In this document: piece by piece, positions 1 to 64,000 of the stretch
How the letters are laid out: each line of letters opens with the position of its first letter
How positions within the stretch are numbered: the first letter of the stretch is position 1
IMG/VR virus record: IMGVR_UViG_3300028844_005363
Span: 10,758 to 74,757 of that record
DNA length: 64,000 nucleotides
DNA from: a virus
Direction: 5' to 3' (one strand)
Program-made: the position numbers and the translations under genes
The notes under the pieces: generated by a model
What the model saw: the letters and a program-made list of their open reading frames with translations, nothing else
What the model was told of the DNA's origin: nothing
Databases searched by the model: none

Positions 1-3000
1 CTAAATTAGCTACCGGTTTTATAGCCTGAGCTGGTTTGCTCTTTAGAATGGCTGTCAGTGGCGCTACTGCCCATAATGCAGTTGCTTTAACCTTTGCATC
101 CAATGCTGTGGTAGCTCTATCGTAAGTAGCTGCAATAGTACCTTTCTTGGTATTATCCACACTTGCTAACGCATGAGCCATCTGCATCATAGCTTCACTG
201 CCATTCAGATTTTTAGTACCAGTAATGCGTTGCCCTAGTTGATCAGCTAGTCTTTCCACAATTTTCAAGAATGTAGAAGTAATGTCACCTGCCCAGATAT
301 TTTTCCATAAGCTATTTGCAGGTGCTACGGTCATATCCACTTTATCTAAGGCATTCATGAATGCACGGTTAGTTGTACCAAATACCAAAAATTCATGTAG
401 GTATGAGTTTCTACCAACACTGTCATTATTAGTATTGTTATAAATATAATCATAACGTAACTGTGCCGCTGCTAATTCAGTAGGGTAACTTAATGACTGT
501 TCGGTAATTACCACACCATCTCTGTCAACCATTTGGTTAGCAGAATTAATGTTTATGAAGTCTTTAGCTGTAATCTCCTTACGACTAATTTCCCACATCT
601 TTTCTAACTGACGCGAAACCAAACTATTAGCATTAATACCTATCTGTGTAACGTGATGCAGTAATTCATGTAAGTAAGTTTCTTGTGCACTCATTTGAGT
701 ACCGTTGGCTAACATACCACGTCCAATGTTTAAGAATACTTTATCGTTTTGGATAGCACCTACAGTAGTGTTACCACCTGAACGAACATGCAGCTTAATC
801 GGGTCCATTACTTTATTAACTAACGTACCAAGTAATTTCTCTAAATGCTTAGTGTGAGTAATAGGGTCACTTACATTACCTACTTTACCTAGCACATTGA
901 ATATCTGTTCAGAGTTCATGGCATCTACTTCGCGAGTACTTGAAGCCACAAAGTTCTCTATATCAATACTAGATACACCGTCAGAAAATAATGTACCTTG
1001 GTTTTCATCTACAGGTCGTCTTAAAACAACAGTTGTTACATCCGTGTCTGTAGAGAACAAATCAACTACCGTATACTCACTAGTCGCATTAACAGCATCG
1101 GTGATGTACTCGTAGTTAACTTCTTTTAGAAAGTTTTCCCCAATCGTTACATTAGTGTCGTTGGCTATAGCACCATCAGGCATAGATATTTGCACATCAA
1201 CTGGTACTACTTGCAAGTCATCCAATACTAAAGCTAACTGGTTCGCTCGCTCTGCTTCATACACTTCTAAGTTATTAAAGTTAATCTCAAACTCATTGCG
1301 TAATGTCCCAAGAAGTCTACGCCCTTTTCTAGTGTCCAAAGACTCAACAGCCTTATCTACTTCGTCCAAAAACTCTTTAGCAGTTTCTTTAGAGTAAATA
1401 CTTTTAGCAGTACGTTTAGGTGCGCGCTCTCCCGGTTTAGGTATGTTGAACGTTTCAAGAAATTCAGCTTCCACTTCTTGAAAACCTAATTCAGTTAACG
1501 AAGGTAAGTTAGTTTTATATGCACCACCTTCCCCTTTATTGTACTGCTGTACTACTGCAATTTTGTTTTTAATAACTGCGCGGTACTGCTGCGTTTCTTG
1601 CTGCATTACTTTAAGAGCAACTGACATATTAGGCAGTTCTTCAAAATCTGCAGGGAACATAGAAGCATACGCGTCAAGTACTCTTGAATGCATCTCTGCT
1701 ATGTTGTCTACGATACTAAAATCACTCATGGCAACATCAGTCATAGCCTTATTAAAAGTCTCAGTGCCTTTTTCTACATCATTAAGTGAGAATATTAAGG
1801 CATCATGTACGTTAACCGCAGCGTACTCAGCCATGGTTAAATACATAGTAGCAGCATCCATACCATGTACTTGACCAACTACAGCATTAGGACCAGCATC
1901 TTCAAATGTTTGGTTATAAGACATAGAGTTTAATGAACCAACTGGCTTAGTAGGTTTATTTGTTTGGTGCGTACCTGTGTGACCACGTTCATTGTATGAA
2001 TGAGGTTTGCTGTACTTATACTCGATACGAGATGTAGCATCCTTGGTTACAATGTTTTCTTTGCCTACAGGCATGAAACCATCTTCAACACTTTCAGAAA
2101 AATAGTTAGCCATTATAGGCATTACATTTTTAAGGTCGCGCTCTATTTCTAAATAATCTTCTTGGCTCAAGTCTACAAAGTTAGGGTCTAGTGCTTTACG
2201 TTCAGCCTTCTCTGACTCTATGCGCGCATGGTACATTTTCTTAAACATAGTGGTTGCTTCGCTAACGGCATTCACCAACAATTTACGCGACTCTACGAAT
2301 GTACCAAACTTCTCATCCATTGCTGTTTCTAGCGGTGCGCCAAAGTAGTCGCTTACCGTATCTACAAAATTAGCAACGTCTACTTCATCAGTTAAGCCAA
2401 CTTTCTTATCTAATTTAACTCGTTTACCTACAACGGTGTTTACTGCATTACGAAGTTCTTCAACACGTGCACGTGCCTTTGCACCTTCTGCTTTGGCTTC
2501 TGCTCGTTTGTCGAAGTTTTTAAGTGCTAGTACGCCTTTGTTAGAAGCTATGAACTTATCAGTTACTTCTATAGTAGCTAGGTTCTTAGCAATCTCTTCA
2601 TGCAGCTTATCCAGTACAGTCATAGAGAAGTTGGCTATAATTTTCTTAATAGCAGCACCGTAGTTAGAAGTCATTAGTGGGTCTTTAGCCAATTGACGAC
2701 CTAACTTAGTTACTACATCTAAAGCAGAAGAAGACTCTTTATCTTCTATAAACGAACCTACTATAGTTTCTAAAGCATTAAGCTTGTTAAGATTTACCTT
2801 GTTCTTTTTAAGGCGTTGCACAGCGCGCTGCTCACCTTTTGTAAGGTTATCGTAACCAACACCTGTAGTGATCACCTTTTTTAATTCTTTAAACGCATTA
2901 GTCCAGCCTAGTGAAATATCTTCATAGCTATCATAGTTGCCTGGTTGTTCACGCCATTTAGCATATGTCATATCTGGATCAGTAAACATACCAGTACGTG

Positions 3001-6000
3001 CAAGCATGGTTTCAAGTTGTGACCATGTAGATGCACCTACTATTTGAAGTAAGCTCAGTGCTACACCATTCGTTAAACCATCAACCTCACGACCGATGTC
3101 AGTAACAAACGATGTCTCGCCATTAGCATAGGCACGTTTCTGTGAAGCCAATGCAGATATACCATCTAGGCTAAACATGTTGTTACCACCTGCTTGGATA
3201 CCAGCAAGTAAGGCTGCTTGGTTCTCAGGAGTATGCCCCCAATCTTCAATAGCGATATATGCATCAACAGCTTCTTGTATTACTGGCTTATCAATAGTGC
3301 TTCTCGCAGATGCAACACCAGCAGCAATTGATTCTTTATCTGGTGATGTGCCTAATGCTTCACCTACGGCGATATAGAAGTTATCCATCAGTTGTAGGTC
3401 TGACTTACCAATCTTCACTGTGAATGACTCAGGCGCTATTACATGCCTATGGTTCTTATCTGTTTGAATATTGATAGTGTTTGATGCAATACCCATTCGG
3501 AAGTTTTTCCATACCACATGCATGAAGTAGAACGGTGATGTTTTATCCGCACTACCATCCCAGAAATCACGCATATGCTGTAAGCCACGAATCTTAGCTT
3601 CGTTGTTACGTAGTATAGAATTATGGTTTAGTGCATGCTCACCTGATAGGTCATGTTGTACCCCGCCGATCACTTCTTGAGCTTCTTCATCAAGTGACAG
3701 CAATACACCCATTAAACCAGTCTTCCAAGTATGCTTAGTGTGTGACGATTTCTCAGCAATCTTTTTAATTTTGCTTGGGATATTCTGATCACTAGCTAAA
3801 AGCTTCTCCTGCACAAACTCAGGAGGAGTATCATGTGGTGCTGTTACAGTTGACTCAACATCAAATAGTTTCTCCATTAGCTTACGTCCTGATGTCATAT
3901 CAGTAGTAAAGCGAGTTAGTGAAGCTGCCGGTGTAAATTTATTTACACTAGACTCAGCAACGTTAATAAACTTAGTGTTTTCAACTGAACCAGTTACAGT
4001 AGGTAAGCCTTGCACAAAGTTTAGTGTGTTGTTATTTACCTGAGTAATTTTTACTAAGCCTTGAGCTTCAAGCACATCAATAATTTGGAAACCAATTGAT
4101 ATTTCCATTTTACCTTTTAGAATAGCTTCGGTAGTTTTAGGTGCATTGATACCTAACGAGCGTAAATAAGTTTTACCTAGTTGTTCAGCTACAGTACGTA
4201 AGTTGTTACCTACATCAGCAAGCAAGTCTTCTTCTAAACGACTTACTATGTCATCTTGTTTCTTGTCTTTAAGTAGCGCATTAATAGCTGCATCATCATT
4301 AACGAAACCATCAAACGCTTTATCACCTAAGTAGTTGTAGGCAACGATAGCCATACCAGCAACAATATTACCGTCAGTATTATGACCAGTAATTGTATTA
4401 AACAATTCCTGTGATGGATTTCTGCCTGTGTATCGTGGGTCTGCTTTATTGAATGTAGCTTCAAAGTTCTCACGGAAGTCTTGTGTAAATTCCTGAATAT
4501 CAAGCAGCTTAGTACGCTCTTCTTCATTAAGGTCTTTAGCTACAGCCATATCGCTAATATCTAAATCAAAGAAGTTCTTTTCATTGGCTAAAACACTTTC
4601 AGTTTTACGTACTTTAAACTTACTCTTTAGGAATGCATTCTCTTCCAAAGCACGTTTAATTGTATAAGTAGGGCGCTCCAAAAAGTTCTTAGCTACGCGT
4701 AAACCAAAACGCTTAAACGGTGTATTGGCTCGCGCTTCGCTTTGCCCATTAGCGTAAACTTTAAGACCTGCTGTTACATCACGTAATGCTTGCTCACGGT
4801 TCTCAAAAGGTACTTTCTCAACAAACTTTTTAATAGAGTCTAAAATCTTATCTACTCGTTGTTTGCCGTCAGCTTTTTTAACCTTATTCAATCCAGTAGA
4901 CAGTGTTTTACGTAGGTTAGCTGTGTTCACATACTGACCAACATACTCACGAACAGTATCCAAGGCATCACGTTTGCCTATAGTTTCGTTCTGAATAGCA
5001 TCTACTTTTGCGTAAAGCTCTTTAGATAATTCTGTATCACCTATTTTTTCAGCGAATGCAGCTTGTTCAATAAGAGTAAATAATTCAGGGTTAGCTGATT
5101 TAGATGCACGGTTCTTAAGGTCTATGCTAGCAACGCGTCTAAGCGATTTTAAGGCACGTAATTGTTGTGCTGCCGTAAGTGCTTCACCACTATCTAATAT
5201 GCCTTGTACAGTCTTAGCTGCTTTGCTCTTAGGGAACTGTGAAACCAACTCATTAGTCTCAGTAGTCTGTATTGCTTGAGTTGCTTCATAAGCATCTTTT
5301 GCTTTTGTTGAGCCAGATTCTAAATCAGTCAATACATTAAGTGCTGTAGCTAATGAACCATAACGCTTAACTAACTCACGGTTAGCTAATTCAGTTTGTT
5401 TAAATGCATTCTTACTTTCAGATGCAAAGCGTACTGATGTATCAAAAGCTTCCTTTAATTCAAGGTCAGGCATTACAGCGAAGTCAGTAGCAATATTACT
5501 TGGTACGTCAGCGGCAGTAATCTCAGGTGTTGAGTCATTGTTGATAGTGATACCAGCTTCGGCTACAGCAGCTTCCCATTCAGCAGTAACCGCAGCATCA
5601 CTTTCTGATATTGGCGTACTATCAATCGCAGCTTCTACAGATTTAGTTGTAGCTTCTGATGTTGTAACCACCGGCACTACTTCACCATTAGGTGTGATAG
5701 GTGCAGCTTCTGTTACTTTTGGTTTATTACCAAATTTTTTCTGCATCATTAATGACGCTTCTGATAGTGCATGTTTAAGTGCAAAAGCTTCTGCTTTCGT
5801 AGCAGCTACTAATTTACCAGTAGTATTATCAATAGTGATACCGGTCTTCTCAGCTATACGTGCAACTTCTGGGTCATTAGGATTTTTCTTATAAGCAGCA
5901 AAACCTTGTTTAAGTGCCAGGTACTTTGCCATGTGACCTTTAGCAAATGATGCAAAATTATTTATGGCAGATGTTGCACCGGCAGTGTCATTATTATCAG

Positions 6001-8506
6001 TGGCTAATTGGATCACGTTCATGTGATCAACTAAACCCATATTAGTCTCACTACCCTCAAACACTTCACGATTTACTTCTTCAAGTGTTTTGGCTTGCTC
6101 TACTGCTTGTTGAGTAGATACATATGATTTAATACGCGAGGTAGTTTCAGCAGTTAAACCATCTGCTTTAAGTAAGTCACTTGCTTGCTCTGATGAAGGA
6201 GCTGAGTTTAATACTTGGTTCGCAGTACTGTTAGCATCCGTTGGGTTACTAATTTCAGCAATAGAAGTAATTGCAGCAGCCAAGTCTTCTGAGCTTAATT
6301 CATCAAAGCGTTTCATCTGACCAACAGCTTTAATGTACTGAACCATCTTGGCTTGCTTTGCGGCTACAGCTTGTTGGTCTTCAGGGGTTGCTATTGCATC
6401 TGTCTCAGCAGTAACTTCTTTATACAAGTTAGTTATGTGAGTACCTACTTCCTGAATTTTTTCAGCAAGTGGTTTGTCTGGATTACTTTCCAATACTTTA
6501 CGTGACAACAATACAGCCAATGCATCTTCTGCTTTGTACGTATCTTTAGTGCTATCTAAAATAGCCGCCGTGTTACCTGATGCAATTGCTGATTCAACGC
6601 GCGCAGTACGTTTGATTGATTCAGGAACCAAAGTAGATGCATTAGGTACGTCTATTTTATCTAGCACCTTTTTAACCGCAGTGCCTACTTTAACTAGGTC
6701 TTGTGTACCACCAGATACTACGCCCGCACCAGCACCAGTAAGTCCACCAGCTAAGCTACCCGCAGCAATACCAGCACCAGTACCTTTAGTAATACCAACA
6801 TCTTTATCAGCAAATACTTTTACAGCAGTGTTAGCTGTAGTTTGACCTAGACCAGACTGACCAGCTTCCTCAAGCGTTTCGCGTATAGCACCTGCCGCAG
6901 GTTGGGTTAGTATTTTAGGTATCGCTTTATCTAAACCACCAAGTCCTGTAAGTAAATTACCTTCAAATTTTGAAGCACCTGTTGCCTTAGAAATTAAACC
7001 AGCACCTAAACCTACCATTACTAATGTAGTGTCAAAGGTTCTTTTTGATAGTTCCATACGAGCATCTTCAAAGCTCATACCTTCTTTACGTAAATCTTGG
7101 TACTGAATATTAGATGATAGTGTTTCTTCTGATTTACCAAGTACTCTCGCCTTAGCATCTACCGCATTAGACAAACCTTCTGATGCACTTACATAAGCCA
7201 AGTTGGCTCTTGATGCAGCTTTACTTAACGCAGCCTTACCCACATCACTAGCTTTATAAGCAGTAATTTCAGCAGCAGATAAACCACTAAGTTTAGATGC
7301 TTGAGCAGCTTTACCTACAGCACCACCAGCAAATAGTTGAAGTGAGCTTTCTAAAGCCACATCGTATAAAGCTAGCTTATTGGTTTTGTAGCTCTCGAGT
7401 GCCGCCCCAATATCACCACCAAGGTCAACAACACTAGCGCCAAGTTCTGAGTAACCTTGATTAAGCATTTTCTCAATACGAACTTCGCGACCTTCGTCAC
7501 GTATTTGACCAGAGCGAGCCACTTCTTCTAATTCAGATTTAACCTGATCACTATTAAAGTTATCGGTAATAAATTCACGCGCTTGGTTAAAATTTTGTGA
7601 TAGCGCTTGGTCATTACCAGTAAGCTTTTTATTAATACGACTAGATATAGCATCTAAACTATCTGGTTTTAAATCAGTACCGGCTAATTGGTCTACAGCA
7701 CCTAATGCTTCGCTTACTGGATTCTTTCTTGATAACAGATCAAGTGCACCGTAAGCCATCTGTCCTAAACCTAAAGCACCTTTAGCACCTACAGCAGTAG
7801 CAATATCCTGATTTACTTCTAAGTCTGTTCTAGGCTCGCGTAGGTCTTTACCTTTGATAACAGCATCACGATGTTTAGAAACAGCGGCATCTAGTTCACG
7901 GATACGCTTTTCACTAGGTGTTAAGCCACGTGTCTCATCATAGTCAGGTGACACTTCTTGAGTAGGTTTGTACTTACTAATATTTTCAGGCGTAGCTGGG
8001 GCTACTCTTGTTAGTGTAGTTGGTGTACCTTCATGCGTATTCTGCTGATAAATATCAAGACCTTTAGTTACATACTGAGGTGTTTTCTCAAAAGGTGCCG
8101 TGACAGTATCAAATGCTGCTTTAGCATAAGCAAAACCATTATTGGTAGTTGGTTCATTTGTTGGTTCAGGTGCTTGTGCAACTACAGGGCGCTCAATATT
8201 TGGAGGTGTGAATGTAGGTATGCGTTGCACGTTCGGTGCAATATCAGTTTGTGCAAACAATTGTTGCTCACCTTCTGCATAAGGTCTTGATTCAGGCACT
8301 ACGTCTACAGGACGTTCAATAGCAGGTGCATTAGCTTCAGGGTTCATGTGATTTACAATGTCAGCAAGCATATCTGCATTTACATTTAGTGTACCGCGCT
8401 CGCCAGCACCCTGAATATTACTTGCAGTTTTTATTACATCTTCGGGTGACATACCACGGGCAATTAGTGTTTGTGCAATATCTCTGGTGCTTGGGGTGTT
8501 CGCCAT
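1..8506 (-). CDS. Virion-encapsidated RNA polymerase (N4 gp50-like), 3' end beyond the left edge
   Basis: ATG at 8506 (MANTPSTRD...) with AGGAG RBS. Same frame carries T7-family motifs EVDGLTNG (motif A, ~3080), RQLAKDPLMTSNYG (motif B, ~2660-2700) and VNVHDA (motif C, ~1805). About 2835 codons in window; probably missing from the ORF track because no stop falls inside the window. Confidence 0.96.
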   Translation of the reverse strand, partial: MANTPSTRDIAQTLIARGMSPEDVIKTASNIQGAGERGTLNVNADMLADIVNHMNPEANAPAIERPVDVVPESRPYAEGEQQLFAQTDIAPNVQRIPTFTPPNIERPVVAQAPEPTNEPTTNNGFAYAKAAFDTVTAPFEKTPQYVTKGLDIYQQNTHEGTPTTLTRVAPATPENISKYKPTQEVSPDYDETRGLTPSEKRIRELDAAVSKHRDAVIKGKDLREPRTDLEVNQDIATAVGAKGALGLGQMAYGALDLLSRKNPVSEALGAVDQLAGTDLKPDSLDAISSRINKKLTGNDQALSQNFNQAREFITDNFNSDQVKSELEEVARSGQIRDEGREVRIEKMLNQGYSELGASVVDLGGDIGAALESYKTNKLALYDVALESSLQLFAGGAVGKAAQASKLSGLSAAEITAYKASDVGKAALSKAASRANLAYVSASEGLSNAVDAKARVLGKSEETLSSNIQYQDLRKEGMSFEDARMELSKRTFDTTLVMVGLGAGLISKATGASKFEGNLLTGLGGLDKAIPKILTQPAAGAIRETLEEAGQSGLGQTTANTAVKVFADKDVGITKGTGAGIAAGSLAGGLTGAGAGVVSGGTQDLVKVGTAVKKVLDKIDVPNASTLVPESIKRTARVESAIASGNTAAILDSTKDTYKAEDALAVLLSRKVLESNPDKPLAEKIQEVGTHITNLYKEVTAETDAIATPEDQQAVAAKQAKMVQYIKAVGQMKRFDELSSEDLAAAITSIAEISNPTDANSTANQVLNSAPSSEQASDLLKADGLTAETTSRIKSYVSTQQAVEQAKTLEEVNREVFEGSETNMGLVDHMNVIQLATDNNDTAGATSAINNFASFAKGHMAKYLALKQGFAAYKKNPNDPEVARIAEKTGITIDNTTGKLVAATKAEAFALKHALSEASLMMQKKFGNKPKVTEAAPITPNGEVVPVVTTSEATTKSVEAAIDSTPISESDAAVTAEWEAAVAEAGITINNDSTPEITAADVPSNIATDFAVMPDLELKEAFDTSVRFASESKNAFKQTELANRELVKRYGSLATALNVLTDLESGSTKAKDAYEATQAIQTTETNELVSQFPKSKAAKTVQGILDSGEALTAAQQLRALKSLRRVASIDLKNRASKSANPELFTLIEQAAFAEKIGDTELSKELYAKVDAIQNETIGKRDALDTVREYVGQYVNTANLRKTLSTGLNKVKKADGKQRVDKILDSIKKFVEKVPFENREQALRDVTAGLKVYANGQSEARANTPFKRFGLRVAKNFLERPTYTIKRALEENAFLKSKFKVRKTESVLANEKNFFDLDISDMAVAKDLNEEERTKLLDIQEFTQDFRENFEATFNKADPRYTGRNPSQELFNTITGHNTDGNIVAGMAIVAYNYLGDKAFDGFVNDDAAINALLKDKKQDDIVSRLEEDLLADVGNNLRTVAEQLGKTYLRSLGINAPKTTEAILKGKMEISIGFQIIDVLEAQGLVKITQVNNNTLNFVQGLPTVTGSVENTKFINVAESSVNKFTPAASLTRFTTDMTSGRKLMEKLFDVESTVTAPHDTPPEFVQEKLLASDQNIPSKIKKIAEKSSHTKHTWKTGLMGVLLSLDEEAQEVIGGVQHDLSGEHALNHNSILRNNEAKIRGLQHMRDFWDGSADKTSPFYFMHVVWKNFRMGIASNTINIQTDKNHRHVIAPESFTVKIGKSDLQLMDNFYIAVGEALGTSPDKESIAAGVASARSTIDKPVIQEAVDAYIAIEDWGHTPENQAALLAGIQAGGNNMFSLDGISALASQKRAYANGETSFVTDIGREVDGLTNGVALSLLQIVGASTWSQLETMLARTGMFTDPDMTYAKWREQPGNYDSYEDISLGWTNAFKELKKVITTGVGYDNLTKGEQRAVQRLKKNKVNLNKLNALETIVGSFIEDKESSSALDVVTKLGRQLAKDPLMTSNYGAAIKKIIANFSMTVLDKLHEEIAKNLATIEVTDKFIASNKGVLALKNFDKRAEAKAEGAKARARVEELRNAVNTVVGKRVKLDKKVGLTDEVDVANFVDTVSDYFGAPLETAMDEKFGTFVESRKLLVNAVSEATTMFKKMYHARIESEKAERKALDPNFVDLSQEDYLEIERDLKNVMPIMANYFSESVEDGFMPVGKENIVTKDATSRIEYKYSKPHSYNERGHTGTHQTNKPTKPVGSLNSMSYNQTFEDAGPNAVVGQVHGMDAATMYLTMAEYAAVNVHDALIFSLNDVEKGTETFNKAMTDVAMSDFSIVDNIAEMHSRVLDAYASMFPADFEELPNMSVALKVMQQETQQYRAVIKNKIAVVQQYNKGEGGAYKTNLPSLTELGFQEVEAEFLETFNIPKPGERAPKRTAKSIYSKETAKEFLDEVDKAVESLDTRKGRRLLGTLRNEFEINFNNLEVYEAERANQLALVLDDLQVVPVDVQISMPDGAIANDTNVTIGENFLKEVNYEYITDAVNATSEYTVVDLFSTDTDVTTVVLRRPVDENQGTLFSDGVSSIDIENFVASSTREVDAMNSEQIFNVLGKVGNVSDPITHTKHLEKLLGTLVNKVMDPIKLHVRSGGNTTVGAIQNDKVFLNIGRGMLANGTQMSAQETYLHELLHHVTQIGINANSLVSRQLEKMWEISRKEITAKDFININSANQMVDRDGVVITEQSLSYPTELAAAQLRYDYIYNNTNNDSVGRNSYLHEFLVFGTTNRAFMNALDKVDMTVAPANSLWKNIWAGDITSTFLKIVERLADQLGQRITGTKNLNGSEAMMQMAHALASVDNTKKGTIAATYDRATTALDAKVKATALWAVAPLTAILKSKPAQAIKPVANL

Positions 8507-8599
8507 AACCGCTCCTAAATAGAGTAGTTAAGCTAACTACCCTGAAAATAAAATATAGATTCGGGGTAGTGTATTACTATTAACTAAATTTTGTTAGTC

Positions 8600-10033
8600 C
8601 TAGCGACTCTGTTGTTGAAATCTATCTGAAATACGTTTGATTGCATCAGTGTCCTCAGCTTTCAATGCAACACGTAATTGTCCTCGTAACTCATTCAACA
8701 CTTTCTGGCTCAGTACATCACGCTCACCGTTGGCTTGTGTGCTTGTATTGATAAGAGCATTGTATAATGTGTCACGGTCTGTTTTACCAGTCTCAGGGTC
8801 TTTAGCACCCGTTGCTGCACGCTGTAATTGAGCTGCTGTAAGTTTAACAATATTGGCTGGGTCATCAGTATTAGGATCATAATCTTTAATACCGATAATC
8901 TTGTCACCGCTAGGGTTATACTCATATGCTTTATTGCCCTGGCTAATACCTTCAAATAAATCTTTAGTAGCACTTTTTGTAAGGTCAGGTGAACCAAAAG
9001 CACCAGAGTCATACAGGTTAGTTACACCCGAACCAATTAAACCTAATGGACTAAAGCCTGTAGCTGCTCTACGTAGAAAACTTTCTTCAGGAGCAGCAGT
9101 GACAATTTCATCAATTGCAGCGCTATCTTCAGTTAGTTTCTGTTCAGCAGACTTCGGAGCATTAAGCTTAGTACGACTTTCTTCAAAAGCAATCTGCTCA
9201 TTAGCGTTATCATACAAAGCTTGGATACCCGCTTTACGTCTATCCTCTGCTTTCGTTTCTTTTTCGGTTTTCTTATTACCTGCATCAACGCCAGTAATAA
9301 AATCACTATTAGCTTTATTGACTAAAGATACTGGTAAATTCAGTTGACCCAAAGCATCTGCTAAAACACTACGTCCTGTAGCAGTATCACTAGAATTTGC
9401 AGCTTGTACTGCACTACCTACTAAGTTATCAACAAGGCGTGATTGTTCCTCTTCTCCTCTTTTAATATCACGTTGACCTATATTGTACTCATTAGTCGCA
9501 TCACCACGTTGTTGCTCAATTATACTGTTACGTAGTTGACCTGAATTAGATAGCGTAGGGTTATCCTCTAATAGCTTTTCTAAACCAGTATAGTCACGAC
9601 CAGCAAGCAATGACTGAGCAGCTATATTAATTGGCTTCTCTGCTTGAGTTGCTACTTGATCATTAAAGGCATTCTCTGATGTTTGGTCGGTACGTAATAC
9701 ATTATCACGACCTTGAAACTGAGTGAGTGCCTTACCAATATTTTGTTGGTTCAAACCAGCAGCGGCTAATTGCTCTGCTGAGAAATTACCTCCGGCATTA
9801 AGTTTGTTGTATTGCTCAAGTGACCCGATACCTTGAATCTGGTTCAACACTCCTTGCGTTAAGTTATCTTGTTCTGTCGCTGCCGCAGCTTCACGACCAC
9901 GTACGGTATTAGCAGCTAGTGCTTGTAATCCGTTGATGCTGTTTTGTACCCCAGCTATCGAAGCTGCGCGTAGGTTGTTAGAGTCGCTGAAATTAGGTCC
10001 ACCTACTGAGCGCCATGTAATAGGCTGCGCCAT
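8600..10033 (-). CDS. Virion/ejection protein (N4 gp51 position)
   Basis: Likely start MAQPITWRSV at 10033; Ala/Gln-rich helical protein directly upstream of vRNAP; synteny. Confidence 0.65.
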   Translation of the reverse strand: MAQPITWRSVGGPNFSDSNNLRAASIAGVQNSINGLQALAANTVRGREAAAATEQDNLTQGVLNQIQGIGSLEQYNKLNAGGNFSAEQLAAAGLNQQNIGKALTQFQGRDNVLRTDQTSENAFNDQVATQAEKPINIAAQSLLAGRDYTGLEKLLEDNPTLSNSGQLRNSIIEQQRGDATNEYNIGQRDIKRGEEEQSRLVDNLVGSAVQAANSSDTATGRSVLADALGQLNLPVSLVNKANSDFITGVDAGNKKTEKETKAEDRRKAGIQALYDNANEQIAFEESRTKLNAPKSAEQKLTEDSAAIDEIVTAAPEESFLRRAATGFSPLGLIGSGVTNLYDSGAFGSPDLTKSATKDLFEGISQGNKAYEYNPSGDKIIGIKDYDPNTDDPANIVKLTAAQLQRAATGAKDPETGKTDRDTLYNALINTSTQANGERDVLSQKVLNELRGQLRVALKAEDTDAIKRISDRFQQQSR

Positions 10034-10034
10034 A

Positions 10035-10598
10035 TTAACCCCCTGCCTTAGTATTAGCGCCATACTTCTGTATGTAATCACTAACAGCACTATCAATAAC
10101 TGATTGGTCTGTCTCACCAGCACTACGCAAACGTGTTGCTTGTCGAGTAGCTAAACGCTCATTCGTTAAGTTAGCACTATTTTCCAAATTAGTATTGGAT
10201 AAGTCTTTCTGGTAATTGAACTGATCCTTTGCTAACCCCAAACCTTTAATACCAGTGTAAGCACTTAGAAGACCATTAAGTGCACTTAAGCCAGTAGCCG
10301 CAGTGTTGAGGTTTCCATTACTAAAGAATGAACTATCCGCACCTTGTGTTAGACCACCAGTAGAAATTTGCCCACCTAAACCATTTTGTAACTGACCAGC
10401 TTGGTTTATACCTGTCTGGTCTGCTAGTAAGTTTGAAAAATCCATCTCACCTAAAGAAGTAAAATTACCAAAACCACTAGTATCTGTAGGTACACCTGTA
10501 CCTCCAAAAACAGTAGTAGCATTCCCTAATGGGCTTGTTGACTGTTTTTTTAGTAAGTCACTGAACCCATCGATATTGCCTGTGTAGCCGTTAGCCAT
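10035..10598 (-). CDS. Virion/ejection protein (N4 gp52-like)
   Basis: Gly-rich protein with hydrophobic segment then GLAKDQFNYQK; synteny. Confidence 0.65.
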   Translation of the reverse strand: MANGYTGNIDGFSDLLKKQSTSPLGNATTVFGGTGVPTDTSGFGNFTSLGEMDFSNLLADQTGINQAGQLQNGLGGQISTGGLTQGADSSFFSNGNLNTAATGLSALNGLLSAYTGIKGLGLAKDQFNYQKDLSNTNLENSANLTNERLATRQATRLRSAGETDQSVIDSAVSDYIQKYGANTKAGG

Positions 10599-10634
10599 CG
10601 TATTAACCCTTAAAATTAATTGAACCACCTCACT

Positions 10635-10640
10635 AGTATA
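10635..10640 (-). promoter_or_regulatory. Putative sigma70-type -10 box (TATACT), late promoter
   Basis: Same TATACTA on minus strand upstream of gene starts at 27973-27978 and 30332-30337; N4 late genes use host RNAP. Confidence 0.35.
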
Positions 10641-10669
10641 CTAAGGTGGTTGTGTTCTGCACAGAAGCT

Positions 10670-12865
10670 TTATAAACTTAAACCAGAAGTATTAACACTA
10701 GGTAATTCTAATTGCCCTTCGTAAAAATTCGTTAGTGCATCTAAAGCGTACACACCGGGATTAGGTGAACCTACTGTTCTACCGAAAAAATTATCAGGTG
10801 TTTCATTTGCTAAGAAACCAGTGTTACGTACTATCCAAGCTGGGTCTACCCCGACATCTAATAAGCCGTCACTCGCTTCTTCTAAAGCATCCATTGCTTC
10901 ATTGTATTCTGTTAAAAACTCTGCGTATTCTTCTTCGAGGTCTTTAAACTCTTCCTCTGTAAACTCATTAATATTTTGAGCCACTAAGGTTACGATTTTA
11001 AGCATATCCTCTGCATTAGGTAAGTAAGCAAAAGTCTCACCAGTAAATCCGTAATAAGCTGAAACTGCTGCTGCTATTATAGCTAGTACAAGTGCTACTT
11101 CCCCACCAAATTGGTTAGCTAGGAATGTAGTTACTACACCCACTGCTTCAGAAACAGCAGCACCTATAATAATGGCTTCAAGAATATAGGCAACTACTTC
11201 ACTAATACCTTGTTGAACAGCAACACCTATTTGAGGTGACATATATATAACAGACACAACAAAAACAATAACTTTAACTGCTGCCCAAAAGTCTTCTCGC
11301 TCATACCATTTAAGTTTTATCTGCTTAGATGATTGAGTAACTAGAACCATACTTGATAGCATTGCTGCTGTAGCTTTAGATTTTGACATACTACTAACTA
11401 CTGTATGGTTCATAGGTATAACAATGCCTGATAAAACATCTTCACTATCTAAAGGGAAAGCATTTCTAAGTGTATATATCGGTGTCTGAGTACTATCCAG
11501 ATAATTAGTAACCAGCTTATTAGCTAAGTTACCTACTCGCATTCTTCTGCCTGTTCGTGCTACAGCATCATAGTAATCAACATAGATATAACTAACTTCC
11601 CCTGTTTGTTCTTCTATCTCCCAAGTATCGTTGTAGCCTTGGTCATAGTTAATATACTTACCGAACTTATAACCAGACTCGCCATTAATATAAGGTATTG
11701 TTTGGCTATCCATGTAGCCCCATGAAAGCTGTACTTTGAAACTAGAAGGTATCTGCTCATAGAACCATAAGTAAGAGGTGTCACCTCTGTATATGTTTCC
11801 AGACTCTTCCCATTCAAGTTTGGTTTTAGGACCATAGTTTTCAATTATGTATTCCATAAACTTATACAAGTATTCTAAGAGTATTTCATCTAGCTCAAGT
11901 ATATCGGAAATAACTAAAGCAGGTGCGATATACGCTCTGTTTACTTCAGCAATATCAGGGTTAGACTCAAGATTTTCTTTTATAGTATCTAAGTCCATAC
12001 CGTAATATTCTAGTAAACGTTCTGTCTGTTTAAGACGTTCAGCGTTTTCCTCAGCATCTTCAGTAGACTCTTCACCTATCCATTCTGGACTTGATTCAAG
12101 AGAACCTAATCTTATTAAAGCCAGTGGGTAGTACTGGCTTTGGATACCACCTAATATAATTTCTGTTAGGTCAGGGTAAGTCCATTTCTGTGGGTCATAA
12201 GTAAAATAGAAATCTGAGGTAGCACCATAACTAAAACGTATACGCACCACTTTATTTAGTGTGCTACCTGGGTCTCTGAAGTCACTCCAAGTCTTATAAA
12301 TTTTGCCTGTTTCTAAAGTAGCTGCTTTATTATCTGGGTCAAACATATCGTAAGTAACAACCAAATCATATTCAGGTGGTGCTTGTGGGTCATCATCTGG
12401 GTTACTTCTTTCGTACTCAACATCTGTTACTTCTGCCGCATAACCAGTAGGCATATTAAACATGTTAATATAATAGCCACTACGTTTATCTACTTTACCG
12501 TTAAAAACATTAGCTATATTAGCCAGTTCATATATTGCCGTAATAACTTTATCATACTCATTAGTTACGTAAGTAATATCAGAAGACGAAGTACTTAGTT
12601 CACCAGCTAGCCAAGATTTTACTGCATCCCAATCTATAAGCTCATCTTCATTATTTGCTTGCCATATGCCACGGTAGTAGTCATTCAATCCATAGCTATA
12701 TGCTTTACGGAAATCTACGTTGTAACCACTGACAAGCCCGTCAAGAATAGTAGGTACTTTTTCCCAATCATTTATGACAGCACGCAAAATAGATGACCTA
12801 ATTATATTAGGACGTTCTGTGAATATTGGTGTAGCTGATGCACCTACTACCGTATAAGTTGCCAT
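10670..12865 (-). CDS. N4 gp53-like virion-associated protein
   Basis: 731 aa, hydrophobic C-terminal segments after KWYE motif; synteny between gp52 and gp54. Confidence 0.7.
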   Translation of the reverse strand: MATYTVVGASATPIFTERPNIIRSSILRAVINDWEKVPTILDGLVSGYNVDFRKAYSYGLNDYYRGIWQANNEDELIDWDAVKSWLAGELSTSSSDITYVTNEYDKVITAIYELANIANVFNGKVDKRSGYYINMFNMPTGYAAEVTDVEYERSNPDDDPQAPPEYDLVVTYDMFDPDNKAATLETGKIYKTWSDFRDPGSTLNKVVRIRFSYGATSDFYFTYDPQKWTYPDLTEIILGGIQSQYYPLALIRLGSLESSPEWIGEESTEDAEENAERLKQTERLLEYYGMDLDTIKENLESNPDIAEVNRAYIAPALVISDILELDEILLEYLYKFMEYIIENYGPKTKLEWEESGNIYRGDTSYLWFYEQIPSSFKVQLSWGYMDSQTIPYINGESGYKFGKYINYDQGYNDTWEIEEQTGEVSYIYVDYYDAVARTGRRMRVGNLANKLVTNYLDSTQTPIYTLRNAFPLDSEDVLSGIVIPMNHTVVSSMSKSKATAAMLSSMVLVTQSSKQIKLKWYEREDFWAAVKVIVFVVSVIYMSPQIGVAVQQGISEVVAYILEAIIIGAAVSEAVGVVTTFLANQFGGEVALVLAIIAAAVSAYYGFTGETFAYLPNAEDMLKIVTLVAQNINEFTEEEFKDLEEEYAEFLTEYNEAMDALEEASDGLLDVGVDPAWIVRNTGFLANETPDNFFGRTVGSPNPGVYALDALTNFYEGQLELPSVNTSGLSL

Positions 12866-12882
12866 ATTTAAAAACCTTAATT

Positions 12883-12910
12883 AAAAGAAAAGGACTCAAA
12901 TGAGTCCTTT
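12883..12910 (-). terminator. Intrinsic terminator
   Basis: AAAGGACTCA-AA-TGAGTCCTTT hairpin with minus-strand U tract. Confidence 0.6.
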
Positions 12911-12938
12911 ATAATTTACACCAAAATGCTTCTGAATG

Positions 12939-14159
12939 TTACCTGCCTAAATCACTTAGCATTGTTTGTAACACTGAAATCATATTGTTAGGGTCAGACA
13001 CTGCATCAGGGTCATTTGACTTAGCTATAGCGTACACATCGTTAGCTGCTTTAACTCGCTTAACTTGTGCATCCCATTCAAAGCCTTCTGTCTGACGAGC
13101 ATACAGAGCTTTCTGTTTACCGATAACACCAGCAACAGTTACACCGCTTGCTGTATCTTTGATTTGTGCTTCTTCGGTTGCTTTCTTCTGGTCGAGTAAT
13201 GATTTCTCAGAATCGATTTTACTCTTCTGTGAAGTAAGCACAGTGTTCTGTGTAACTGCGTTGGTTTTGTTCTGACCTATTAATGCTGTTTCCGCATCTA
13301 TTTTAAGTTCTTCTGAAACCAAGTTTGTTTTCTGTTGTGTTGATAAAGTAGTGTCAGCAACAATCTTAGCAGCTTGGTTTGTAAGTACAGTACCTTGTTT
13401 TGGTATGTTCAAAGCTTCTGCTTGTAGATTGGTTCTTTGTTGCGTAAACATAGCCTTTTGTTCAGTAATGAGTGTTTGGTTTATTTCTTCACTCGTTACT
13501 TTCTCATCAGTCAAGTTACGTTCAGAAGCCAAGTTAAGTACTTGCTGTCCTTTAAGCTCTATACCTGCCGATACATCAAGCACCTGCTTATCAAGTAATA
13601 AACCTTGTTTAGGAATATTCAAACCATCAGCAATTAAGTTAGATTTCTGTGCTACAGATACTGCAATATCAGCAGTAAGTTTTTCTGCTTGCTTATCTAA
13701 CAACAAACCTTGTTTAGGTATGTTAAGTGTATCTGCTAATACTTGAGTATTTTGGCTTTCTTTAAGAACTGTACCAGCTTCAATATCTAATTGCTGTACG
13801 CCCTGTGTAACGACCTGTGCGTCAACTAATTTCTTATTACTACCTTCGGTAGCTGTCTTCGCTACAACAAGCTTAGTGCTCTCTACAGTGCCTAAACCTT
13901 CTAGTACTGCATTAGCTTCTTGTTGCTTAATTAGGTTAGCTTGTGCGCTTTGTAATTCACGCTGCAGCTCAAACTGAATAGATTGAGCCATGGCAGATTG
14001 CACAATACCTAAATAGACAGTGGAATAATCTTCACCATCTATACGACCGCTAGTGTACTCATTCTTTAAATGAGCAGCAGCTACACGCATCAACTTATCA
14101 AAACTACCGTTACCTGTTAAGGAACCTTCGGTGACTGTATCTATTGTTATATCTACCAT
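12939..14159 (-). CDS. N4 gp54-like structural protein with heptad repeats
   Basis: N-terminal GNGSFDKLM, C-terminal GVIGKQKALYARQ, internal LNIPKQG repeats. Confidence 0.8.
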   Translation of the reverse strand: MVDITIDTVTEGSLTGNGSFDKLMRVAAAHLKNEYTSGRIDGEDYSTVYLGIVQSAMAQSIQFELQRELQSAQANLIKQQEANAVLEGLGTVESTKLVVAKTATEGSNKKLVDAQVVTQGVQQLDIEAGTVLKESQNTQVLADTLNIPKQGLLLDKQAEKLTADIAVSVAQKSNLIADGLNIPKQGLLLDKQVLDVSAGIELKGQQVLNLASERNLTDEKVTSEEINQTLITEQKAMFTQQRTNLQAEALNIPKQGTVLTNQAAKIVADTTLSTQQKTNLVSEELKIDAETALIGQNKTNAVTQNTVLTSQKSKIDSEKSLLDQKKATEEAQIKDTASGVTVAGVIGKQKALYARQTEGFEWDAQVKRVKAANDVYAIAKSNDPDAVSDPNNMISVLQTMLSDLGR

Positions 14160-14172
14160 GACTATTTACCTA

Positions 14173-14754
14173 TTAATCGTTTGATGCGCCATCACGTAAA
14201 GCTTGTGCTTTAGCTAATTTTTCAAGTTCTTTAGGTGTAAGAGCTGGTAAGTAATCAATACCAAATTCTTGAACCAACTTAGCTTTACGCACTTTTTTAC
14301 CATTAACAGTAGTTGTATAAAATTGCTGGTATTTACGCTCTTCAATCATGTTAAGTAGAATTTTTTCTACATGCCATGGTTCATTAAATTGGATGAAACG
14401 TGAGTGTGTACCTACCACTGAATTAGACGCTTTAAAGAACTCACCTTCATGTTCATTCTTTTTAGGGTTAAGACACGTAATACGTACGCGATATAGTTTA
14501 GAAGCTGCTTTACGTAAGCGAGCATTGCGCTGGTGCTTAGTTTCAACAACATGCACATTTTTATCTGTACTAGTAACTTCGCTGTCTTCATCATCAGCAA
14601 CAGGATTCATGGCTTTACTTACGCGGTCACGTAAAGTAGTAAGACCAATGTTAGGACTGAATGGTAAACCTAGTGACGTAGCACGTCGCTTTAGTAGTAC
14701 CATTTCTTCTTGTTCTAATTCTTCAGGTGTTTTCTCTTTTTCAAGTAATGTCAT
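14173..14754 (-). CDS. N4 gp55-like protein
   Basis: LKRRATSLGLPFSPNIG and RVRITCLNPKK motifs; follows capsid gene. Confidence 0.8.
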   Translation of the reverse strand: MTLLEKEKTPEELEQEEMVLLKRRATSLGLPFSPNIGLTTLRDRVSKAMNPVADDEDSEVTSTDKNVHVVETKHQRNARLRKAASKLYRVRITCLNPKKNEHEGEFFKASNSVVGTHSRFIQFNEPWHVEKILLNMIEERKYQQFYTTTVNGKKVRKAKLVQEFGIDYLPALTPKELEKLAKAQALRDGASND

Positions 14755-14803
14755 TGCCTAGCTCTCTTTTTTGGATTGGGGTGATACCCAGAAGTTTACA
14801 CCT

Positions 14804-14826
14804 AAAAAGCCCCAATTAAGGGGCTT
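14804..14826 (-). terminator. Intrinsic terminator after major capsid gene
   Basis: AAGCCCC-AATTAA-GGGGCTT hairpin with U tract. Confidence 0.75.
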
Positions 14827-14847
14827 AGTAGAGGTTACGTTACTGGA

Positions 14848-16278
14848 TTACCAGCTAGCAACACATTTCAGTAATGCGATACGTTCAGGACGTAAAATCA
14901 TCATACCGTAGTACCACTTGATTGACATAAAGCCAAGCTCGCCGTACGGGTCATGTGCACCGTAAGATGCTTCTGATTCAGGAGCAACATGCTTGATTTT
15001 AAACTTAACTGTTTTACCAGCAGTTTGGAAACCAATAGTTACGAAAGATTCAGAACCTACAACAAGTGCAGGGAATACATCGTAGTTACCACCAGTTTCA
15101 CGGAAACCAGCATTATCAGTAACAGGTGCACCTTCGCCAGCCCAATGAGCCATCTCAGGAACAACGATGATACGGAACTCATCAACAGAACCGATTTCAC
15201 CTTCTGCAATTGAACCAGCACCAGCAGCATATTTTTCTACTGAGATGAAAGCTTGGTTGCCGAATGTATCAGCCATACGCTTAAACATTGGTTTAAGTTC
15301 TGAACCGATGTATAGGTAACGAGCGCCATTAATAACGCGAGTATCAACCATACGAGTACCAGTAATAAGCTTAGTATTCTTAGGACAACGGTTGTTGTCT
15401 AAGTCGATACCAAGACGCATAAGGTCTTCATAAGTGATCTCAGAAGCTAAACCACCAACTTCACCAGTTACTTCGTTAGTTGCCATTGCTTCACCACCGA
15501 AACGCACAACGCCAGCACCATTGATCAAATCAATTTGGATAGCATCTTCGGTAATTTCTAAAGCACCGTTAAGCATTTCACGGTTAATGTGCATTTGCTT
15601 TTCAGAATCAGAATCGAAATCCATAGACTCTTTAGTGTATTCGTCAAAGAAACCCATTTTTTCAATAGAGCCTTTGATTTGCACACGCTTGAAGCCAACG
15701 CGGTTAACACGACCACCGTTTTCAGATAACAATGGCATCTTAGAAACCATCTTACCCATATCTTTACTTGAACCATAAAGATTACCAGATGCAGCAACTG
15801 CGCCTAGTGTATCAACAATAGTCCAACCAGCAGTTACAGCAGCAGCTTTAGACGTATTGTAGTCGGTGTCAAAAATACCGTACTCTTTGAAGTAATCAAG
15901 CGCACGTGTTTTAGCAGCAGCCAATGCATTAGCAGCAGAGCTACCTTCACCTACAGCATACAAAGTAACGTAACCATTACCAGTAGAAGTATTTTCAGGT
16001 GGTAGTAATTCAATAGTAACTTCTTGAGTTACTGTCGCGCCATTTGCATCAATACCCTGGTCATTGATATTCGCGTCATCAAGTAAAGGTAAGTAAACGT
16101 AACGCTTAATTTCTTTACCCATGTGCTTAGGCATACCAAAAGTATCTGATAGCTGTGTGAACACTTGCTTTTTACGAGTTTCTGTTAACGCTTTACGTTG
16201 GTACAGAAACGTATTCATTTGTTCGCCGCCGATCGTAGAGTCTACGCCACCCGCCGGATTATTATATTGCATAGTCAT
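14848..16278 (-). CDS. Major capsid protein (N4 gp56-like) with inserted domain
   Basis: PLLDDANINDQGID, GNLYGSSKD, ENGGRVNRVGF and DPYGELGFMSIKWYYG motifs. Confidence 0.95.
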   Translation of the reverse strand: MTMQYNNPAGGVDSTIGGEQMNTFLYQRKALTETRKKQVFTQLSDTFGMPKHMGKEIKRYVYLPLLDDANINDQGIDANGATVTQEVTIELLPPENTSTGNGYVTLYAVGEGSSAANALAAAKTRALDYFKEYGIFDTDYNTSKAAAVTAGWTIVDTLGAVAASGNLYGSSKDMGKMVSKMPLLSENGGRVNRVGFKRVQIKGSIEKMGFFDEYTKESMDFDSDSEKQMHINREMLNGALEITEDAIQIDLINGAGVVRFGGEAMATNEVTGEVGGLASEITYEDLMRLGIDLDNNRCPKNTKLITGTRMVDTRVINGARYLYIGSELKPMFKRMADTFGNQAFISVEKYAAGAGSIAEGEIGSVDEFRIIVVPEMAHWAGEGAPVTDNAGFRETGGNYDVFPALVVGSESFVTIGFQTAGKTVKFKIKHVAPESEASYGAHDPYGELGFMSIKWYYGMMILRPERIALLKCVASW

Positions 16279-16298
16279 AAGAGTACTTCCTAATTAAG

Positions 16299-17369
16299 TT
16301 ATCTAAACTTTTTATCAAATTGTTTATCAAATTCTTCATCAGACAAGTTGCTTAAAGCATCTAGTTCTAAGAGGTCATTTGATGTGTGTGTAGTGGTTCT
16401 CTTTTTAGGGATAGCTACACGTTTTTTATTTACAGGCTTAGACTTAGATTGAGTACTCTCAGATTTAGGAGCGGCTTGCTGTTGACCAGCATTGGCACGT
16501 TCTAATAATTCTGCACCGACTTTCTTGTATGCCTCAAAATCACTTAAACCAACTAAACCATTAAAGGTACGTTGGCGGTCTACTTCACCAGAGATTAAAT
16601 CAAATACGCCGTTACCCATTTGCTCATTCAAGTGAATGAGTTCTTGTGGGGCAGCTACAATTGATGCACTTGATGCTTTGTCCCATGATTTAGTTACTGT
16701 ATCAATAGTTTTGGTGAATGAGTCAGTGCCTTCAATTTCACGGATGACATCATCTAAAACCATCTCACTATCACTAGGTGCATAAGACTTTGGTTTGTAT
16801 TCTGCGCTATCTTCAGTGTTTACGTCAAGTGGGTCTATACCACTATCTGCAATCATTTTATTAATAGCTTGTGGATTTTTGTTGTGTAAGTCGATTAAGT
16901 AACTAAGCTTCTCTTCATCCATTAAGCCATGCTTCTCAAGCATATGACCTACACGGGTAAGAGGTTTAATAGCAGCCATCTTCTTACTGTAGTTAGCACC
17001 CATCTTCATTAGGGTACGAGCTTCTTCAATAGAAGTAACTGCCATTTCACGCTTGTTAGCTTTGAATGGTTTATATAGCTCTGCTAGTGGATCTTCGGCT
17101 TCCGATTCTTCCGCAGGATTTTCTGCAGTTTCTTCTTCTTCTTCCGTAGCATCATCTTCTTCCGCATCATCAGTTTCATCGGTTTCTTCTTGTTCATCAA
17201 GTTCATCCGTTTCGACTTCATCCGATTCAGGTGCTAAAGCACCTTCCTCGTCTTCGTCTTCAACTGATTCCGCAGCTTCGCTTGAAACATCATAGTCTGG
17301 TAGTTCCATATTCATGAAATCTTCATCAGACATATTTTCAATATCATCGAAACTTGGATCACTCATCAC
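16299..17369 (-). CDS. N4 gp57-like acidic protein (scaffold/'tape measure' annotation)
   Basis: Very acidic N-terminus, PFKAN and LMKMGANYSKKM motifs. Confidence 0.8.
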   Translation of the reverse strand: MMSDPSFDDIENMSDEDFMNMELPDYDVSSEAAESVEDEDEEGALAPESDEVETDELDEQEETDETDDAEEDDATEEEEETAENPAEESEAEDPLAELYKPFKANKREMAVTSIEEARTLMKMGANYSKKMAAIKPLTRVGHMLEKHGLMDEEKLSYLIDLHNKNPQAINKMIADSGIDPLDVNTEDSAEYKPKSYAPSDSEMVLDDVIREIEGTDSFTKTIDTVTKSWDKASSASIVAAPQELIHLNEQMGNGVFDLISGEVDRQRTFNGLVGLSDFEAYKKVGAELLERANAGQQQAAPKSESTQSKSKPVNKKRVAIPKKRTTTHTSNDLLELDALSNLSDEEFDKQFDKKFR

Positions 17370-17382
17370 ATAGCTCCTTTAA

Positions 17383-17712
17383 TTATTCTTCGTCTGAGTC
17401 AGCAGGACCATCAGAAACATCTTCATTGTGGTCTTCAATAGCTTTTTCAGCTAGGTTTGCTTCGTGTTCGATTACTTGTAAGTAACCTTTGAATGAGCTA
17501 ATAGAATCAATGTCACGGATTACAGCAGCTTGAGCTTCAGGTGAATCCATAGAAGGAGTGCCTTTAGCCATAACAAGACGAACACATTCATCTTTAAAAT
17601 AACCATCAAGAACCACTGCTTTGAAATCTGGGTTTTGTAGTAAGCGACCTAGTGCTTGTTTTTTGCTGATCAGTTTATTCGCGGCTTCTAACGTAAGATG
17701 TGCATTTGACAT
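17383..17712 (-). CDS. N4 gp58-like protein
   Basis: LLQNPDFKAVVLDGYF motif; between portal and gp57. Confidence 0.75.
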   Translation of the reverse strand: MSNAHLTLEAANKLISKKQALGRLLQNPDFKAVVLDGYFKDECVRLVMAKGTPSMDSPEAQAAVIRDIDSISSFKGYLQVIEHEANLAEKAIEDHNEDVSDGPADSDEE

Positions 17713-17817
17713 TTGTATTACCTTTTTTTGTGTCCTCACCTCATTGGCGAGATTGCTTATTAAACATGAAAGTAAGCCATAGATGTACTATGGCTTTAGG
17801 GTTTTCATATCAGGAAC

Positions 17818-19968
17818 TTAGTTATTCTGGGACTTATCTCCCGAATTTTCAAGTTGTTTCTTTATAATCTCAAGTTCCATGTTTCCTTGGGCTTGGGCTT
17901 TTTGTTTCTGCAAGTCACGCTCTTGAGTTGTACCAGACTCTTTCTCTACGAAATCCAGAGAGTTTATATCAGCTTCCGAATCCAACTTACGAGCCTTACT
18001 AGCTTCGGTTACTGCTTTAGCTCTATCCAGTACAGCCTTAGCTTGTTCTGACATAGGTTCGATAGTTTTCTTCTGTAACTCAGCTTCAAGAACAGCAATA
18101 CGTAATTCTTGTTCACGTTGTGCTAATGGGTCAGGAGTCGGTTTGAACTCTTCTAACTCTTTAGCCAATGCAGGCATTTTACGTAGACGAGCAATGTTAG
18201 CTAAAATCTTCTGCGACAGTTCAGGCATCATATTGTTACCCATAGTCTGTAGCATGAAAGCCAACTCTTGCGCTTTAGCGTTATCAACTTCAGCAGAACT
18301 AATATCAACTACTAGGTCAAAATTACCTGCTAAGTCATCTCGTCTAATGTCAGCAAATACATCGTCAGTAACACGCACGTATTCTTGCTCAGAAAGATAA
18401 ACACCATTCATTGCAATTATTCTACGAGCCACACGTTTAAGACCGTCTGACATTCTTCGTAGGATACCAAGCTCACGTTTACTTGCAGCATCTAAAGCGC
18501 CACGGATACCAGTAGCTACATCACCTAAACCATCACCACTAATGCCACCGGCAAATGCACGAACACCTGTTAGTGATTCAGCTTCTTGGTTTTGCATCTG
18601 TAACATCAAGGGTGCTGATTGTGGAATTTCTTCCATCTTATTCATGTAGAATAATTTGCTAGGATCAGTTTGCCCTTGGAACTCAAAATCATCACCGTCT
18701 TTAAACTTACGGCGGTTAGTAATATTAAGAGCATCGTTACGTACGCCACGTTGACCATTTGCAGAACGAGCCACAATATCAATCATAGCGCGAGTTAGTG
18801 CACCTGCAATTTTTTGGTTGTCTTCTAAAAGTACACCATCTGGCTCACCATAAATTGCTTTACGTACTGGCAAATATTGAACTATTTCAAAAGGTGGTTT
18901 TCTATCAGGGAATGGATTTTCTTCCATACGTATAAGTATATTACCAACCCATGCAGCAACAATTGGTACAGTAGTACCATCATCGTGAATATCCCAATCA
19001 CCCCAATATTCTGTAACTACTAATTCTTTACGTGCTTTGTCGCTAAATTCAAAACTCTTTTCATCAGCATCTTCGTAATCAGGGTGAGCCAAAGCTTCAT
19101 TGCTGCCTGGTCTAATTTTATCTAAATCAAAGTAAATACCTTGTGCTTTTAAACCAGATAAAGAACTTGTGAAGTTATACCCAACAAATCTAGCATCTTC
19201 TATTTTACCTTCACAAGATGGATCAACTACCACATTTTTATAGTGACAAATTTCTAAAGTAGGTTGGTTTTTAACAGTACGTTCTTCGCTAACTTCTTCC
19301 TCATCTTCTAGTATAGCAACGTGAGGAATACCAGTAGCTTGCGTGTATTGTAGTGCTATTTTGTTATGCTCAGGCACCGAGTCAAAGTCATACTCTTCTG
19401 ACTGAGAAAGCTCTATAAGCTTCTGTAAGCGCTTCGCTACTGTAGGGTCATTAGTTGGTGCATAAGAATAGTTTTGTACTGTACGAGTAACTACAGCAAT
19501 CTCTTCTTCCCAACCAATACGTACAATAATAGTACCTTCATCTACAGCAGTACGTACATACTCATCAATGAAAGCCACCTTCTCAATTTGTGTATTAAAC
19601 TGATTGTTTATAATAAGGTTATTTTGGCGTGCTGCTAGCTTATCTGCATGCGTTGTAGGACGTATACTGAACATATTCTCAGTACTTAGAAAAGCTTCTG
19701 ACAATGCGGCGTACCGCCATTCTGCCTGTTTACGTATAAGCTTAGTCTGCACAGATGAACGATTAGGACGTTTTTTAACTGCCGCTGAACCACGTACATG
19801 CAAGTTATCTAGGTATCGGTCTATCTTCGCTACTTGAGTACTATGATCTGATTTGGCACTTGTTAAGTCTTTTTCCAAATCAGATATTGAAGGTACACTA
19901 GTCCATTCAGGTAAATTACTAGGTGCACTAGTATCTTCCTCGTTGTAGTCATCTTCTGCTTCTAACAT
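17818..19968 (-). CDS. Portal protein (N4 gp59-like)
   Basis: 716 aa; KLIRKQAEWRY, EYWGDWDI, ENPFPD, ARSANGQ motifs. Confidence 0.93.
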   Translation of the reverse strand: MLEAEDDYNEEDTSAPSNLPEWTSVPSISDLEKDLTSAKSDHSTQVAKIDRYLDNLHVRGSAAVKKRPNRSSVQTKLIRKQAEWRYAALSEAFLSTENMFSIRPTTHADKLAARQNNLIINNQFNTQIEKVAFIDEYVRTAVDEGTIIVRIGWEEEIAVVTRTVQNYSYAPTNDPTVAKRLQKLIELSQSEEYDFDSVPEHNKIALQYTQATGIPHVAILEDEEEVSEERTVKNQPTLEICHYKNVVVDPSCEGKIEDARFVGYNFTSSLSGLKAQGIYFDLDKIRPGSNEALAHPDYEDADEKSFEFSDKARKELVVTEYWGDWDIHDDGTTVPIVAAWVGNILIRMEENPFPDRKPPFEIVQYLPVRKAIYGEPDGVLLEDNQKIAGALTRAMIDIVARSANGQRGVRNDALNITNRRKFKDGDDFEFQGQTDPSKLFYMNKMEEIPQSAPLMLQMQNQEAESLTGVRAFAGGISGDGLGDVATGIRGALDAASKRELGILRRMSDGLKRVARRIIAMNGVYLSEQEYVRVTDDVFADIRRDDLAGNFDLVVDISSAEVDNAKAQELAFMLQTMGNNMMPELSQKILANIARLRKMPALAKELEEFKPTPDPLAQREQELRIAVLEAELQKKTIEPMSEQAKAVLDRAKAVTEASKARKLDSEADINSLDFVEKESGTTQERDLQKQKAQAQGNMELEIIKKQLENSGDKSQNN

Positions 19969-20003
19969 TTATATGCCTTAAAAGTGTTTATATTTGTTTG
20001 TAT

Positions 20004-20018
20004 AGTAGCTGCGCTACT
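20004..20018 (+). promoter_or_regulatory. Triloop hairpin promoter candidate (class B)
   Basis: AGTAGC-TGC-GCTACT, template strand C-GCA-G, upstream of the plus-strand island. Confidence 0.5.
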
Positions 20019-20057
20019 GCTCCCGAATCAATCAATAAATCCGTAGAGAAATATATA

Positions 20058-20642
20058 ATGAATAATGAACCGGTAGATTATAACAAAGGTTGTGACAATA
20101 CACAGTCTCCTTATTATGTAGGTGAACCAGAACAATGTGATTTATGTTCTAGTATGGTTCCAGAAGGTTGTACTACGCAAGTATCAACTACTCAGCATGC
20201 TTGTGTAAGTTGCCTTAATGTCATTAACCAGTTTAAACCAGATTACCCAACAGTGTTTTCCGACCAGGCAGAGTTTCTTACTGCCGGGGATGTACCATTC
20301 CCTCTTACTGACCAAGATGAAATGACTCCAATGCAGTCGGCTGAACTTCTTGTAGATGAGTATGAAGAGTGGGGTGAGGAATCACACTACTTAAGAACTG
20401 GTAACTTGAATGACTTAAAGGAGTGTATTGATATTATTTACACTGCTGCTCAATACTTGAATCAGTCCGTTGGTGTTACTGCTGCGGGTAAACTGTGGGA
20501 TATTGTACACAAGCATAATATGAGTAAGTGTATTGACGGTAAACTACGTAAGTTACCTAACGGTAAAATTGATAAACCAGAAGGCTTTGATAAGATGTCA
20601 TTCATTCCAAAATTTGAAGAGGTTCTTTCAGATGAGTTCTAG
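20058..20642 (+). CDS. MazG/DR2231-like all-alpha NTP pyrophosphatase with N-terminal CxxC-CxxC zinc finger
   Basis: DEYEE, KECIDIIY, VHKHNMSK, NGKIDKPEGF motifs; CDLC...CVSC. Confidence 0.8.
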   Translation: MNNEPVDYNKGCDNTQSPYYVGEPEQCDLCSSMVPEGCTTQVSTTQHACVSCLNVINQFKPDYPTVFSDQAEFLTAGDVPFPLTDQDEMTPMQSAELLVDEYEEWGEESHYLRTGNLNDLKECIDIIYTAAQYLNQSVGVTAAGKLWDIVHKHNMSKCIDGKLRKLPNGKIDKPEGFDKMSFIPKFEEVLSDEF

Positions 20643-21210
20643 TAGCGTCTTGGATATAATTTCAAATATCACTGACCCTAAGCAATGCACTGCTGAAAAA
20701 ATTAGTGGTATGTGCGATATGTCCGTACATCAACTCAGACGCAAGTACGCTACCGATATTAAGTTACATAAACAATCGCTTAACAATAAACCGCCTACTG
20801 TGGCAGTTACCCCTACCGCACCTAATGAATCTAACCAAGAGCTGTTAAAAATTTTAGTTACCTTGTCGGCAAAAGTAGACAAACTTACTAAAGAAGTAAT
20901 TAAGCTGCGAGATAAGCGCAGTAAAGACGAGACTAGTGAAGGTTGGTACTCTACTGGCTATGATATGAATGGTACGATGGCTGGTGATAGAGAAGCCTAC
21001 GTTGAACTACTTTTTGCTAGTGGCGCTAAGCGCAAAATGACATGGGGTGATTACATAGATTCAGGTAGAAGGTTTATAGCTTTTGTTAATACCAATTACG
21101 AAGATGCAGGTGATTGCTCAAGTGATGTTTATATGTCTATACGTCCTTGTGAGACACCTCCGCATACCGCAAGTATCCGTAAAATAATGAAACATTTAGG
21201 AATTAAGTAA
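20632..21210 (+). CDS. Hypothetical protein (possible N-terminal HTH plus coiled coil)
   Basis: ORF coupled to both neighbours. Confidence 0.6.
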   Translation: MSSSSVLDIISNITDPKQCTAEKISGMCDMSVHQLRRKYATDIKLHKQSLNNKPPTVAVTPTAPNESNQELLKILVTLSAKVDKLTKEVIKLRDKRSKDETSEGWYSTGYDMNGTMAGDREAYVELLFASGAKRKMTWGDYIDSGRRFIAFVNTNYEDAGDCSSDVYMSIRPCETPPHTASIRKIMKHLGIK

Positions 21211-21917
21211 TGAGCTTTAATGTATACAAACAAGGTACCAATGGTTACGCACTTTACTTCGCTAAAGGCGATTGGCGTGAGTCGGCAAGTGTTCGTAATG
21301 ATCAACTTAAACCAGTAGCTGAAGCTATGATTGGTATTACAGGTACTTTGAACCATGGCAAGAATACTTTAGCTGGTCTAATCCAGAGTCATTTAGTAAC
21401 TACCAAACGTAAAGAGATGGCTTTTGGGGATGCACCTAAAGTAATACTACAAAAAGTATTTCCTAAGTGGACTTCAGCACACTTTTATACGCGCGAACTT
21501 AAAGAAGCTGTTTGCCCTATATATGGTATTAGTCCTCGTACAGCTATGACTAAGTTCGGTACTGACTTTATGCGTAACTCACTTGGTTTACCACGTTACT
21601 GGATTAACTTATTAGAGGAGGATATGGAAACTCTTGGCCGTAAACCAGAAGACGTAATCATTACTGATATACGTTTTAATAATGAAGCTGCTTGGGCTAA
21701 GTCTAATGATGGTTTCATTATCCGTATACGTGACCCTCGTAAACCTGTACCTACTGAAGAAGAAAGTGAGCAAGGTATCTCTACCATGTTCATTGATTTC
21801 GATATAGAAAATGATGGCTCTATTGATGACATCGTAGATAAACTCCTTATACTGAAACCTCTTTATTACTTACCAAAGAGTTTTCCAGAAGATGAATCGC
21901 GAATATTCCCTCAGTAA
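21210..21917 (+). CDS. Deoxynucleoside monophosphate kinase
   Basis: P-loop GITGTLNHGKNT, SPRTAMTKFGTD, IITDIRFNNEA. Confidence 0.88.
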   Translation: MSFNVYKQGTNGYALYFAKGDWRESASVRNDQLKPVAEAMIGITGTLNHGKNTLAGLIQSHLVTTKRKEMAFGDAPKVILQKVFPKWTSAHFYTRELKEAVCPIYGISPRTAMTKFGTDFMRNSLGLPRYWINLLEEDMETLGRKPEDVIITDIRFNNEAAWAKSNDGFIIRIRDPRKPVPTEEESEQGISTMFIDFDIENDGSIDDIVDKLLILKPLYYLPKSFPEDESRIFPQ

Positions 21918-22362
21918 AAACAGTCAAGCAAAGGTAGATACGTGCGCTCCTATTATTAAATCAGTAGTAGCGCGCGCTATGGAAATTGCTAATACTCGTA
22001 AATTACACTGCCCTGATTGGGGTGTTAGTTCAGGTAAACGAACCACTGATGAACAATTCAATATGTACCGTAAAGGTCGTTCAATGGTTATCAAAGATAA
22101 AGGTTCAAGTGAGTACGCTGTAGTTGACCCATTTAAAGTTATTACTAATGCGGATGGTTACGCTAAGAAGTCAGCTCATCAAACTGGTTTAGCTATTGAT
22201 ATTTATTGCTATGTTGATGGTCAAACTAATTACGACTTTGATAATTTAGCTGCTGTTGCTACATGCTTATTTGCTGCTGCTTGTGAACTAGGTGTGCATC
22301 TAGTTTGGGGTGGTAACTGGAATAGCCTAACGGATGCACCTCATTTCGAGGTGAAGCTATGA
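21892..22362 (+). CDS. Endolysin, M15 L-Ala-D-Glu peptidase
   Basis: GKRTTDEQ, SAHQTGLAID, WGGNW, DAPHFE. Confidence 0.9.
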   Translation: MNREYSLSKNSQAKVDTCAPIIKSVVARAMEIANTRKLHCPDWGVSSGKRTTDEQFNMYRKGRSMVIKDKGSSEYAVVDPFKVITNADGYAKKSAHQTGLAIDIYCYVDGQTNYDFDNLAAVATCLFAAACELGVHLVWGGNWNSLTDAPHFEVKL

Positions 22363-22916
22363 ATATATTAATCCATGGTTACAATGTACGTGACCCAATG
22401 ACTACTGTAGGGCGTTTACAGAAGCGTTTATCTAATACCTATCTATTTGTATATGGTTGGTTTGGTTTGACCTCTGTACTGCTATACAACAAACGTGAAG
22501 CCATAAAACTTAAAGAGCTTTTAGACCAGCATCCTGAAAGTACTGTTTATGCACATTCGAATGGTTGTGCTATTGCTGTATTAGCTGCTGAGTTGGGAGC
22601 CAAGATTAAAACATTGGTTTGTATTAACCCTGCGCTGAAGACTGATTATGTATTCCCAGATACGATTACTAATGTAGGTGTGGTTCATACTAAACATGAC
22701 GTACCAACTAAGGTAGCTCGTTTCTTGGATTACGTACCGTTTATTCAGTTGATTGTACCTAACGCATGGGGAGCCATGGGAAACTATGGTGCAGAAGATA
22801 AGCGAGTTAAAAACTTTGATTTCAGTGATTACTTAGATGGGCATAGTGCTTTTTTTGAGTATAGAAATATGGATATATGTTTGCCTGTTGTTCGTTCGTG
22901 GGTAAAACAATTGTAA
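22359..22916 (+). CDS. Alpha/beta hydrolase (lipase/esterase-like)
   Basis: IHGYN oxyanion motif, AHSNG nucleophile, HDVP Asp, GHSAF His. Confidence 0.8.
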   Translation: MNILIHGYNVRDPMTTVGRLQKRLSNTYLFVYGWFGLTSVLLYNKREAIKLKELLDQHPESTVYAHSNGCAIAVLAAELGAKIKTLVCINPALKTDYVFPDTITNVGVVHTKHDVPTKVARFLDYVPFIQLIVPNAWGAMGNYGAEDKRVKNFDFSDYLDGHSAFFEYRNMDICLPVVRSWVKQL

Positions 22917-22920
22917 AATT

Positions 22921-22945
22921 AGCCATCCTTCGGGATGGCTTTTTT
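22921..22945 (+). terminator. Intrinsic terminator at convergent junction
   Basis: AGCCATCC-TTCG-GGATGGCT followed by T tract. Confidence 0.85.
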
Positions 22946-22953
22946 ATTTGGAA

Positions 22954-23400
22954 TTAAATGCCGTCCTTATATTTTTCAGTGAATGATCGCATTTCATCTT
23001 TCATAGGTTGCATCAACTGTGTAATGCCACTAACTATGTCATGTTTAATTACCTGAGAAACCAAATAATCTAAAGATACTGGTTTAGGCATATAGTCTAC
23101 AACACCTAAATGTATCGATTGGCTTAGATTATCAGGGTCATCACTACCAGAAACGAATATAACAGGAATGTCCTTAGTTACTTCATTAGACTTCAAGGCT
23201 GTGCAAACCTGAAAGCCATCCATGCCTGGCATAACTAAATCCAATACTACAAATGAAGGTTTATGTTCTAGGGCATATTCCACTGCTTTTGTGGGATCAG
23301 CCAAAGCAATTGCTTTAACTCCCGCACGCTCAAAAGCTTCTAGGAATACACGCCTATCTAAAGGACTATCATCAATAATAAGTACAGTCGCATTACACAT
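22954..23400 (-). CDS. Stand-alone response-regulator receiver (CheY-like) protein
   Basis: IIDDS, VVLDLVMPGMDG (phospho-Asp), FVSG, YMPKP all intact. Confidence 0.92.
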   Translation of the reverse strand: MCNATVLIIDDSPLDRRVFLEAFERAGVKAIALADPTKAVEYALEHKPSFVVLDLVMPGMDGFQVCTALKSNEVTKDIPVIFVSGSDDPDNLSQSIHLGVVDYMPKPVSLDYLVSQVIKHDIVSGITQLMQPMKDEMRSFTEKYKDGI

Positions 23401-23403
23401 ATT

Positions 23404-23706
23404 TTATTCCTTGTTGTGATTATGCTGCTGAAGATTAGTTAAAGTCATGCTGTGCAATCTTTTTTCTAAATCCAGTTCAGCCCGCAAAATCGTGTCGTTA
23501 AGTTTTCGAAGGTCAACCCCAAGCGGAACCAGTTTACCATCTATGTCGGTTAACTTTGCCTGAATGATTTCAACATCTTTTTTTAAGTTGGCATTATCCA
23601 ATGCAAGAGCTTCAATCTTTTCTTTCTGCTTACTCCAAGCATTAGCTAATGCACCAATAGGTACTATTAAAATTGCCCAAATGAAAGACATTAAATTCAA
23701 ATCCAT
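23404..23706 (-). CDS. Single-TM coiled-coil protein (holin-like position)
   Basis: N-terminal TM (SFIWAILIVPIGALANAW) then leucine heptads. Confidence 0.6.
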   Translation of the reverse strand: MDLNLMSFIWAILIVPIGALANAWSKQKEKIEALALDNANLKKDVEIIQAKLTDIDGKLVPLGVDLRKLNDTILRAELDLEKRLHSMTLTNLQQHNHNKE

Positions 23707-23847
23707 ACTTACCTCTATTTTGATTACCTGCCTCTATCAGATCAGAGAAATACACCTCTGAGGTGCTATGTTACGCAAGTATTAGATATAAATATAGGAA
23801 TACCCGACTGTACTTAATCATACAGTCAGGGTGATTACAGAAGCTTT

Positions 23848-25146
23848 CTACATAGCATCCAATTCTTCTAAGTAAATACGATCAGACATAACAGCTCTAT
23901 CAAATACTATTTCCTTATTATATAGCTTGTTGTTTATCATAACGTTCTTCAAAGTGATAATGTCGCCTGTAGCATAAAAACGCATAATAGGCGTAATACT
24001 AGCATCATCCAGCAAAATCTTACCGCCGATAACATCAATACGTGAATTATCAGAAGAGTAAGCTATGTTGGTTCGTAGCACTGAACCTCTATCCAAGCTA
24101 AGCTCATCAAACGATTGCGCGTCACCATATATGTTACAACCAATTACTTTTACATAGCCCTGTGATTGCACACAAGCACCTTCATCACGAAAAGCTCTTG
24201 TATTTTTAATAGTACAACCAATCAGCTTATTGGTTAACGAGTATGACCATACACCAACACCGTATTTACAGGTGTTCATTGTAGAGTCTACTACGCGCAT
24301 ATCCCCACCTTTACAATCAATACCTCGGTCGCCACAATTTAGAAAGTGACTATCATAGATACGCTGCTTAGTACCCGCATTAATAGTAATACCATCACCT
24401 TGAATATAACTGTCGATAATCTCCCCTGTATTATTTTGAGTGAAACCACAGTTTTTAACATACAGACTTCTTATGTATAAGTTATCTGCAATGTTACAAG
24501 TGATTGCATTAGGGTACGCCGCGCCTTGCACCGAAGCCATATCAATCTTAGCATCAGTAATTGTAACGTCCTTAACATTGTCGTATAGACGAATACCAGC
24601 TTTCTTCAAGTACTTCGCTCTAAAATTATCCACAACTACAGGACCATTAGTAGAAGCTATATATATACCGGTAGATGCGTTAAACACTTTAATATCAGAA
24701 AGTCTATTACTGCCTGAATTAGAGTGCATATACAGTGCGCTGTTAAAGTGAAAGAAAGTCATGCACGTTATATCGGTATGCTTAGATTCAACAAAAAAAG
24801 CCAAAGCACCATCACTATCTGTATTTTCCCAAGGATACTGTGTAACCCCTAAAAAGTAAGGAGCCGTATCTCTCGTAGGTAGTACCGCATTACGTGAAGG
24901 GGCGCTACCACCTATAATACGTAACTTACCTTCGCTGCTTCCGCTATTGGCTTGATATGTATGAATACTGTCATCTATATCTATGTTACTTTTTTCGCCT
25001 TTTATTTTACTTATAAGCAAAACATCATCTTTACCTAACTTGTCGGTGCTGTCTAAAATTTTAGATTTAATTTCAGCCAATCCCATTGAGTTAGCCCAAG
25101 AACCACCAGTGTTTGAACCACTAGGACTTGCTCTGTATATACCCAT
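23848..25146 (-). CDS. Right-handed beta-helix protein (putative depolymerase/tailspike)
   Basis: Repeating GIYI/GIRL/GDGITI/GDRGIDCKG beta-helix rungs. Confidence 0.7.
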   Translation of the reverse strand: MGIYRASPSGSNTGGSWANSMGLAEIKSKILDSTDKLGKDDVLLISKIKGEKSNIDIDDSIHTYQANSGSSEGKLRIIGGSAPSRNAVLPTRDTAPYFLGVTQYPWENTDSDGALAFFVESKHTDITCMTFFHFNSALYMHSNSGSNRLSDIKVFNASTGIYIASTNGPVVVDNFRAKYLKKAGIRLYDNVKDVTITDAKIDMASVQGAAYPNAITCNIADNLYIRSLYVKNCGFTQNNTGEIIDSYIQGDGITINAGTKQRIYDSHFLNCGDRGIDCKGGDMRVVDSTMNTCKYGVGVWSYSLTNKLIGCTIKNTRAFRDEGACVQSQGYVKVIGCNIYGDAQSFDELSLDRGSVLRTNIAYSSDNSRIDVIGGKILLDDASITPIMRFYATGDIITLKNVMINNKLYNKEIVFDRAVMSDRIYLEELDAM

Positions 25147-25210
25147 TTTATTACCTCAATTACAGCCAGTAATACTACTCACTGGCTGGTTTATTTATTT
25201 TAATAACTAC

Positions 25211-27238
25211 TTAAGCCCATAACCAAGTACCGTCGCCTTGACCTACAGGTGACTCACCAACTTTTGGTAATGAACCATTAGCATCAATAACTGTACTTAC
25301 TTCATAAGGGAGCGCAATGAAGTTACCTTTATTAATGTCTTTCTGGTTTAAATAATCAGTGTCTACAATCAAGTAATCTATAATTGGTAGTTTACCTGAT
25401 GCATCCCAAGCAACACCATCTACGGCAAAATCAAATGCAAATTTAGTCGCACCTTCAGGCACTACTACAGAACGGTATGCACCATTAACGCCATCGTGAT
25501 AGCTAGCGCTACCCTTAGCTACAATGATGTCATTGTCGTCAGCAAACCAATAACTGCTATTATCACCACCGGTGTCTAGCTTAATAGTATAACCAGCTTC
25601 TAGCCCTGTGATAATAGTAGTGGTTCTACGTTCTGGTGTCGTAGTACTCAGGCGCAATATATTACTAGCTGCACCTCCGTTATACCAAGAACCTGCTTGC
25701 ACACTAAAAGTTAAAGGTGATGGCGCATAAAGCTTAGCTTCGTCTTCCATAGTCATAAGCATACGAGATTCTTCAGGTAACACATTACTAAAAATATAAT
25801 TAACTAATCTTCGTAAACCATTATAATTTGGATGCGTGAAATCCAAGTAATACTCGTCCATTAAATGTACGGCTTTGGTTGCTGCCTTGCCACTAACATA
25901 AACACTATCTTCAAATTCTAAAGGTAATGTTTTGTACATAGCATCAAGCTCATCATTGTCCGATGCACCTGTTTCGTTAGGTGATACAAATACAATTAAA
26001 GTATTAGGTCTTGAAGCTAGATAGGTATTGAGTCCATTTACAATATCCTGTTTCACTTCATCTACCGTCTGTCCGCTGTGGTTAATACCTAACGACATTT
26101 CTAATATCGTTGTACTGCCTGTTCCGGGGGTACGTGTTATTGCTTCAGTCAGGGTAGAGTTACCGGTATTACTTCTCCAATTACCTGCTGTTTGACCACC
26201 ACTAGAATTTTCTAAAGCTTGAAAGTTTATCTTAGCTAACTGTGGTTCATAGTAATCTAAGGAATCAACCTCACCACTTAATCGTGTACTGTCACCAGTA
26301 ACTACATAGGTGTAAGGTGTCTCAGACTTTAAGGCATCAAGGAAACGTTGTTTGATAGCAGTGGTTACTATTTCTGTACCGCCACCAACATCACCGTCAT
26401 CTACAGCACCGCTTATTACTTTCCAGTCTTTTGCTGTAGAAGTACCCAGGGCAACAAAGTACTCACCAGTGTTAGGGTTAATTAGTCGCTCACCTTCGTA
26501 CAATGGTGCATGAATAGGTGTGCTTCTAACTGGTATAACTTCATTTTCTAAACCAGTGTAAAAATCAGCTTCTGTTGGTTCTGGGTAGTCAGAGTAAGTA
26601 AGGTACTTATCTTTAACATACTCATCACCATTTTTGTTGTAACGAACATCGAGGTCATACTCACCTTCAGCATCAAAAGCACCTAAACCCTCCTGACCTT
26701 CCATGTTCTCTGAAATCATAGTCCAACGTTCTTTACTATTATTTATTGTATAAATAATATAAGAAGGTACTTTTAATACACACTCGCCTACGTCTTCTTC
26801 CCTGATATGCAATTCACCAGCAGCAAACAACCACTCTGAACCATACTTTATAAGCACATTAGCAAGACCATCATCGTCTTTAAAATTACCTAGCGTAACC
26901 ACACTAATATCTTTTAAAGCTTCTTCGTCCATAAGTAAGAAGTCCGCATAAGTAGGCACTAAAACACTACCACCCGAACCACCAATAACAACACCTCCGG
27001 GTGTCACTCCATCATGTAAGTGGATCTCCCACTTTTCAACATCAAGAGTAAGTTCCCCTTCCATACCTATAAAATTTTTATTTTCTTCTGTAGTTCCCTT
27101 TTTTGGTCGCAGTACTCGGCTGCCTTCTGTTTCTGTAACGAAACCGCCAATGAAATCACTATTCATTCTTTCAAGTGATTCCGCTATCTTACTACCACAC
27201 TCTTTGTCGTCATCACAACTAATTGCAATAATACCCAT
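25211..27238 (-). CDS. Tail fibre/appendage with SGNH/GDSL esterase domain
   Basis: N-terminal GELTLDVEKWEIHLHDGVTPGG tail-fibre motif; GDST, SGGQT, LGIN, DFTHPN. Confidence 0.8.
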   Translation of the reverse strand: MGIIAISCDDDKECGSKIAESLERMNSDFIGGFVTETEGSRVLRPKKGTTEENKNFIGMEGELTLDVEKWEIHLHDGVTPGGVVIGGSGGSVLVPTYADFLLMDEEALKDISVVTLGNFKDDDGLANVLIKYGSEWLFAAGELHIREEDVGECVLKVPSYIIYTINNSKERWTMISENMEGQEGLGAFDAEGEYDLDVRYNKNGDEYVKDKYLTYSDYPEPTEADFYTGLENEVIPVRSTPIHAPLYEGERLINPNTGEYFVALGTSTAKDWKVISGAVDDGDVGGGTEIVTTAIKQRFLDALKSETPYTYVVTGDSTRLSGEVDSLDYYEPQLAKINFQALENSSGGQTAGNWRSNTGNSTLTEAITRTPGTGSTTILEMSLGINHSGQTVDEVKQDIVNGLNTYLASRPNTLIVFVSPNETGASDNDELDAMYKTLPLEFEDSVYVSGKAATKAVHLMDEYYLDFTHPNYNGLRRLVNYIFSNVLPEESRMLMTMEDEAKLYAPSPLTFSVQAGSWYNGGAASNILRLSTTTPERRTTTIITGLEAGYTIKLDTGGDNSSYWFADDNDIIVAKGSASYHDGVNGAYRSVVVPEGATKFAFDFAVDGVAWDASGKLPIIDYLIVDTDYLNQKDINKGNFIALPYEVSTVIDANGSLPKVGESPVGQGDGTWLWA

Positions 27239-27942
27239 TAGCACCAACCCTCATCAGTATTTTTCATTTCTTTAGATATTAGATTAATAGTATCTTTACT
27301 TTCTAATCTAGCGCATTCATTTTGGTATATAGAGTAGTAATTATTACTCTGGGATTCCCCAGCCAATGATTTACGATTCTTGTAAATACGATGACCTATG
27401 TAAGCCAATAAAGCTTCCGTGAATTGTATAGGTAAATTTATTTCTTGCCCTTCAATGTCATCACCTTCAAGTCTAATTTTCGGGTGTTTAGCCTGATAAA
27501 TTACATTGTACATTGTGTCCTGAATAGTCTCAGGAAACTCAATAGTATTGAAGCTTGGTAACATTACTGACGAACAAAATGATTCGTTATTAATGAATAC
27601 TGGTTTATTACACGCGTCCACCACTCTATCTATACGAATAATGTCATCGGTAAAAGGTGCGCTTGAAGAATCTATAATGTACTTATTTGGTTTAGTACTT
27701 ATAGTACTTAAAGCATAATCACTTTTTAAGTGGTAAGTGGTAACACCTGATACCTGCTTTAATAGCACATTACTAAATCGCAATTCAAAGCGTGCATGCA
27801 AAGCATCTAAGGCTGCATTAATAGCAGGTATAACTTGTACGTACTGGTCTGGCTGAGTAACTGTTTGGGTGTCATCACCACCTATAGATAAGTGCGCTAA
27901 CTCCCCATAAGCCAAGTGTTCTAATATGTCACTAACTAACAT
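27238..27942 (-). CDS. Head-tail adaptor (N4 gp67-like)
   Basis: LAYGELAHL, EALLAYIGHR; adjacent to terminase. Confidence 0.8.
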   Translation of the reverse strand: MLVSDILEHLAYGELAHLSIGGDDTQTVTQPDQYVQVIPAINAALDALHARFELRFSNVLLKQVSGVTTYHLKSDYALSTISTKPNKYIIDSSSAPFTDDIIRIDRVVDACNKPVFINNESFCSSVMLPSFNTIEFPETIQDTMYNVIYQAKHPKIRLEGDDIEGQEINLPIQFTEALLAYIGHRIYKNRKSLAGESQSNNYYSIYQNECARLESKDTINLISKEMKNTDEGWC

Positions 27943-27991
27943 TTTAATTACCTTGTTTTATTAATAATCTTTAGTATAACTTAATGGCTTG

Positions 27992-29608
27992 TTACACAGC
28001 ATAACTATCGTAAGCACCAACCTCTGGTTCTTCCTCTTCTTCCCAAATTTGTGAATCTTCATTAAAAGAAAGAGGGGTTTCTTCACTAGGCATAAATGAG
28101 TTGATCAGCGGCAACATTGATATTGTATCCGCAAAGTCATCATGCTTAGATTTAAAGCCTTTACGTGATACTAGTTGCATTTCTTCCTGCATTTCTAGCA
28201 TCTCTGGTGACTTATTAAGTTCCTCAGGAAACAATATTTTATGGTTCTTGAATAACGGAACCACTACATTAAATCGCGTAATTTTATCAGTGCTAGGTCT
28301 AATGCCTGGATTACCTTCATTGTTCTCAGAAGTTAGATTAAAGTAACAACGCTTAGTACCCATCTCTCTTCTAACCCAAGAAACAAAACCTTTCTGTTGT
28401 CCGCTTATTTCAATACCTACTTCTAGTGGTTTATAAATTTGAACCAGTCTAAATAAGTCATCGACAGTCACAGCCATATCTTGCTGCTTACAAACACCGT
28501 CTACCCAAAACCAAGTACCATCAGAACTTAATGCCCACACAGAAATAACACTGAAATCACTAGCTTCCTTTTCAGAAGTTGCAAAATCCGTAGTGATATA
28601 AAAGTTATAACCATCTTTATGTTTAAGTAATGTGTTTCGTGAATACCAGTTAATTTCGCTGTCTTTAATTAATCTATCTTCTTCTGACATAATTCGTAGC
28701 ATTAGCTCCTGATTGAATGAATCCACCTTACCCGCTTTGAAAGCTTTGGTGTACTGTTTAAGTACATAATCATAAGTAAATCTATCAGGCCATGAGCCTT
28801 TAAACTCACTACGCTTGCATGGAAATTTTTCACATACAGGGTAAACGTTTACGTACCATGCACCAGACTCAACCGCTTTGTACAATGGGTCACGGGCGTT
28901 AAAGGGTGTACCTGACCATATGATTTTAGACTTAGTAGGATGCAGAGCGTAATCCACAGCTTTATACACTGTGTCATCTACGCTCGCTATAACCGTTTCT
29001 GAGCGTGCATCTTCATCAGATATTAAATCGTCCAGCACAGCAAGCACAGGACGCTTACCCATCTCCTTGGCTCCACGTACGCCGGTCTTAGCACCATAAC
29101 CTTTTATAATAAAACGATTGCCGTCAGTGTTTCTAAATTCCCAACGTATATCAGTAAACTTAGCCACAGGCACATATTCTTGTAAAAATTCAGAGTTCTC
29201 CCAACGGAACTCCAAGTTTTTACGCATATTTTTTACACCATTCTCTATACTATCAGAAACATAGATAGCCAAAGGCACTCTACCAAAGCCAGGAATTGAA
29301 CCATAAACAGCAATGTATAAAAATAAGTACTCACCTAACAATGTTGTTTTCGCTATGCCACGGTGACATAGGTTGATTGTGTTTTGGCGCTTACCACTTA
29401 TTTGATCAAGCATACGTAAATGAACTACAGGTGTTTTATTCTCCTCACCCTCATGACCATTAACCATCTTAATGAATGTCACAAATTCAACGGCAAAAGT
29501 ACTTGGTACATAGCAATCATCTATTGAATAATTTACTTCATTAATCCAAGCTTCTACTGTCTTTTCTGTTGGTTCCTCTAAAGGCACTTCCTCATCAAAA
29601 TCATACAT
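27992..29608 (-). CDS. terL: Terminase large subunit (N4 gp68-like)
   Basis: CHRGIAKTT, VLDD, SGTPFN, TTDFATS, HDDFADTIS. Confidence 0.95.
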   Translation of the reverse strand: MYDFDEEVPLEEPTEKTVEAWINEVNYSIDDCYVPSTFAVEFVTFIKMVNGHEGEENKTPVVHLRMLDQISGKRQNTINLCHRGIAKTTLLGEYLFLYIAVYGSIPGFGRVPLAIYVSDSIENGVKNMRKNLEFRWENSEFLQEYVPVAKFTDIRWEFRNTDGNRFIIKGYGAKTGVRGAKEMGKRPVLAVLDDLISDEDARSETVIASVDDTVYKAVDYALHPTKSKIIWSGTPFNARDPLYKAVESGAWYVNVYPVCEKFPCKRSEFKGSWPDRFTYDYVLKQYTKAFKAGKVDSFNQELMLRIMSEEDRLIKDSEINWYSRNTLLKHKDGYNFYITTDFATSEKEASDFSVISVWALSSDGTWFWVDGVCKQQDMAVTVDDLFRLVQIYKPLEVGIEISGQQKGFVSWVRREMGTKRCYFNLTSENNEGNPGIRPSTDKITRFNVVVPLFKNHKILFPEELNKSPEMLEMQEEMQLVSRKGFKSKHDDFADTISMLPLINSFMPSEETPLSFNEDSQIWEEEEEPEVGAYDSYAV

Positions 29609-30302
29609 CTTCTATGTCCTGTATTGGTTTATGGAATAGAGAAGACTGAGCCACCTCATGAGCGTTGTTGTTACCTTGCTTGATACTATTCACCTGTTTC
29701 TCAGCAAACTCGTTCATAGCTGTGCGTAGAGCGTCTATTGCACTATCTTCTTTGTGCGTTATTTCTAATTCCATTTTAGACACTTCAGGCTGTTTAAGAT
29801 GGGTCATAAGACTGTTTGCAGCATCCGATCGGACTTTAGGACTTACATCAAGATTGGTAGCTATACTGTGCTGTACGTTAATAGCATCCTGAAATTTATC
29901 CGAGTTAAGTATGTACGATGGAATTAGAGTTTGTTCTCTAATTTTATTAACCAAAATACTTTTGTTATATGCAGCTACATGGCTACTAATATCTTTATCA
30001 GTTACGCCATTATCTAAATGTGTTTGGTAGCGATCAGGAAAAGTTTTTATGTAAGCAGATTTATTAGTATCACCGCGCACCTTGAAACCCATGTAACGAA
30101 CAGCATCAATATAGCTATCCATTTTAAAGCGACCATCGTTAAGTACACTAGTAAAACCCAATAAATTATCGCGATAAACTTCGCGCTCATAAGGGTCATC
30201 AAATAGTGAATTAACGGTATCAACTAAACTTTGTGTTGCTCGTTCTTTTATATGTTTAGGCAGGACAGCCTTGAATGTATCTAGTGTTAAACCATTACTC
30301 AT
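29601..30302 (-). CDS. Terminase small subunit candidate (N4 gp69-like)
   Basis: AYIKTFPDRY, VSPKVRSDAANSLMTHLKQP; overlaps terL start. Confidence 0.8.
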   Translation of the reverse strand: MSNGLTLDTFKAVLPKHIKERATQSLVDTVNSLFDDPYEREVYRDNLLGFTSVLNDGRFKMDSYIDAVRYMGFKVRGDTNKSAYIKTFPDRYQTHLDNGVTDKDISSHVAAYNKSILVNKIREQTLIPSYILNSDKFQDAINVQHSIATNLDVSPKVRSDAANSLMTHLKQPEVSKMELEITHKEDSAIDALRTAMNEFAEKQVNSIKQGNNNAHEVAQSSLFHKPIQDIEDV

Positions 30303-30358
30303 TGTGAATGCTCGAAGTTAAATAATGATTTAGTATATAGGTGCTTGGTAGGTATAAG

Positions 30359-30410
30359 CAAACAATGTTACAAACCTCTCGTCTGCGACTTCGGTTTGTA
30401 GCATTGTTTG
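30359..30410. repeat. Long inverted repeat
   Basis: CAAACAATGTTACAAACC / GGTTTGTAGCATTGTTTG with apical GTC-TGC-GAC. Confidence 0.8.
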
Positions 30411-30428
30411 TTTGAGGGTTTTTCTATT

Positions 30429-31676
30429 TTACAAAGTACCCCACAACCAAGTGCCGTCACTTTGCCCTATTTGTATCTCACCTTCTTTTGGTACGTTTCC
30501 TTGTGCATCAATAGATAAAGGTGTCATTGCATAAGGTAAAGATACAGGTAAACCTTCATTTACTTGTACTTGTGTTTTGTAAACCAAAGGCGTTACTAAG
30601 TACTCTATAACAGGTACTTTGCCACTAGCGTCCCAATCATCACCAGTATTTGAAAATGAGTAACCCATCTTAGTTGCACCTAATGGAACGGTTACAGATC
30701 TAAAAGCCCCATCAGCGCCGTCATGATACGAAGCAAAACCAGAAGAGATAAAATTGTTATCGTCATCAGCAAAGTAATAACTTGAGTTATCCCCGCCAGT
30801 ATCTAACTTGATCACAAAATTTGGCTCAACATCAATTAGCGTTGTGGCTCGTCTATCAGCCTTGCTTGAGTCAAAGCGCAGTATAGGAGTTTCTGTAGTA
30901 CCGCCCTTATACCAGTTACCATTTTGTACTGTAAAAGGTAAAGAACCCGTAGGTAACAAAATAGGTTGATCTTCCATAGTCATAGTCATGGCTGCTTTTA
31001 AAGGCAACACTTGACTAAAAATGTAATTAACTAAACGACGCAAACCATTAAAATTTGGGTGCGTAAAGTCAAGGTAGAAGTCATCATTAAGGTGCACATC
31101 TGTAGTAGCATACTTACCACTGACGTATACAGAATCAGCAAACTCAGCAGGAAGCGTTTTATACATAGCATCCATTTCATCATTAATATCTGTACCAGTC
31201 TCATTAGGTGATACAAAGATTATTAGTGTGTCTGGCTTTGCTGTTAAGTATGTCGTAAGTCCTGCAATAATATCAGCCTTAACTTCTGCAACTGTTCTAC
31301 TAGATTTATTAATACCTAAAGACATTTCAAGAATAGTTGTACTTCCTGTGCCTGGGGTATTATCTATAGCTTCTTGTACTGTAGAGTTACCAGTATTACT
31401 TGCCCACCATAAAGCTGTTTGTCCGCCGCTAGCATTGTTATATGGTTCAAAGTTTATCTTCGCTAATTGTGGTTCGTAGTAGATAGTTGAATCTAGCTCA
31501 CCACTACTACGAGTACTATCTCCTGTAACGATGTAAGTGTACTTTTCATCGGCAGCTAAAGCTTCAGTAAAGCGTTGTTTGATTGGCGTGTTATCTTGCG
31601 CAATAAGCGCATTGATATTCTCTTTAATAAGTTCGGTAGTGTAGTTCACACCACAAACCATATTTACTAGATACAT
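30429..31676 (-). CDS. SGNH/GDSL esterase protein, paralog of the 25211-27238 C-terminal region
   Basis: GDST, YYEPQLAKINF, TPGTGSTTILEMSLGIN, LDFTHPN shared with the tail fibre. Confidence 0.85.
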   Translation of the reverse strand: MYLVNMVCGVNYTTELIKENINALIAQDNTPIKQRFTEALAADEKYTYIVTGDSTRSSGELDSTIYYEPQLAKINFEPYNNASGGQTALWWASNTGNSTVQEAIDNTPGTGSTTILEMSLGINKSSRTVAEVKADIIAGLTTYLTAKPDTLIIFVSPNETGTDINDEMDAMYKTLPAEFADSVYVSGKYATTDVHLNDDFYLDFTHPNFNGLRRLVNYIFSQVLPLKAAMTMTMEDQPILLPTGSLPFTVQNGNWYKGGTTETPILRFDSSKADRRATTLIDVEPNFVIKLDTGGDNSSYYFADDDNNFISSGFASYHDGADGAFRSVTVPLGATKMGYSFSNTGDDWDASGKVPVIEYLVTPLVYKTQVQVNEGLPVSLPYAMTPLSIDAQGNVPKEGEIQIGQSDGTWLWGTL

Positions 31677-31832
31677 AGTATTAAGTCCTCGTTGCACTGT
31701 ATTAATTTATCACTACAGCTAACTAGTTTTGTGACAGAATCGTACCACTTAAATTCTGTAGTTTTATTTACAATTAGTGATGCCAGTAAGTTTACCTTAA
31801 TGGGTTTACTAATTAAATTACGAGAAATCATA

Positions 31833-32093
31833 TTAACCGCCGTAGCTTTGCACTATTAGATTGGTAACATTAGTAGCAACTAACACAGGGAAGTTGCCTT
31901 GCCCATGCACTAAAGATAACGTACTAGGTACTGTTATAGCACCTTCGGGAATATCAACATATTGACCGTTAGAGTCTGAGAAAGCTAACTTTGCAGAACC
32001 CGCACCCAAGTCGCCAGAGAATACGAATACTGTAGTGGTTTGATTGTGGTTCGCTACTACAGTGTTAGTAGTACCGGTGATTACTTTTTTCAT
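31833..32093 (-). CDS. Small beta-rich hypothetical protein
   Basis: 86-aa ORF with AGGA RBS. Confidence 0.65.
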   Translation of the reverse strand: MKKVITGTTNTVVANHNQTTTVFVFSGDLGAGSAKLAFSDSNGQYVDIPEGAITVPSTLSLVHGQGNFPVLVATNVTNLIVQSYGG

Positions 32094-32155
32094 TGTCTAT
32101 CCTAATGGTTAAAAACAGGACTGATATTAACAGACCTGTTTTTAACAAGGTAGAA

Positions 32156-32644
32156 CTACTTAACCAGTACCCAATCCTCTGCTAGTAAATCTGACTGTGA
32201 CGCGACCCAAGGTACAACATCACCATCCACAGATTTTATTGCTATGTAGGCACGATAAGAAACATATGGTCCAAACGCAGCTTTAGCCACTTCTGTTTGT
32301 GCAGGGTAAATATTTTCAGGTACGTAGTACAGAAACATACCTTTACCATTCCAGCCCTTACGAGCAACCTTGTGACCTTCTTTAAGCAACACAATAGCAT
32401 CACCCATAGAAACGCCATACTCAACACCACGATACGCATTATGGAACACTTCACTAGGCGACCATGAGATATAACCTTTATGGTTTGGGTGATTACTTTC
32501 ACCGCCATCAACATACTCAACTAAGTAACCTGCATCATCAGTCTCATCTTCTGGCATAACCCAACCACGATAATCATTATATTGTTGGCGAGTCATTGCA
32601 GTACATAGTACTTGTTTGGTTCCAATACACAGCTCATTATTCAT
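32156..32644 (-). CDS. Two-domain protein with C-terminal DUF2829 (Tad2-like sponge) domain
   Basis: MGDAIVLLKEGHKVARKGWNGKGMF...VPWVASQSDLLAEDW; N-domain IGTK...GYLVEY...SWSP..VF..AY. Confidence 0.85.
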   Translation of the reverse strand: MNNELCIGTKQVLCTAMTRQQYNDYRGWVMPEDETDDAGYLVEYVDGGESNHPNHKGYISWSPSEVFHNAYRGVEYGVSMGDAIVLLKEGHKVARKGWNGKGMFLYYVPENIYPAQTEVAKAAFGPYVSYRAYIAIKSVDGDVVPWVASQSDLLAEDWVLVK

Positions 32645-32648
32645 GTGA

Positions 32649-33188
32649 CTATTCCCCTTCTTCTATTTTTTTAATGCGAGTAGTTAGAATACTTTCGTAG
32701 TCTTTCATTATGTCAAACTGGTTACTTAAATCATTTTGTGATTCTAAAGTTAAACCCTTGAACATAGGTGTATAAAAGAAATCACCTAATGCTTTAACTT
32801 TCACAGACAACTCAGCTAGTTCAATACGCATGCGCTCAATAAAAGTAGTCTCAACTTTTGGGGCTGCTAAAGTCTTAGCTAGGTGGTAGCCTTCAAGCTC
32901 CCATAACTTTTCGCGTGATTCTTTTACGCACTTTTCAGTACAGTATTTAACACCAAGCTCAGCATTGAAATTACGTTTATCTACACAAGCCATCTCAGAA
33001 ACAGCTAATGTGAAGTCAACAGCTCCCATTGGTAACACGCCCACAACAAGAGTAGTAGTCGTACCTTCTACAAGTGATGGTTTATAAATCACTTGCTCCA
33101 TCAGCTCAGCTATATATTCAGGCAATACTTTAGGAAATATTGCACCATTGTCTTCAAAGTCTTTACACATATCTTTATCGTCAGTCAT
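32649..33188 (-). CDS. Two-domain protein: N4 gp49/Sf6 gp66-family domain plus helical C-terminal domain
   Basis: ACVDKRNFNAELG...KLWELEGY; C-domain FIERMRIELAEL..K..AL..F...M..Y..IL..RI. Confidence 0.8.
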   Translation of the reverse strand: MTDDKDMCKDFEDNGAIFPKVLPEYIAELMEQVIYKPSLVEGTTTTLVVGVLPMGAVDFTLAVSEMACVDKRNFNAELGVKYCTEKCVKESREKLWELEGYHLAKTLAAPKVETTFIERMRIELAELSVKVKALGDFFYTPMFKGLTLESQNDLSNQFDIMKDYESILTTRIKKIEEGE

Positions 33189-33553
33189 TACTTTCCCTCA
33201 ACATTAAAAATTCTACCATCTATAAATCTATGGGTTGATTCTGCTTCCCACATCTCTTTAACTTTATCAGCCTTACAACTACTATGACCGATATAAATTA
33301 CATACTGTCTAGGTCTTAATTGATCAACTAATATCAAACCTAACTTAGTAAGTTCACGCTTACGTTTAGCTAAAGTATTTTTGGTAATACCTAAACCAAG
33401 CATAATATAACTATCATTAAAGTCAGCACCATTACGTAGCCCCGACAAGTAACCATAAAGCCTATAAGCGCCATCACTTAAAGAACTATCAATAGCTAAA
33501 GACTTGTCCATCTTTACCCAATTCTCTTTAGGGAATATATGCCTAACTATCAC
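33188..33553 (-). CDS. Winged HTH protein, replication-initiator N-terminal-like
   Basis: LSDGAYRLYGYL...LGITKNTLAKRKRELTKLGLI. Confidence 0.7.
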   Translation of the reverse strand: MIVRHIFPKENWVKMDKSLAIDSSLSDGAYRLYGYLSGLRNGADFNDSYIMLGLGITKNTLAKRKRELTKLGLILVDQLRPRQYVIYIGHSSCKADKVKEMWEAESTHRFIDGRIFNVEGK

Positions 33554-33780
33554 AAAGTAACTCCTGCCTTGATAGCATGATGCCCAACCATGTAAACCAA
33601 TTCTACATAAGCTTCAACAAACGTAGTTTCTTCCTCACCATAAGGGTCTTCTCTACGAGGATAAGCAACACCAGTATCTGAAACTACATGCCCTACCTTT
33701 TCATAAACTTCTTTAGCGGGTGATTTAGATATGGCTGACAAGTAAGCTTCTTTAGCCTTAGCTTCTCTAGTTAAACACAT
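33550..33780 (-). CDS. Hypothetical protein
   Basis: ORF overlapping the next gene start. Confidence 0.55.
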   Translation of the reverse strand: MCLTREAKAKEAYLSAISKSPAKEVYEKVGHVVSDTGVAYPRREDPYGEEETTFVEAYVELVYMVGHHAIKAGVTL

Positions 33781-34250
33781 AACAATCTCTTCTGACTTAA
33801 TTGGTTCTACACACTAGCAGTATTGACATAATCAATCAATATAACCAACTACTGTTAATTTATACAGTGGGTATCTTTTATTGGGTAGCGTACAAGGTAT
33901 CTTTATTTGGGGGTACTATACAAGAATACGTTCGTTCGCTTCGCTCTCTCTCTGAATGGCTCCGCAAACTTTAAAGATAGTAGCGGGATTTTTCAAAAAT
34001 TTTTTGTGAGAAAAGTTGGGGGGAATTTTCTAATCTGGGTATCAAGGTAGTACTGTGTGTATTTACTCCAAAAGCTGAGACTACCCCCCCTACCTAATTA
34101 CTTCTGTGGTTCGCAGACTACCTACCCACCTTCTTGCTTCTACTATCACCACGCTCATACTCTCAACTCCTCAGGCATGTTGACCTCATACATATTCTCA
34201 GCAGTGCTACGCACCAGTGATGAACAATACCGTTCAATCAATCATAGGAT
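33781..34250. other. Divergent non-coding junction, probable genome ends/terminal repeat region
   Basis: Right-end genes point left and early genes with vRNAP promoters point right, as in a circularised N4-like genome. Confidence 0.6.
34204..34214 (+). promoter_or_regulatory. vRNAP early hairpin promoter (class A)
   Basis: GTGC-TAC-GCAC; template C-GTA-G triloop. Confidence 0.8.
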
Positions 34251-34538
34251 ATGACAATGAAAATCTTTAAAGCTATCGGTACAGTAGTAGACGCAATGAC
34301 ATCAGCAGCAGTAAAAGGCTGTAAAACTGTAGAGAATGTATTTAGTTATACTGAATCAGTAAGTGGTTCTATGCTACTAGAACAACAGTTAGATGCTCAT
34401 AAAGCTAACCAACTAATCATGCAGGATATGGCAGACCAAGGCATAGATATTAGTGAGTTCAGCACTACTATCAAACCTAAGGCAAAGGCTCAAACCAAAG
34501 AGCCTAAACCTAAAGCCAAGTCTAAAGGTAAGGCATAA
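34251..34538 (+). CDS. First early protein (N4 gp1 position)
   Basis: First ORF after the promoter; amphipathic N-terminus, Lys-rich tail. Confidence 0.6.
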   Translation: MTMKIFKAIGTVVDAMTSAAVKGCKTVENVFSYTESVSGSMLLEQQLDAHKANQLIMQDMADQGIDISEFSTTIKPKAKAQTKEPKPKAKSKGKA

Positions 34539-34545
34539 CATCAAC

Positions 34546-34563
34546 GCTAGTCTTCGGACTAGC
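34546..34563 (+). other. Stable UUCG hairpin (terminator or processing site)
   Basis: GCTAGTC-TTCG-GACTAGC, no U tract. Confidence 0.55.
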
Positions 34564-34591
34564 AACCCTCATTATCAATAAGGACATAACC

Positions 34592-34843
34592 ATGTTTACT
34601 CTAATCAAACTAACATTCAAACTACTCTTTATCTCTTTAACCAAACAGAATAAAGAAGCCATCACAGCAATCCAAACAGAGGTAGCCATAGCTTACCTCA
34701 AGCGTGAAACTAGACCACTAGACCAGTTAGGTGTAGAAGAGCTACGTTACCTACGTACTCAAGTACAACGTGGTGCACCAGCATCAAGCAACAAGACAAA
34801 CCAACTTCATCGTATAGATTATCGTATAGCTAATCTGTCGTAA
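34592..34843 (+). CDS. Hypothetical early protein
   Basis: AAGGA RBS, 83 aa. Confidence 0.7.
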   Translation: MFTLIKLTFKLLFISLTKQNKEAITAIQTEVAIAYLKRETRPLDQLGVEELRYLRTQVQRGAPASSNKTNQLHRIDYRIANLS

Positions 34844-35185
34844 CAAATTCCCTAGTCACTAGTAATAGTGATTAGGGATTAAAACCTAAGCCACTTAGCC
34901 CACACAACACAACACCATTAGAGATAGGGAGATAGGGAAATTCCTCCTAATATTAATATCTAAATAGTTCCATCACAAGCTCCTCTAAGCCATCCTAAGC
35001 ACACATAGAATTAAGCCATGCCATTGTATTCCTATAGGGGAGAAATGCTCTGAGGATTGACTAGGGTAGTAATAATAGTCTCCACTCCATCCCAATATCT
35101 ACTCACTCCATTAAACTATATCTACCCTATAAACCAACAAATAAATACAGGGATTTTAATTGGTAAGAAATAGTTAACTTTAAGA

Positions 35186-35196
35186 GTGCTTCGCAC
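35186..35196 (+). promoter_or_regulatory. vRNAP early hairpin promoter (class A)
   Basis: GTGC-TTC-GCAC; template GCGAAGC mini-hairpin. Confidence 0.8.
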
Positions 35197-35233
35197 AAGA
35201 GGTGAAATTCATTTAATTAAAAGGAATACAAAT

Positions 35234-35575
35234 ATGACAGTTGTACCAGAGACTTTAGTTATCGCCTTTACTCATAAAAGTGTGTGTTTAGGTATATGTG
35301 CTGTGTTACAGGATGCATATCTTAAAGGTGACATATCATCAAATACTGAGTCTTTATTAAAAGCCAGAATGTATAGCTTCTTAATAGATAAAGGTTGGTA
35401 CTCAGGACTACCTTTGTATCCTATATCTGATGTGCCTAGTAGCGGTTTAAGTGCCTTACATGCATTCCATAGCAACGATAACTTATGGAATATAAACACT
35501 CCATATGGTCGTAGAAGAATTCTTGTTTATAAAGAACTTTGTGAATACCTTGAACAACTAAATGCAGGTATCTAA
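35234..35575 (+). CDS. Early protein, paralog family 1
   Basis: GIC...YPI...NLWN..T.YGRRR. Confidence 0.75.
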   Translation: MTVVPETLVIAFTHKSVCLGICAVLQDAYLKGDISSNTESLLKARMYSFLIDKGWYSGLPLYPISDVPSSGLSALHAFHSNDNLWNINTPYGRRRILVYKELCEYLEQLNAGI

Positions 35576-35599
35576 TCCAACCCTTTGTGTAATCAAACA

Positions 35600-35610
35600 G
35601 TGCTGCGCAC
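35600..35610 (+). promoter_or_regulatory. vRNAP early hairpin promoter (class A)
   Basis: GTGC-TGC-GCAC. Confidence 0.75.
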
Positions 35611-35655
35611 TTAGCGTGGTATTTGTTTGACACTATTTTTATTAAGGAATAAACC

Positions 35656-35910
35656 ATGAATATAAATTCACTTAATCAGATGATTAAAGTTATTACTAAC
35701 AGACCTGTAATTATAGAAGTTAGTGATGCTAATGGAACTGTGTATCGTCTAGTAAGTAAAGTTACTAATTATGACCCAATTACTAAAGAGAGTGTGCCTT
35801 GTATTCTTTTACAAGAAGGTACAAATGGTAAGTATTTAGAGGGTGAAGGGTACATAGCTGTTAGCTATGAATACTTGTTTTTATACAGTGAAGTTGATGC
35901 ATTAGCTTAA
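35656..35910 (+). CDS. Hypothetical early protein
   Basis: AAGGA RBS. Confidence 0.7.
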   Translation: MNINSLNQMIKVITNRPVIIEVSDANGTVYRLVSKVTNYDPITKESVPCILLQEGTNGKYLEGEGYIAVSYEYLFLYSEVDALA

Positions 35911-36013
35911 AGGGAAAGTTATGGAATTTAATAGTGATTTATATAAGCAAGCAATGGCAACTTACGTTGTGAAGTCTATGAGCATCTTAATGATTATTTA
36001 ATGGAGTTACGTA

Positions 36014-36376
36014 ATGCTGAGTAAAGAAATAAAAGCAGATATAGCCGAACGGTTTGTAGATGTACCTTTAAATAAAGATTGTGGTATTTGTCACCATATA
36101 GGTGAAGTACATCAGGACGATGATGAGTACGTGTATTTGCATACTCATTTACGCAATGCCATTAAGCAATCAGGTTACGGATACGATGAACCATCATGCG
36201 ATACATTCCCCATTAAACCTTGGGATGGTGCTGGTGGTGATGATGGGCATACAGCCTATATCACCGCTGTTAATAGTAACAATTTATGGAACCGTACTAC
36301 TGAATATGGGCGTAGAAGACATGCCGTGTATAACATTATGTTAGATAACTTACGTGAAGACGTGAGCCAGTCTTAG
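36014..36376 (+). CDS. Early protein, paralog family 1
   Basis: GIC...FPI...NLWNRTTEYGRRR. Confidence 0.75.
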   Translation: MLSKEIKADIAERFVDVPLNKDCGICHHIGEVHQDDDEYVYLHTHLRNAIKQSGYGYDEPSCDTFPIKPWDGAGGDDGHTAYITAVNSNNLWNRTTEYGRRRHAVYNIMLDNLREDVSQS

Positions 36377-36378
36377 CA

Positions 36379-36389
36379 GTGCTTCGCAC
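36379..36389 (+). promoter_or_regulatory. vRNAP early hairpin promoter (class A)
   Basis: GTGC-TTC-GCAC. Confidence 0.8.
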
Positions 36390-36421
36390 GGGTTATAGTA
36401 TTTAACTTTAAGGAAATATTT

Positions 36422-36784
36422 ATGAAGATTCAAGAATTGTTAAACCTGTATAAATCTAACTGTAACACTATCGAAAATGGTGTTGCTGCTTTAGGCAATG
36501 CACAGGTAGCAATAGTCAGTAAGATTTATGACTTGACTGAACAAACCAAAGCATCGGTTTTACTCACTCTTGAGCAAACCAATCTGCTTACTGAGGTTGA
36601 TGCTATTCGTGACCTTAGTGATGATGATTTCTTATTACTACAGGATTTAGTAATGGAAAGTGATGAAGCATCTCGTTGGCATAACAGCAATGTAGATGTC
36701 ATCGTAGATGTGTATTCCACTTGGCATCCTTGTGATGTATGTAGTGGTGCTTACACATTCGATGAACCTTGTGTGTTTCATTAA
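36422..36784 (+). CDS. Hypothetical protein with C-terminal CxxC...CxxH zinc-binding motif
   Basis: CDVC...CVFH. Confidence 0.7.
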   Translation: MKIQELLNLYKSNCNTIENGVAALGNAQVAIVSKIYDLTEQTKASVLLTLEQTNLLTEVDAIRDLSDDDFLLLQDLVMESDEASRWHNSNVDVIVDVYSTWHPCDVCSGAYTFDEPCVFH

Positions 36785-36981
36785 TGAGTAAGGTAAGTTC
36801 ATTAATTACGGCACTATCTACAACGATAGTGCTGCTCCTCATTCTTAGTGTTACACCACTAGAATTATATAGTAGTCAGCCAATCAAGTTAGCTAAATAC
36901 TTCTTGGTTGCTTACTCAATTACAACAGTCTATTACATGATAGCTGTGTTCATTGAAAAGGTTACACCTCATGAAAAATAA
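36784..36981 (+). CDS. Small two-TM membrane protein
   Basis: Two hydrophobic segments; TAATG coupling. Confidence 0.6.
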   Translation: MSKVSSLITALSTTIVLLLILSVTPLELYSSQPIKLAKYFLVAYSITTVYYMIAVFIEKVTPHEK

Positions 36982-37381
36982 ATATGAGCGCATGGCGTAT
37001 GAATTAGAACACAACTTAGATACTCGTAATTCGTTGTGTTCTAACATGTCTAAGATTTGCAACCAGTATAACTTAGGTGATAAAGCAGTGTTTACAGACT
37101 TAGCAAAAGAGGAAGCAGGTAAGTTATTACTGCTCTCACTTGATTCATTATTCTTTATCAAGTCACCCGGTGAGCATCCTGCAGATGCATTTATGAAGTC
37201 GTATAAGGCACGTGATTTCTATGACTTGTCTTTAGAGTCATGCAGGAATAGACATAAGGTTACGCAGTCTTTAATACTTACTTTGTATAAGAAGTCAGAT
37301 GAGTATGTGCGTACTATCTCAACCATCAAAACAGTCGGTTTAGTTGGTCTGTTAATGATAACAGCAATATTTGTAATTTAA
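36971..37381 (+). CDS. Early protein, paralog family 1, C-terminal TM
   Basis: MKNKYE...NLD...LC; C-terminal hydrophobic anchor. Confidence 0.75.
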   Translation: MKNKYERMAYELEHNLDTRNSLCSNMSKICNQYNLGDKAVFTDLAKEEAGKLLLLSLDSLFFIKSPGEHPADAFMKSYKARDFYDLSLESCRNRHKVTQSLILTLYKKSDEYVRTISTIKTVGLVGLLMITAIFVI

Positions 37382-37390
37382 GGAACACCA

Positions 37391-37798
37391 ATGAAAAATA
37401 AATACGAAGCACTAGCAAACCATCTAGCAAATAACTTAGATAATAAAGTAGGTATTTGTCAAAATATCCATAAACATACTAGTGATGTTGAGTTACACAA
37501 TAGATTTAAACTTTCAGCTCAGCTTGTAGGTAAACCACACTTCTCAGGTGATTATGCATATCCAGTTGCTTCACCTGATGGTGAACACAGGGTAGCGTTT
37601 TATACAACACTATGTAAGGAAGAAGGTATGTATAGTAATGAAGATAGCTATGGTATTAGTCGTAATATTATACTTAATAAATTCATTACAGATTTACTTG
37701 TTACCTCTGTTGATTATGAAGCAAGAAAATTCAGAAAACGTATTGTATTAGGACTAACCGCAATTGTGGTAGCCACAGTAATCTCATATTTAATTTAG
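37391..37798 (+). CDS. Early protein, paralog family 1, C-terminal TM
   Basis: MKNKYE...NLD..GIC...YPV..P.GEH...SYGISR; C-terminal TM. Confidence 0.75.
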   Translation: MKNKYEALANHLANNLDNKVGICQNIHKHTSDVELHNRFKLSAQLVGKPHFSGDYAYPVASPDGEHRVAFYTTLCKEEGMYSNEDSYGISRNIILNKFITDLLVTSVDYEARKFRKRIVLGLTAIVVATVISYLI

Positions 37799-37806
37799 GG
37801 ATATTT

Positions 37807-38070
37807 ATGGAACAGTTTATAGCACTATTGGTTAGCCTACATAACCAAGCAAAGAAGCAAGATTTACCGGTATATGCACAGAATCGTAATATTAAGAATC
37901 TTGTTCATTACATGTATATTCAGGGTGTTATCCCTATGGCTGTGCACAAGAAATGTATTGCTTACCTTAAACCATTTGATGAAGTCATTGAAGTTAATGA
38001 CCCTTGGGCATACCGTGAGTATGAAGCTAACCGTAAGCTTGCTTATGAACTACTAATCGTGGTGCATTGA
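37807..38070 (+). CDS. Hypothetical protein
   Basis: AGGGA RBS. Confidence 0.65.
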   Translation: MEQFIALLVSLHNQAKKQDLPVYAQNRNIKNLVHYMYIQGVIPMAVHKKCIAYLKPFDEVIEVNDPWAYREYEANRKLAYELLIVVH

Positions 38071-38071
38071 T

Positions 38072-38278
38072 ATGAGATATTCGTTACTACTATCAGCATT
38101 ATCATTAAGCCTGCGCTCAGTAAGCTCACCACCTACATTTGTAGAACCCTATGCTGCGATAAACGTTAAAGCTGCTCGTAATCATAGTGATGCACTAAAA
38201 CCTACTAAAGCAGGTACTTCTGCGGCTACACAAAAGCGTGCTAAAAAGAAGCGTAAGAACAAACGTAAGCGACGCTAA
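38072..38278 (+). CDS. Small basic protein
   Basis: QKRAKKKRKNKRKRR tail. Confidence 0.6.
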   Translation: MRYSLLLSALSLSLRSVSSPPTFVEPYAAINVKAARNHSDALKPTKAGTSAATQKRAKKKRKNKRKRR

Positions 38279-38360
38279 TCCTTTAATGCTGTAATGCCAT
38301 GACTTTACATAGTTATGCTTACAGCATCCCTTACACAAGCAATTTGAGGTGACTAAGTAA

Positions 38361-38645
38361 ATGACCCAAGCAATAAAGAATATTCTGCGCAGCAGAACAG
38401 TTGGTGAGTATGGCACTAATAAATTAGGTGACCTGATGAGAACTTTAGATACTCATTTTAAAGAACATATATTTATAGATATTGAGCATGATGAGTTTGT
38501 TAAAGATAACCCAGATGTGACTATTAAAGACTTATTAGTAGCAGCTACTTTACGTGGGCATCACGTAGTTCACTACGCTACCAAGTCTCGTATTTGGTTA
38601 ACTAAAGCCGTGTCTGAACTAGTCATGGATATGACAAGCATCTAA
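38361..38645 (+). CDS. Hypothetical protein
   Basis: GAGGTG RBS. Confidence 0.7.
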   Translation: MTQAIKNILRSRTVGEYGTNKLGDLMRTLDTHFKEHIFIDIEHDEFVKDNPDVTIKDLLVAATLRGHHVVHYATKSRIWLTKAVSELVMDMTSI

Positions 38646-38709
38646 TCATCATGAGGTGACTGCATTGCAAGCAAACGCAGTGCAGCGCCAGCAATAAGCA
38701 GGAACCGAA

Positions 38710-38919
38710 ATGAATAAACTCAAAACAGTATGTGGCTTACTAGTACCAGTGCTAATAACCCTAGTTTTAGGGTTCTTCGCGCTAGGCAGTACAGTAGCAA
38801 TGATTTATACAGGTGAAATTATACCTGTGTATATTCCATTAAATATATTGATGGCAATCGTCATATGGATGATTTGGCACTCATATATTCAACTTAAAAA
38901 ATCAACAGGAAGTAAGTAA
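38710..38919 (+). CDS. Two-TM membrane protein
   Basis: Two hydrophobic helices. Confidence 0.65.
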   Translation: MNKLKTVCGLLVPVLITLVLGFFALGSTVAMIYTGEIIPVYIPLNILMAIVIWMIWHSYIQLKKSTGSK

Positions 38920-39122
38920 TGAGAATAAAATCAGATATATGTCTAGGCATGATTGTAGGTGCACTAATGGTTATATTGTTAGGTGCTGTTGTGCAGACAG
39001 TTCAGCAACAAAATGAGTATGCTGAAGCAGCGGATGAGTGCGTACAAAAGTTAATTAGTGATGGTGTTCCTCGTAATAACATCATGACATTGAAAGGCAA
39101 ATGCTACTTGGGAGCAGAGTAA
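38919..39122 (+). CDS. Single-TM protein
   Basis: N-terminal TM, Cys pair. Confidence 0.65.
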   Translation: MRIKSDICLGMIVGALMVILLGAVVQTVQQQNEYAEAADECVQKLISDGVPRNNIMTLKGKCYLGAE

Positions 39123-39123
39123 T

Positions 39124-39294
39124 ATGTATACGATAGCAATTAAAAAACATAGTGATGGTTCAGTACTTAAAACAATCGGTAGTTCAGCAACACAACGTGG
39201 TCTTCAACGTACCGAGAATGGTGTGAACATTAATTTAAACCATGAGGAATACTACACTGAGATTGTAGATAAGGATGATATTGAAAGTGAATAA
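39124..39294 (+). CDS. Small hypothetical protein (56 aa, not in ORF track)
   Basis: MYTIAIKKHSDGSVLKTIG...GVNINLNHEEYYTEIVDKDDIESE; GGAG upstream. Confidence 0.6.
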   Translation: MYTIAIKKHSDGSVLKTIGSSATQRGLQRTENGVNINLNHEEYYTEIVDKDDIESE

Positions 39295-39631
39295 TTGGAA
39301 CCAACGTATTCTGATAGGTAAAGTCGGTAAAGAACTTACTGGCTTTAAGAATATCAGAATTGATAGAGCTACAGCATTGGGTAATCCTTATGTGCTGTAC
39401 CGTCCAGAGGACAGAGAGGGTGTATGTGAATCTTACAAACACTTCTTAGACCATGAGCTTGATAAGCAAGAGAATCAGCCTCTATTGGAACTGTTCGAGC
39501 ATATCTTTGATTTGGTATGTGATGGTCACGTAGTTAACCTACAGTGCCATTGTACGCCGTTACAGTGCCACGGTGAGGTTATAAGAGATAAGTTAATTCA
39601 TTATCTTGAGCTTCATGAAGTAGAATTTTAA
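39275..39631 (+). CDS. DUF4326-family protein
   Basis: IDRATALGNPY and LQCHCTPLQCHGEVI. Confidence 0.85.
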   Translation: MILKVNNWNQRILIGKVGKELTGFKNIRIDRATALGNPYVLYRPEDREGVCESYKHFLDHELDKQENQPLLELFEHIFDLVCDGHVVNLQCHCTPLQCHGEVIRDKLIHYLELHEVEF

Positions 39632-39658
39632 GCACCCTTCGGGGTGTTTTATTTTTTT
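39631..39658 (+). terminator. Intrinsic terminator
   Basis: AGCACCC-TTCG-GGGTGTT plus T tract. Confidence 0.85.
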
Positions 39659-39723
39659 AAGCCAAATAAAACACACGAGAACTGTATCACCTCCGCTAAT
39701 CATCTTCTGCGCGCGCTGATTAA

Positions 39724-39734
39724 GTGCTTCGCAC
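39724..39734 (+). promoter_or_regulatory. vRNAP early hairpin promoter (class A)
   Basis: GTGC-TTC-GCAC upstream of gp2-like and RNAPII genes. Confidence 0.8.
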
Positions 39735-39788
39735 ATGTGGTGGGAATAATCCCTTTATTTAAAAACCAACCACCATTGGAGATATATC

Positions 39789-40049
39789 ATGGCTTTAACA
39801 AAGACTAAGAAAACTGCTGCTAAAAACGATAACTTTGAACAGGCTGATGCGTTCATGAATTTAGAGTTAGTCGATAAGCACAACAAACGTCACAGCATTT
39901 CTAAAGGCTTACCACTTCATATTAAGAATTGGTTAATGGCTCAAATGATTACTGCTGCTGGCGAAGACCCAGATTTAGAGTTCAACCTTGTAGGTAAAAT
40001 TACAATTGTTGTTCCTGATGCTGAGCGTGAGCAAATTGCTTTCACGTAA
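39789..40049 (+). CDS. Putative ssDNA-binding RNAPII activator (N4 gp2/Drc-like)
   Basis: AFMNL...KGLPL pattern, acidic/aromatic C-terminus, directly upstream of RNAPII. Confidence 0.5.
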   Translation: MALTKTKKTAAKNDNFEQADAFMNLELVDKHNKRHSISKGLPLHIKNWLMAQMITAAGEDPDLEFNLVGKITIVVPDAEREQIAFT

Positions 40050-40069
40050 TTTGTTAGATTGTTAAATTT

Positions 40070-40102
40070 GGGTAAGCATTCGTGCTTACCCTTAATTTTT
40101 TT
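40070..40102 (+). terminator. Intrinsic terminator
   Basis: GGGTAAGCA-TTCG-TGCTTACCC plus T tract. Confidence 0.8.
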
Positions 40103-40122
40103 GGTACATAGAGGATACCCGA

Positions 40123-41049
40123 ATGTCAGATGAATTAATGTTACAACAGGTGATGATAGAGCGTACTCACAACCGCCGTGAGATAGGTAATATCATTCGT
40201 AATGAGATTATTGGCTCATACAATGAAGGTGACTTCACACCACTGGATACAGCCATAGAATTGTTAGAGGAATGGTTGTGGTTAGATGACCATGGTTACA
40301 AATCTAAGAATGATAGAGTTAGGGCTTTAAGAGCTGATCCAGATTTCAGTGCTGAAGAAGTAATACTTAATATTCTTACATGTTTATTGAGTTCACCAAC
40401 AGCATCTACCATTCAAAATGTAGCTGCTTATGCTGCGTCAACATTCGACCTTGGTGATATTTATAATAACATTAAGACTGCTTCAGAAATGATAGCTGTG
40501 ATGGTTGATGCAGACCTGTATGACATTATTCTACCTAAGAATAGTGAGACTGGTTCATTGATGGTAGAAGCTAACTTTCAGCTAACTGAAGATGTCATTA
40601 GTGATATTGCTATGCGTCATTATTTACCACCAATGTTAGTTAAACCAAACAGAGTAACTAACAATTTTGATTGTGGTTACATGACTGTTCGAGAGCATTT
40701 AGTTCTTAAAGCGCATAACTCAGATAACGTAGCACCGTTAAATTATGAAGCCATAAACATTACTAATGCTATCCCTTTAAGCCTTGATACTCATATGCTT
40801 CAGTGGAAAGAAGAGATTACCGAGAAGCACGATACGATGGCTAAGATACTTAACTTCGAGCGTATGGCTAAAGCTTCAAGAAGAGTATATGACCTGATGC
40901 TTCGTAACGGTAATAAGTTCTACGCGCCTAATAGATATTGCGCTCGCGGACGTATGCACATGCAGGGATACCACATCAATCTGCAGAGTAATAAATACAA
41001 GCGCTCGTTAATTAATCTTAATAAAAAAGTCTTAATTGGAGGTATCTAG
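40123..41049 (+). CDS. RNA polymerase II subunit 1 (N4 gp15-like)
   Basis: YLPPMLVKP, YCARGRMHMQGYHINLQ. Confidence 0.9.
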   Translation: MSDELMLQQVMIERTHNRREIGNIIRNEIIGSYNEGDFTPLDTAIELLEEWLWLDDHGYKSKNDRVRALRADPDFSAEEVILNILTCLLSSPTASTIQNVAAYAASTFDLGDIYNNIKTASEMIAVMVDADLYDIILPKNSETGSLMVEANFQLTEDVISDIAMRHYLPPMLVKPNRVTNNFDCGYMTVREHLVLKAHNSDNVAPLNYEAINITNAIPLSLDTHMLQWKEEITEKHDTMAKILNFERMAKASRRVYDLMLRNGNKFYAPNRYCARGRMHMQGYHINLQSNKYKRSLINLNKKVLIGGI

Positions 41050-41510
41050 TGCAAAGTCGTATGCATACTAAGAATCACCCGCATCCTACAGTGTTAGAGG
41101 TGATCCGTATTCGTAAGAATAAGCAAGCTATTTGGGATAGCTTGTTAGGTGATAAGTCTCCCACCACCTTTGGTGACTTGGTTGAGAGAAATGGTTGGAA
41201 CCAACTAACGGCTATGAGAGGTGGTGGTAAGTCAGTATTTGCTGGTTTGTATGGTAAAGCCTTAAACAATGACTTCTCTCCGGACTTCGCAAAATTAGAA
41301 GCTATGGCAGCAGCCCATCAAGTCAAAATGCTTGATACATTTGGTTTGCTTAGTGATAACCATATTTATAATCCTAGTGAAGATTATAAAAATCCAGCAC
41401 ATCAATGGGGTATCCATGATGAGTACCATCCAAAGAAGATTAGAACCCTTGGGCATCAAGGGATACTACATAACTATGACTTCCCCGTAATTACAGTGAG
41501 AAACCCATGA
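41049..41510 (+). CDS. Hypothetical protein between RNAPII subunits
   Basis: ORF with GTG start; RGGGKS motif. Confidence 0.6.
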   Translation: MQSRMHTKNHPHPTVLEVIRIRKNKQAIWDSLLGDKSPTTFGDLVERNGWNQLTAMRGGGKSVFAGLYGKALNNDFSPDFAKLEAMAAAHQVKMLDTFGLLSDNHIYNPSEDYKNPAHQWGIHDEYHPKKIRTLGHQGILHNYDFPVITVRNP

Positions 41511-41737
41511 GCAGAGCAGAAAAGCGTAGATACGAGCGTCAACGTAAACTTGAAGTAGCTAGGAACGAAAAGCTTATTATGGAAAGTTTAACGGGTGAAG
41601 ATTCGGATGATCATAGAAATATTGGTTGGGATATGCCATTCACATTCGATGAAACTCCGCGACGTAACATTACTAAAGCCAGAGGTGGTATTACCAAACA
41701 AGGTAAAACTAAATACCCAATTCGTAAGAAACTTTAA
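41507..41737 (+). CDS. Small basic hypothetical protein
   Basis: MSRAEKRR start; ATGA overlap. Confidence 0.6.
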   Translation: MSRAEKRRYERQRKLEVARNEKLIMESLTGEDSDDHRNIGWDMPFTFDETPRRNITKARGGITKQGKTKYPIRKKL

Positions 41738-41764
41738 TTAACTTCAATGTAGAGGATTGAACTA

Positions 41765-42751
41765 ATGGAACAATACACGCCGTACGAGTACCTGAAAATA
41801 GATGTTTGTAACAACTTCGGCTTGGATAAATTGTTATGGAGCCAGCGCATACAATGGTTCAATGATAATGAAGCCAACTTATATGACTTGGTAGAACAGT
41901 CTGATAATAGTTGGGGTTTCATCAAAGCATTGAACGCGGTTGAAGATGCTAAAGCACATAAACCTACCGGTCATATTATGGGGCTAGATGCCACAGCGTC
42001 AGGACCACAAATCATAGCGTGTCTTACTGGCTGCATAACATCAGCTAGACAGGTGAACTTAGTCAATACAGGTAAGCGTGAAGATGCATACCTAAACATG
42101 ACTACTCACATGGATGATAAGTTTGGTTTGCAAATAGAACGGGATGATATTAAGCCAGCACTAATGACTACATTCTACGCGTCTACAGCTAAGCCAAAGG
42201 AAATATTCGGTAAAGATACACCTGAGCTAGCAGCATTCTATGATGCATTAGAAGCTAAGTTTCCGGGCTGTGTAGAGTACCTGAGTGACGTTCAAAGCTT
42301 ATGGAACCCAGAAGCCTTAGAATACAGTTTCACGTTACCTGATGGTCATGTGGCGCGCTTCAAGGTCATGGAAACCATGGAAGCTAGAATTGAAGTAGGT
42401 GAGATTAAATCATCATTTACGTACCAAACCAAAGTTAATGCAGCTATGGATTTTGGCTTATCGTTACAAGCTAATATCGTACAAGCTATTGATGGTTGGA
42501 TTGACCGTGAAATGAAGATACGTGCATACAAGCAAGGTTGGGAAGTCATATCAATATTTGATGATTGGCGAGCCAGTCCTAATAATATGCAACAGCTTCG
42601 TCAGAACTATGTAGACATACTTTGTGAGCTTGCTGATATGGATATACTTTCAAGTATATTAAGTGAGATTGCAGGTGAAGATATAGTGTTCGAAAAGCTA
42701 AGTGATAATCTATCAGATTACATTAAAGATGCTGAATATCCATTGAGTTAA
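41765..42751 (+). CDS. RNA polymerase II subunit 2 (N4 gp16-like)
   Basis: GLDATASGPQ (motif A), RDDIKPALMTTFY (motif B), SIFDD (motif C). Confidence 0.92.
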   Translation: MEQYTPYEYLKIDVCNNFGLDKLLWSQRIQWFNDNEANLYDLVEQSDNSWGFIKALNAVEDAKAHKPTGHIMGLDATASGPQIIACLTGCITSARQVNLVNTGKREDAYLNMTTHMDDKFGLQIERDDIKPALMTTFYASTAKPKEIFGKDTPELAAFYDALEAKFPGCVEYLSDVQSLWNPEALEYSFTLPDGHVARFKVMETMEARIEVGEIKSSFTYQTKVNAAMDFGLSLQANIVQAIDGWIDREMKIRAYKQGWEVISIFDDWRASPNNMQQLRQNYVDILCELADMDILSSILSEIAGEDIVFEKLSDNLSDYIKDAEYPLS

Positions 42752-42771
42752 AAGATACTAACCTAGGGGAG

Positions 42772-42786
42772 GTGCACTACGTGCAC
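42772..42786 (+). promoter_or_regulatory. Triloop hairpin promoter candidate (class B)
   Basis: GTGCAC-TAC-GTGCAC. Confidence 0.45.
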
Positions 42787-42923
42787 TTTGCTTGGGTTAG
42801 TTAACTTTTTTTCTACTAGAACTCACCGATTAAATTGGTAAGAATTTTAGGGAAAAAGATAGTAAATTGAAAATCTAACTATCTATAAACTAACTTTTAA
42901 AATCATACCCTTTTTGACTGTTC

Positions 42924-42967
42924 ATACCCTATAAGATGCCTCTATCATTTTATAGGGTATTTTTTTA
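42924..42967 (+). terminator. Terminator-like hairpin
   Basis: ATACCCTATAA...TTATAGGGTAT plus T tract. Confidence 0.55.
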
Positions 42968-42979
42968 TTAGGAATACAA

Positions 42980-43798
42980 ATGAAATCAGTATTAGATACA
43001 CAATTTAAGATAGTACCGGAAGCAGGCGAACCAACTAAGTTAAAGTTTGACCCAATTCAGTTATATCATATGTGTGAATTACAGGATGAAGCTAATACAG
43101 CTATGTCATCTTCAGCGTGGCGTGATAGTACAGATGATTCTTTATGGTATTACCGTGCGATCAACAATGAGCTAGCAGAGCTTGCTACTCACATTGGTAT
43201 CAAATGGTGGAAGAACGAGCATCCTACAGATGAAATCGAAAAAGCAGCTTTTGCCCAGGCACGTATGGAAGTAGTAGATATTCTGCACTTTGCTTTGTCT
43301 TACGTAATTCGTGATATTCATAAGAAAGTACAAGAACCATTGTACGACACGATTGTACAAATGCCAGCATTACAGTACCCAGTCCTCATTCCATTAGGTC
43401 GCTTTGCAGGTAACGATGCAGCAATGCTAAATACTACTTATGACACGGTTACTATCAACGATTTTGTTGAACAGTGCCAATTCGTAACGCTAGCGAATGC
43501 AGGCTTACCACTAAACTACCTGCTTGTATTGGCTGAGATGCTTGGTTTCACAGCACAAGAACTCTACGTGACTTATATAGGTAAGAATATACTTAACAAG
43601 TTCCGTACTGCTAACGGTCAGCGTGATGGTTCATACTTGAAAATTTGGAACGGTATTGAAGATAACGAATACTTATCATCATTCCTGAATAACCATTTTG
43701 AAACTAATGATCAACCAACAGGTATTGATGATGTTATGGATTACCTAACAGGTGTTTATGCAAACCATGTAGACCAAGGTACCGCTACTCGCGGTTAA
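42980..43798 (+). CDS. dut: Dimeric (all-alpha) dUTPase
   Basis: KWWK, EVVDILHF, YIGKNILNKFR, YLKIWNGIEDN. Confidence 0.88.
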   Translation: MKSVLDTQFKIVPEAGEPTKLKFDPIQLYHMCELQDEANTAMSSSAWRDSTDDSLWYYRAINNELAELATHIGIKWWKNEHPTDEIEKAAFAQARMEVVDILHFALSYVIRDIHKKVQEPLYDTIVQMPALQYPVLIPLGRFAGNDAAMLNTTYDTVTINDFVEQCQFVTLANAGLPLNYLLVLAEMLGFTAQELYVTYIGKNILNKFRTANGQRDGSYLKIWNGIEDNEYLSSFLNNHFETNDQPTGIDDVMDYLTGVYANHVDQGTATRG

Positions 43799-43806
43799 GG
43801 AAGTAT

Positions 43807-44277
43807 ATGTTTAAGTTTATTAGAAAGCTGTTCAGAAAGAAGCATAAATTTACAGGTACTCGTTTTACAAAGCGCCGTGTTGTATGCCCTTCAAAAGGTG
43901 ATGCGTATTTGTTGTACTACAACAGAAATCTGGATTTATGGTTCACTTACGCAGAACTTTCAGATTACTACACCGCAGCGCAGTTGACTAAGTACACGGT
44001 ACTTTCCCCTAGTGAAGATACAGAAACATCAGATGATGCTGCATGGTTTAAGCATGGTTGGCAAGATAACCACGAAGTGACTGACCCTGCTCTTAGATCT
44101 GAAGGATACACTCACGATGTAAGTCCTACTAGAAGGTTCAATAGAGATCAGTACCACAGCAGCCATGATAATAGCAGTAATGTTGGTATCTCTGATAGCG
44201 GTAGTTACAGTTCGTCTAGTGACAGCAGTAGTAGTAGTTGTTCTGGTGGTGGATTTTCAGGAGGTGGTTGCGATTAA
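43807..44277 (+). CDS. Hypothetical protein with Ser/Gly low-complexity tail
   Basis: SSSSDSSSSSCSGGGFSGGGCD. Confidence 0.7.
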   Translation: MFKFIRKLFRKKHKFTGTRFTKRRVVCPSKGDAYLLYYNRNLDLWFTYAELSDYYTAAQLTKYTVLSPSEDTETSDDAAWFKHGWQDNHEVTDPALRSEGYTHDVSPTRRFNRDQYHSSHDNSSNVGISDSGSYSSSSDSSSSSCSGGGFSGGGCD

Positions 44278-44341
44278 GTAATAATAGTAGGGCGCGGTTC
44301 CGCGCTCTATTCCCAATTTTTTATTCACCATAGGAATAAAT

Positions 44342-44584
44342 ATGAGCCAAATTTCATATACTCAATGGCTTGCAGAGAACTCTTATCGTGCAGACGAGAT
44401 GGTCTCTGAAGCTCAAGTTATTTCAACAGGCACAGTTAAAGAAAAAATCGAAGAAATTATCAGCTATGAAGAAAAATCTGAAATTCTCTTTGAGATAGTA
44501 AAACCTCAAACTAGTAAAACGTTGCGTGAAATCACAGCTGCTGAATTACGTGAACTTGCCCTTAATTTTAAGGATGGTTTGTAA
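44342..44584 (+). CDS. Hypothetical protein
   Basis: AGGA RBS. Confidence 0.7.
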   Translation: MSQISYTQWLAENSYRADEMVSEAQVISTGTVKEKIEEIISYEEKSEILFEIVKPQTSKTLREITAAELRELALNFKDGL

Positions 44585-44931
44585 TGATAGCGGTACACAG
44601 GCAAAAATTAATTCCTGGGCTTGCAATACCTTTAACTGGTGCTTTAGTTGCAGCTAGTGTTGCTTTTCGTACTCGCGACCCAATCAAGTTTGTCCTCCCA
44701 ATTTTTGGTAACACAGTAGAAAAAGCAAACCAAAAGCGTATCGCTGAGAGTAATGAAGCTTGGACTGAAATATTCAAGTTCATTAATGAAAATTACTATC
44801 ACGATAAGGAACATACTTACGTGATGCTGACAACCAAAATTTATGGTAATCGTTCTGTAATTTTCGTAGAAATAGAAGACCCTCAAGAGGTGAGTAAAGA
44901 TGAAAAGCTTAGAATACAAACAAAAGTATAA
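44584..44931 (+). CDS. Hypothetical protein
   Basis: TAATG coupling. Confidence 0.6.
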   Translation: MIAVHRQKLIPGLAIPLTGALVAASVAFRTRDPIKFVLPIFGNTVEKANQKRIAESNEAWTEIFKFINENYYHDKEHTYVMLTTKIYGNRSVIFVEIEDPQEVSKDEKLRIQTKV

Positions 44932-44989
44932 TGCTTTGATTGATGAATTACATGGCGCACTTGTCATTAATTCTAAGGGTGGTTTGTAA
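44900..44989 (+). CDS. 29-aa mini-protein (not in ORF track)
   Basis: MKSLEYKQKYNALIDELHGALVINSKGGL; GAGGTG RBS; TAATG coupling to next gene. Confidence 0.5.
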   Translation: MKSLEYKQKYNALIDELHGALVINSKGGL

Positions 44990-45372
44990 TGAGAGTACAA
45001 AACCACTTAGCACAGTTAGCTGGTAAGCAGATAAACCAACTGTGCAAAAACACTGATGAAGCTAAGGCACTCGCTGTTACAGTCCTTATGGATTTGATGA
45101 ACCTATCAAATCAAGAAGAGCTTCATTTGTCAGTTGGTCCACTAAAATTTTCAATCATTGTTGAAGAGTCAGACGTCGGACTTGATTTAAAAGAACGTGA
45201 CCTCCAAGGCGACACTACTTACGTAGATAAAGTCACTGAAGGGATGCAAAAATTTGGCATGCCGGTAACGTTTCATGAGCCACCAGCACCTACAGTAGAT
45301 TTCAAACAAAAGTACTCTGCCTTAGTTGCTGAGTTACGTGGCGCACTTGCAGAGCTTGCAGCGAAGATTTAG
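44989..45372 (+). CDS. Hypothetical protein
   Basis: Coupled ORF. Confidence 0.7.
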   Translation: MRVQNHLAQLAGKQINQLCKNTDEAKALAVTVLMDLMNLSNQEELHLSVGPLKFSIIVEESDVGLDLKERDLQGDTTYVDKVTEGMQKFGMPVTFHEPPAPTVDFKQKYSALVAELRGALAELAAKI

Positions 45373-45405
45373 CTTTTGAAATCACGCAAATATTGGAGAA
45401 CCAAA

Positions 45406-45744
45406 ATGACTAAAAAAGTGTTAGTAGAAATGCTTGCTTCAGACCTGCATTTACTAGGCGAGCATCGTGTTGTTAGTACTGATGTATGTTTACTTGAAGT
45501 ACTTAACCAAAACATAACTCACTTTGATGAGTTGTCTGATTATGAGCAATCACAAGTAGTTGAAGATTGTGCCGAATCAATTAAAGAAGATGCTTCAGGT
45601 ATTTTCACAGAAATTTACTTAGGGCGTTGTCCTCAAAAAGATACCCGTACATACACTCTTTTAGACCATGGAGTGTACTACGAAGGTAACTACATTGAAG
45701 ACGGTGATGTACTTACAATTGATGTTTATAAGGACTCCGTGTAA
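45406..45744 (+). CDS. Hypothetical protein
   Basis: GGAG RBS before MTKKV. Confidence 0.7.
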   Translation: MTKKVLVEMLASDLHLLGEHRVVSTDVCLLEVLNQNITHFDELSDYEQSQVVEDCAESIKEDASGIFTEIYLGRCPQKDTRTYTLLDHGVYYEGNYIEDGDVLTIDVYKDSV

Positions 45745-46187
45745 TGAATAATGTAAATTTTAGTGAATTGACTGATGCACAACTAGCTGTTGTGTTGGAA
45801 GCCATACGCCGCACTATAAAGCAAGGTAAACCAGCTTTCTCTACTGTTGTAGGTGATTGTGTATACCGCACTCCTGAAGGCTTACGTTGTGCTGTAGGCT
45901 CTATTATTGAAAACAAACTCTGCACTCCTGCTATAGAGAAAAGAAGTATCAATGTAGGGGTAGTACAAAGAGCAGTATTCGCTAGCTTCCCTGGTGTTGA
46001 TTTAGATAATCCAGCGTTTATTAGTATCATGGCAACTGTTCAGACCGCGCATGATCAGGTAGCGACAGCAGATGATGATGAAACAGATTTTCGAGAAGCT
46101 TTTGTTACTCGATTGAGCGCCACATTCCCCTCAGTGGTTATGTCAATAATCCGTGGATATGTGGATTTTTATAAATCAAAAGACTAA
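45744..46187 (+). CDS. Conserved-looking phage hypothetical protein
   Basis: KQGKPA...CVYR...LRCAVG...QTAHD. Confidence 0.75.
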   Translation: MNNVNFSELTDAQLAVVLEAIRRTIKQGKPAFSTVVGDCVYRTPEGLRCAVGSIIENKLCTPAIEKRSINVGVVQRAVFASFPGVDLDNPAFISIMATVQTAHDQVATADDDETDFREAFVTRLSATFPSVVMSIIRGYVDFYKSKD

Positions 46188-46195
46188 GGAAAATA

Positions 46196-47002
46196 ATGTC
46201 TATACATGCAGACTATTTCTTTAAAGATTCAGAGCAAATGGTATTAGCTGTTGATGTAGTAATTCGCCGACAGAATCTCACTAGTTTTTGGTGTGATACT
46301 ACCTTAAACTCTATAACAGGTTTAGAGTTTAAGATAGACGCTTCAGATGTTTACACTAAAGAGTTGCTTAAATCTACAGGCGCTTGGCTAGATGTACGTA
46401 AGAGTCCATGGGCAGTTTTAGATGGACCAATGCATTTGAAGAATCTTGTAAGTAATGACCCAAAATCAAGTTACAAAACAATCTATTTACGTGATAGTGA
46501 CCTTCACTATTTACATGCAAATGGTTTGGTAGAATCAGACACCATAGCAGCACCTACTCTACCCCCAGAACCTTTACCGTCTACTACTACTACACCAGTA
46601 AAATTAACAGGAAATAAAATGACTACATCACTTAAGCAAACAGCAGCAGCAACACTTGAATCAAACAAAGCAGGCGGCATCCTTGCCCTTAAAGTTGCGG
46701 TAGGTAAAGCAGCAAATCGTACAGCAGTTCGTGCAATCAAAGGTAAGCTACCAATGATGGCTCGCGGTTATGCTGACACTCCATTAGGCGCACTAGTTGT
46801 AGCTAACTTGGCTCAGGTAGCAGTACACCAGTTTGCAAGTACCAATCTTAAAGCAGCTACGGTTGCTGATGCAATGGTACAGGCAGCAATGCTTGACGTA
46901 GTAAACATGATTGATATTGATACTCTTATGGATGGTATTCTCGATAAAGTTAGCGATACTAAAATCGACGACTTAATCAAGGCTACTGAAGAGTCTAAGT
47001 AA
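46196..47002 (+). CDS. Two-domain hypothetical protein with Pro/Thr linker
   Basis: Possible internal start at 46619. Confidence 0.7.
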   Translation: MSIHADYFFKDSEQMVLAVDVVIRRQNLTSFWCDTTLNSITGLEFKIDASDVYTKELLKSTGAWLDVRKSPWAVLDGPMHLKNLVSNDPKSSYKTIYLRDSDLHYLHANGLVESDTIAAPTLPPEPLPSTTTTPVKLTGNKMTTSLKQTAAATLESNKAGGILALKVAVGKAANRTAVRAIKGKLPMMARGYADTPLGALVVANLAQVAVHQFASTNLKAATVADAMVQAAMLDVVNMIDIDTLMDGILDKVSDTKIDDLIKATEESK

Positions 47003-47022
47003 TCAAAGTACTTTTACTAGGG

Positions 47023-47037
47023 GCGTACTCCGTACGC
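47023..47037 (+). promoter_or_regulatory. Triloop hairpin promoter candidate (class B)
   Basis: GCGTAC-TCC-GTACGC; template C-GGA-G. Confidence 0.5.
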
Positions 47038-47076
47038 TCTTATTCCCCTGTAATCTCAAATATAAGTAGATACATA

Positions 47077-47511
47077 ATGGATACATTAACTAAATTACAA
47101 GCAACCGCTAAGCGTATATTAGATTTTCCTGAAGACCTAAATTTGCACATGGCATCTTATGCATCAAAGCCTGTAAGTCAACTGGTAGATAACAAGCATG
47201 TTTGTGGTACTACATTTTGTGCTGTAGGGTTTTTAGCTCATTTAGATAGTTACCCTAAAGAGTACCGCACGGCTTGTACTGAGTTCAAATACGCTGCGTA
47301 CTCTGAGGACTTAATCGGTGATCCACAAAATGCTTTTGATTTTTCAAACAACTGGCAATTTCTATTTTCTGAAAATTGGACAGACGACTTAGTTTTATTA
47401 AAGAAGCGAGCGGCATACGTACTTGAACATGATGACATACCTGATACTGATGATTGGTATAAGTTCGATAACTTAAATGAGCAATCATTTCTTAATAAAT
47501 GGAATACCTAA
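47077..47511 (+). CDS. Hypothetical protein, paralog family 2
   Basis: CGTTFCAVG...WQFLF...LKKRAAYVL. Confidence 0.8.
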   Translation: MDTLTKLQATAKRILDFPEDLNLHMASYASKPVSQLVDNKHVCGTTFCAVGFLAHLDSYPKEYRTACTEFKYAAYSEDLIGDPQNAFDFSNNWQFLFSENWTDDLVLLKKRAAYVLEHDDIPDTDDWYKFDNLNEQSFLNKWNT

Positions 47512-47987
47512 CAATGGTTGCATTATCTAAATTTCAAGAAACAGCACAGCGCATACTTAATTTCCCAGAAACCTTCATACTTGATATGGGTACTTACTCA
47601 TCTAGCCAAGACGATGACGTTACTAAAAGACGCGCTCATAATTGCGGTACGTCTTATTGTGCTGCCGGTTGGTTAGCTTATCAAGATGAATATCCTGAGC
47701 AATATCGTGAAGACGTTGCATGGTATCCACTAATTTTGTTTAGGCATGCTGAGTACTCTGCCGCCCTTATAGGTCATGAACAATTTGGCTTAGAGTGGAC
47801 TTTCTTGTTTGGTGATTTCTGGTCAGATACATTTGAATCTCTTAAAAAGAGAGCGCATTACGTATTAAACCATAATGCTGTACCACCTAAAAACCAATGG
47901 TATCAGTACATGCGTACTCAAAATAAAGAAGTTTTTGAGTTTAATTATATGAGTCAAATTAATCGCCTTTATTTAGGTAGTGAATAA
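47499..47987 (+). CDS. Hypothetical protein, paralog family 2
   Basis: CGTSYCAAG...WTFLF...LKKRAHYVL. Confidence 0.8.
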   Translation: MEYLTMVALSKFQETAQRILNFPETFILDMGTYSSSQDDDVTKRRAHNCGTSYCAAGWLAYQDEYPEQYREDVAWYPLILFRHAEYSAALIGHEQFGLEWTFLFGDFWSDTFESLKKRAHYVLNHNAVPPKNQWYQYMRTQNKEVFEFNYMSQINRLYLGSE

Positions 47988-48000
47988 TTAAGGTAATTTT

Positions 48001-48246
48001 ATGTCAGTAACTATACAAAAAGTACCAAACAAAGTTCGTGTAGATGCAGTAGACGCAGGTGAGGTTGTTATCTTTAACGAGCAAGCTTGGATTATTACTG
48101 AGGGTCATGGCGTAGGTCGTCACGAAGATTTAGTTTATGCAGTTAATTTGGATAACTTAAACAGCGCTTTACTTGAACCATTTGATTTAGTTCAACTAGC
48201 TTACTTTATTAAAAAAGAGTTAGTAGTAGCACCAAAAGGTATTTAA
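48001..48246 (+). CDS. Hypothetical protein
   Basis: AAGGT RBS. Confidence 0.7.
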   Translation: MSVTIQKVPNKVRVDAVDAGEVVIFNEQAWIITEGHGVGRHEDLVYAVNLDNLNSALLEPFDLVQLAYFIKKELVVAPKGI

Positions 48247-48407
48247 TTTGTGTTGTCCGTTGGAAATAAACCAAGCTGATAAAGACTTGGCTATTGTAAA
48301 GTATGGCTGTAACCAAGACGAGCTGTTTGAAGCTGAGAAGCTTTATTACCGCTCGTCTTATTCATGGCTTACATGCGCAAAAATTATCACTAAAAAGAGA
48401 GTACAGA

Positions 48408-48950
48408 ATGGCTAGCGCTAGTACTGAATGGCAAGTTCGTTTTGATAAGCTCACCCCTGAAAAGAAAGCCATAGTAGCTCAACAGAAGTTACGTAATATA
48501 GGCTGTCTGTATATCCATAATATTGATGATGTAATCAATAAGCAGACCTTCTTTTTTAATATCAAAACCAAGCAAAGAATAAATGGCACTCCTGAGTTAG
48601 TACACCTAGTAACTAAATACCGCTTGTTGTGGGACATTGAATTAGTTGCCGTAGGTCGTGACAACAACAAGGAGACTTACATAAAGCATACAGGGTACGC
48701 ATTTAAGACCCATGTGCTTCAATCAGAAATAGCAGAAGCATTAGGCAAGATACACTACAAATATTTCTTCACGCAGATACCAGCAAACCATAGAGTTAAT
48801 ATGGCTTGGATTGGTGCACCTAAGAACAACGTAGCGGCTATCAACGATGATGCGTACATACGTGACCTTTTGTATAACTTCGGAGCTTTACGCTCTACAG
48901 GGCAATTAGATGAATCAAGAGACTACAGTAACCCACCAAGTGATATGTGA
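48408..48950 (+). CDS. Hypothetical protein
   Basis: Likely start MASAST after GAGAG. Confidence 0.65.
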   Translation: MASASTEWQVRFDKLTPEKKAIVAQQKLRNIGCLYIHNIDDVINKQTFFFNIKTKQRINGTPELVHLVTKYRLLWDIELVAVGRDNNKETYIKHTGYAFKTHVLQSEIAEALGKIHYKYFFTQIPANHRVNMAWIGAPKNNVAAINDDAYIRDLLYNFGALRSTGQLDESRDYSNPPSDM

Positions 48951-49323
48951 TTACTGTGGTGAATTAGCTGAGGTAACTTCAGGTAAAGTTATTTACCCTA
49001 AGTTACCAAAACTATCTCACTTGGTTATCTACGCCTGTTTCCCTTGTGATGCTTATGTAGGTACTCACAAAAATAGTGGTACTCCACTAGGTAGACTGGC
49101 TGATAAGAAGCTCAGAACACTTAAAATGAAAACGCATGCTGCGTTTGATCCGCTGTGGAAAAGCGGCTATATGCACCGTACAGAAGCCTACAATTGGCTT
49201 GCTAAACGGATGGGTATTAAAAAGCACTGTTGCCACATAGGTATGTTTAATGAGAGCCAATGCACTCAAGCAATATCTATGTCTAAGGCGATGGTCAAAC
49301 AAATTAATTTGGATACAAAATGA
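48910..49323 (+). CDS. Zinc-finger protein (DUF3268-like)
   Basis: CDYCG, CFPCDAYVGTH, PLGRLA, FDPLWK, CHIGMF. Confidence 0.85.
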   Translation: MNQETTVTHQVICDYCGELAEVTSGKVIYPKLPKLSHLVIYACFPCDAYVGTHKNSGTPLGRLADKKLRTLKMKTHAAFDPLWKSGYMHRTEAYNWLAKRMGIKKHCCHIGMFNESQCTQAISMSKAMVKQINLDTK

Positions 49324-50123
49324 AAAACACTCCAATTTCTAAAGTAGAACAAAGCCAAGATTTAACCTCTAAGTCGCTTAAAATAAGCAAACAGGTAATT
49401 CTTGAGCAGTACCATAAAGACACTATGGCTACTTACACTTCTCAGAATGAGGCAATGGCAAAGCTCAGTGCTTGCTTAGAAGCTCATAACTACGAAGACT
49501 TGCAGCAATTTAGTAATACACTTGATAAGTACATTACTGACCGTGCAAAGTTACTGGTATGTGATACGTCTGAAATGACTCGTCTGCGTAATTTACTAAA
49601 TAAATTACTTGATTGTTCTCTGTTAAAAAATACAGACATGTTCGAGTTTCCTACACCAAGAACAGGTTTACCAACCAACCTTGTGCGTACGATAAACGAT
49701 TCTAGCTATACAAATTTGATTAAAGAGTTTGTGTTAGTGGAAGGTACGGGTGCTTGTTACGTATACACGTACACTTATGAAGAACGTATTATTGTAGCTG
49801 CTGAACTGGAAGAGCGACAACTTGGTAACGATTATGTAGAAGATTGTTTTAGTTCTTTTGAGTTGGAAGTAGCAATCCCTTCTTCATATGGTGCGGTAAT
49901 TGCTAGCATTATTGAGTACTCAAAAATCTGTAAAGAACTTATTTACAAGCGCGAAACCATCACAACTAAAGTATCTAATATTGATACTCACCTTGAGAAA
50001 CTTGAAGCGCAACTACTCGTTAAAGAACTTCAAGATGCTGGTAACACAGAAGCTCTTGACACTATTCAAAGCATCATCCAATCAGCCACTGGCAACAATG
50101 AATTACTATTAGGAACTAAGTAA
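49320..50123 (+). CDS. Hypothetical coiled-coil protein
   Basis: 267-aa coupled ORF. Confidence 0.7.
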   Translation: MKNTPISKVEQSQDLTSKSLKISKQVILEQYHKDTMATYTSQNEAMAKLSACLEAHNYEDLQQFSNTLDKYITDRAKLLVCDTSEMTRLRNLLNKLLDCSLLKNTDMFEFPTPRTGLPTNLVRTINDSSYTNLIKEFVLVEGTGACYVYTYTYEERIIVAAELEERQLGNDYVEDCFSSFELEVAIPSSYGAVIASIIEYSKICKELIYKRETITTKVSNIDTHLEKLEAQLLVKELQDAGNTEALDTIQSIIQSATGNNELLLGTK

Positions 50124-51157
50124 TGGATTTAACATTTACACAATTAACCAAAGTAGTCGGCGCAGTTATTGAAGGTCGTCGTGTACCAATGATCACCTCT
50201 AAACCAGGTGTAGGTAAGAGCGCAGTATTTCAATATCTTGCAAAGCTTTACAATTTATTCCCTATCGACATTCGTTTAACCACTTACGACACAGTTTCGT
50301 TAAATGGTTTTCCTTCTGTTGATGAATTAGCTAATCGTTCTACATTCGTGCCTATGGGTATCATTCCTATTGCTGGTCGTGATGCAATCCCTAAAGGTTA
50401 CGATGGTTGGTTAGTCAACTTTGATGAATTACCTGACTGTACTCCTACCATGCAATCAGCAGCGTATAAGATAATCTTAGACCGCTTTGTTGGTGATCAT
50501 AAAATACATGACAATGTGTTAATGATGGCTTGTGGTAATGGCGTAAACCATGGTGGTGCAGCACATCGTGTTACTGCTCCAATGAAGTCTCGTTTAGTAC
50601 ATTTCGGTATGGCAAGTCATGTTGTTGGTTGGATCAATTGGGCAATCCCTGCTGGTATTGATTACCGCATAGTTTCATTCTTACGTGAGCGCCCAGAGCT
50701 ATTAAATAACTTTGACCCAGCGACAGTGAGTGGTGTTATTACATTTGCTTGTGAGCGTACATACGAAATCCTGAGTGATGTTGCTGGTCCAATTGATGTA
50801 TGGGATTCAGAAGTATTCCCTATCCTTGCCGGTGCTATTGGTGACGCTGCAGCTACAGAGCTTTACAATTATGTGAATGTCTTTGCTCATTTACCGTCTA
50901 TTGATGATGTTATTAAAAGTCCAACAAGTGCTGATATACCTAATGAACCATCATCTAAATATGCAATGGTTGGTAAGCTAGTTGGCTTCATGGATAAAAA
51001 TAACTTTAGCCAGTTCATGACTTACATAAATCGTTACCCTTCAGAGTACGCAATGAACTTTGCACGTAATGCTTTGCGTAAAGACCGTACTCTTAAGAAT
51101 CATCCACAAATACAAAAGCTAGTATCACAATCTGCTATTAATTTTGACGTTATCTAG
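50123..51157 (+). CDS. MoxR-like AAA+ ATPase (N4 gp24-like)
   Basis: SKPGVGKS Walker A, FDEL Walker B, ACGN, SRLVH. Confidence 0.9.
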   Translation: MDLTFTQLTKVVGAVIEGRRVPMITSKPGVGKSAVFQYLAKLYNLFPIDIRLTTYDTVSLNGFPSVDELANRSTFVPMGIIPIAGRDAIPKGYDGWLVNFDELPDCTPTMQSAAYKIILDRFVGDHKIHDNVLMMACGNGVNHGGAAHRVTAPMKSRLVHFGMASHVVGWINWAIPAGIDYRIVSFLRERPELLNNFDPATVSGVITFACERTYEILSDVAGPIDVWDSEVFPILAGAIGDAAATELYNYVNVFAHLPSIDDVIKSPTSADIPNEPSSKYAMVGKLVGFMDKNNFSQFMTYINRYPSEYAMNFARNALRKDRTLKNHPQIQKLVSQSAINFDVI

Positions 51158-51168
51158 GTAGGTAATAT

Positions 51169-52272
51169 ATGAGTGATTTCGATAGAATGTTTGGTTCAGC
51201 TAAGTTAAATCTTGGTATGGATAAAAGAACAATGTTTTATTCAGCACTGCTACTTGGCATGAATCATATCTTTGATGTTCCTCATGTTTCCCGTGCTGCT
51301 ACAGATGGTCCTAATCTTTATTTAAACAAAGAGTGGTTCGCAGGTATAACCCTACCAGAAGCCATTGGTGTAATAGCTCATGAAGTGAACCATGTACTTC
51401 AAGAACATTGCACCCGTGGTCTTGATTTGAATGATAAAATATTCAACTATGCTTGTGATTATCTAATTAATAATGAGTTAGACGATGCAGGTATTGAATT
51501 ACCTGACCCTAAACTTATGGATCATAAGTATGATGGCTGGGAGTTACTAGCTATCTATGATGATCTCTTAAAAGACGAAGCTGATTTCCCTGAGATTACT
51601 TTGGACATATTGCCACCGGCATCAGGTACAGAGACTCAGATAAAGACTCAGATAGACATGATTATCTCACAAGCAGTTACCATTACAAAAATGGGTGGCG
51701 GCACAGTACCAGCAGTTGCAGAACGTTACATCGAAGAGCTAGCACATCCTAAGATACAATGGGATCAAGCGCTAGCTGAGTTTGCTCAAGAGCTTGCTGC
51801 TAAAGATTACACTTGGGAAAGATTTAATCGCTCTTACTTTCCTAAATTTATATTACCTGGTATGGGTGGTAATAATATGGATGAGATTGCGTTTGCTTTG
51901 GACTCTAGTGGTTCAGTAAGTAACACAGAATTTAATTCATTCAGAGCAGCCATACAAAACTGTCGTGAAATAATGGAACCAACTAAGACAACTATAGTTG
52001 ATTTCACCACGCAGATTAATAATGTATACGAATTGGATCAATTCGAAGAAATGCGTGATTTAACCTTTGATGGTTGGGGTGGTACTGACTTACACCCTGT
52101 AATCGAATTTTTTAAAGATAGAAATCCCACGGTATTAGTAGTGTTTAGTGATTTAGATTGCTGCCCTATAGAAATACCACCTGATTATCCTATAGTATGG
52201 GTCTGCATCAATGCACCGTATCAAACAGTTAATTTCGGTAAACTAATACATTACTCTACACATGATTTGTAG
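51169..52272 (+). CDS. Metallopeptidase-like/vWA protein (N4 gp25-like, DUF2201)
   Basis: AATDG, AHEVNH, NYACD, LDSSGS MIDAS, GGTD. Confidence 0.88.
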   Translation: MSDFDRMFGSAKLNLGMDKRTMFYSALLLGMNHIFDVPHVSRAATDGPNLYLNKEWFAGITLPEAIGVIAHEVNHVLQEHCTRGLDLNDKIFNYACDYLINNELDDAGIELPDPKLMDHKYDGWELLAIYDDLLKDEADFPEITLDILPPASGTETQIKTQIDMIISQAVTITKMGGGTVPAVAERYIEELAHPKIQWDQALAEFAQELAAKDYTWERFNRSYFPKFILPGMGGNNMDEIAFALDSSGSVSNTEFNSFRAAIQNCREIMEPTKTTIVDFTTQINNVYELDQFEEMRDLTFDGWGGTDLHPVIEFFKDRNPTVLVVFSDLDCCPIEIPPDYPIVWVCINAPYQTVNFGKLIHYSTHDL

Positions 52273-52304
52273 GGTAATCCCCTAACAAAGTACATGAGTA
52301 GTAA

Positions 52305-52526
52305 ATGAATATTGTAGACTTTAATAAAATATATGACGCAGAGTTTCTATGTGAAGCTCTGTTTAGTAATGCTTCAGACAAAACAGTAACAGGTATTGTA
52401 TTAGCCGCGCCGGTCAAAGGCGTTAATGGTCGCTATACAGTGCACATTGATTCTGTATCTCTAAGAATACCTTTAAACCGTATTCTAAAATTAACCAAAT
52501 CATCTCGTAAATGGGATGACCTTTAA
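52305..52526 (+). CDS. Hypothetical protein
   Basis: 73-aa ORF. Confidence 0.55.
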   Translation: MNIVDFNKIYDAEFLCEALFSNASDKTVTGIVLAAPVKGVNGRYTVHIDSVSLRIPLNRILKLTKSSRKWDDL

Positions 52527-52538
52527 ATAGGAATTACT

Positions 52539-52952
52539 ATGAAAATTGGTCAAAAAGTAAAATTTAAAATAAGCACTAAAGTAGTACTTACAAAAATGGG
52601 TAGTGGGCTTAGTGAAGATGTCTTAGATGCTGACTATTTTGTAGTAGCATTTACACCAAACAATTTACTTGTTCTTTCAAAAGAACCATGTGATCAAGCA
52701 ATTGATGTAAACACAGTACGTCTTGTACCTGACGGAGTTGTAGTTTCAGACTGCGCTGTTGAAATTGTAGAAACCAAGCGTGAAGAGTTCTACCGCATTT
52801 TAGGTGTTCAAGTAAACGACTATGATAAGCCTACATTTCTGGCTGCTGAAAAAACCATAGAGCTAGTTAATGACGTTATGTGTCGTGACCCTGGTCTTGG
52901 TATGCGCGTACTTCAGTTAGGTCGTGAGCTTGCTGCGGAGAGTGCCGAATAA
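52539..52952 (+). CDS. Hypothetical protein
   Basis: AGGA RBS. Confidence 0.7.
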   Translation: MKIGQKVKFKISTKVVLTKMGSGLSEDVLDADYFVVAFTPNNLLVLSKEPCDQAIDVNTVRLVPDGVVVSDCAVEIVETKREEFYRILGVQVNDYDKPTFLAAEKTIELVNDVMCRDPGLGMRVLQLGRELAAESAE

Positions 52953-53878
52953 TGACTATTCGTGTAGAGATGATTCAAGCTAGTAAATGTGCTGTAACTG
53001 GTAAAGAAATCTTCACTTTAGCTCTTGAGTACCCTCGTCAAATACATGCACAACTACTGACACATGGTGTCTTTAGTAAAAATGGTAGTAGTTCACGCGC
53101 AGTACCAATTGGTGCAGCTATTGATCAAGTTCGTGATAACCCATCTAAAGTAATTTGGACAGGTAAGCAATCAGGTATGCAAGGTCTTGACCTTCAAGGT
53201 GATTCTAAGTTACTTGATATGGCTGACTTGGTTCATGCATTGGCTCGCGAACAAGCTATCCTTACAGCACGTACCTTAGACGCTCTTGGTATCCATAAGC
53301 AAAACGCTGGTCGTTATCTTGAACCATTCCAAAATATCCGCATTGTGCTTACAAGCACTGAGTGGGAAAATTGGGATTGGTTACGTATTGATGCTGCAGC
53401 TCAACCTGAAATTGAAGCACTCGCTGTACTTATGAAACAAGTACGTGATGCTGCTGAACCTATGGTTCTTAGTGCAGGTGAGTGGCACGTACCTTTCGTT
53501 GACCGTGGTCGTGATGAACAAGGTGAAATGATTTATTGCTGTGCTGAAACAGGTGAAGTGTTATCTCTTGGTGAAGCCAAGAACATTTCAATGTCTGTGT
53601 GCGCCCAAACAAGTTACCGTAAATCTGATGCTTCTTTAGAAAAAGCAGAAGATATGCAAGATAAACTGTTTGGTGGTAAGAAAATTCATGCAAGCCCAAG
53701 TGAGCATCAAGCATCACCTATTGGCGAATTTGAGTTCAACACTACTTGTGAGTGGCCTCAAGGCGTTACGCACATGTGCCGTGATTACACCTTTGGCTCT
53801 GGTAACTTTAATCAATGGATACAAAACCGTCAATTGATTAAAGGTCATGACAGAGCATTACATTCAACTACGGAATAA
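52952..53878 (+). CDS. thyX: Flavin-dependent thymidylate synthase
   Basis: YPRQIHAQLLTHGVFSKNGSSSRAVP, HKQNAGRYLEPF, HASPSEHQA. Confidence 0.88.
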   Translation: MTIRVEMIQASKCAVTGKEIFTLALEYPRQIHAQLLTHGVFSKNGSSSRAVPIGAAIDQVRDNPSKVIWTGKQSGMQGLDLQGDSKLLDMADLVHALAREQAILTARTLDALGIHKQNAGRYLEPFQNIRIVLTSTEWENWDWLRIDAAAQPEIEALAVLMKQVRDAAEPMVLSAGEWHVPFVDRGRDEQGEMIYCCAETGEVLSLGEAKNISMSVCAQTSYRKSDASLEKAEDMQDKLFGGKKIHASPSEHQASPIGEFEFNTTCEWPQGVTHMCRDYTFGSGNFNQWIQNRQLIKGHDRALHSTTE

Positions 53879-53889
53879 CCGCTGCGCGG
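53879..53889 (+). promoter_or_regulatory. Triloop hairpin promoter candidate (class B)
   Basis: CCGC-TGC-GCGG. Confidence 0.4.
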
Positions 53890-53907
53890 CTTTGTACCCT
53901 CCACAAT

Positions 53908-53932
53908 AAGACCTCTATATGGGGTCTTTTTT
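53908..53932 (+). terminator. Intrinsic terminator
   Basis: AAGACCTC-TATAT-GGGGTCTT plus T tract. Confidence 0.7.
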
Positions 53933-53948
53933 AATTAGGAATACAGAT

Positions 53949-55247
53949 ATGGCAAGTGCACCTGTTGTCTTCAACGCTGACCAGCAAAAGGCTAGGGAAA
54001 TGTTCCATAAGTTTATGCAATCAGAAGACATAAACGAAATGGGTTTAGTAGGACCACCTGGGCGAGGAAAGTCTTGGTTAGTTAATCAATTGATTTTAGA
54101 GCTACGTAGTCAAACCAAAATAATGAATCATCTACTCGATGAGAACAACCAATTAAACTTAGCGCTAACCGCTACATCAAATGAGTCTGCTAACCTTATA
54201 GGTGAGTCATGTGGCGAACGTGCTTCCACCATACATAGTTTACTTGGTTTACGTTTAATAGATAACTATGAAACTGGTGAACAAGACTTAATTAAGACCC
54301 AGCATTACGCTTACAAGTACGGTACTTTAGTTATTGTAGATGAAGCTGGTTGGGTTAATTTAGCTCTGCTGAATATCACCAGACAAACATTACATGATTG
54401 TAAAATATTATACGTTTATGATCATAAGCAACTCACAGCAGTTAATAAGAAAGATGGTTCTACAAGTACATGTGCTGTGCATGAATGCGTTGACTACACC
54501 GCGTACTTATCTATCAATGAACGTAACGATAATCCAATAGGTATTATAGGCGACCGCTTTAGAGACTCTGTAGGTGAAGATTACTTCCCTCATTTGCAAG
54601 AGTACCCCGGCTGGGTAGAATTTATTGATGACGATAAGTTTCGTGAATTAATAAAAAAACACTTTGTTGATGAAACCCATGATGCCAAAATTCTAGCTTG
54701 GACTAACCATATGGTAAATGCTTACAATGAATACGTAAGAGATGAGATTTACGATTATGTAGAGTACTTGCCTGGTGAAGTTGTAGTCACCAATAAACCT
54801 ATACCTAGTCCGTGTGGTTCATTTAACCTATATGCTACAGATGCCAAAATTAATATTACAGCCCACGGAGAGCAAACCACGATAGATGGTGTTGATGGTT
54901 ACGAAGTATACGATGACAGGCAAAATCTAATATTCGTACCTTACGATATGGCGTTAGTTAATCGTATGATCAACCAAGCTTACATAGCTAAAAATTGGAC
55001 TGACTACTTTCGTTACAAAAAGAATTTCCATGACTTACGACCTCTGTATGCAAGTACCGTACATAAAGTCCAAGGCAAAACCAATGATATTACTATTGTT
55101 GATTTAGATGATATAGGCTGTAACCCTAATCCTGAAGAAGTTAAAAGATTATTGGGTGTCGCATTCTCGCGACCTCGTAATAAACTCTACCTATATGGTA
55201 GTTTGCCTAGAAAATATGGAGGTACTGATAATGCACGTAGAATTTAA
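53949..55247 (+). CDS. SF1B (Dda/RecD-like) DNA helicase
   Basis: GPPGRGKS, STIHSLL, IVDEA, ASTVHKVQG, VAFSRPR. Confidence 0.9.
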   Translation: MASAPVVFNADQQKAREMFHKFMQSEDINEMGLVGPPGRGKSWLVNQLILELRSQTKIMNHLLDENNQLNLALTATSNESANLIGESCGERASTIHSLLGLRLIDNYETGEQDLIKTQHYAYKYGTLVIVDEAGWVNLALLNITRQTLHDCKILYVYDHKQLTAVNKKDGSTSTCAVHECVDYTAYLSINERNDNPIGIIGDRFRDSVGEDYFPHLQEYPGWVEFIDDDKFRELIKKHFVDETHDAKILAWTNHMVNAYNEYVRDEIYDYVEYLPGEVVVTNKPIPSPCGSFNLYATDAKINITAHGEQTTIDGVDGYEVYDDRQNLIFVPYDMALVNRMINQAYIAKNWTDYFRYKKNFHDLRPLYASTVHKVQGKTNDITIVDLDDIGCNPNPEEVKRLLGVAFSRPRNKLYLYGSLPRKYGGTDNARRI

Positions 55248-55752
55248 AAGTAAGTTAGTAGAAATACTAACTGCACATCATTTCATTAAAGGAGCCGAAC
55301 CTTATACGGAAGCCCTAGGGGAGATTCTTCAAGAAGCTTCATTAACCACAGGCACTACGTACATTATGTACAAAAAGAAAATTTTCTATCCTGAGATGGT
55401 TTTTGATATTCAAAAGCTGTATCAACCTGATAGTAATATTGCACCTTTGCCATTACATTTAGTTGATCAAATGGATGAGATCATTACGGAACTAGAAGCA
55501 TTCGATAGTAACCGTAAAAAGTATTACTCATTCATGCGTAAGATAGTTAATGCCTGTAAGTCTATAGCTGATATACGTCAGCTACTACCTCAGAAGTATT
55601 GGTTTGCTTTGGAAGATACCAAGAATTATTTTTGTGATGACGAAGACTACCCTTTACTGTCTGAAACCATGGTTCTTAATTTTAAGAAGAATAACGCACT
55701 TAGTTATGCATTCTTAAATGAGCAAGCAATTTGGGATGCAATGGGGCTGTAA
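55231..55752 (+). CDS. Hypothetical protein (N4 gp38 position)
   Basis: GGAGG RBS; between helicase and polymerase. Confidence 0.7.
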   Translation: MHVEFKSKLVEILTAHHFIKGAEPYTEALGEILQEASLTTGTTYIMYKKKIFYPEMVFDIQKLYQPDSNIAPLPLHLVDQMDEIITELEAFDSNRKKYYSFMRKIVNACKSIADIRQLLPQKYWFALEDTKNYFCDDEDYPLLSETMVLNFKKNNALSYAFLNEQAIWDAMGL

Positions 55753-55754
55753 AC

Positions 55755-58442
55755 ATGAGTTTAAATCCAGTAACAATAACTCCTTTAAACGAGTCGGGTG
55801 CACCAATAGCTATTCTCTGTAAAGATAATACTATGCAACTGGCTAGCTTAAAGAAATACTACTTCGAACCATTAATGGAAAGGGGGGTATTGAGTAATGA
55901 AGTTGCTGCATACCCTCTAACCTATCCCAATGGTAAAGCTACCATCAAACAGATACGTGAACACTTAGGCGCATTGTTACCTAACCTTGTTGCCTACGGT
56001 GCACAGTATTTGATTGTTAATGATGGTGCTTATTTCAAGGAGCTTACTAAGCAGAAAAAATCTGATGCAAACTCAGGGTATGTACTGCCTTGTGCTTATG
56101 AAGGTTTTACTCACTTAAATGTTATTTTAGGTGTTAATTATAAGACCTTCTACTTTGATGCAAAAAACTCTGAAAAGTTACACCAAGGTATCAATGCTTT
56201 ATTTGATCACATTAATGGTTCATACCAAGAGCCAGGGCATAATGTAATATCAGATGCTACTTATGTAATGAAACATGAATGCCCTAAAAAGCATTTTGAT
56301 TTCTTACTAAAGCAACCTGAGTTAGAGCTTGATATTGAAGCTTTTAGTTTAAAATTCTGGTTGGCTGGCATAGCAACTATTGGATTTAGCTACGGCGAAG
56401 GTTCAGGTATTGTATTCCAATCTGATTACGTACCACTCAAGAAAACTTTTGAGGTAGGTAAGGGTAGTGCTAAAGCTACTGTGTATGGTGAGCAAATACA
56501 TAACCCTGAGTTCAAGAAAGCATTGCTTGAGTTCTTACTAACGTACGAAGGAACCATAACTTACCATAATGGTAACTATGATATTAAAGTACTCATTTAT
56601 GAGTTATTCATGGATGGTTTCCAAGACTACGCAGGTATGATTCACGGCATAAAAATACTTACCAAAAATTTCCACGACACTAAACTTATTCGTTATCTGG
56701 CTACAAATTCATGTGCAGGCAATAAGCTTAGTTTAAAAGACGTGGCTCAAGAGTTTGCCGGTAACTATGCAGAAGCAGACATCACAGACATTACTAAAAT
56801 TAAGTTACCAAACTTAATGAAGTATAACTTGATAGATTGTCTGTCTACTCGCTATGCCCGTTTGAAGCATTACCCTGAAATGGTAGCTGATGAACAGCTC
56901 AGTGTTTATGAAACCATATTCAGACCAAGTGTAGCTGTACTACTACAATCTGAATTGGTTGGTATGCCACTAGATATGGAAGAGGTTTTGAATACCAAGC
57001 GAGAGCTTACAATCATCTCTGATGCCATATCTCTACGTATCAATAACAATCCTCATTGTAAGGAGTACATGCGTATAGCGCGTAACACAGCGCTTATTGA
57101 GAAGAACCTTTCACTCAAGCGTGATGTACGTACAGCAGCGGATTTCCTTGATATGAAATTCAATCCAAACTCTGATCCACAGAAAGCGGATTTACTGCAT
57201 AACTTCTTGGCTATACCGTTCACGGATAAGACCCCTAGCGGTAAACCATCTGTAGGTGCTAAATCACTAAAGCGTATTATTAATACGGTTAAGCTTGATG
57301 ATGAAGCCAAAGATTTAATGAAAGCATTTATAGAATTTGCTGATGTATCAATAATCTTAAATAACTTCATTAAATCCTTTATTGAAAATAGTGTACTTAA
57401 AGAAGATGGTATTTATTGGTTACATGGTTCATTCAACCTAGGCGGTACTGTAAGCGGTCGTTTGAGTTCAAGCGCACCTAACTTACAAAATATTCCTAGT
57501 AGTGGCACACCGTACGCCAAGCACATTAAACGTTGTTTTAAAGCACCTCCTGGTTGGTTATTTGTAGGAGTAGATTTTGCTTCTCTTGAAGATAGAATCA
57601 GCGCACTTACTACACGTGACCCAGAAAAGCTTAAGGTGTATACCGATGGTTATGATGGTCACTGTTTAAGGGCGTACGCTTACTTCCCTGACCGTATGCC
57701 TGACATTGTAGAACAGATGAACTTAGCTATTGATAACCAACCTTTACAAGTTGAGATAATTAATAGCATAGCTGAACTACATGAAGATGTTAGGCAAGAC
57801 AGTAAACCACCAACATTCCTACTCACCTATGGTGGTACTTGGATGGGTTTACATAGCAACGTTGGTTTGAGTAAAGAGCTAGCTAAACAGACAGAAGAGA
57901 ATTATCACAATTTATACGTTGAGTCGGACAATTGGGTTAAGGCTAAAATTCTGCAAGCTAGTAAAGATGGGTACGTCACTGTCGCCTTCGGCTTACGTTT
58001 ACGTACCCCTATTCTAACTAAAACGATGTGGTCGGACGATTACACTGTACCTTATGAAGCCAGAAGTGAATCACGTACTGCTGGTAATGCTTTAGGGCAA
58101 AGCTACGGTATGTTGAATAACCGTGCTGCAATAGAGTTTCAAACCATAACTTTCTTATCAGATTATTCATTGGATATTCTGCCTTCGGCACCCATTCACG
58201 ATGCTCAATACTTTGTGATCCGTGACGACATAGAAGTAGTGAAATGGTTTAACGATAACTTAATACCATGTATGCAGTGGCAAGAGCTTGAAGAAATAAA
58301 ACATCCCACGGTTAAGTTAGGGGGTGACTTAGAAATATTTTACCCAAATTGGGCTAATAAAATAGCAATACCTAACTTTTCCACGGAACTAGAAATCATA
58401 GCCTTATGTGATAAGGCAATTATTAAGATGGATCAAGCATGA
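55755..58442 (+). CDS. polA: Family A DNA polymerase (N4 gp39-like)
   Basis: Exonuclease LDIEAFS/HNGNYD/YNLID; TVSGRLSSSAPNLQN, DFASLE, RQDSKPPTFLLTYG, IHDA. Confidence 0.96.
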   Translation: MSLNPVTITPLNESGAPIAILCKDNTMQLASLKKYYFEPLMERGVLSNEVAAYPLTYPNGKATIKQIREHLGALLPNLVAYGAQYLIVNDGAYFKELTKQKKSDANSGYVLPCAYEGFTHLNVILGVNYKTFYFDAKNSEKLHQGINALFDHINGSYQEPGHNVISDATYVMKHECPKKHFDFLLKQPELELDIEAFSLKFWLAGIATIGFSYGEGSGIVFQSDYVPLKKTFEVGKGSAKATVYGEQIHNPEFKKALLEFLLTYEGTITYHNGNYDIKVLIYELFMDGFQDYAGMIHGIKILTKNFHDTKLIRYLATNSCAGNKLSLKDVAQEFAGNYAEADITDITKIKLPNLMKYNLIDCLSTRYARLKHYPEMVADEQLSVYETIFRPSVAVLLQSELVGMPLDMEEVLNTKRELTIISDAISLRINNNPHCKEYMRIARNTALIEKNLSLKRDVRTAADFLDMKFNPNSDPQKADLLHNFLAIPFTDKTPSGKPSVGAKSLKRIINTVKLDDEAKDLMKAFIEFADVSIILNNFIKSFIENSVLKEDGIYWLHGSFNLGGTVSGRLSSSAPNLQNIPSSGTPYAKHIKRCFKAPPGWLFVGVDFASLEDRISALTTRDPEKLKVYTDGYDGHCLRAYAYFPDRMPDIVEQMNLAIDNQPLQVEIINSIAELHEDVRQDSKPPTFLLTYGGTWMGLHSNVGLSKELAKQTEENYHNLYVESDNWVKAKILQASKDGYVTVAFGLRLRTPILTKTMWSDDYTVPYEARSESRTAGNALGQSYGMLNNRAAIEFQTITFLSDYSLDILPSAPIHDAQYFVIRDDIEVVKWFNDNLIPCMQWQELEEIKHPTVKLGGDLEIFYPNWANKIAIPNFSTELEIIALCDKAIIKMDQA

Positions 58443-58627
58443 AAGTAGATGCATGTCTGTGTGACCGATGCGGTGCACTTTCTTTAAGTGAACATATTCA
58501 ACGCACAGCACATGTACCTATCAGTAACGGCACAGCACATCGTGTTGTTGACCATACTGATTTGGAACTGTGCCCACCATGCTCAGATGCGTTTAATTCC
58601 TTACTTAAAAACTTTTTGGATAAATAA
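58439..58627 (+). CDS. Small zinc-finger protein
   Basis: CDRCG...LCPPC. Confidence 0.7.
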   Translation: MKVDACLCDRCGALSLSEHIQRTAHVPISNGTAHRVVDHTDLELCPPCSDAFNSLLKNFLDK

Positions 58628-58628
58628 C

Positions 58629-59096
58629 ATGAACCAACAACAAAAGAATTTTGTGATTAGAAAAGCGAGAGAAATCGCAGTAGCGTACTTTGATAAGCTA
58701 TATAAGGCTGATGAACGAGCTGCAATTGAGTATAACTCTATACGTGTATCAATACAGCAGTTACTGTCTGAAGACCGTGAATTGTTAAAGACACTACCTA
58801 TTAATGAAGGTCTTGATGTTGACGCTAGTACATCAGTTACTTTTAATGATGTATTCGACCTAACCCCTTTATTTGAAAAGAAGGCTAAGGAACAAGGACT
58901 AGCGAAACCTGACTACCGTAGTCGGGACCATAAGGTGCGTATGGTGGGTCAAGAACATTATATGCGTTACCAAAATAGCATTGATGAGTTAGCAGTTATG
59001 GCTAAAGACATGGCTGATTTAGAAGTAGAAGTTATGCTTGGTTCTGATGAACAGACTAAAGTCATGATTCAAGAATTTACTACCAAATTTAGTTAG
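58629..59096 (+). CDS. Hypothetical protein
   Basis: Likely start MNQQQ. Confidence 0.7.
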   Translation: MNQQQKNFVIRKAREIAVAYFDKLYKADERAAIEYNSIRVSIQQLLSEDRELLKTLPINEGLDVDASTSVTFNDVFDLTPLFEKKAKEQGLAKPDYRSRDHKVRMVGQEHYMRYQNSIDELAVMAKDMADLEVEVMLGSDEQTKVMIQEFTTKFS

Positions 59097-59097
59097 G

Positions 59098-59110
59098 GCT
59101 GCTACGCAGC
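59098..59110 (+). promoter_or_regulatory. Triloop hairpin promoter candidate (class B)
   Basis: GCTGC-TAC-GCAGC, identical to 63414-63426. Confidence 0.55.
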
Positions 59111-59157
59111 TCTGCTCCCAAAAATTTCAATCAATCTGTAAATACAGGAACACTTAA

Positions 59158-59760
59158 ATGTCAGAAGTTAAAAAAACAATCACTGCTGTAACAAAAGCAA
59201 CAGGCGCACTTAGTAAAGTATCATTAGAACTACAAAAGCAGCTAGCTAGCTTAGGTGGTTTTTCTGAAACTGTTCATATTCTTGCTGAAGATATTGAGTT
59301 CAAGCAACAAGAACTTTCTGCGATTGAGCAAGAAATCAGTGATGCACAGCGTAAAGCTAATGCTGAACTTAAACTTCGTATTCTTGAAGATGAAGACCGT
59401 GTAGTAATCAGCATCTTAAATGATCGTGGTTGCGCTTCTATCAAAACTGATGACTTAAACCAATTACGTCATGATTTAGCTCTTGCTGAACAAGGTAATG
59501 AAGAAGCAATTGAAACTGCTGTAGCGGCAGCGAAAAGCAGTGCTGCTAAAGAACTTGCTTACACACTTTCGGCTGCTAAATCTAAGCATGAAGTTGATGT
59601 TGCTAACGACACAGCGACAATCACTATGCTTACAACTCAGCTTACTGATGCGCGCGCAAACAATGCAGAGCTTAAGCAAATGCTTAATGAAGAGCGTACT
59701 GCCCGTGTTGATATTGCTAAAGCTGGTACTAACATCAGCGTGTCTGCTCCAAGCAAGTAA
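59158..59760 (+). CDS. Coiled-coil protein
   Basis: 200-aa Ala/Glu/Lys heptad-rich ORF. Confidence 0.75.
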   Translation: MSEVKKTITAVTKATGALSKVSLELQKQLASLGGFSETVHILAEDIEFKQQELSAIEQEISDAQRKANAELKLRILEDEDRVVISILNDRGCASIKTDDLNQLRHDLALAEQGNEEAIETAVAAAKSSAAKELAYTLSAAKSKHEVDVANDTATITMLTTQLTDARANNAELKQMLNEERTARVDIAKAGTNISVSAPSK

Positions 59761-59844
59761 AACCAATCCCCTGTAAAAAGGCTGTTCAGTGAAGCTAGGC
59801 TCTCCTGTTTGTAAGATAACCTAGCAACAAATTTACGGTGATGT

Positions 59845-60099
59845 ATGAATAAACATAATCCCCCAAGCAAAGTCAAAAAGATTGCTGGCTTTGTCACTAA
59901 GCATCCTGTCATTGCTTTAGTACTATTAATGTTAATGGTAGTAGGTTTGATTAAGTTAATTGATTACAGCGCTGCACGCTACGCGTGTCACACCCGCTGG
60001 GTCGATAGTACCATTGAATCAAAGTACACGTTACGTGGTGGCTGTCTTGTGAAACATAAAGATAGTTGGATACCTGAGCGTAATTTCAGAATTAATTAG
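59845..60099 (+). CDS. Single-TM protein with Cys pair
   Basis: TM followed by C...GGCLVK..W.P. Confidence 0.7.
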   Translation: MNKHNPPSKVKKIAGFVTKHPVIALVLLMLMVVGLIKLIDYSAARYACHTRWVDSTIESKYTLRGGCLVKHKDSWIPERNFRIN

Positions 60100-60109
60100 G
60101 AGAACTTAA

Positions 60110-60550
60110 ATGTTCGGAATCAAAAAACTTTTAGAAGGCAAATTAAAAGCCTTGGGTATCAAAGTACATAAGGTTGAAAACAAAAATCTTATGGAAGCTA
60201 TCGTAGCTGGTGCGGTTCTTGTTGCCTACTCTGATGGTGATTGTTCAGACGATGAACTTCTTAAGTTACATAACATTGTTGAGTCGAACGAAAATCTTAA
60301 ACACTTCGGTAGTGAAGTAGGTAAGACAATCGACCTATACTGTAAAATGTATGAGTCAGGTGCGCGACTTGCAAAGGTTAAATTGCTTAAAGAACTTCGT
60401 GAAGTTGCTGCGAATGAAGAACAAAAGATTGAAGCTTTTGTTATCGCAATTGAAATTGCAGATGCAGATGGCAACATAGATGAAGCTGAATTAGCTATGC
60501 TACGTACCATCGGTAAAGAATTTGGGTTAAACCCAGATACCTACATTTAA
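60110..60550 (+). CDS. terB: TerB-family tellurite-resistance/co-chaperone-like protein
   Basis: VAYSDGDCSDDEL and IADADGNIDEAEL repeats. Confidence 0.88.
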   Translation: MFGIKKLLEGKLKALGIKVHKVENKNLMEAIVAGAVLVAYSDGDCSDDELLKLHNIVESNENLKHFGSEVGKTIDLYCKMYESGARLAKVKLLKELREVAANEEQKIEAFVIAIEIADADGNIDEAELAMLRTIGKEFGLNPDTYI

Positions 60551-60746
60551 TGTGGGTGGTTCGGCGTAGGCAAATAATCTTAATTATTATTATTATGTCT
60601 TCGCAAACATAGCGCTTACGCTGAACCAATTAAGTACACTTAGTGTCAGAATGGACCCATATACAAATGTCCCTAAACTAGTTGTGTTGAGGTTTGGTAA
60701 ACCAAGAGCAGTAATTTACTTATAATAATCTATGGTGGTTATTTTC

Positions 60747-60788
60747 AGTCGGTAAGGTTTTTGTCATATTTTCCTTACCGACTTTTTT
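60747..60788 (+). terminator. Intrinsic terminator
   Basis: AGTCGGTAAGG...CCTTACCGACT plus T tract. Confidence 0.7.
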
Positions 60789-60942
60789 ACCTGGAATGTA
60801 ATGGGTTAGCTGTGAATACGCTTGCAAGCTGTTCTTTTAAATTCACCCGCGCTAAACAATCGCAGCTAACACCGGTACATTTTGTGCCATAAACCCTAAT
60901 TTAACTTTATGTGGAATTATGGTGTTATTCAATTTAATACTC

Positions 60943-60967
60943 AGCCCTGTTTTTTACAGGGCTTTTT
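60943..60967 (+). terminator. Intrinsic terminator
   Basis: AGCCCTGT-TTTTT-ACAGGGCT plus T tract. Confidence 0.7.
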
Positions 60968-61129
60968 AGTATGTAACCCTGTGCATTGTTCTACACCTCA
61001 CAAAGAAACGGTCTTTGATAGTTTAACGAACTTAACGTAGGACAATGTACAGCGATGCATATTGCATCATAACTTTAAATAAATCTTAGGCGAAATATTT
61101 AGAGCAGTGGGTGAAAGACCCACAACTAT

Positions 61130-61254
61130 GCTTCTTGAAGCTCAGCAGTAGAGCGGCGGACTCTAATCCGTGTCAGTGTTAAGGACAGGTAATGAATTAC
61201 GTAATAAAAGCCTTATCAGCCTTTCCCGTGTCGGTGCAAATCCGATCAAGAAGC
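61130..61254 (+). tRNA. Aberrant tRNA-like RNA (CUA in anticodon position, 58-nt variable region)
   Basis: Acceptor GCTTCTTG/CAAGAAGC, D arm GCTC-AGCAGTA-GAGC, GCGGA-CTCTAA-TCCGT, T arm GTCGG-TGCAAAT-CCGAT. Confidence 0.65.
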
Positions 61255-61280
61255 AACTCATTTACAGTAGGAGGTACACC

Positions 61281-61715
61281 ATGAAAATAGATTGGAAAAC
61301 TGTATCTTCTTCTGAAGGTTACATTTCTATCAAAGCTGCCTTTGATGCAATAGCCGCTGAACAAAATAAGCGCTCTCAAAGATACCCGAACACGTACACT
61401 CACTATAAGAAACCAGAGCTGAAGCATTTGTTTGTTAAGGTTATAAACCGAGCCAAACACATTCATGCACGCACAGGTATTCCTATCGAAGTTGTACTTG
61501 AAAAGTGGGAGACTGCTAGAAAAGCTAGAAAGCACCCGCTGTTCAGTTTTTACTGTAGTACAACAGTTAAAGAATTTGAAAAACTTCCTATTAATCCTAA
61601 AAATCCTCTTGGTATTCGTGGCCTACGTAAAATGGTATGGAGCGACTATCAAGATAAAAATGAGAGAATGCGCGCATTTAAGCGTCGCAAGAAACTTTTT
61701 TTAAACAGAGTCTGA
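61281..61715 (+). CDS. Basic hypothetical protein
   Basis: AGGAGG RBS before MKIDWK. Confidence 0.8.
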   Translation: MKIDWKTVSSSEGYISIKAAFDAIAAEQNKRSQRYPNTYTHYKKPELKHLFVKVINRAKHIHARTGIPIEVVLEKWETARKARKHPLFSFYCSTTVKEFEKLPINPKNPLGIRGLRKMVWSDYQDKNERMRAFKRRKKLFLNRV

Positions 61716-61956
61716 CTGCTAGAAGCACAGTGTTAGTAGGTTCTTTGAGTGTACTGTGGTTGTGCACAGGGACTCTTGTAAGACAGAAAACTAACGAGTT
61801 AAGCTGCTGAATCCAAAACAAACACAAATAGTATTTGGATACGCGCTTTGGTGTACCACCCTATAAATCATCTCACACGTAAAGCCTTTAGGTGGAATAC
61901 GTGACAACCGTTCTTTTAGCTGGGCTGTGTGAGAACTAATTTTTAAGGATACCGTT

Positions 61957-62238
61957 ATGGTAAACAAAAACAGTTATATTCGTGGAGCTTATTTAGCTAC
62001 CAAAGATGGAAACCGGTACAGTAACGGTTATCTTGTTAAGGTTGACGAATCAGAATGTGTGATACTTACTGACTTCGGTAACTGCATCTCAATGTCTTTA
62101 GAAAGCGTTAAAGAACACTTTGAGCCATCTGATGCATGGATAGATTCTAGTAATGTTAACTACCCACACCCCTCGCTATACGAGCGCATAGAGGAACAGA
62201 TTAGTTTATTAGAGCATGCCTTAGATAAGGTTGCTTAA
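61957..62238 (+). CDS. Hypothetical protein, paralog family 3
   Basis: YSNG...ILTDFGN...ERIEEQI. Confidence 0.75.
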   Translation: MVNKNSYIRGAYLATKDGNRYSNGYLVKVDESECVILTDFGNCISMSLESVKEHFEPSDAWIDSSNVNYPHPSLYERIEEQISLLEHALDKVA

Positions 62239-62293
62239 TTACGTACTTACAATGGTTTAAGTACTTAACCCCTATAATTAAGAGTAAACCTTA

Positions 62294-62512
62294 ATGTTGA
62301 AAAAATTCACTAACTGGTTATTTTTTAAATTTCTTTGTAAGATTTTACGTGATGCACGTTTAAATGTTGCTACCCACAAAGCACAAAGAAGTCCTACCAA
62401 GAGCTATCTTGTTAAGGTAAAAGATGAAGCTGCTTGTGTTCGTCTTATTAAATACACTGGTTACGCTGTGCCAGAGGATATTTATGCAAAACCCAGTATT
62501 AGAAAAAAGTAA
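62294..62512 (+). CDS. Hypothetical protein
   Basis: 72-aa ORF. Confidence 0.5.
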   Translation: MLKKFTNWLFFKFLCKILRDARLNVATHKAQRSPTKSYLVKVKDEAACVRLIKYTGYAVPEDIYAKPSIRKK

Positions 62513-62789
62513 TATAAAAGTAGGTTTGCCTTTATTTTCTAGGGGGCATCTACCTTTTTACACCAATGCAGTTGTTACAAAAATTGATCATGAAAATGAG
62601 AAAGCTACTGTAATGACTGACTACGGTAATGTAATGAGCTTTAGTTACCACAGCTTAAATTATCATTACACAACAGCGCAGCAATACTTAGATGGTCTTG
62701 AACCTGAACCAATAATTCAACGTCTACAAATTCAGATTCGTAATCTGAATGAGCAGCTTGAATTACACCTGAATAGTGACTCGCAATAA
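62484..62789 (+). CDS. Hypothetical protein, paralog family 3
   Basis: YTNA...VMTDYGN...QRLQIQI; GAGGA RBS. Confidence 0.75.
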   Translation: MQNPVLEKSNIKVGLPLFSRGHLPFYTNAVVTKIDHENEKATVMTDYGNVMSFSYHSLNYHYTTAQQYLDGLEPEPIIQRLQIQIRNLNEQLELHLNSDSQ

Positions 62790-62938
62790 GTCATTATGGT
62801 GCTACTCCGAGCCTTGCGGAGTTGTCTAAATCCAGACTATAAAATGGTCGTATAAGCCCTGCATACGTTGTGTAAGGGCAACTAATTATTGTGGTTCTGG
62901 TGACAATATATAGTAAATCATTTGGTAAAGGAACTTTA

Positions 62939-63160
62939 ATGGATATTATGCAAAAAACAGCAGAAGCTTTTCTGGACCACATTGAAAAAATAGGTGCTGA
63001 AAATTACATTGAATGTACGTTCTCAAATAATACGGAACCAAGTAAATCTATTGTAGTTACTGTTGCTTACATTGAAGGTAAATCTCCTCACCAAAAACTT
63101 ATGGAAGCTGAAGAGCAAATCCAAGAGCTGAAAAATAAGCTTAATGAATTAAGTAAGTAA
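62939..63160 (+). CDS. Hypothetical protein
   Basis: AAGGA RBS; GAENYIE...GKSPHQ. Confidence 0.7.
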   Translation: MDIMQKTAEAFLDHIEKIGAENYIECTFSNNTEPSKSIVVTVAYIEGKSPHQKLMEAEEQIQELKNKLNELSK

Positions 63161-63199
63161 AGCCATGAAAGGTAATCAAACCATTCAATAGGATTTTAT

Positions 63200-63409
63200 A
63201 TGTATAAACTGTTTAAGATTAGTATGCTACTACCTTCATGGTTAGTGATGCAGGTTGTTTGGTCAGTGATTTTAGTATTAGCGATATTACTTACAATATT
63301 GCTTAATAGCCCAAATGTACTCGCACCTAAGCGACCAACATTCGCCAGTGTTAGTACCTTCTACCGAGAGTCTTTGGTAGGGATACGTAAATGGCTAAGT
63401 ACAATTTAA
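63200..63409 (+). CDS. Membrane protein
   Basis: Long hydrophobic segment; AGGA RBS. Confidence 0.65.
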   Translation: MYKLFKISMLLPSWLVMQVVWSVILVLAILLTILLNSPNVLAPKRPTFASVSTFYRESLVGIRKWLSTI

Positions 63410-63413
63410 TAAT

Positions 63414-63426
63414 GCTGCTACGCAGC
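63414..63426 (+). promoter_or_regulatory. Triloop hairpin promoter candidate (class B) upstream of RNA genes
   Basis: GCTGC-TAC-GCAGC. Confidence 0.55.
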
Positions 63427-63483
63427 TATTTCGATACAAAAATTCAGACCGAGTGATAATGTATCTTGGTCGCCACATTATAT

Positions 63484-63606
63484 GGGCGTACTTTGGTGTC
63501 AAGCCAACCTTGAGAACGGTTCGATTCCGTTGGTCACTATGGGTTAATAGTGATTGTGTGGTGCTAAGAGGATGGTGAAGCGGGTTCGAGTCCCGCACGC
63601 CCCCCA
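63484..63606 (+). ncRNA. tRNA-like RNA with two T arms and encoded CCA
   Basis: GGGCGT/ACGCCC-C-CCA; AACGG-TTCGATT-CCGTT; GCGGG-TTCGAGT-CCCGC. Confidence 0.6.
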
Positions 63607-63612
63607 AATTGA

Positions 63613-64000
63613 GAAATACTGCCCGAATCCCTTTATGGTTAAGACAGTATTTCAATAGTCTGGTTGTTGACAAAACGTTGTGTGTGGAGCGAAATCTAGT
63701 TGAGCTTTGAAGCATACGATGCCCGTAAGGGGATTGCTGTACTTGATACACAAGCATTGTAATACTAGATAAAGTTCGATTACTTCATAATCCTAGCCCC
63801 AGCAAAGTAGGTTGGTAAGCCTACTAACTAATTCTGCGTTCCCTTTAAATAGCCTATCAAGCTAACTATCGTAAGGTAGTAGGGGATGCGGGAGTAGTAA
63901 AGATGATAACCGATGGTAAAGGGAGATAATGCTCCTGACTACGACTAGGCATCTTTGCACAGACCCCGGACAGCACAGTCTGCCTAAAAGCCGATTGGTT
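63613..64000 (+). ncRNA. Large multi-branched structured RNA, probably continues past the window edge
   Basis: GNRA-capped hairpins, three-way junction closed by a 13-bp G-U-rich helix, no plus-strand ORF in the track. Confidence 0.55.

Follow-up and report, generated by a model that had tools for sequence, protein, structure and literature searches.

A CheY-like receiver co-inherited with a membrane coiled-coil protein among phage lysis genes: a possible membrane-tethered regulator of lysis timing

Burst size and phage fitness depend on when lysis occurs. To our knowledge, none of the known ways of adjusting this timing (dual-start antiholins, superinfection sensing by T4 RI/RIII, N4 gp62) uses host phospho-signalling. 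The lysis cassette of phage N4 comprises the pinholin gp63, the lysis regulator gp62, the endolysin gp61 and the spanins gp60/60a, and it separates the tail genes from the portal gene (2025 preprint, PMC12642591). The 'receiver domain' of that paper refers to a region of gp63 that its authors so named, and not to a CheY fold. A protein published as 'CheY-like' is on record from an Alteromonas schitovirus, A5 gp11 (PMC10579305), so that the statement, made in a preliminary description of the locus analysed here, that N4-like phages are not known for two-component genes is outdated. Both A5 gp10/gp11 and ORF29/ORF30 of the myovirus V22 have been published as a 'hypothetical protein' followed by a 'CheY-like protein', under the label of class II AMG (PMC10579305, PMC7289586), and other homologues, those of phages R8W and H4/4, carry the label 'PhoB' (PMC8228385). 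None of these three papers mentions a partner or a link to lysis, and our full-text literature searches found no paper tying a receiver to phage lysis.

The locus described here belongs to a complete viral genome of 74,757 bp (IMG/VR record IMGVR_UViG_3300028844_005363), of which positions 10,758 to 74,757 were analysed as one stretch of 64,000 nucleotides, the window; positions are those of the window unless stated otherwise (Table 1). The phage is marine; of the sequencing runs listed for it none was of RNA, and the best DNA runs are from a marine metagenome, which may be its source. The similarity of its portal protein to N4 gp59, together with a giant ORF of the size of a virion RNA polymerase that fills the start of the window, identifies it as N4-like. 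Between the tail-spike gene, which is the last structural gene upstream, and the portal gene, which marks the far boundary of the lysis slot of N4, lie a gene for a stand-alone receiver (REC) and, directly upstream of it, a gene for a small protein with one transmembrane (TM) helix and a predicted coiled coil (TM-CC). The two take the genome places of N4 gp63 and gp62. The preliminary description had placed the membrane gene at the 'holin position', which fits the arrangement in N4, where the genes for the pinholin and its regulator have the tail genes on one side and the endolysin gene on the other (PMC12642591). N4 gp63 and TM-CC are alike in size (about 100 aa), in combining a single membrane helix with a helical domain in the cytoplasm, and in being followed by a regulator gene. 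However, gp63 (locus L212, 6322-6654, minus strand) has these parts in mirror order, the cytoplasmic helical domain first and the membrane anchor at the C-terminus, and no sequence similarity between TM-CC and gp63 was detected. The second genes differ too, since gp62 is a membrane protein with two TM helices, unlike the receiver.

Table 1. Features of the receiver locus and other relevant genes of the phage (window positions unless marked otherwise)
Feature	Position	Strand	Basis or remark
Portal gene	17818-19968	-	44% identity to N4 gp59 over 694 residues
M15 peptidase endolysin gene	21892-22362	+	Peptidase_M15_4 E 3e-11; PHROG 465 E 1.6e-31
Gene for 185 aa that overlaps the stop of the endolysin gene (ATGA)	22359-22916	+	no Pfam or PHROG match
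GC-rich hairpin between REC and the convergent endolysin island	22921-22940	.	terminator-like on the plus strand only
REC, CheY-type stand-alone receiver, 148 aa	22954-23400	-	ORF; Pfam PF00072
Coupling junction AAG GAA TAA AAT ATG	23398-23412	-	sequence reading
TM-CC, partner of REC, 100 aa	23404-23706	-	ORF; no Pfam match
Weak hairpin in the 141-nt tail-spike/TM-CC spacer (23707-23847)	23752-23766	-	
Beta-helix tail-spike gene	23848-25146	-	Pfam Beta_helix E 7.6e-9
Small membrane ORF, 69 aa, 2 TM	38710-38919	+	
Small membrane ORF, 67 aa, 1 TM	38919-39122	+	
Small membrane ORF, 71 aa, 2 TM, charged C-terminus	genome 7974-8189	+	just before the window

REC matches the Pfam family Response_reg over residues 6-117 (E 4.7e-23), and this is its sole Pfam match. 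The residues of the phosphorylation site and the switch are all present (D10, D11, D54, S84, Y103 and K106-P107), and the AlphaFold2 model (pLDDT 84) has the (beta-alpha)5 architecture of five strands and five helices. Both the fold and the family's hallmarks (the DD pocket, the acceptor Asp, T/S, the aromatic switch and Lys) are thus those of PF00072. The protein ends 31 residues past the receiver domain, and these residues are helical in the model, in which alpha5 extends over residues 110-143 as a stalk. Pfam, the alignment and the model thereby confirm the complete phosphorylation site and the helical tail that had been claimed from the sequence. In Foldseek comparisons REC matched the receiver RR468 with a TMt of 0.91-0.92, its best full-length structural matches were to WspR (3bre and 3i5a, TMq 0.80-0.81 over 144-145 columns), and by sequence profile the nearest solved receiver was PleD (E 6e-38). 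The extended alpha5 stalk of WspR and PleD (3bre, 3i5a, 1w25) is shared by REC. Their GGDEF domain is absent from it: no GGDEF match was obtained, and the 148-aa protein stops after the stalk. In its model, REC therefore looks like a receiver and stalk of the WspR type without the catalytic domain. The WspR stalk forms a coiled coil. Nor was there any Pfam match to the winged-helix domain Trans_reg_C, and we rejected an identity as a DNA-binding regulator of the PhoB/OmpR kind, PF00072 being the only domain of the protein.

With CheY-FliM, DivK, CpdR and Spo0F, REC has in common the lack of an output domain, a complete phospho-acceptor site and a T/S plus Y/F switch. It is unlike them in being encoded by a lytic phage without a kinase, in its conserved stalk and tail of about 35 residues and in its obligate membrane-partner gene. 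Searches of the complete 74,757-bp genome for HisKA and HATPase_c gave no match while the controls were positive, and REC is the only receiver in it. The earlier observation that the window lacks a histidine kinase is thus borne out and holds for the whole genome, in which no kinase is encoded alongside the regulator as it would be in a two-component system.

The N-terminus of TM-CC is short and acidic; one membrane helix and a basic cluster follow, and then a long helix that ends in a conserved motif, D65 ... R83-L84. The single N-terminal membrane helix followed by continuous predicted helix confirms the single-TM coiled-coil gene reported upstream of the receiver; the structure model is one long helix (pLDDT 77). 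No Pfam family matched. Weak PHROG matches were to a holin (PHROG 19508, E 2e-4, over the membrane helix) and to an Rz-like spanin (E 3e-3), and the look-alikes in the ESM Atlas were unnamed viral proteins and generic coiled coils. A TM-CC profile run against 1.84 billion representatives recovered 33 proteins at E <= 1e-3, of 82-153 aa except for one of 694 aa. They follow a common plan of acidic N-terminus, hydrophobic helix, K/R cluster, variable helical stretch and C-terminal motif, the core of which is an invariant Asp. In all members compared (34/34), the part after the membrane helix contains more K and R than the part before, and the mean net charge changes from -1.2 before the helix to +1.6 after it. 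By the positive-inside rule, this charge distribution predicts an N-out/C-in topology, in which the long helix would share the cytoplasm with the receiver. We rejected an identity of TM-CC as an i-spanin, the topology being reversed and an o-spanin missing: no ORF with a lipobox lies within or beside the gene. The true Rz-like genes of A5, V22 and an 84-kb contig (L010), which these carry separately, besides the pair, have their K/R before the helix, unlike TM-CC.

The two genes are closely coupled. At the junction the TM-CC stop is followed by 3 nt and then by the REC start in the same frame, as had been read from the sequence and as we confirmed. A ribosome-binding site is embedded there, with a GGA core about 8 nt 5' of the REC ATG. 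The in-frame TAA would permit a read-through chain of 250 aa. However, the gaps between the two genes in relatives are -8, -4, +1, +2 and +4 nt, so that a read-through fusion is no feature of the family, and we rejected a programmed TM-CC-REC fusion because the frame is not conserved. Judged from these gaps, it is the tight coupling of the two genes that is the family feature and not the in-frame spacing, which in the window is probably due to chance, in agreement with the preliminary description. No fused TM-CC-REC proteins were found, the matches of 250-268 aa being double receivers; the TM-CC profile found no longer proteins either, which is weak evidence.

Wherever the context of a locus could be read (the window, L004, L005/6/8/9/49/50, L007/L002, L010, L048, V22 and A5), TM-CC lies directly upstream of REC. 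The partner at L048 was detected at E 1.1e-8 by a TM-CC profile built without it. Pairwise identities among the REC and among the TM-CC sequences are correlated (Mantel r 0.88, permutation p 2e-4), and the two sets split into identical subgroups. On these comparisons TM-CC and REC travel together and are inherited as one unit. Of the reciprocal locus searches started from TM-CC, one confirmed no relative and another gave just two already-known contigs.

A REC profile search of 5.8 billion proteins yielded about 50 clusters, with lengths of 139-152 aa and scores of 150-250 bits, below which the scores fall to those of generic receivers. The longest of the contigs with a family member are of phage size (35-75 kb). 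The family was not found among 185,579 prokaryote species (one genome each), and since the best match there had just 33-36% identity, it appears from these searches to be restricted to phages. D10, D11, D54, S/T84, Y/F103 and K106-P107 are kept in 48/48 aligned members. Further residues particular to the family are C66, H97, G99, D102, H120, P132 and Y144, of which the last six are invariant and fall in the alpha4-beta5 stretch, alpha5 and the tail. All cultured carriers of the pair, A5, V22, R8W, H4/4 and R9Y, infect Alteromonas; a megablast of the region against cultured phages gave no close relative. The receivers of Foturvirus and R9Y belong to the same subfamily as REC (41-42% identity along the whole chain with its tail), and a TM-CC homologue is encoded upstream of them, on backbones that differ from that of the window, T7-like in the former and siphoviral in the latter. 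A5 and V22 represent a distant subfamily (receivers 20-26% identical to REC, partners 14-23% to TM-CC) with the same layout, an N-terminal membrane helix and coiled coil and then a receiver of about 148 aa with a tail, placed after tail-fibre genes. A5 is a 75-kb schitovirus, and its pair occupies the same slot before the portal gene as that of the window.

In seven phage lineages checked here, the pair adjoins holin, endolysin or spanin genes of differing families. In the T7-like Foturvirus phages H4/4 and R8W it follows a tail fibre and a class II holin (PHROG 1356, E 3e-14) and precedes a 2-TM protein and the terminase. In R9Y-type siphoviruses it is followed by a GH108 lysozyme and a small TM protein. 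The order in L010 is tail fibres, pair, DUF5675, a small TM protein, an i-spanin and an o-spanin with a lipobox, and in L004 (a 45-kb contig) a divergent multi-TM gene, the pair and a convergent endolysin of the A5-gp14 type. In A5 a chaperone gene is followed by gp10/gp11, the Rz-like gp12 (PHROG 4297, E 2.9e-8), the 2-TM, holin-like gp13, the endolysin gp14 and, further on, the portal gene. V22 has a papain-like amidase, ORF29/ORF30, the Rz-like ORF31 (also PHROG 4297), the likewise 2-TM and holin-like ORF32 and, later, DUF5675. At L048 the pair stands just before lambda-type terminase genes, the place at which lambdoid lysis cassettes end, and its upstream context is truncated. The cell-wall enzymes that flank the pair thus come from at least four or five unrelated families, which argues that its association with lysis does not reflect one cassette copied around. 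By our own estimate, which takes a probability of about 5-10% per genome of falling within one gene of a lysis gene and assumes independent lineages, such placement in seven lineages is very unlikely to be due to chance; the assumption is weakened because Alteromonas phages exchange modules. The linkage on which the preliminary description staked its proposal, that of the receiver to the membrane gene and to lysis genes, is therefore found with both, and in unrelated phages.

Within the window itself, the pair had been described as ending the tail operon and facing the endolysin gene across a shared terminator. Its position after the tail genes, with the tail-spike gene upstream and the M15 endolysin gene convergent, is confirmed; it may be transcribed with the tail genes or separately. 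As for the terminator, a GC-rich hairpin does lie between REC and the endolysin side, but it is terminator-like on the plus strand only; the minus-strand tail reads AATTTTAC and is weaker as a terminator. On the minus strand of the spacer upstream of TM-CC (23707-23847), no sigma-70-like promoter was flagged. The endolysin gene forms part of an inverted island (19998-22916, plus strand) of five genes, among them a dNMP kinase gene, between the minus-strand portal and tail genes, unlike the lysis genes of A5 and N4, which share the strand of their neighbours. In A5 and V22 the genes that come next on the strand of the pair encode an Rz-like spanin, a 2-TM protein and an endolysin; the first two of these are missing from the window, which has the inverted endolysin island instead. 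The 185-aa product encoded next to the endolysin contains an AHSNG motif like the nucleophile elbow of alpha/beta-hydrolases, and the gene may encode a second lytic enzyme, an esterase or lipase, coupled to the endolysin.

We give about an even chance to the reading that the pair is a membrane-tethered phospho-switch, acting as an accessory regulator of lysis timing. Both genes have intact motifs, they are strictly paired and co-inherited, and they are found repeatedly among lysis genes; we infer that the proteins bind each other, that REC is phosphorylated and that lysis is affected. TM-CC would insert with its N-terminus out and its long helix in the cytoplasm, and REC would dock on this helix through its alpha5 stalk and its alpha4-beta5-alpha5 face. 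Because the phage encodes no kinase, Asp54 would receive its phosphoryl group from a host histidine kinase or from acetyl phosphate. The phosphorylation state of REC could then alter the assembly of TM-CC in the inner membrane, and this could advance or delay the formation of a hole made by the holin of the phage or, in this phage, possibly by TM-CC itself. It is by position that the pair might be counted with the antiholins and lysis regulators (T4 RI and RIII, lambda S107, N4 gp62). Several points weigh against a lysis-timing switch. Known antiholins are specific to one holin, whereas the holins and endolysins that flank the pair are of different families. Adjacency alone can also mislead, since accessory genes often settle in late-gene and lysis regions. 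L048 shows only terminase genes downstream, and no fused TM-CC-REC protein has turned up. Finally, the lineages may not be fully independent, as all the cultured carriers are Alteromonas phages that exchange modules (PMC10579305).

The heterogeneity of the neighbouring lysis genes would fit a target other than a holin. The tethered REC could be a decoy that drains or diverts phosphoryl groups from host histidine kinases, with TM-CC a mere anchor and the position among lysis genes incidental; we consider this reading, which comes near to the published label of class II AMG, unlikely. Such a decoy could, for example, silence an envelope-stress, chemotaxis or nutrient response late in infection. 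An intact phospho-site without a phage kinase is what a decoy would have, and a membrane tether would bring REC near membrane kinases. The cultured carriers all infect one host genus, which suggests a host-specific target, and the homologue has been labelled an AMG (PMC10579305, PMC7289586). However, the conserved motif at the C-terminus of TM-CC would be superfluous in a mere anchor, the pair lies repeatedly inside, and not merely near, lysis cassettes of differing gene order and orientation, and the 'PhoB' reading fails for lack of a DNA-binding domain. Another late function altogether, such as the exclusion of superinfecting phages at the inner membrane, or a part in assembly or release for a factor that travels with tail-fibre modules, as would follow from the published 'host recognition module', is the least probable of the alternatives. 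The pair does follow tail-fibre or chaperone genes directly in the window, A5, V22, Foturvirus and L010, and modules of A5, V22 and P24 are reported to have been exchanged together (PMC10579305). Against this, the pairs of L004 and L048 are not beside tail genes, the lysis cassettes of tailed phages often follow tail genes anyway, and it is not obvious what a phospho-receiver in the cytoplasm would do in adsorption.

The stronger form of the idea in the preliminary description would make TM-CC the holin or pinholin of this phage, with REC as its cytoplasmic gate, which we find improbable, a little more so than the decoy. TM-CC is a small membrane protein in what corresponds to a lysis cassette, it adjoins lysis genes in several lineages, and it is the sole membrane protein next to the endolysin of the window. 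It could be the holin here because searches of the genome detected neither a PHROG holin nor homologues of A5 gp12 and gp13 nor a lipoprotein spanin. The slot and the mirrored one-helix plan of N4 gp63 (PMC12642591) and the weak match to a PHROG holin point the same way. So does LysF1b of the F1-cluster mycobacteriophages, a small protein with a single N-terminal membrane helix, predicted to be N-out/C-in and needed for efficient lysis (PMC13056207); it is likened to TM-CC by description, and it has a Gram-positive-like host and no receiver partner. On the other side stand the missing homology to gp63 and an M15 endolysin without a signal-anchor, which would need a large-hole holin. The genome also contains three other small membrane ORFs, its only other holin-like candidates (Table 1). 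Moreover, relatives that bear the pair have their own holin-like, endolysin and spanin genes, so that TM-CC is probably not a holin in general; judged by gene content, it is additional in those relatives whose lysis set is complete. Of the signal-gated lysis module that had been proposed, the linkage of REC to the membrane gene and to lysis genes thus stands, and a general role of holin for its membrane protein probably does not.

For the lysis-timing switch, the combination of a conserved phospho-site, a constant membrane partner and placement in lysis cassettes offers a testable route by which a phage could read host physiology before lysis. More broadly, and with somewhat less assurance than for the switch itself, some lytic marine phages may time lysis by an input of the two-component type, with a tethered, kinase-less receiver that would read host phosphorylation and gate the formation of holes. 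If true, this would be the first case of a phospho-relay feeding into the timing of phage lysis, and such receivers would form a new class of lysis regulators acting in the cytoplasm. As several carriers are in culture (A5, V22, R8W, H4/4 and R9Y), the idea is directly testable. While the homologues in A5 and V22 and those labelled 'PhoB' were already known, the comparison with the N4 slot, the family-wide count of topology, the test of co-inheritance and the match to the WspR stalk are new here.

The annotation of the relatives is affected as well. The labels 'PhoB' and 'DNA-binding regulator' are incorrect for the receiver proteins of this family. The genes at A5 6410-7745 (L209) and V22 4410-5281 (L208) resemble a lysis cassette. 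The genes neighbouring the pair in these phages have been published as unknowns of the 'host recognition module' (PMC10579305, PMC7289586), and the description as an AMG within that module misses the spanin-, holin- and endolysin-like A5 gp12-14 and V22 ORF31-32. DUF5675 (PHROG 1501, function unknown) occurs at the endolysin position in L010 (5398-6374), where genes for a small TM protein, an i-spanin and an o-spanin come after it, and in V22 (L208, 6071-6478), which suggests from gene order that DUF5675 may be an uncharacterised type of endolysin.

Follow-up and report, generated by a model that had tools for sequence, protein, structure and literature searches.

Two adjacent genes on the minus strand of the window, a 64,000-nucleotide stretch (positions 10,758 to 74,757) of the IMG/VR virus record IMGVR_UViG_3300028844_005363, very probably constitute an anti-signalling cassette of a 74.8-kb N4-like phage, with the layout of the gp48 and gp49 genes of phage N4, except that the Acb4 gene here is extended by a Sequestin domain. 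The gene pair is a known kind of anti-defence cassette together with one uncharacterised hub module, henceforth referred to as the N-module. Both open reading frames were found where the first-pass annotation had placed them, with the motifs that it quoted (IGTK, GYLVEY and YISWSP; FIERMRIELAEL). Its domain layout, an N-domain with DUF2829 in gene 1 and a gp49/gp66 domain with a helical domain in gene 2, was recovered, with Pfam scores far beyond chance for the three domains of known families. The features of the locus are listed below.

32649..33188, minus strand: gene 2, Acb4-Sequestin fusion, 179 aa (ORF with Pfam PF13876 and PF21825)
32871..33122, minus strand: Acb4 domain, gene 2 aa 23-106 (PF13876)
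32670..32846, minus strand: Sequestin domain, gene 2 aa 115-173 (PF21825)
32156..32644, minus strand: gene 1, N-module and Tad2 fusion, 162 aa, counterpart of phage N4 gp49 (ORF and homologues)
32414..32644, minus strand: unnamed N-module, gene 1 aa 1-77 (no Pfam or NCBIfam match; folds alone)
32162..32410, minus strand: Tad2 domain, gene 1 aa 79-161 (PF11195)
33188..33780, minus strand: two small upstream ORFs of 76 aa and 121 aa, in the orientation of gene 2 (ORFs)

Gene 2 is transcribed first and gene 1 second, with a gap of 4 nt between them. Packing is also tight upstream, where the second of the two small ORFs overlaps gene 2 by one base, its TAA sharing that base with the ATG of gene 2, and both small ORFs are probable operon partners of the gene pair. 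The 121-aa ORF gave only weak PHROG matches, to DnaD-like or replication-initiator winged-helix proteins (E 1.6e-5); in Alteromonas phage PT15-A5, HTH genes occupy the corresponding position ahead of the Acb4 gene. A promoter and terminator scan returned fewer promoter-like sites than were obtained with shuffled sequences. A megablast search of the phage collection with this region found no near relative, and PADLOC returned no defence-system match.

The closest known arrangement is that of phage N4, in which gp48 (Acb4) and gp49 (N-module and Tad2) are adjacent and represent the same two families in the same order. Gene 1 aligned with N4 gp49 over its full length, N-module included, at 42% identity (156 aligned positions, E 7e-40), and N4 gp49 has a PF11195 domain of its own, spanning aa 83-159. 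A published test of this N4 protein was not found. The two loci differ in that the Acb4 of gene 2 bears an extra C-terminal Sequestin domain, which N4 gp48 does not, and in their location. The N4 genes lie just before the virion RNA polymerase gene, in the primase-vRNAP hotspot, whereas the present pair occupies the opposite end of the late-gene block, adjoining the terminase genes where the leftward structural-gene block begins. Anti-defence genes would not normally be looked for in such a position, a point that speaks against reading the pair as a cassette.

The first domain of gene 2 was identified by Pfam as Phage_gp49_66 (PF13876; E 3.8e-12, 47 bits against a cut-off of 27) and is 46% identical to phage N4 gp48 over 65 aa (E 3e-12). 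N4 gp48 in turn matches PF13876 at E 8.8e-35 and is an Acb4 that has been tested against Panoptes. The first-pass annotation had tentatively equated the gp49/gp66 family with Acb4, in agreement with Chang et al., who placed SPO1 Acb4 in PF13876. Within this family, 3'3'-cGAMP was bound by eight of eight purified homologues, and the cGAMP contacts of SPO1 Acb4 (PDB 9E4W) are K36, F48, E49, Y57, N63, T70 and K81. Neither SPO1 Acb4 (9E4W) nor any other Acb4 chain was recovered at E<=1 when gene 2 was searched against the PDB with phmmer and with a 33-sequence profile, and the identification as Acb4 is therefore based on Pfam and N4 gp48.

The second domain of gene 2 was identified as crAss001_48 (PF21825; E 2e-14, 53.7 bits against a cut-off of 24.8). 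PF21825 is Sequestin, a 3'cADPR sponge that was discovered through fusion logic (Tal et al. 2025), and 10 of the 13 members tested inhibited type I Thoeris (Tal et al. 2025). Sequestins bind this ligand as antiparallel helical dimers. Residues R119, E123, Q157 and R171 of gene 2 have the spacing 4-34-14, identical to that of R7, E11, Q45 and R59, the 3'cADPR-contact residues of SequestinB; this comparison is a by-eye pattern match on the gene 2 translation, made without structural alignment. The helical domain was one of "two candidate new inhibitor domains" in the first-pass annotation, which also suggested that the partners might match recently described sponge families. The latter suggestion was correct for the helical domain, which is the known Sequestin, leaving the N-module of gene 1 as the only uncharacterised domain.

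Pfam lists 91 fusions of PF21825 with Acb4 and 60 with Tad2, and the 62 homologues of gene 2 include Acb4-Sequestin, Acb4 alone, Acb4-Tad2 and Acb4-RyR. The two-domain architecture of gene 2 is also that of the phage YH6 fusion (Tal et al. 2025) and of gp59 of the N4-like Pseudomonas phage Ab09 (bioRxiv 10.64898/2026.06.04.730250), although Ab09 gp59 has 147 aa against the 179 aa of gene 2 and occupies a different locus. As a tetramer, Ab09 gp59 binds 1'',3'-gcADPR tightly and 3',3'-cGAMP weakly, and also 2',3'-cAA (bioRxiv 10.64898/2026.06.04.730250). Acb4-Tad2, present among the gene 2 homologues, is likewise found in Pasteurella phage Pm86, and multi-sponge fusions of this type, Tad2-Sequestin among them, allow a single protein to block both Thoeris and CBASS (Tal et al. 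2025). In the present cassette, by contrast, the four domains are distributed over a gene pair and include one, the N-module, that is not among the recognised sponges.

The C-terminal domain of gene 1 was identified as Tad2-like (PF11195, DUF2829; E 4.1e-25, 88.5 bits against a cut-off of 25). By phmmer against the PDB, gene 1 matched ModTad2 (9eib/8v3e) at E 5.3e-29 with 55% identity, in line with the earlier assignment of DUF2829 to Tad2, and SPO1 Tad2 was matched as well. The AF2 model of gene 1 (pLDDT 95.2) superposed on 9eib_A with Z 11.7 and an rmsd of 2.7 Å over 86 residues at that same identity. The closest solved relative is thus MoTad2/ModTad2 from a Myroides odoratus prophage (PDB 9EIB, 8V3E), a tetrameric sponge for His-ADPR and cUMP/cCMP. 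Across the Tad2 family, homotetramers have pockets at their interfaces that take up gcADPR, His-ADPR, cyclic dinucleotides or cUMP. It is a single domain of 88-89 residues as crystallised, whereas gene 1 has the additional N-module, and at 55% identity the ligand specificity of MoTad2 cannot be transferred to gene 1. The combination of N-module and Tad2 was found in 119 of the best 120 among 751 gene 1 homologues (E<=1e-3); the remaining one of these 120 is N-module and Tad2 with an added Sequestin.

The same domain also matched solved AcrIIA7 proteins (phmmer E 6e-18 and 1e-16; model on 8kbi_A, Z 10.3), and some phage records annotate genes of the N-module and DUF2829 type as "anti-CRISPR protein". 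That the DUF2829 domain of gene 1 is an AcrIIA7-like anti-CRISPR and not a signal sponge is nonetheless highly improbable, as gene 1 is far nearer to ModTad2, is linked to an Acb4-Sequestin gene, and belongs to a family fused to other signal sponges.

From family membership, the gene 1 and gene 2 proteins would oligomerise and sequester nucleotide immune signals of the host, such that the effectors are never switched on. The Acb4 domain of gene 2 would bind CBASS cyclic dinucleotides, its Sequestin domain 3'cADPR, the type I Thoeris signal, and the Tad2 domain of gene 1 a Thoeris signal, a Pycsar signal or both. The ligand specificity of sponges varies widely inside families, and the ligands named for the two proteins are therefore guesses.

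The N-module is a real, autonomous domain of 77 aa, which folds alone (isolated fold pLDDT 93.4) and is represented by 1,183 cluster representatives at 50% identity (E<=1e-3). The AF2 monomer model contains three strands and two helices, and the N-terminal IGTK segment is unstructured in it yet invariant. The invariant residues are G8, K10, Y22, N23, W28, G39, V42, E43, Y44, N51, G57, W61 and P63. The module is acidic (pI 4.6; 12 D+E against 5 K+R) and 13% aromatic. No Pfam or NCBIfam model matched it even at E 10, nor did any PADLOC model, and the phmmer alignments of gene 1 in the PDB start at residue 73 or later. A Foldseek search of the PDB with the isolated module gave nothing at E<=1e-3, the best rows having E>1. 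With VIA-align against 48,161 chains, the best match was DUF1653 (3be3, Z 3.5), followed by Mfd RID, chromo and Tudor domains at Z 3.0-3.5, all of which are within the noise range stated for the tool. A BFVD fold search returned the module's own family and otherwise weak rows only, among them the RyR-domain protein of Yersinia phage TG1 at E 0.16. None of these searches placed the module itself with Tad1, Acb2, Lockin, TadIV-1, Acb4, Tad2 or Sequestin, a negative that leaves room for a distant relationship. A derivation of the N-module as a repeat of the gp49/66 domain was considered and rejected, the N-terminal halves being unrelated and matching different profile regions in PHROGs.

Profile comparison linked the N-module to RyR Tad. 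The module aligned with aa 1-86 of gp68 (RyR Tad) of Pectobacterium phage vB_PatP_CB1 by hhalign (95.9%, E 5.7e-9, 67 columns, 28% identity), and its HMM matched gp68 at E 1.7e-10. In the CB1 record, gp68 is annotated as similar to a TG1 protein. On this basis the N-module is a distant homologue of the RyR Tad N-terminal domain, and the two belong to one unnamed superfamily. The RyR Tad domain likewise forms the N-terminal part of a sponge encoded by an N4-like phage; its C-terminal partner is an RyR Repeat12-like domain as opposed to the Tad2 of gene 1, and the gp68 module is without the conserved DGGxxNHPxHxG loop and most of the subfamily-invariant polar residues of the N-module. The crystal structure of the RyR Tad N-terminal domain shows a domain-swapped dimer, in which strand beta-1 is exchanged and the sheet has five strands. 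The N-module is therefore not entirely without precedent. By analogy with this crystal, the N-module would most likely form a strand-swapped dimer as well. A two-copy homodimer prediction from a 68-row alignment scored 0.22 against a mark of 0.42 and was counted neither for nor against dimerisation.

Among the 150 best cluster representatives, the N-module is accompanied by Tad2 in 55, by Sequestin in 40, by Acb4 in 12 and by an Acb2/Tad1 hairpin in 4, with further Acb2/Tad1-like partners appearing at relaxed thresholds. The Sequestin table of Tal et al. contains at least 148 occurrences of the SWSP motif, the sampled rows being fusions of N-module and Sequestin, and their Lockin table contains 2 divergent occurrences. 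An Acb4 and/or Sequestin gene was present near the N-module gene in 18 of 80 IMG/VR loci, and the exact arrangement of Acb4-Sequestin adjoining N-module and Tad2 in three of the 80. Conservation of the module is high. The mean pairwise identity was 63% for the N-module versus 55% for the fused Tad2, and 50-70% identity was retained in genomes of Gammaproteobacteria, Betaproteobacteria, Bacteroidota and Clostridia (single-protein contig scan, 5 loci).

These observations raise the tentative proposal that the N-module is a widespread anti-defence family of its own, which as a strand-swapped dimer may capture an immune signal, or disable a conserved target, outside the range of the published sponge families. 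Such a role would explain its fusions to Tad2, Sequestin, Acb4, Acb2/Tad1-like and divergent Lockin/RyR Tad domains, as well as the identity kept across phages of several bacterial phyla. That the module inhibits by binding nucleotides, as the first-pass annotation proposed, is conjectural. In this form the module would be a further nucleotide sponge, a swapped dimer with interfacial pockets for a signal that its partners miss (for example a cyclic mononucleotide, a cyclic oligoadenylate or another ADPR derivative), and its fusions would be dual- or triple-specificity sponges.

A sponge function, a tentative possibility, is suggested by fusion to at least four sponge families, with divergent forms on Lockin and RyR Tad, the same logic by which Sequestin was found, and by the existence of triple fusions of N-module, Tad2 and Sequestin. 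Short, stand-alone forms are also known: a 79-aa protein, a 75-aa ORF in one locus (L056) and nearest Atlas clusters of 77-93 aa. A near-length search with the 78-aa module returned one protein, a count that does not imply that stand-alone forms are rare since the word index is unsuited to so short a query. The module is small and its relative dimeric, like all known sponges; its conservation, greater than that of Tad2 and spanning phyla, would fit a chemically invariant target; and several of its Arg, Tyr, Trp and Asn residues are invariant in a subfamily-specific manner. Against a sponge function, type I Thoeris activity was not apparent for the isolated RyR Tad N-domain (aa 1-86), the N-module is acidic overall whereas known sponge pockets are positively charged, and it shows no fold similarity to solved nucleotide binders. 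Tal et al. also tested 124 pocket-based candidates, and none of them contains the motif of the N-module.

In almost every case the module occurs as the N-terminal part of a fusion, which argues against any autonomous role and is in keeping with a purely structural one, in which a strand-swapped dimerisation domain braces the oligomers of the sponge that follows and has no target of its own. The homologous RyR Tad domain, which contributes to dimerisation in the crystal through its beta-1 swap and is inactive alone, is consistent with such a handle, as are the partner families, all of them even-numbered oligomers (dimer, tetramer, hexamer) that would suit a dimeric clamp. This explanation is nevertheless doubtful. 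Tad2, Acb4 and Sequestin oligomerise without the N-module, a clamp is not expected to exceed its ligand-binding partner in conservation, and short single-ORF forms would have nothing to clamp. In addition, the invariant polar and aromatic residues R19, Y22, N23, R26, W28, E43, D46 and N51 are missing in the RyR Tad N-domain, so the shared fold does not need them, and a clamp would not be expected to require polar residues of surface type that are invariant in the N-module but not present in RyR Tad.

It is rather unlikely that the N-module instead binds a host protein, such as an effector or the synthase of a signal or, through an acidic, aromatic-rich surface, a nucleic-acid-binding protein. 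Its acidity and aromatic content would suit this role, its best, weak fold likenesses are to protein-interaction modules of the chromo, Tudor and CarD/Mfd-RID type, and several Thoeris inhibitors (Tad3-Tad8) bind proteins directly. The structural matches are nonetheless those inside the tool's own noise range, and the cross-phylum identity of the module would be unusual for a binder of fast-evolving defence proteins. Taking the small-molecule site and the host-protein target together, an autonomous anti-defence activity of the N-module is slightly favoured, while a role of some other kind is improbable.

Phage sponges reveal the small-molecule alarm signals on which bacteria depend, and fusion partners have already uncovered Sequestin. 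Most of the present cassette is ordinary and adds to the known occurrences of Acb4-Sequestin and Tad2 among N4-like phages; the gene pair points to a second, terminase-side anti-defence locus. The N-module is the most connected unexplained node of the sponge fusion network found here, and its presence in the model phage N4 makes direct testing possible with existing tools. Should the N-module prove to bind a signal, it might lead to an immune messenger or pathway for which no viral antagonist is known; should it be no more than a clamp, it would show how phages assemble multi-specific sponges.

The window derives from one contig of 74,757 bp, and the phage is identified as N4-like (Schitoviridae type) by its virion RNA polymerase (vRNAP) gene, which encodes 3,689 aa. 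No near-identical phage record was found in the phage collection searched, and the closest annotated relatives of the studied genes are in marine Alteromonas, Pseudoalteromonas and Vibrio phages. The two genes studied, henceforth referred to as the cassette, lie in a region of four closely packed ORFs, all on the minus strand; two further ORFs stand between the cassette and the terminase genes.

33550-33780, minus strand: ORF of 76 aa (ORF call)
33188-33553, minus strand: ORF of 121 aa (ORF call), weak PHROG matches
32649-33188, minus strand: gene 2, 179 aa (ORF call)
32156-32644, minus strand: gene 1, 162 aa (ORF call)
31833-32093, minus strand: ORF of 86 aa, between cassette and terminase genes, no Pfam match
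30429-31697, minus strand: ORF of 422 aa, between cassette and terminase genes, no Pfam match

In the sequence, one base is common to the stop of the 121-aa ORF and the ATG of gene 2, and a gap of 4 nt separates gene 2 from gene 1. The 86-aa and 422-aa ORFs could be assigned to no known family using Pfam, or PHROG, which gave a weak match only. Beyond them lie a 233-aa ORF, located where phage Paxi has its small terminase, and then the large terminase. The 121-aa ORF is translationally coupled to gene 2 and may regulate the cassette. Its weak PHROG matches are to DnaD-like/replication-initiator winged-helix proteins (E 1.6e-5), and HTH genes are present at the equivalent position in Alteromonas phage PT15-A5.

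The first-pass annotation had described the gene pair as four domains, and this description proved accurate. Pfam identified Tad2-like PF11195 at aa 79-161 of gene 1 (E 4.1e-25), and Phage_gp49_66 PF13876 (aa 23-106, E 3.8e-12) and crAss001_48 PF21825 (aa 115-173, E 2e-14) in gene 2. Residues 1-77 of gene 1, referred to here as the N-module, gave no match in Pfam at E 10 and none in NCBIfam. The solved Myroides ModTad2 shares 55% identity with the Tad2 domain (E 5.3e-29), which also matches AcrIIA7 and SPO1 Tad2; when gene 1 was modelled with AF2 (pLDDT 95.2), the model superimposed on 9eib_A with a Z of 11.7 and an rmsd of 2.7 Å over 86 residues. MoTad2 sequesters His-ADPR and holds cUMP/cCMP in a second pocket, and the ligands of other Tad2 proteins are 3'cADPR, N7-cADPR or cyclic dinucleotides. 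Since Tad2 proteins differ in ligand, the sequence of the gene 1 domain does not reveal which one it binds.

The link between the gp49/gp66 family and Acb4, proposed in the first-pass annotation, was borne out by Chang et al., who placed SPO1 Acb4 in PF13876 and observed 3'3'-cGAMP binding by eight of eight purified Acb4 homologues. SPO1 Acb4 was not recovered from the PDB with gene 2 in sequence and profile searches; the Acb4 domain of gene 2 is 46% identical to gp48 of phage N4. PF21825 is Sequestin, discovered by Tal et al. as the most frequent fusion partner of Tad2 (60 cases) and Acb4 (91 cases); of 13 members tested, 10 inhibited type I Thoeris via 3'cADPR sequestration. Gene 2 residues R119, E123, Q157 and R171 are spaced as the SequestinB contact residues R7/E11/Q45/R59. 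The same Acb4-Sequestin architecture occurs in gp59 of Pseudomonas phage Ab09, also N4-like, which a June 2026 preprint described as a tetramer binding 1'',3'-gcADPR tightly, 3',3'-cGAMP weakly, and the Panoptes decoy 2',3'-cAA.

Three other gene 2 homologues of 224-273 aa (P0313, P0323, P0330) carry Acb4 fused to a RyR domain (PF02026). In light of a 2026 report of gcADPR sponging by a phage RyR Repeat12-like domain, these resemble dual sponges that combine Acb4 and RyR Tad. An Acb4-Sequestin homologue of 263 aa (P0296) has an additional N-terminal region of ~85 aa whose pattern, GYALV...DG...HWF...F..MY, loosely resembles the N-module; it was not matched by the N-module HMM.

In phage N4 (NC_008720), gp48 (123 aa) adjoins gp49 (160 aa). 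N4 gp48, which served as Acb4 in the Panoptes study, matches PF13876 (E 8.8e-35), gp49 contains PF11195 at aa 83-159, and gene 1 is 42% identical to gp49 over 156 aligned positions that include the N-module (E 7e-40). These matches identify the window pair as gp48-gp49 with the addition of a Sequestin domain. The genome position differs, as the N4 pair directly precedes the vRNAP gene whereas the cassette lies beside the terminase genes.

The stretch between the primase and vRNAP genes is a published anti-defence hotspot of N4-like phages; the presumed primase ORF-to-vRNAP stretch of this genome showed no match to the four domain HMMs. The leftward block has the cassette at its far end, adjoining the terminase genes, and sponge genes (encoding proteins that sequester bacterial immune nucleotides) occupy the equivalent position in two annotated N4-like phages.

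Stenotrophomonas phage Paxi (L084), 596-2525: Tad2 (108 aa) + Acb4-Sequestin (153 aa), immediately upstream of the small terminase
Alteromonas phage PT15-A5 (L083), 2385-4216: two HTH genes, then an Acb4 gene

In many further N4-like records, only a few kilobases separate a gene 2 match from one genome end. N4-like phages seem to carry, at the terminase end (window 27992-33780, minus strand), a second anti-defence locus separate from the primase-vRNAP hotspot.

The isolated N-module is predicted to adopt a confident fold (pLDDT 93.4) with three strands and two helices; the IGTK segment ahead of them is unstructured yet invariant. No significant resemblance was found in the PDB (Foldseek E>1; best VIA Z 3.5), nor did sequence and fold searches match the other sponge families considered. 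The family comprises 1,183 cluster representatives at E<=1e-3 (595 at 1e-10), at least 570 IMG/VR loci and 125 phage records with hosts including Escherichia, Vibrio, Klebsiella, Pseudomonas and Acinetobacter, and occurs at 50-70% identity in bacterial genomes from the Gammaproteobacteria, Betaproteobacteria, Bacteroidota and Clostridia. In P22-like coliphages, an N-module + Tad2 gene is flanked by the lysis cassette and the small terminase (Escherichia phage Kapi1, L001 2989-3510), and some related coliphage records label it 'anti-CRISPR protein'.

Almost all fusion partners of the N-module are sponges. Among the 150 best representatives these were Tad2 (55), Sequestin (40), Acb4 (12) and the Acb2/Tad1 hairpin domain (4), and several representatives with the N-module as sole HMM match were divergent Tad2, Acb4 or Acb2/Tad1-like fusions. 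N-module + Tad2 + Sequestin triple fusions occur as single polypeptides of 265 and 233 aa (L089 2423-3220; P0008), one of them in a Clostridia genome (Alkaliphilus MAG, L089). Some partners are not recognised sponges: the WDGH domain PF25311 (single case, P0248), DUF7307/Pam3 gp33-like (single case, P0186) and nine with no Pfam match (P0150, P0147, P0263, P0234, P0162, P0193, P0185, P0244, P0237). By the fusion logic that uncovered Sequestin, they are further anti-defence candidates.

In the supplementary tables of Tal et al., the SWSP motif of the N-module occurs at least 148 times in the Sequestin homologue list, where sampled rows were N-module + Sequestin fusions, and the Lockin list holds two divergent N-module forms. 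The motif is absent from their tested-candidate list, and the N-module is not discussed in their main text.

Across the best 80 IMG/VR loci, N-module + Tad2 was found in 65, N-module + Sequestin in 7, and a longer N-module protein in 7 (six are ~210 aa long, including one confirmed as Acb2/Tad1-like; the seventh has 154 aa and no Pfam match). An Acb4 and/or Sequestin gene lay near the N-module gene in 18 of the 80, and three contained the exact window cassette. One held a stand-alone 75-aa N-module ORF; other short forms are a 79-aa protein and the nearest Atlas clusters (77-93 aa). At its stop, the 75-aa ORF overlaps the start of another ORF, of 104 aa and without a Pfam match (L056 3004-3542); the two lie beside an SU10-type portal gene and may be a split form of a fusion with an unrecognised partner.

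Sequence comparison makes the N-terminal domain of gp68, the RyR Tad of Pectobacterium phage vB_PatP_CB1, a homologue of the N-module (hhalign 95.9%, E 5.7e-9, 28% identity, 67 columns; N-module HMM against gp68, E 1.7e-10), so the fold has already been seen, though unnamed and functionally unassigned. The RyR Tad aa 1-86 fragment crystallised as a domain-swapped dimer, with strand beta-1 entering the other protomer, and was apparently inactive against type I Thoeris. The RyR Tad domain lacks the N-module DGGxxNHPxHxG loop and the invariant R19, Y22, N23, R26, W28, E43, D46 and N51, which are thus dispensable for the shared fold.

The invariance of these polar and aromatic residues and the loop argues for an autonomous function, as do a sequence that stays the same regardless of fusion partner, conservation that spans phyla and exceeds that of the Tad2 partner (mean pairwise identity 63% vs 55%), and the occurrence of short single-ORF forms. 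Against it stand the negative result of the sole published test of a relative, on one defence system, the acidic net charge (pI 4.6) and the nearly constant fused, N-terminal placement. A further small-molecule sponge is, tentatively, the candidate given most weight, closely followed by a purely structural dimerisation handle; a protein binder is less likely than either, and some other role accounts for the small remainder.

The cassette itself is of a known kind, as the gene 2 architecture is published and gene 1 is of the N4 gp49 type. The new elements are the breadth documented for the N-module, a hub in the sponge fusion network, and its link, suggested by profile comparison, to the RyR Tad N-terminal domain.

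What the first reader, a model, noticed from the sequence alone, without database searches (positions are those of the whole stretch)
60557..61052. Array of equally sized stem-closed RNA units after terB
Seen: three unrelated stems, 60557-60571/60614-60628 (15 bp, 2 G-U), 60805-60815/60860-60870 (11 bp, 1 G-U, extendable) and 60979-60994/61037-61052 (16 bp, 2 G-U), close loops of 42, 44 and 42 nt. Each loop holds a small inner hairpin, and terminators lie between units. All non-Watson-Crick pairs are G-U on the plus strand, as expected for selection on RNA. Inference: a set of small RNAs sharing architecture rather than sequence, such as processed decoys, antitoxin mimics or guide-like RNAs. 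I do not recognise a named family.
Basis: partly seen in the sequence, partly recalled or inferred. Interest (0 to 1): 0.75.

Follow-up and report, generated by a model that had tools for sequence, protein, structure and literature searches.

The report
Stem-closed small RNAs in N4-like phage
A marine N4-like phage carries, in the gene-free gap after its terB gene, two (perhaps three) tRNA-sized RNA elements, each closed by a long helix; the same uncatalogued build recurs at the same genome position in coliphage N4, Pseudomonas phage LUZ7 and uncultured relatives, and its function is unknown.

Summary
All three stems sit at the stated coordinates, every non-Watson-Crick pair is G-U on the + strand, and terminators separate the units. 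U1 (60557-60628) and U3 (60979-61052) are far beyond chance: about 0.13 such stems are expected per strand per genome, and the fold z-scores are -5.7 and -5.5. U2's 11-bp stem is at chance level, but its segment is the best-conserved piece in related metagenomic contigs.

The 730-nt gap stays non-coding under three genetic codes and matches no Rfam family. It belongs to an RNA-gene island of an N4-like phage (Schitoviridae-type).

The same build is a 12-25 bp closing helix around a 42-59 nt part that usually holds two hairpins. It occurs in the equivalent slot before the virion RNA polymerase gene in N4, LUZ7/LIT1 and uncultured N4-like phages. There the stems covary, and G-U outnumbers A-C about 24:1 on the transcribed strand. 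LUZ7's gap is published as a source of small RNAs.

Best reading: modular, helix-scaffolded small non-coding RNAs of unknown function. The decoy, antitoxin-mimic and guide ideas are untested.

This scan found the same kind before in coliphage N4 and N4-like coliphages (e1-320189, e1-258408, e1-354434, e1-268746). U1-U3 share no sequence with those.

The parts
60551..61280 (+). Non-coding gap between terB (stop at 60550) and the next ORF (ATG 61281). It is the first part of the phage's RNA-gene island.
   Evidence: No plausible ORF under code 11, TAG=Q or code 4. The 60551-61135 fold has z = -6.3.
60557..60628 (+). U1: a 15-bp closing helix with 2 G-U pairs around a 42-nt part holding two A/U-rich hairpins; 72 nt in all. 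It starts 6 nt after the terB stop.
   Evidence: (z -5.72). No such hairpin follows terB in Vibrio prophage homologues.
60712..60745 (+). M1: a ~35-nt motif paralogous to M2, just upstream of terminator T1.
   Evidence: Alignment. The motif does not recur elsewhere in the window.
60747..60790 (+). T1: intrinsic-terminator-like hairpin with an 11-bp perfect stem, a 15-nt loop and a T6 run.
   Evidence: I10. The consensus scan missed it because its loop limit is 8 nt.
60803..60873 (+). U2: an 11-bp helix (13 bp with a bulge) around a 44-nt part containing the palindrome GCTTGCAAGC. The stem is not significant, but the segment is highly conserved.
   Evidence: (z -1.83). In relatives, 60795-60885 shows 1 difference in 91 nt and 60770-60885 shows 3 differences plus 2 gaps in 116 nt. 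The neighbouring ORF shows 37 in 256. U2 is disrupted in the long-range minimum-energy fold.
60897..60932 (+). M2: paralogue of M1, upstream of terminator T2.
60943..60968 (+). T2: intrinsic-terminator-like hairpin (8 bp, 5 G-C) plus a T run.
60979..61052 (+). U3: a 16-bp closing helix with 2 G-U pairs around a 42-nt part holding two hairpins (6 bp with a 5-nt loop; 5 bp with a 3-nt loop); 74 nt in all. It lies inside a 180-nt block (60886-61065) that one relative lacks.
   Evidence: (z -5.46). The block's absence is (X5 contig joins 60885 to 61066).
61054..61068 (+). Small hairpin GATGCA-TAT-TGCATC (6 bp, triloop) directly after U3, at the right edge of the variable block.
   Evidence: It does not match this phage's early-promoter hairpin GTGCTTCGCAC.
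61129..61255 (+). tRNA-like RNA closed by a perfect 10-bp helix, with a ~54-nt insertion in the variable region. It is a discrete block that relatives lack.
   Evidence: Rfam tRNA at 34.7 bits. ARAGORN finds nothing. The 10-bp arms are (I19). Contigs join 61124 to 61258 and 61123 to 61256.

Best explanation
U1 and U3, and probably the conserved U2 segment, are small non-coding RNA modules. They are transcribed rightward, like all neighbouring genes, within the tRNA/ncRNA slot of an N4-like phage.

Each module has a long helix formed by its two ends and a 42-44 nt apical part. Inferred: the helix works as a scaffold. It defines the ends of the RNA, possibly as a double-strand-specific processing site, and shields the RNA from exonucleases. 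The apical part, a three-way junction with two short hairpins in U1 and U3, would be the working part, most likely a binding surface for a host or phage protein. Apical sequences differ completely between units and between phages, while the scaffold and size (about 66-97 nt) are kept.

The modules sit in blocks with short paralogous motifs and intrinsic terminators, and these blocks are gained and lost among close relatives, as accessory genes are.

Shown: the structures exist, are non-random and non-coding, and are selected at RNA level on the + strand. The same build recurs at the same slot in distant N4-like phages. Inferred: that discrete stable RNAs accumulate, how they are cut out, and what they bind.
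For: 1. U1 and U3 are non-random: z -5.7 and -5.5, against 0.13 comparable stems expected per strand per genome. Both lie in one 730-nt gap that stays non-coding under three codes.
2. All mismatches are G-U on the + strand. In island stems of 15 bp or more across the window, N4 and the uncultured N4-like loci, the count is about 24 G-U to 1 A-C. Control stems of 13-14 bp in the window outside the gap give 10:20.
3. The same build occurs in the same slot elsewhere. N4's gp47-gp48 gap holds units at 32708-32789, 32941-33037 and 33133-33216, with z -5.2 to -6.5. LUZ7's orf69-orf70 gap holds three stem-closed units; the third is the best conserved between LUZ7 and LIT1, and compensatory changes occur in unit 1. 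Uncultured N4-like loci hold 15-25 bp stems with 29-50 nt loops.
4. The N4-A/L002-L010 family keeps its pairing through double changes at 7 of 15 pairs.
5. Expression by analogy: ONT-cappable-seq of LUZ7 found abundant RNAs under 250 nt (sRNA1-3) from exactly that gap, with a start site, terminators and one apparently processed species (PMC9163698).
6. LUZ7's gap has no tRNA, so the units are not mere accessories of tRNA genes.
7. The U2 segment is 97-99% identical in relatives whose flanking genes are about 85% identical. Blocks 60886-65 and 61125-257 are present or absent as wholes.
Against: There is no RNA evidence for this phage.

U1's region is poorly conserved in one relative: 29 differences and 9 gaps over 60429-60607, then about 160 nt that do not align.

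U2's stem is at chance level and is lost in the long-range fold.

U2 and U3 start 10-14 nt after terminators, and no convincing promoter precedes them. They would therefore be made only by read-through or from unrecognised phage promoters.

The units share no sequence with the N4 family, so 'same class' rests on build and position only.
Confidence: 0.55

Rival explanations
1. Cis-acting processing or stability hairpins. The long helices are cleavage sites for a double-strand-specific RNase (RNase III type) or barriers to exonucleases. They punctuate long middle/late transcripts and protect the ends of the terB mRNA, the tRNA-like RNAs and the downstream mRNAs. The apical parts would have no function of their own.
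For: The units begin 2-14 nt after a stop codon, a terminator or a tRNA 3' end, both in the window and in N4. Helix sequence is free to vary as long as pairing is kept. Stems of 13-25 bp are in the range such enzymes accept (established knowledge of T7 R sites and rRNA stalks).
Against: Apical sequences are conserved across phages whose closing helices differ: the ACAGAAAC...CAGAAACAATG part is shared by L003, L005 and L008. One N4 unit holds a canonical T arm. LUZ7 unit 3 is the most conserved part of its gap, inside included. The U2 segment is conserved throughout. A constant apical size of 42-50 nt is not needed for a cleavage site.
Confidence: 0.25
2. DNA-level inverted repeats, such as recombination or cassette-exchange sites, cruciforms, a replication-related element or miniature mobile elements, with no role as RNA.
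For: The region is a mosaic of blocks present or absent among relatives. Short paralogous motifs M1, M2 and M3 lie near block edges.
Against: Mismatches are strongly strand-asymmetric, G-U not A-C, on the transcribed strand; a DNA hairpin or repeat would not show that. Spacers of 42-59 nt disfavour cruciform extrusion (established knowledge). The block edges (60885/61066, 60722/61069) do not coincide with the arms of the units. There are no target-site duplications or repeated copies elsewhere in the genome.
Confidence: 0.08
3. Decayed tRNA genes: relics of a former tRNA cluster whose end pairing happens to have lengthened, now without function.
For: Sizes of 72 and 74 nt match tRNAs. The island holds tRNA-like RNAs (notes e1-6074684 and e1-6074685). 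N4 unit B keeps a T arm.
Against: No tRNA signal appears for U1-U3 even at E up to 10 or with ARAGORN. There is no T loop, D arm or 7-nt anticodon loop. Decay would shorten helices rather than create 15-16 bp helices with G-U-only mismatches. The z-scores are as strong as those of the conserved N4 units.
Confidence: 0.05

Closest known systems
Long-stem units in the tRNA cluster of coliphage N4 (NC_008720 32708-32789, 32941-33037, 33133-33216). They are unannotated in the record, and this scan noted them before (e1-320189, e1-258408, e1-354434).
   Same: Same genome slot, between the replication genes and the virion RNA polymerase gene. The build is the same: a 13-19 bp closing helix and a 44-59 nt apical part, with two hairpins in units B and C. 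Fold z-scores are similar, and G-U pairs are on the transcribed strand only.
   Different: There is no sequence similarity: the stem-base motif GGTATTGG is absent from the window, and its N4 variant was not searched separately. The N4 units lie among four ordinary tRNA genes, and one has a T arm. The window has no ordinary tRNA and no T arm in U1-U3.
sRNA1, sRNA2 and sRNA3 of Pseudomonas phage LUZ7, from the orf69-orf70 gap (PMC9163698)
   Same: Same slot before the virion RNA polymerase gene. The gap folds into three stem-closed units plus a terminator. Unit 3 (12-13 bp helix, ~44-nt part with two hairpins) matches the build of U1 and U3.
   Different: The LUZ7 RNAs were seen experimentally, but the text I could read gives no coordinates, so I could not map them onto the units. 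There is no sequence similarity to the window. The LUZ7 units are G+C-rich.
Phage T4 stable RNAs, species 1 and species 2 (rnaC, rnaD; X03016 4741-4877 and 4615-4734)
   Same: Small non-coding RNAs of unknown function encoded beside phage tRNA genes and matured from a common precursor (established knowledge; annotation).
   Different: The T4 RNAs are 120-137 nt, with short end pairing and, in species 1, a tRNA-type T arm. U1-U3 are 66-74 nt, with 11-16 bp end helices and no tRNA features.
RNase III processing stalks (phage T7 early-region R sites; helices flanking 16S and 23S rRNA)
   Same: A long helix formed by sequences that flank a functional RNA or lie between genes. The helix sequence is variable but pairing is kept.
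   Different: No cleavage is shown here. The helices of U1-U3 are shorter than two turns. T7 sites are simple hairpins with an internal loop, not helices closing a 42-nt branched part.

Membership tests
Any Rfam 15 family | Covariance-model match at or near the gathering score | tested here: not met
   A permissive scan of 58000-64000 (E up to 10) gives nothing on U1 or U3. The 60781-60970 GcvB-like hit, which spans U2, scores 28.7 bits against a threshold of 42 and is anchored on terminator T2.
tRNA (RF00005) | Cloverleaf with a 7-bp acceptor stem, T loop, and anticodon arm with a 7-nt loop | tested here: not met
   No tRNA hit on U1-U3 by Infernal or ARAGORN. The inner hairpins have 3-, 4-, 5- and 8-nt loops.
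N4-A / GGTATTGG stem-closed RNA family (N4 and uncultured N4-like phages) | Conserved stem base 5'-GGTATTGG ... CCAATRCC-3' | tested here: not met
   GGTATTGG occurs nowhere in the window. The family is defined.
N4-A / GGTATTGG stem-closed RNA family | Long closing helix kept by compensatory change, 43-50 nt apical part, position in the pre-vRNAP RNA slot | tested here: inconclusive
   Build and position match. Covariation could not be measured for U1-U3 because no relative's sequence was available.
T4 species 1/2 type tRNA-like stable RNAs | tRNA-type T arm and short acceptor-like end pairing | tested here: not met
   Species 1 shows the T arm (CCGGGUUCGAAUCCCGG). U1-U3 have none.
RNase III processing site | Cleavage by RNase III within a helix of about one to two turns | not testable with these tools
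   The 15-16 bp helices are compatible, but no RNA-end data exist for this phage.
Intrinsic (Rho-independent) terminator | G+C-rich hairpin with a small loop, directly followed by a U run | tested here: not met
   U1-U3 have 42-44 nt loops and no U run. T1 and T2 between them do fit.
N4-type hairpin promoter for the virion RNA polymerase | Short stem (4-7 bp) with a 3-nt loop and conserved sequence | tested here: not met
   This phage's motif GTGCTTCGCAC occurs at 35186, 36379 and 39724, plus two one-mismatch copies in the early region. No copy lies in 60551-61280.
Hammerhead (type III) and other small self-cleaving ribozymes | Three-way junction with conserved core (CUGANGA, GAAA) | tested here: not met
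   The junction strands of U1 and U3 lack the core (read). No Rfam ribozyme hit.
Y RNA / YrlA (RF02553) | Helix formed by the 5' and 3' ends with the Ro-binding motif, plus a tRNA-like module | tested here: not met
   No YrlA hit in the window region.

The most novel reading that the evidence does not exclude
N4-like phages as a family would keep a dedicated slot for exchangeable 'RNA accessory genes'. A generic long-helix scaffold would present diverse 40-60 nt aptamer-like modules that bind and titrate host proteins, such as tRNA- or RNA-directed defence nucleases or RNA-processing enzymes. U1-U3 would be a marine phage's own set of such decoys. That would be a protein-free counterpart of anti-defence gene islands.
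Probability: 0.2. Interest if true: 0.85.

Novelty: new variant of a known kind. Interest (0 to 1): 0.55.

Why it matters
Small stable RNAs next to phage tRNA genes have been known since T4's species 1 and 2 RNAs, yet none has a known function. This window shows that a very divergent marine N4-like phage keeps the same helix-closed, tRNA-sized build with entirely different sequences. With N4 and LUZ7, that defines a structural class tied to one genome slot across the family.

N4 and LUZ7 are culturable, and LUZ7's gap is already known to give small RNAs. The class can therefore be tested directly by deletion, pull-down and RNase mutants. If the apical parts bind host factors, this would be a new kind of phage accessory gene, and annotation pipelines currently miss it completely.

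Tried and rejected
**Relatives and sequence searches**
- No close relative could be fetched. blastn of 60100-61300 against named phages found nothing.
- An exact U1 23-mer and a gapped U2 stem pattern found nothing in IMG/VR.
- The DNA polymerase has no close kin in IMG/VR and is only ~47% identical to N4's.
- The ORF after the gap has only 34-39% relatives in IMG/VR and JGI metagenomes.
- The genome search does not draw relatives for a virus record.

**terB as an anchor**
- terB is mobile. Its 65-77% relatives are Vibrio chromosomal/prophage copies and short metagenome contigs, and no U1-like hairpin follows the five prophage copies checked.
- Named Vibrio N4-like phages have packed ORFs after terB.

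**RNA and expression evidence**
- No RNA holder is listed among public runs.
- Contigs of four runs gave block structure and difference counts, but not the sequences needed for covariation.

**Other readings tested**
- Target search: complementary matches of 10-12 nt within the phage are at chance level.
- The M1/M2 motif is not a repeated promoter.
- Sigma-70 and terminator consensus counts in 59000-64000 equal those of shuffles.
- attC-like reading of U2: the core-like ends are in the wrong order (GTTAGC ... GCTAAC), read directly from the sequence. I did not search for an integrase.
- CRISPR-repeat mimicry in relatives: a 9-nt match of L002's arm to the type I-E repeat, from memory, lacks the repeat's hairpin. 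Not pursued.
- Hidden ORFs under stop-codon reassignment: none.
- Pfam and PHROGs on eight flanking ORFs gave only 'unknown function'.
- pVco-5 has no RNA gap in this slot, so the slot is not filled in every N4-like phage.

Full report
**Where the finding lies.** The window is bases 10758-74757 of a 74,757-bp virus record. It carries a virion RNA polymerase ORF of more than 2,835 aa on the - strand and a DNA polymerase about 47% identical to that of coliphage N4, so this is a divergent N4-like phage. The flagged stretch lies in a 730-nt gap between terB (60110-60550) and a 144-aa ORF of unknown function (61281-61715). The gap has no credible ORF under code 11, with TAG read as a residue, or under code 4. 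Earlier notes on the same genome describe tRNA-like and larger non-coding RNAs at 61130-61254, 63484-63606, 63613-64000 and across the record's start. The gap is therefore the first part of an RNA-gene island.

**The observation.**
- All three stems are exactly as described, and all five non-Watson-Crick pairs are G-U on the + strand.
- U1 and U3 fold as a long helix closing a three-way junction with two short hairpins (z -5.72 and -5.46). Their reverse complements fold worse.
- On the + strand they are two of only three stems of 15 bp or more (at most 2 G-U, loop 25-70) in the whole genome. Simulated genomes give 0.13 per strand.
- U2's 11-bp stem is ordinary: 19 stems of that length lie on the + strand, its z is -1.8, and it is lost in the long-range fold.
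- Terminator-like hairpins T1 (60747-60790) and T2 (60943-60968) lie between the units.
- Each terminator is preceded by one copy of a paralogous ~35-nt motif, M1 or M2.

**Evidence from relatives of this phage.**
- Contigs of four metagenome runs from 2024 could be laid on the region.
- One 429-nt contig matches 60795-60885 with 1 difference in 91. It then jumps to 61066-61124, then to 61258-61513, where it shows 37 differences in 256.
- Another contig matches 60770-60885 with 3 differences and 2 gaps. It shows 29 differences and 9 gaps over 60429-60607, followed by about 160 nt that do not align.
- Two conclusions follow. The U2 segment is under much stronger constraint than the flanking genes, or was exchanged recently. 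Block 60886-61065 (M2, T2, U3) and block 61125-61257 (the tRNA-like RNA, itself closed by a perfect 10-bp helix) behave as whole units of gain and loss.
- A third set of contigs joins 60722 to 61069, near copies of the M motif.

**The same build elsewhere.**
- Uncultured N4-like loci that carry a distant terB also have 15-25 bp stems closing 29-50 nt parts, 0.4-1.3 kb downstream of terB.
- In coliphage N4, the unannotated 1.5-kb gap between gp47 and gp48 holds four tRNAs. It also holds the only + strand stems of 13 bp or more (at most 3 G-U) in the first 45 kb: 32708-32789, 32941-33037 and 33133-33216, with z -5.2 to -6.5. The middle unit has a canonical T arm beside the 3' strand of its helix.
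- N4 unit A is homologous to units in six uncultured loci. The stem base GGTATTGG...CCAATRCC is kept, the rest of the helix is different in each lineage yet fully complementary, and 7 of 15 pairs show double compensatory changes.
- In LUZ7, the 400-nt orf69-orf70 gap lies in the same slot before the virion RNA polymerase gene. It folds into three stem-closed units plus a terminator (z -6.2) and has no tRNA or Rfam match.
- LUZ7 unit 3 (12-13 bp helix, ~44 nt, two hairpins) is the best-conserved part between LUZ7 and LIT1-type phages. Unit 1 shows compensatory changes.
- Putzeys et al. 2022 (PMC9163698) report that exactly this LUZ7 gap is heavily transcribed late in infection into RNAs under 250 nt (sRNA1-3). 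Those RNAs have a start site and alternative terminators, and one species appears to be processed.

**RNA or DNA?** I allowed G-T and A-C mismatches equally and then counted each type. Island stems of 15 bp or more in the window, N4 and the uncultured loci carry about 24 G-U and 1 A-C on the strand of the flanking genes. Stems of 13-14 bp in the window outside the gap carry 10 G-U and 20 A-C. This asymmetry points to selection on the transcript, not on the duplex DNA.

**What it is not.**
- No Rfam family, tRNA, ribozyme core or Y-RNA match.
- Not terminators: the loops are large and there is no U run.
- Not this phage's early-promoter hairpin, which I identified as GTGCTTCGCAC at 35186, 36379 and 39724.
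- Not linked to terB.
- No targets above chance within the phage.
- T4's species 1 and 2 RNAs, the textbook comparison, fold differently.

**Interpretation.**
- Best supported (0.55): U1, U3 and probably the U2 segment are helix-scaffolded small non-coding RNAs in a slot that N4-like phages reserve for RNA genes. The scaffold and size are kept, while the apical parts are diverse and exchangeable.
- The apical parts probably matter in their own right. One apical sequence type is shared by phages with different helices, and the U2 and LUZ7 unit 3 interiors are conserved.
- How the RNAs are cut out and what they bind is inference.
- The main rival (0.25) is a purely cis role as processing or stability hairpins.
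- DNA-level repeats (0.08) and decayed tRNA genes (0.05) fit poorly.

**Relation to earlier work in this scan.** Notes e1-320189, e1-354434, e1-258408 and e1-268746 describe the N4 and N4-like coliphage units. I reached the N4 units independently and confirm them. New here are a non-homologous set in a marine lineage, its block-wise turnover among relatives, the class-wide G-U asymmetry, and the link to the published LUZ7 small RNAs.

Noticed in passing
window 61129-61255: The tRNA-like RNA (Rfam tRNA 34.7 bits, missed by ARAGORN) is closed by a perfect 10-bp helix and has a ~54-nt insertion in the variable region. In relatives' contigs it is absent as a precise block: 61124 joins 61258 with only 'CT' between.
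   Followed up: partly
window 34204, 35186, 35600, 36379, 39724 (+ strand): GTGCTTCGCAC (stem GTGC/GCAC, loop TTC) occurs three times exactly and twice with one mismatch, all on the + strand in the early-gene region. It is probably this phage's hairpin promoter for the virion RNA polymerase. None lies in the RNA island.
   Followed up: partly
window 60712-60790 and 60897-60968: Two paralogous modules, each a ~35-nt motif containing TATGGTG...TTATT followed by an intrinsic terminator. They could be two short terminator-ended sRNAs or the 3' parts of longer ones that start at U1 and U2. A third, weaker motif copy lies at 61066-61090.
   Followed up: partly
window 61107-61123: Hairpin GTGGGT-GAAAG-ACCCAC ends 5 nt before the tRNA-like RNA. 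It is retained in the relative that lacks that RNA, where it lies about 25 nt before the next ORF's start codon. It may be a promoter or processing signal.
   Followed up: no
window 30356-30413: The only other + strand stem of 15 bp or more in the genome: a 19-21 bp hairpin with a 16-20 nt loop, between two - strand late genes. Its two G-U pairs are on the + strand, opposite to the genes.
   Followed up: no
window 57309-57379: An A/T-rich 15-bp inverted repeat (G-U on the - strand, loop 41) inside the DNA polymerase gene.
   Followed up: no
L003:4768-4836, L005:5023-5111, L008:5066-5151: Three uncultured N4-like phages share one apical sequence type (ACAGAAACGC - hairpin - CAGAAACAATG, the octamer-like word twice) inside closing helices of unrelated sequence. 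This suggests a sequence-specific ligand.
   Followed up: partly
L097 (N4) 32843-32938: N4 has a tRNA-like element with a 7-bp acceptor-like helix, a T arm and a 3' ACCA that ARAGORN does not call. The 97%-identical stretch in phage PBM-3 is annotated tRNA-Cys.
   Followed up: no
window 61716-61956: A further 240-nt gap without an ORF lies behind the 144-aa ORF. It was not examined.
   Followed up: no

Follow-up and report, generated by a model that had tools for sequence, protein, structure and literature searches.

What is encoded at the end of this phage contig, the beginning of one very large RNA or something smaller and complete? The window, that is, the whole stretch of 64,000 nucleotides that was analysed, runs from base 10758 to base 74757 of a viral contig 74,757 bp long, and its base 64000 is the contig end. 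The original prediction had taken the last part of the window for the start of a large, ornate non-coding RNA of at least 390 nt, which would belong to GOLLD, ROOL or a comparable class, or else represent a new one. All of the helices listed in that prediction exist where it placed them, including the 13-bp helix with two inner hairpins and the GGGAG/CTCCT pairing, and the fold of the region 63610-64000, compared with shuffles, has a z of -3.22 on the + strand and of -0.95 on the - strand. This region holds two parts, which we call module A (63606-63835) and module B (63836-64000). With a probability that we put at roughly 55 per cent, module A on the + strand of the window is a complete gene of an RNA family that virulent phages carry and that has not been catalogued.

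The family was discovered through a single short match. Searching GenBank phages by blastn aligned 56 nt around the first hairpin of the region with Acinetobacter phage EAb13 at 84% identity, and the hairpin loop proved more conserved than its stem. In EAb13, the match sits in a 1.7-kb stretch where the only calls are a tRNA-Asn gene and 'hypothetical' ORFs with near-zero scores. An exact scan for CCCGNATCCCTNTATGGTTAAGAC recovered 21 IMG/VR contigs (13-290 kb) and 45 metagenome stretches, and loosening the loop pattern led to the same 21 viral contigs and no additional ones. Among 185,579 species genomes, the loop is present in only two MAG contigs. By short-query blastn it was located in 38 GenBank phage records, where none of the sites is annotated as RNA: 35 are without any feature and three lie under a 'hypothetical protein'. 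These GenBank carriers include the Acinetobacter siphophages EAb13, TCUP2199 and Mystique, the N4-like Gamaleyavirus, the Ackermannviridae Ag3, SKML-39 and GG32, and Vibrio phage YC. The range of carriers thus spans Ackermannviridae, N4-like phages, Acinetobacter siphophages and Vibrio phages as well as uncultured marine, freshwater and gut phages. Several of them grow on laboratory strains of E. coli, Salmonella, Shigella or Acinetobacter, which makes the function of the RNA directly testable. An annotation correction also follows, as the low-scoring 'hypothetical protein' calls of EAb13 cover the RNA. A full-text search of the literature for the motif and for RNAs of phage tRNA clusters yielded no description of the family in the library searched. 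Fremin et al. 2023 (PMC10690425) report 10,006 unnamed viral RNA candidates, and the family may be listed among them.

The strands of module A follow one another in the order P0 5' strand, P1, P2, P5 and P0 3' strand, round a four-way junction (Table 1); a tRNA has its acceptor, D, anticodon and T arms in the same succession. In the family, P1 consists of 8-10 bp and closes the invariant 23-nt loop that gives the family its name, GGUUAAGAC, which has the form CC(C/U)GNAUCCCUNUAUGGUUAAGA and a closing G-C pair; the junction preceding this stem is (A)AUGA and the one following it AAUAGU. P2, of 3-5 bp, encloses a domain of 26-140 nt, in which a GNRA hairpin (GUAA, GCAA or GUGA) on a stem of 3-4 bp is invariably present. 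The junction J2/5, (C/U)AA, then leads to P5, a stem of 5 bp with a loop of 7-8 nt, mostly UGGAAAG. From P1 to P5 the family members measure 102-217 nt, and the size of the conserved unit in other phages is 102-220 nt. Near-invariance extends to about 40 nucleotides, located in the loop and in the junctions UGA, AAUAGU and CAA, and G-U pairs are frequent in the stems.

Table 1. Features of the structured end of the window (window coordinates)
Feature	Position	Strand	Details
Upstream tRNA-like RNA, outside the family	63484-63606	+	6-bp acceptor-type stem GGGCGU/ACGCCC, two T arms, CCCCA end
P0 5' strand (AAUUG) and junction J0/1 (UGA)	63607-63612	+	Relatives have (A)AUGAG there
Stem P1, 9 bp, closing the invariant 23-nt loop	63613-63653	+	63613-63621 with 63645-63653
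P1 loop CCCGAAUCCCUUUAUGGUUAAGA (also given as CCCGNAUCCCUNUAUGGUUAAGA), 23 nt	63622-63644	+	Exact pattern match
Junction J1/2, AAUAGU	63654-63659	+	Nucleotide-level conservation in alignments
Stem P2, CUGG/CCAG	63660-63802	+	63660-63663 with 63799-63802; closes a 135-nt variable domain
9-bp helix enclosing a 3-bp hairpin	63677-63720	+	63677-63685 with 63712-63720; MAFFT/RNAalifold alignment
3-bp hairpin inside the 9-bp helix	63688-63706	+	63688-63690 with 63704-63706; loop contains AUCUAG, 63694-63699
GNRA hairpin CCC-GUAA-GGG, the P3 element of the family	63722-63731	+	Stem covaries in short forms
Junction J2/5 (CAA) and stem P5, GUAGG/CCUAC	63803-63825	+	63807-63811 with 63820-63824; P5 covariation
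3' junction and P0 3' strand, end of module A	63826-63835	+	Homology end at 63824, P0 analysis
Module B, orphan structured stretch at the contig end	63836-64000	+	Folding only

The structure is carried by covariation. P1 differs in every copy, yet its pairing is kept. When 50 distinct members were aligned by fitting them to the covariance model, 95.0% of the cells were paired and 20 of 21 pairs showed double changes, with compensatory changes in eight of the nine pairs of P1 and in all five of P5. The covariation score of this alignment was 0.738 versus 0.175 in shuffles (none of 500 reached the real value), and slid partners gave at most 0.095. The nine long-form members, the window among them, were put to a test that used a plain MAFFT alignment and an RNAalifold structure: 91.9% of the cells were paired, 26 of 36 pairs had double changes, and the score was 0.714 versus 0.214 in shuffles (again 0/500) and at most 0.138 with slid partners. 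Covarying versions of the P2 strands are CUGG/CCAG, CCAG/CUGG, GAAG/CUUC, CCGC/GCGG, UCGG/CCGA and CAGG/CCUG, and in the short forms the 4-bp stem of the GNRA hairpin covaries as CUUG/CAAG, UAUG/CAUA, ACUG/CAGU, GCUG/CAGC and GCCA/UGGC. Looking for covariation in homologues had been suggested together with the original prediction; it is strong in every one of the stems P1, P2, P3 and P5. Three of the helices predicted, namely P1, the CCC-GTAA-GGG hairpin and P5, are therefore conserved and covarying features of a family by both scores. The remaining ones are present in the window, and the evidence for the 13-bp helix and for GGGAG/CTCCT is folding energy, no homolog of them having been found.

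Among the 42 members that were parsed, the outer helix P0 was clear, with 6-12 bp adjoining the junction, in about 14 and weak or absent in the others. It reaches 9-12 bp in Gamaleyavirus and at the loci L087, L095, L106, L085 and L096, and compensatory differences between relatives occur in it (CUCGG/CCGAG, CUAGGU/ACCUAG). However, pairs of non-cognate flanks gave helices nearly as long as the cognate ones (mean 5.8 versus 7.1 bp), and P0 is consequently not treated as a firm feature of the family.

The copy in the window is a long, ornate form. A covariance model, R1, built from eight short members and with the window excluded, matches it with 69.1 bits (E 1.1e-12) at 63605-63716, an alignment that ends early owing to the long insert of the window; R1 has 75 matches overall, and the contig of the window contains one copy. 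The closest relatives of module A (L099, L096 and L135) are 80% identical to it over 209 nt, the similarity stopping at 63824. The following features of the family are found in it: the loop, the succession of P1, J1/2, P2 and the GNRA domain, J2/5 with P5, and the R1 score. The two strands of P1 are GAAATACTG (63613-63621) and CAGTATTTC (63645-63653). Within the variable domain, the 9-bp helix shows compensatory changes in seven of nine pairs, and 98.8% of its cells are paired among the nine long-form members. The AUCUAG of the enclosed hairpin loop can pair with CUAGAU at 63765-63770, a thinly supported candidate pseudoknot of the long form; going by the sequences, an alternative version of it (GCUAGG/CCUAGC at the corresponding places) is found in one other member only, L093. 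The hairpin originally written as AGTAGGTT-GGTA-AGCCTACT (63806-63825) corresponds to P5. As P5 of the relatives has 5 bp and a 7-nt loop, UGGAAAG, a stem GUAGG/CCUAC closing the 8-nt loop UUGGUAAG is the better reading of it. P0 in the window is limited to 5 bp, formed by AAUUG (63607-63611) with UAAUU (63829-63833).

The surroundings of the RNA in other phages bear directly on its size. There, the equivalent of module A is a complete unit that is either flanked by tRNA genes or terminated by its own terminator. At many loci a tRNA gene lies 30-40 nt upstream and another 130-350 nt downstream. The tRNAs detected by ARAGORN in 50 unique loci are all on the strand of the RNA, and in 21 of these loci there is one within 1 kb. 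An intrinsic terminator directly follows P5 at five loci (L088, L091, L103, L105 and L140). No protein family accompanies the RNA, the largest ORF cluster comprising 4 of 51 loci. Flanking tRNAs on the same strand, own terminators and the lack of a linked protein argue for a discrete small RNA, which would either be cut out of a polycistronic tRNA transcript or come from a stand-alone gene. The prediction of a large RNA that only begins here thus has to be revised: the conserved unit ends at about 63835 in the window, where homology has already stopped at 63824, and in other phages tRNA genes or a terminator bound it within about 30 nt. Phage tRNA islands are usually annotated as tRNAs separated by empty spacers or tiny 'hypothetical proteins'; here, the RNA in the spacer is a discrete family under strong selection.

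The prediction that tRNA-like genes adjoin the region was borne out. The element in question (63484-63606) combines an acceptor-type stem and two T arms with an end of the CCA type. The acceptor stem and both T arms are retained when it is folded, and against the permuted cyano_tmRNA model its inner part reaches 18.3 bits. It is not called as a tRNA by ARAGORN, nor did the program find any tRNA in the whole contig. The 3' end of this tRNA-like RNA probably sets the 5' end of module A, through tRNA-processing enzymes.

As for the phage itself, the sequencing runs that contain the DNA of the window are marine metagenomes. Three metatranscriptome runs contain about 4% of the words sampled, a figure that speaks neither for nor against expression. 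A conserved ATPase gene near the start of the contig has its best relatives, at about 50% identity, in N4-like podophages (Pollock, FSL SP-058, KpCHEMY26 and Pylas). R1 found no copy of the RNA within 10 kb of this gene in 80 N4-like loci, which indicates that the RNA is sporadic in the N4-like group. The contig starts inside an ORF; its two ends are consequently not simply adjacent, and some sequence is missing. The 19-kb record of the relative L099 contains no homolog of that ORF, and an exact-pattern scan with the last 30 nt of the window identified no other viral contig.

What follows module A is a structured stretch of a different standing, and the end of the contig falls within it or behind it. 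In module B, the 13-bp helix 63832-63844/63881-63893 encloses the hairpins UAGC-CUAUCAA-GCUA and ACUAUC-GUAA-GGUAGU, and further predicted helices follow. The fold of 63827-64000 gives a z of -2.68 on the + strand and of +1.77 on the - strand. No homologs of module B were found by nhmmer or blastn in 150 fetched loci, nor by a 20-nt pattern scan. The translations of two open frames on the - strand, within 63862-64000 and running off the contig, are not protein-like. Module B may represent the 5' portion of a further long RNA of tRNA-like type, comparable to the one that comes after the module at L096, or it may be a lineage-specific extension of module A. The UAGC-CUAUCAA-GCUA hairpin can also be read, from its letters, as having the form of an anticodon stem-loop (a 7-nt loop with U at position 2 and A at position 6).

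The strongest alternative to a complete small gene keeps to the original proposal: modules A and B and whatever the DNA beyond the contig end contributes would make up a single large, ornate RNA, similar in kind to GOLLD or ROOL and longer than 390 nt, with module A as its conserved 5' domain. No terminator-like or tRNA signal was found in 63826-64000, and the two modules could therefore act as one molecule in this phage. On the + strand, though not on the - strand, module B folds markedly better than its shuffles; the Logan contigs from two marine runs extend past base 64000 by 183 and 269 nt; and EAb13 and Gamaleyavirus carry the module in gene-free stretches of 0.9-1.9 kb. However, in the relatives such gene-free stretches contain several units that are conserved separately from one another, the long tRNA-like RNAs of EAb13 being an example. 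In addition, the homology of the family ends at P5/P0 in every relative; elsewhere, flanking tRNA genes cut the module out or its own terminator ends it; module B is without a homolog in the searches; and no large-RNA family of Rfam scores. We consider a single large RNA unlikely. According to the reading of module A as a complete gene, 63836-64000 would belong to the same transcript as a structured stretch of its own, specific to the lineage.

Comparison with catalogued RNAs did not place either module. Searching the window against Rfam 15 gave nothing at the gathering score, and at E <= 10 the interval 62700-64000 yielded two weak matches, both in the upstream tRNA-like element. Models of GOLLD, ROOL, introns, RNase P, tRNA and YrlA did not match module A or module B at the thresholds tried. 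The loci of 11 relatives and one minimal member contained no match to GOLLD or ROOL; in the relatives, the same search recovered a group I intron at L089 (66 bits) and 35 tRNAs, which served as a positive control. Module A is thus not GOLLD, ROOL, a group I or II intron or RNase P RNA, the classes that had been considered, none of them giving an Rfam match on it at the gathering score or at E <= 10. A strong Rfam match, which would have cost the RNA its novelty, is found neither in the window nor in full-length relatives. The option that has held is that of a new class, a structured, GNRA-bearing RNA without an Rfam 15 family.

The likenesses to known systems are nevertheless instructive. GOLLD and ROOL are about 500-800 nt long. 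Like module A they are phage-borne, GNRA-rich, often located beside tRNA genes and of unknown function, whereas module A matches no Rfam model and has a single four-way junction within a unit of the size given above. Like module A, the species 1 and 2 RNAs of phage T4 (rnaC and rnaD) are small RNAs that do not decode and whose genes lie among those of phage tRNAs, with which they share the strand; both they and members of the family are presumably released by tRNA processing. The T4 RNAs are stable and, even after decades, have no known function. T4 rnaC contains UAUGGUUGAGA, which shares 10 of 11 letters with UAUGGUUAAGA of the family; with filters off, R1 nevertheless scores no more than 5.6 bits anywhere in the tRNA cluster of T4, and there is no homology. 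The T4 RNAs measure 119-139 nt compared with 102-220 nt and a variable domain in the family, and at the end of rnaC there are a true T arm and an acceptor strand, both of which module A lacks. YrlA-type Y RNAs of bacteria and phages (RF02553; Chen et al. 2014, PMC4201824) are non-decoding RNAs that imitate a part of the tRNA shape and occur in phage tRNA islands. In a search of the whole contig, the YrlA model did not match module A; it matched only C1:606-670 and the T arm at 63580-63596 of the window. Module A is without a canonical T arm, a D arm and a Ro-binding helix, and the contig has no Ro60/Rsr (TROVE) gene.

With tRNA itself (RF00005), the module shares the 5'-to-3' order of four helices round one junction and its location among tRNA genes. 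P5, with 5 bp and a 7-nt loop, resembles a T arm, and AUGGUUAAGAC, the 3' half of the P1 loop, is similar to a D stem together with the 3' half of a D loop. Against this, neither the tRNA model nor ARAGORN has a match on 63606-64000; the 'D stem' would have 9 bp and a 23-nt loop; a domain of 26-140 nt replaces the anticodon arm; the junctions measure 3-7 nt; and there is no CCA end, and the outer stem is of variable length. The order of the helices, the size of P5 and the likeness of the P1 loop are resemblances and not membership, and the tRNA shape is read from strand order and loop motifs.

The function of module A can be approached at several levels, of which the most general is also the safest. 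We regard it as rather probable that module A is a processed, stable RNA that is co-transcribed with tRNAs and acts in trans. It would be transcribed with the neighbouring tRNA or tRNA-like genes and freed by the tRNA-processing enzymes of the host (RNase P, RNase E or Z), and would then persist as a stable trans-acting RNA in the manner of species 1 and 2 of T4. More tentatively, the P5 loop, whose first position is U and whose fifth is A in most members, may act as a T-loop and dock on the GG of the P1 loop, giving a tRNA-like L shape; the parser demanded this U and this A, which makes the T-loop signature partly circular, the exceptions being L111, L114 and L129. Such an L-shaped RNA could display its invariant loop to a factor common to very different bacteria, for example a tRNA-binding enzyme or a tRNA-directed defence nuclease, and would occupy or redirect this factor without decoding. 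That module A is a tRNA-elbow-like mimic occupying a tRNA-binding factor is, in our estimation, a possibility with the balance of probability against it. Somewhat more doubtful still is the broader proposal that the invariant loop and the junctions are a catalytic centre or a tRNA-elbow-like decoy through which phages of very different bacteria act on one universally conserved host machine, for example an enzyme that processes or modifies tRNA or a defence enzyme that cleaves it; this would make the family a new functional class of RNA. The invariance of the loop across phages with such differing hosts points to a conserved bacterial target or to a demanding tertiary fold. A search for antisense targets of the loop in E. 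coli 16S, 23S and 5S rRNA, the tmRNA region, RNase P RNA and three tRNAs gave none that was convincing; the best candidate among the eight tests, 16S 183-215 with a z of -2.5, lies in a variable region.

The near-invariance of loop and junctions could also reflect an active site, if module A were a ribozyme, for instance of a new self-cleaving class that cuts the polycistronic tRNA transcript. Freely covarying stems and a peripheral domain of 26-140 nt form a pattern typical of small ribozymes, and the setting in phage RNA operons fits. Nevertheless, the Rfam ribozyme families gave no match at E <= 10, RNase P, RNase E or Z already process such transcripts, and some copies stand alone with their own terminator and would need no cutting. 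A ribozyme is for these reasons improbable, slightly more so than the single large RNA. A cis-acting regulatory RNA, that is, a riboswitch or a leader for a downstream gene, would account for the aptamer-like anatomy with its conserved junctions and GNRA contact, and for the five loci in which a terminator comes directly after the module. The RNA has, however, no conserved downstream gene or protein neighbour: what comes downstream is often a tRNA gene and, in the window, a non-coding stretch. We therefore give very little credit to a cis-acting role. The suggestion that the conserved loop encodes the peptide ARIP[VIL]WLR, as a small-protein gene or a tmRNA-like template, was rejected as scarcely credible: in one frame the variable loop positions do fall on a synonymous Arg site and on the first codon base of Leu/Val/Ile, and about half of the members have an in-frame NUG 12 nt upstream, but members with a 1-nt bulge in P1 keep AAUAGUC in another frame, Gamaleyavirus has a UGA within the loop in the proposed one, many members have no start codon and none a Shine-Dalgarno sequence, and the peptide ends at random (13-70 aa), with P2 and P5 covarying far beyond it.

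The complete small gene that we favour may finally be viewed together with the rest of the contig, which offers several observations of its own. One is a tRNA with the anticodon CUA and an insert of 58 nt; another is the YrlA-like module at C1:606-670, which scores 35.6 bits. The CUA tRNA with its insert, the YrlA-like module, the RNA with two T arms and the lack of ordinary tRNA genes fit a tRNA-mimic island. If this is true, the RNA in this marine N4-like phage would be part of an island in which tRNA mimics have taken the place of ordinary tRNA genes. Elsewhere in the window, the interval 61105-61209 shows a weak match to Group II D1-D4 (13.6 bits, E 9.5).

Members of the four-way-junction RNA family lie in two named phages (see the table), in parts of the genome where annotation offers low-scoring calls or none. 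In Acinetobacter phage EAb13, seven 'hypothetical protein' calls with PHANOTATE scores near zero overlie an RNA array that ends in a terminator and contains one family member, one long hairpin and two long tRNA-like RNAs, each of the latter with an acceptor stem, a T arm and inserts of 80-100 nt. In Escherichia phage KKP 3715 the closing stem of the member spans 12 bp and its loop is of the CCUG variant; a tRNA gene lies downstream of the unannotated stretch that contains this member.

In the window, the RNA-rich region (60550-64000) comes after a 146-aa gene, which the original prediction had named terB. The tRNA gene at window 61131-61254 scores above the Rfam tRNA gathering score of 29 bits; it was detected neither by ARAGORN nor by the Rfam search at default filters. 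Its anticodon loop, CUCUAAU, gives the anticodon CUA, which is of the amber-suppressor type, and a 58-nt insert occupies the variable-arm position. The inner part of the 123-nt tRNA-like RNA shares its T-arm and closed-stem layout with permuted tmRNA and YrlA modules, and scores 18.3 bits against cyano_tmRNA. On the same contig (C1), the YrlA-like module scores below the YrlA cut-off of 69 and runs from T arm through a closed acceptor-like stem to D arm; this contig carries no Ro60/Rsr (TROVE) gene.

Features in the window, on its contig and in other phages that carry the RNA family
Feature	Location	Details
146-aa gene	window 60110-60550	weakly related genes, at 28-29% identity, occur in N4-like phages of Salmonella and E. 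coli
tRNA gene	window 61131-61254	Rfam tRNA 34.7 bits, permissive search
tRNA-like RNA, 123 nt	window 63484-63606	acceptor-type stem GGGCGU/ACGCCC, CCCCA end, two T arms
YrlA-like (bacterial Y RNA) tRNA-like module	C1:606-670 (L002 606-670)	35.6 bits, E 5e-6
RNA array	L085 1480-2790	Acinetobacter phage EAb13, OQ717042 about 32.9-34.3 kb
Stretch without annotated features, 1.9 kb	L107 108-2010	Escherichia phage KKP 3715 (Gamaleyavirus)

The invariant loop on stem P1 (window 63622-63644) reads in one frame, in the window and in family members, as ARIP[V/I/L]WLR; its two variable positions are then one synonymous and one conservative site, and an in-frame NUG triplet often stands 12 nt upstream. 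We took this peptide reading for a coincidence, since the frame shifts, Gamaleyavirus has a UGA, and a Shine-Dalgarno sequence is missing.

One metagenome contig carries two copies of the family, about 590 nt apart (L133 2006-2146 and 2593-2730). In a marine sample that is a possible source of the window's contig, a second contig, of 908 nt, matches window 63686-63742 only (57 nt, 8 differences), and the match suggests that another phage in this sample carries a related long-form RNA.
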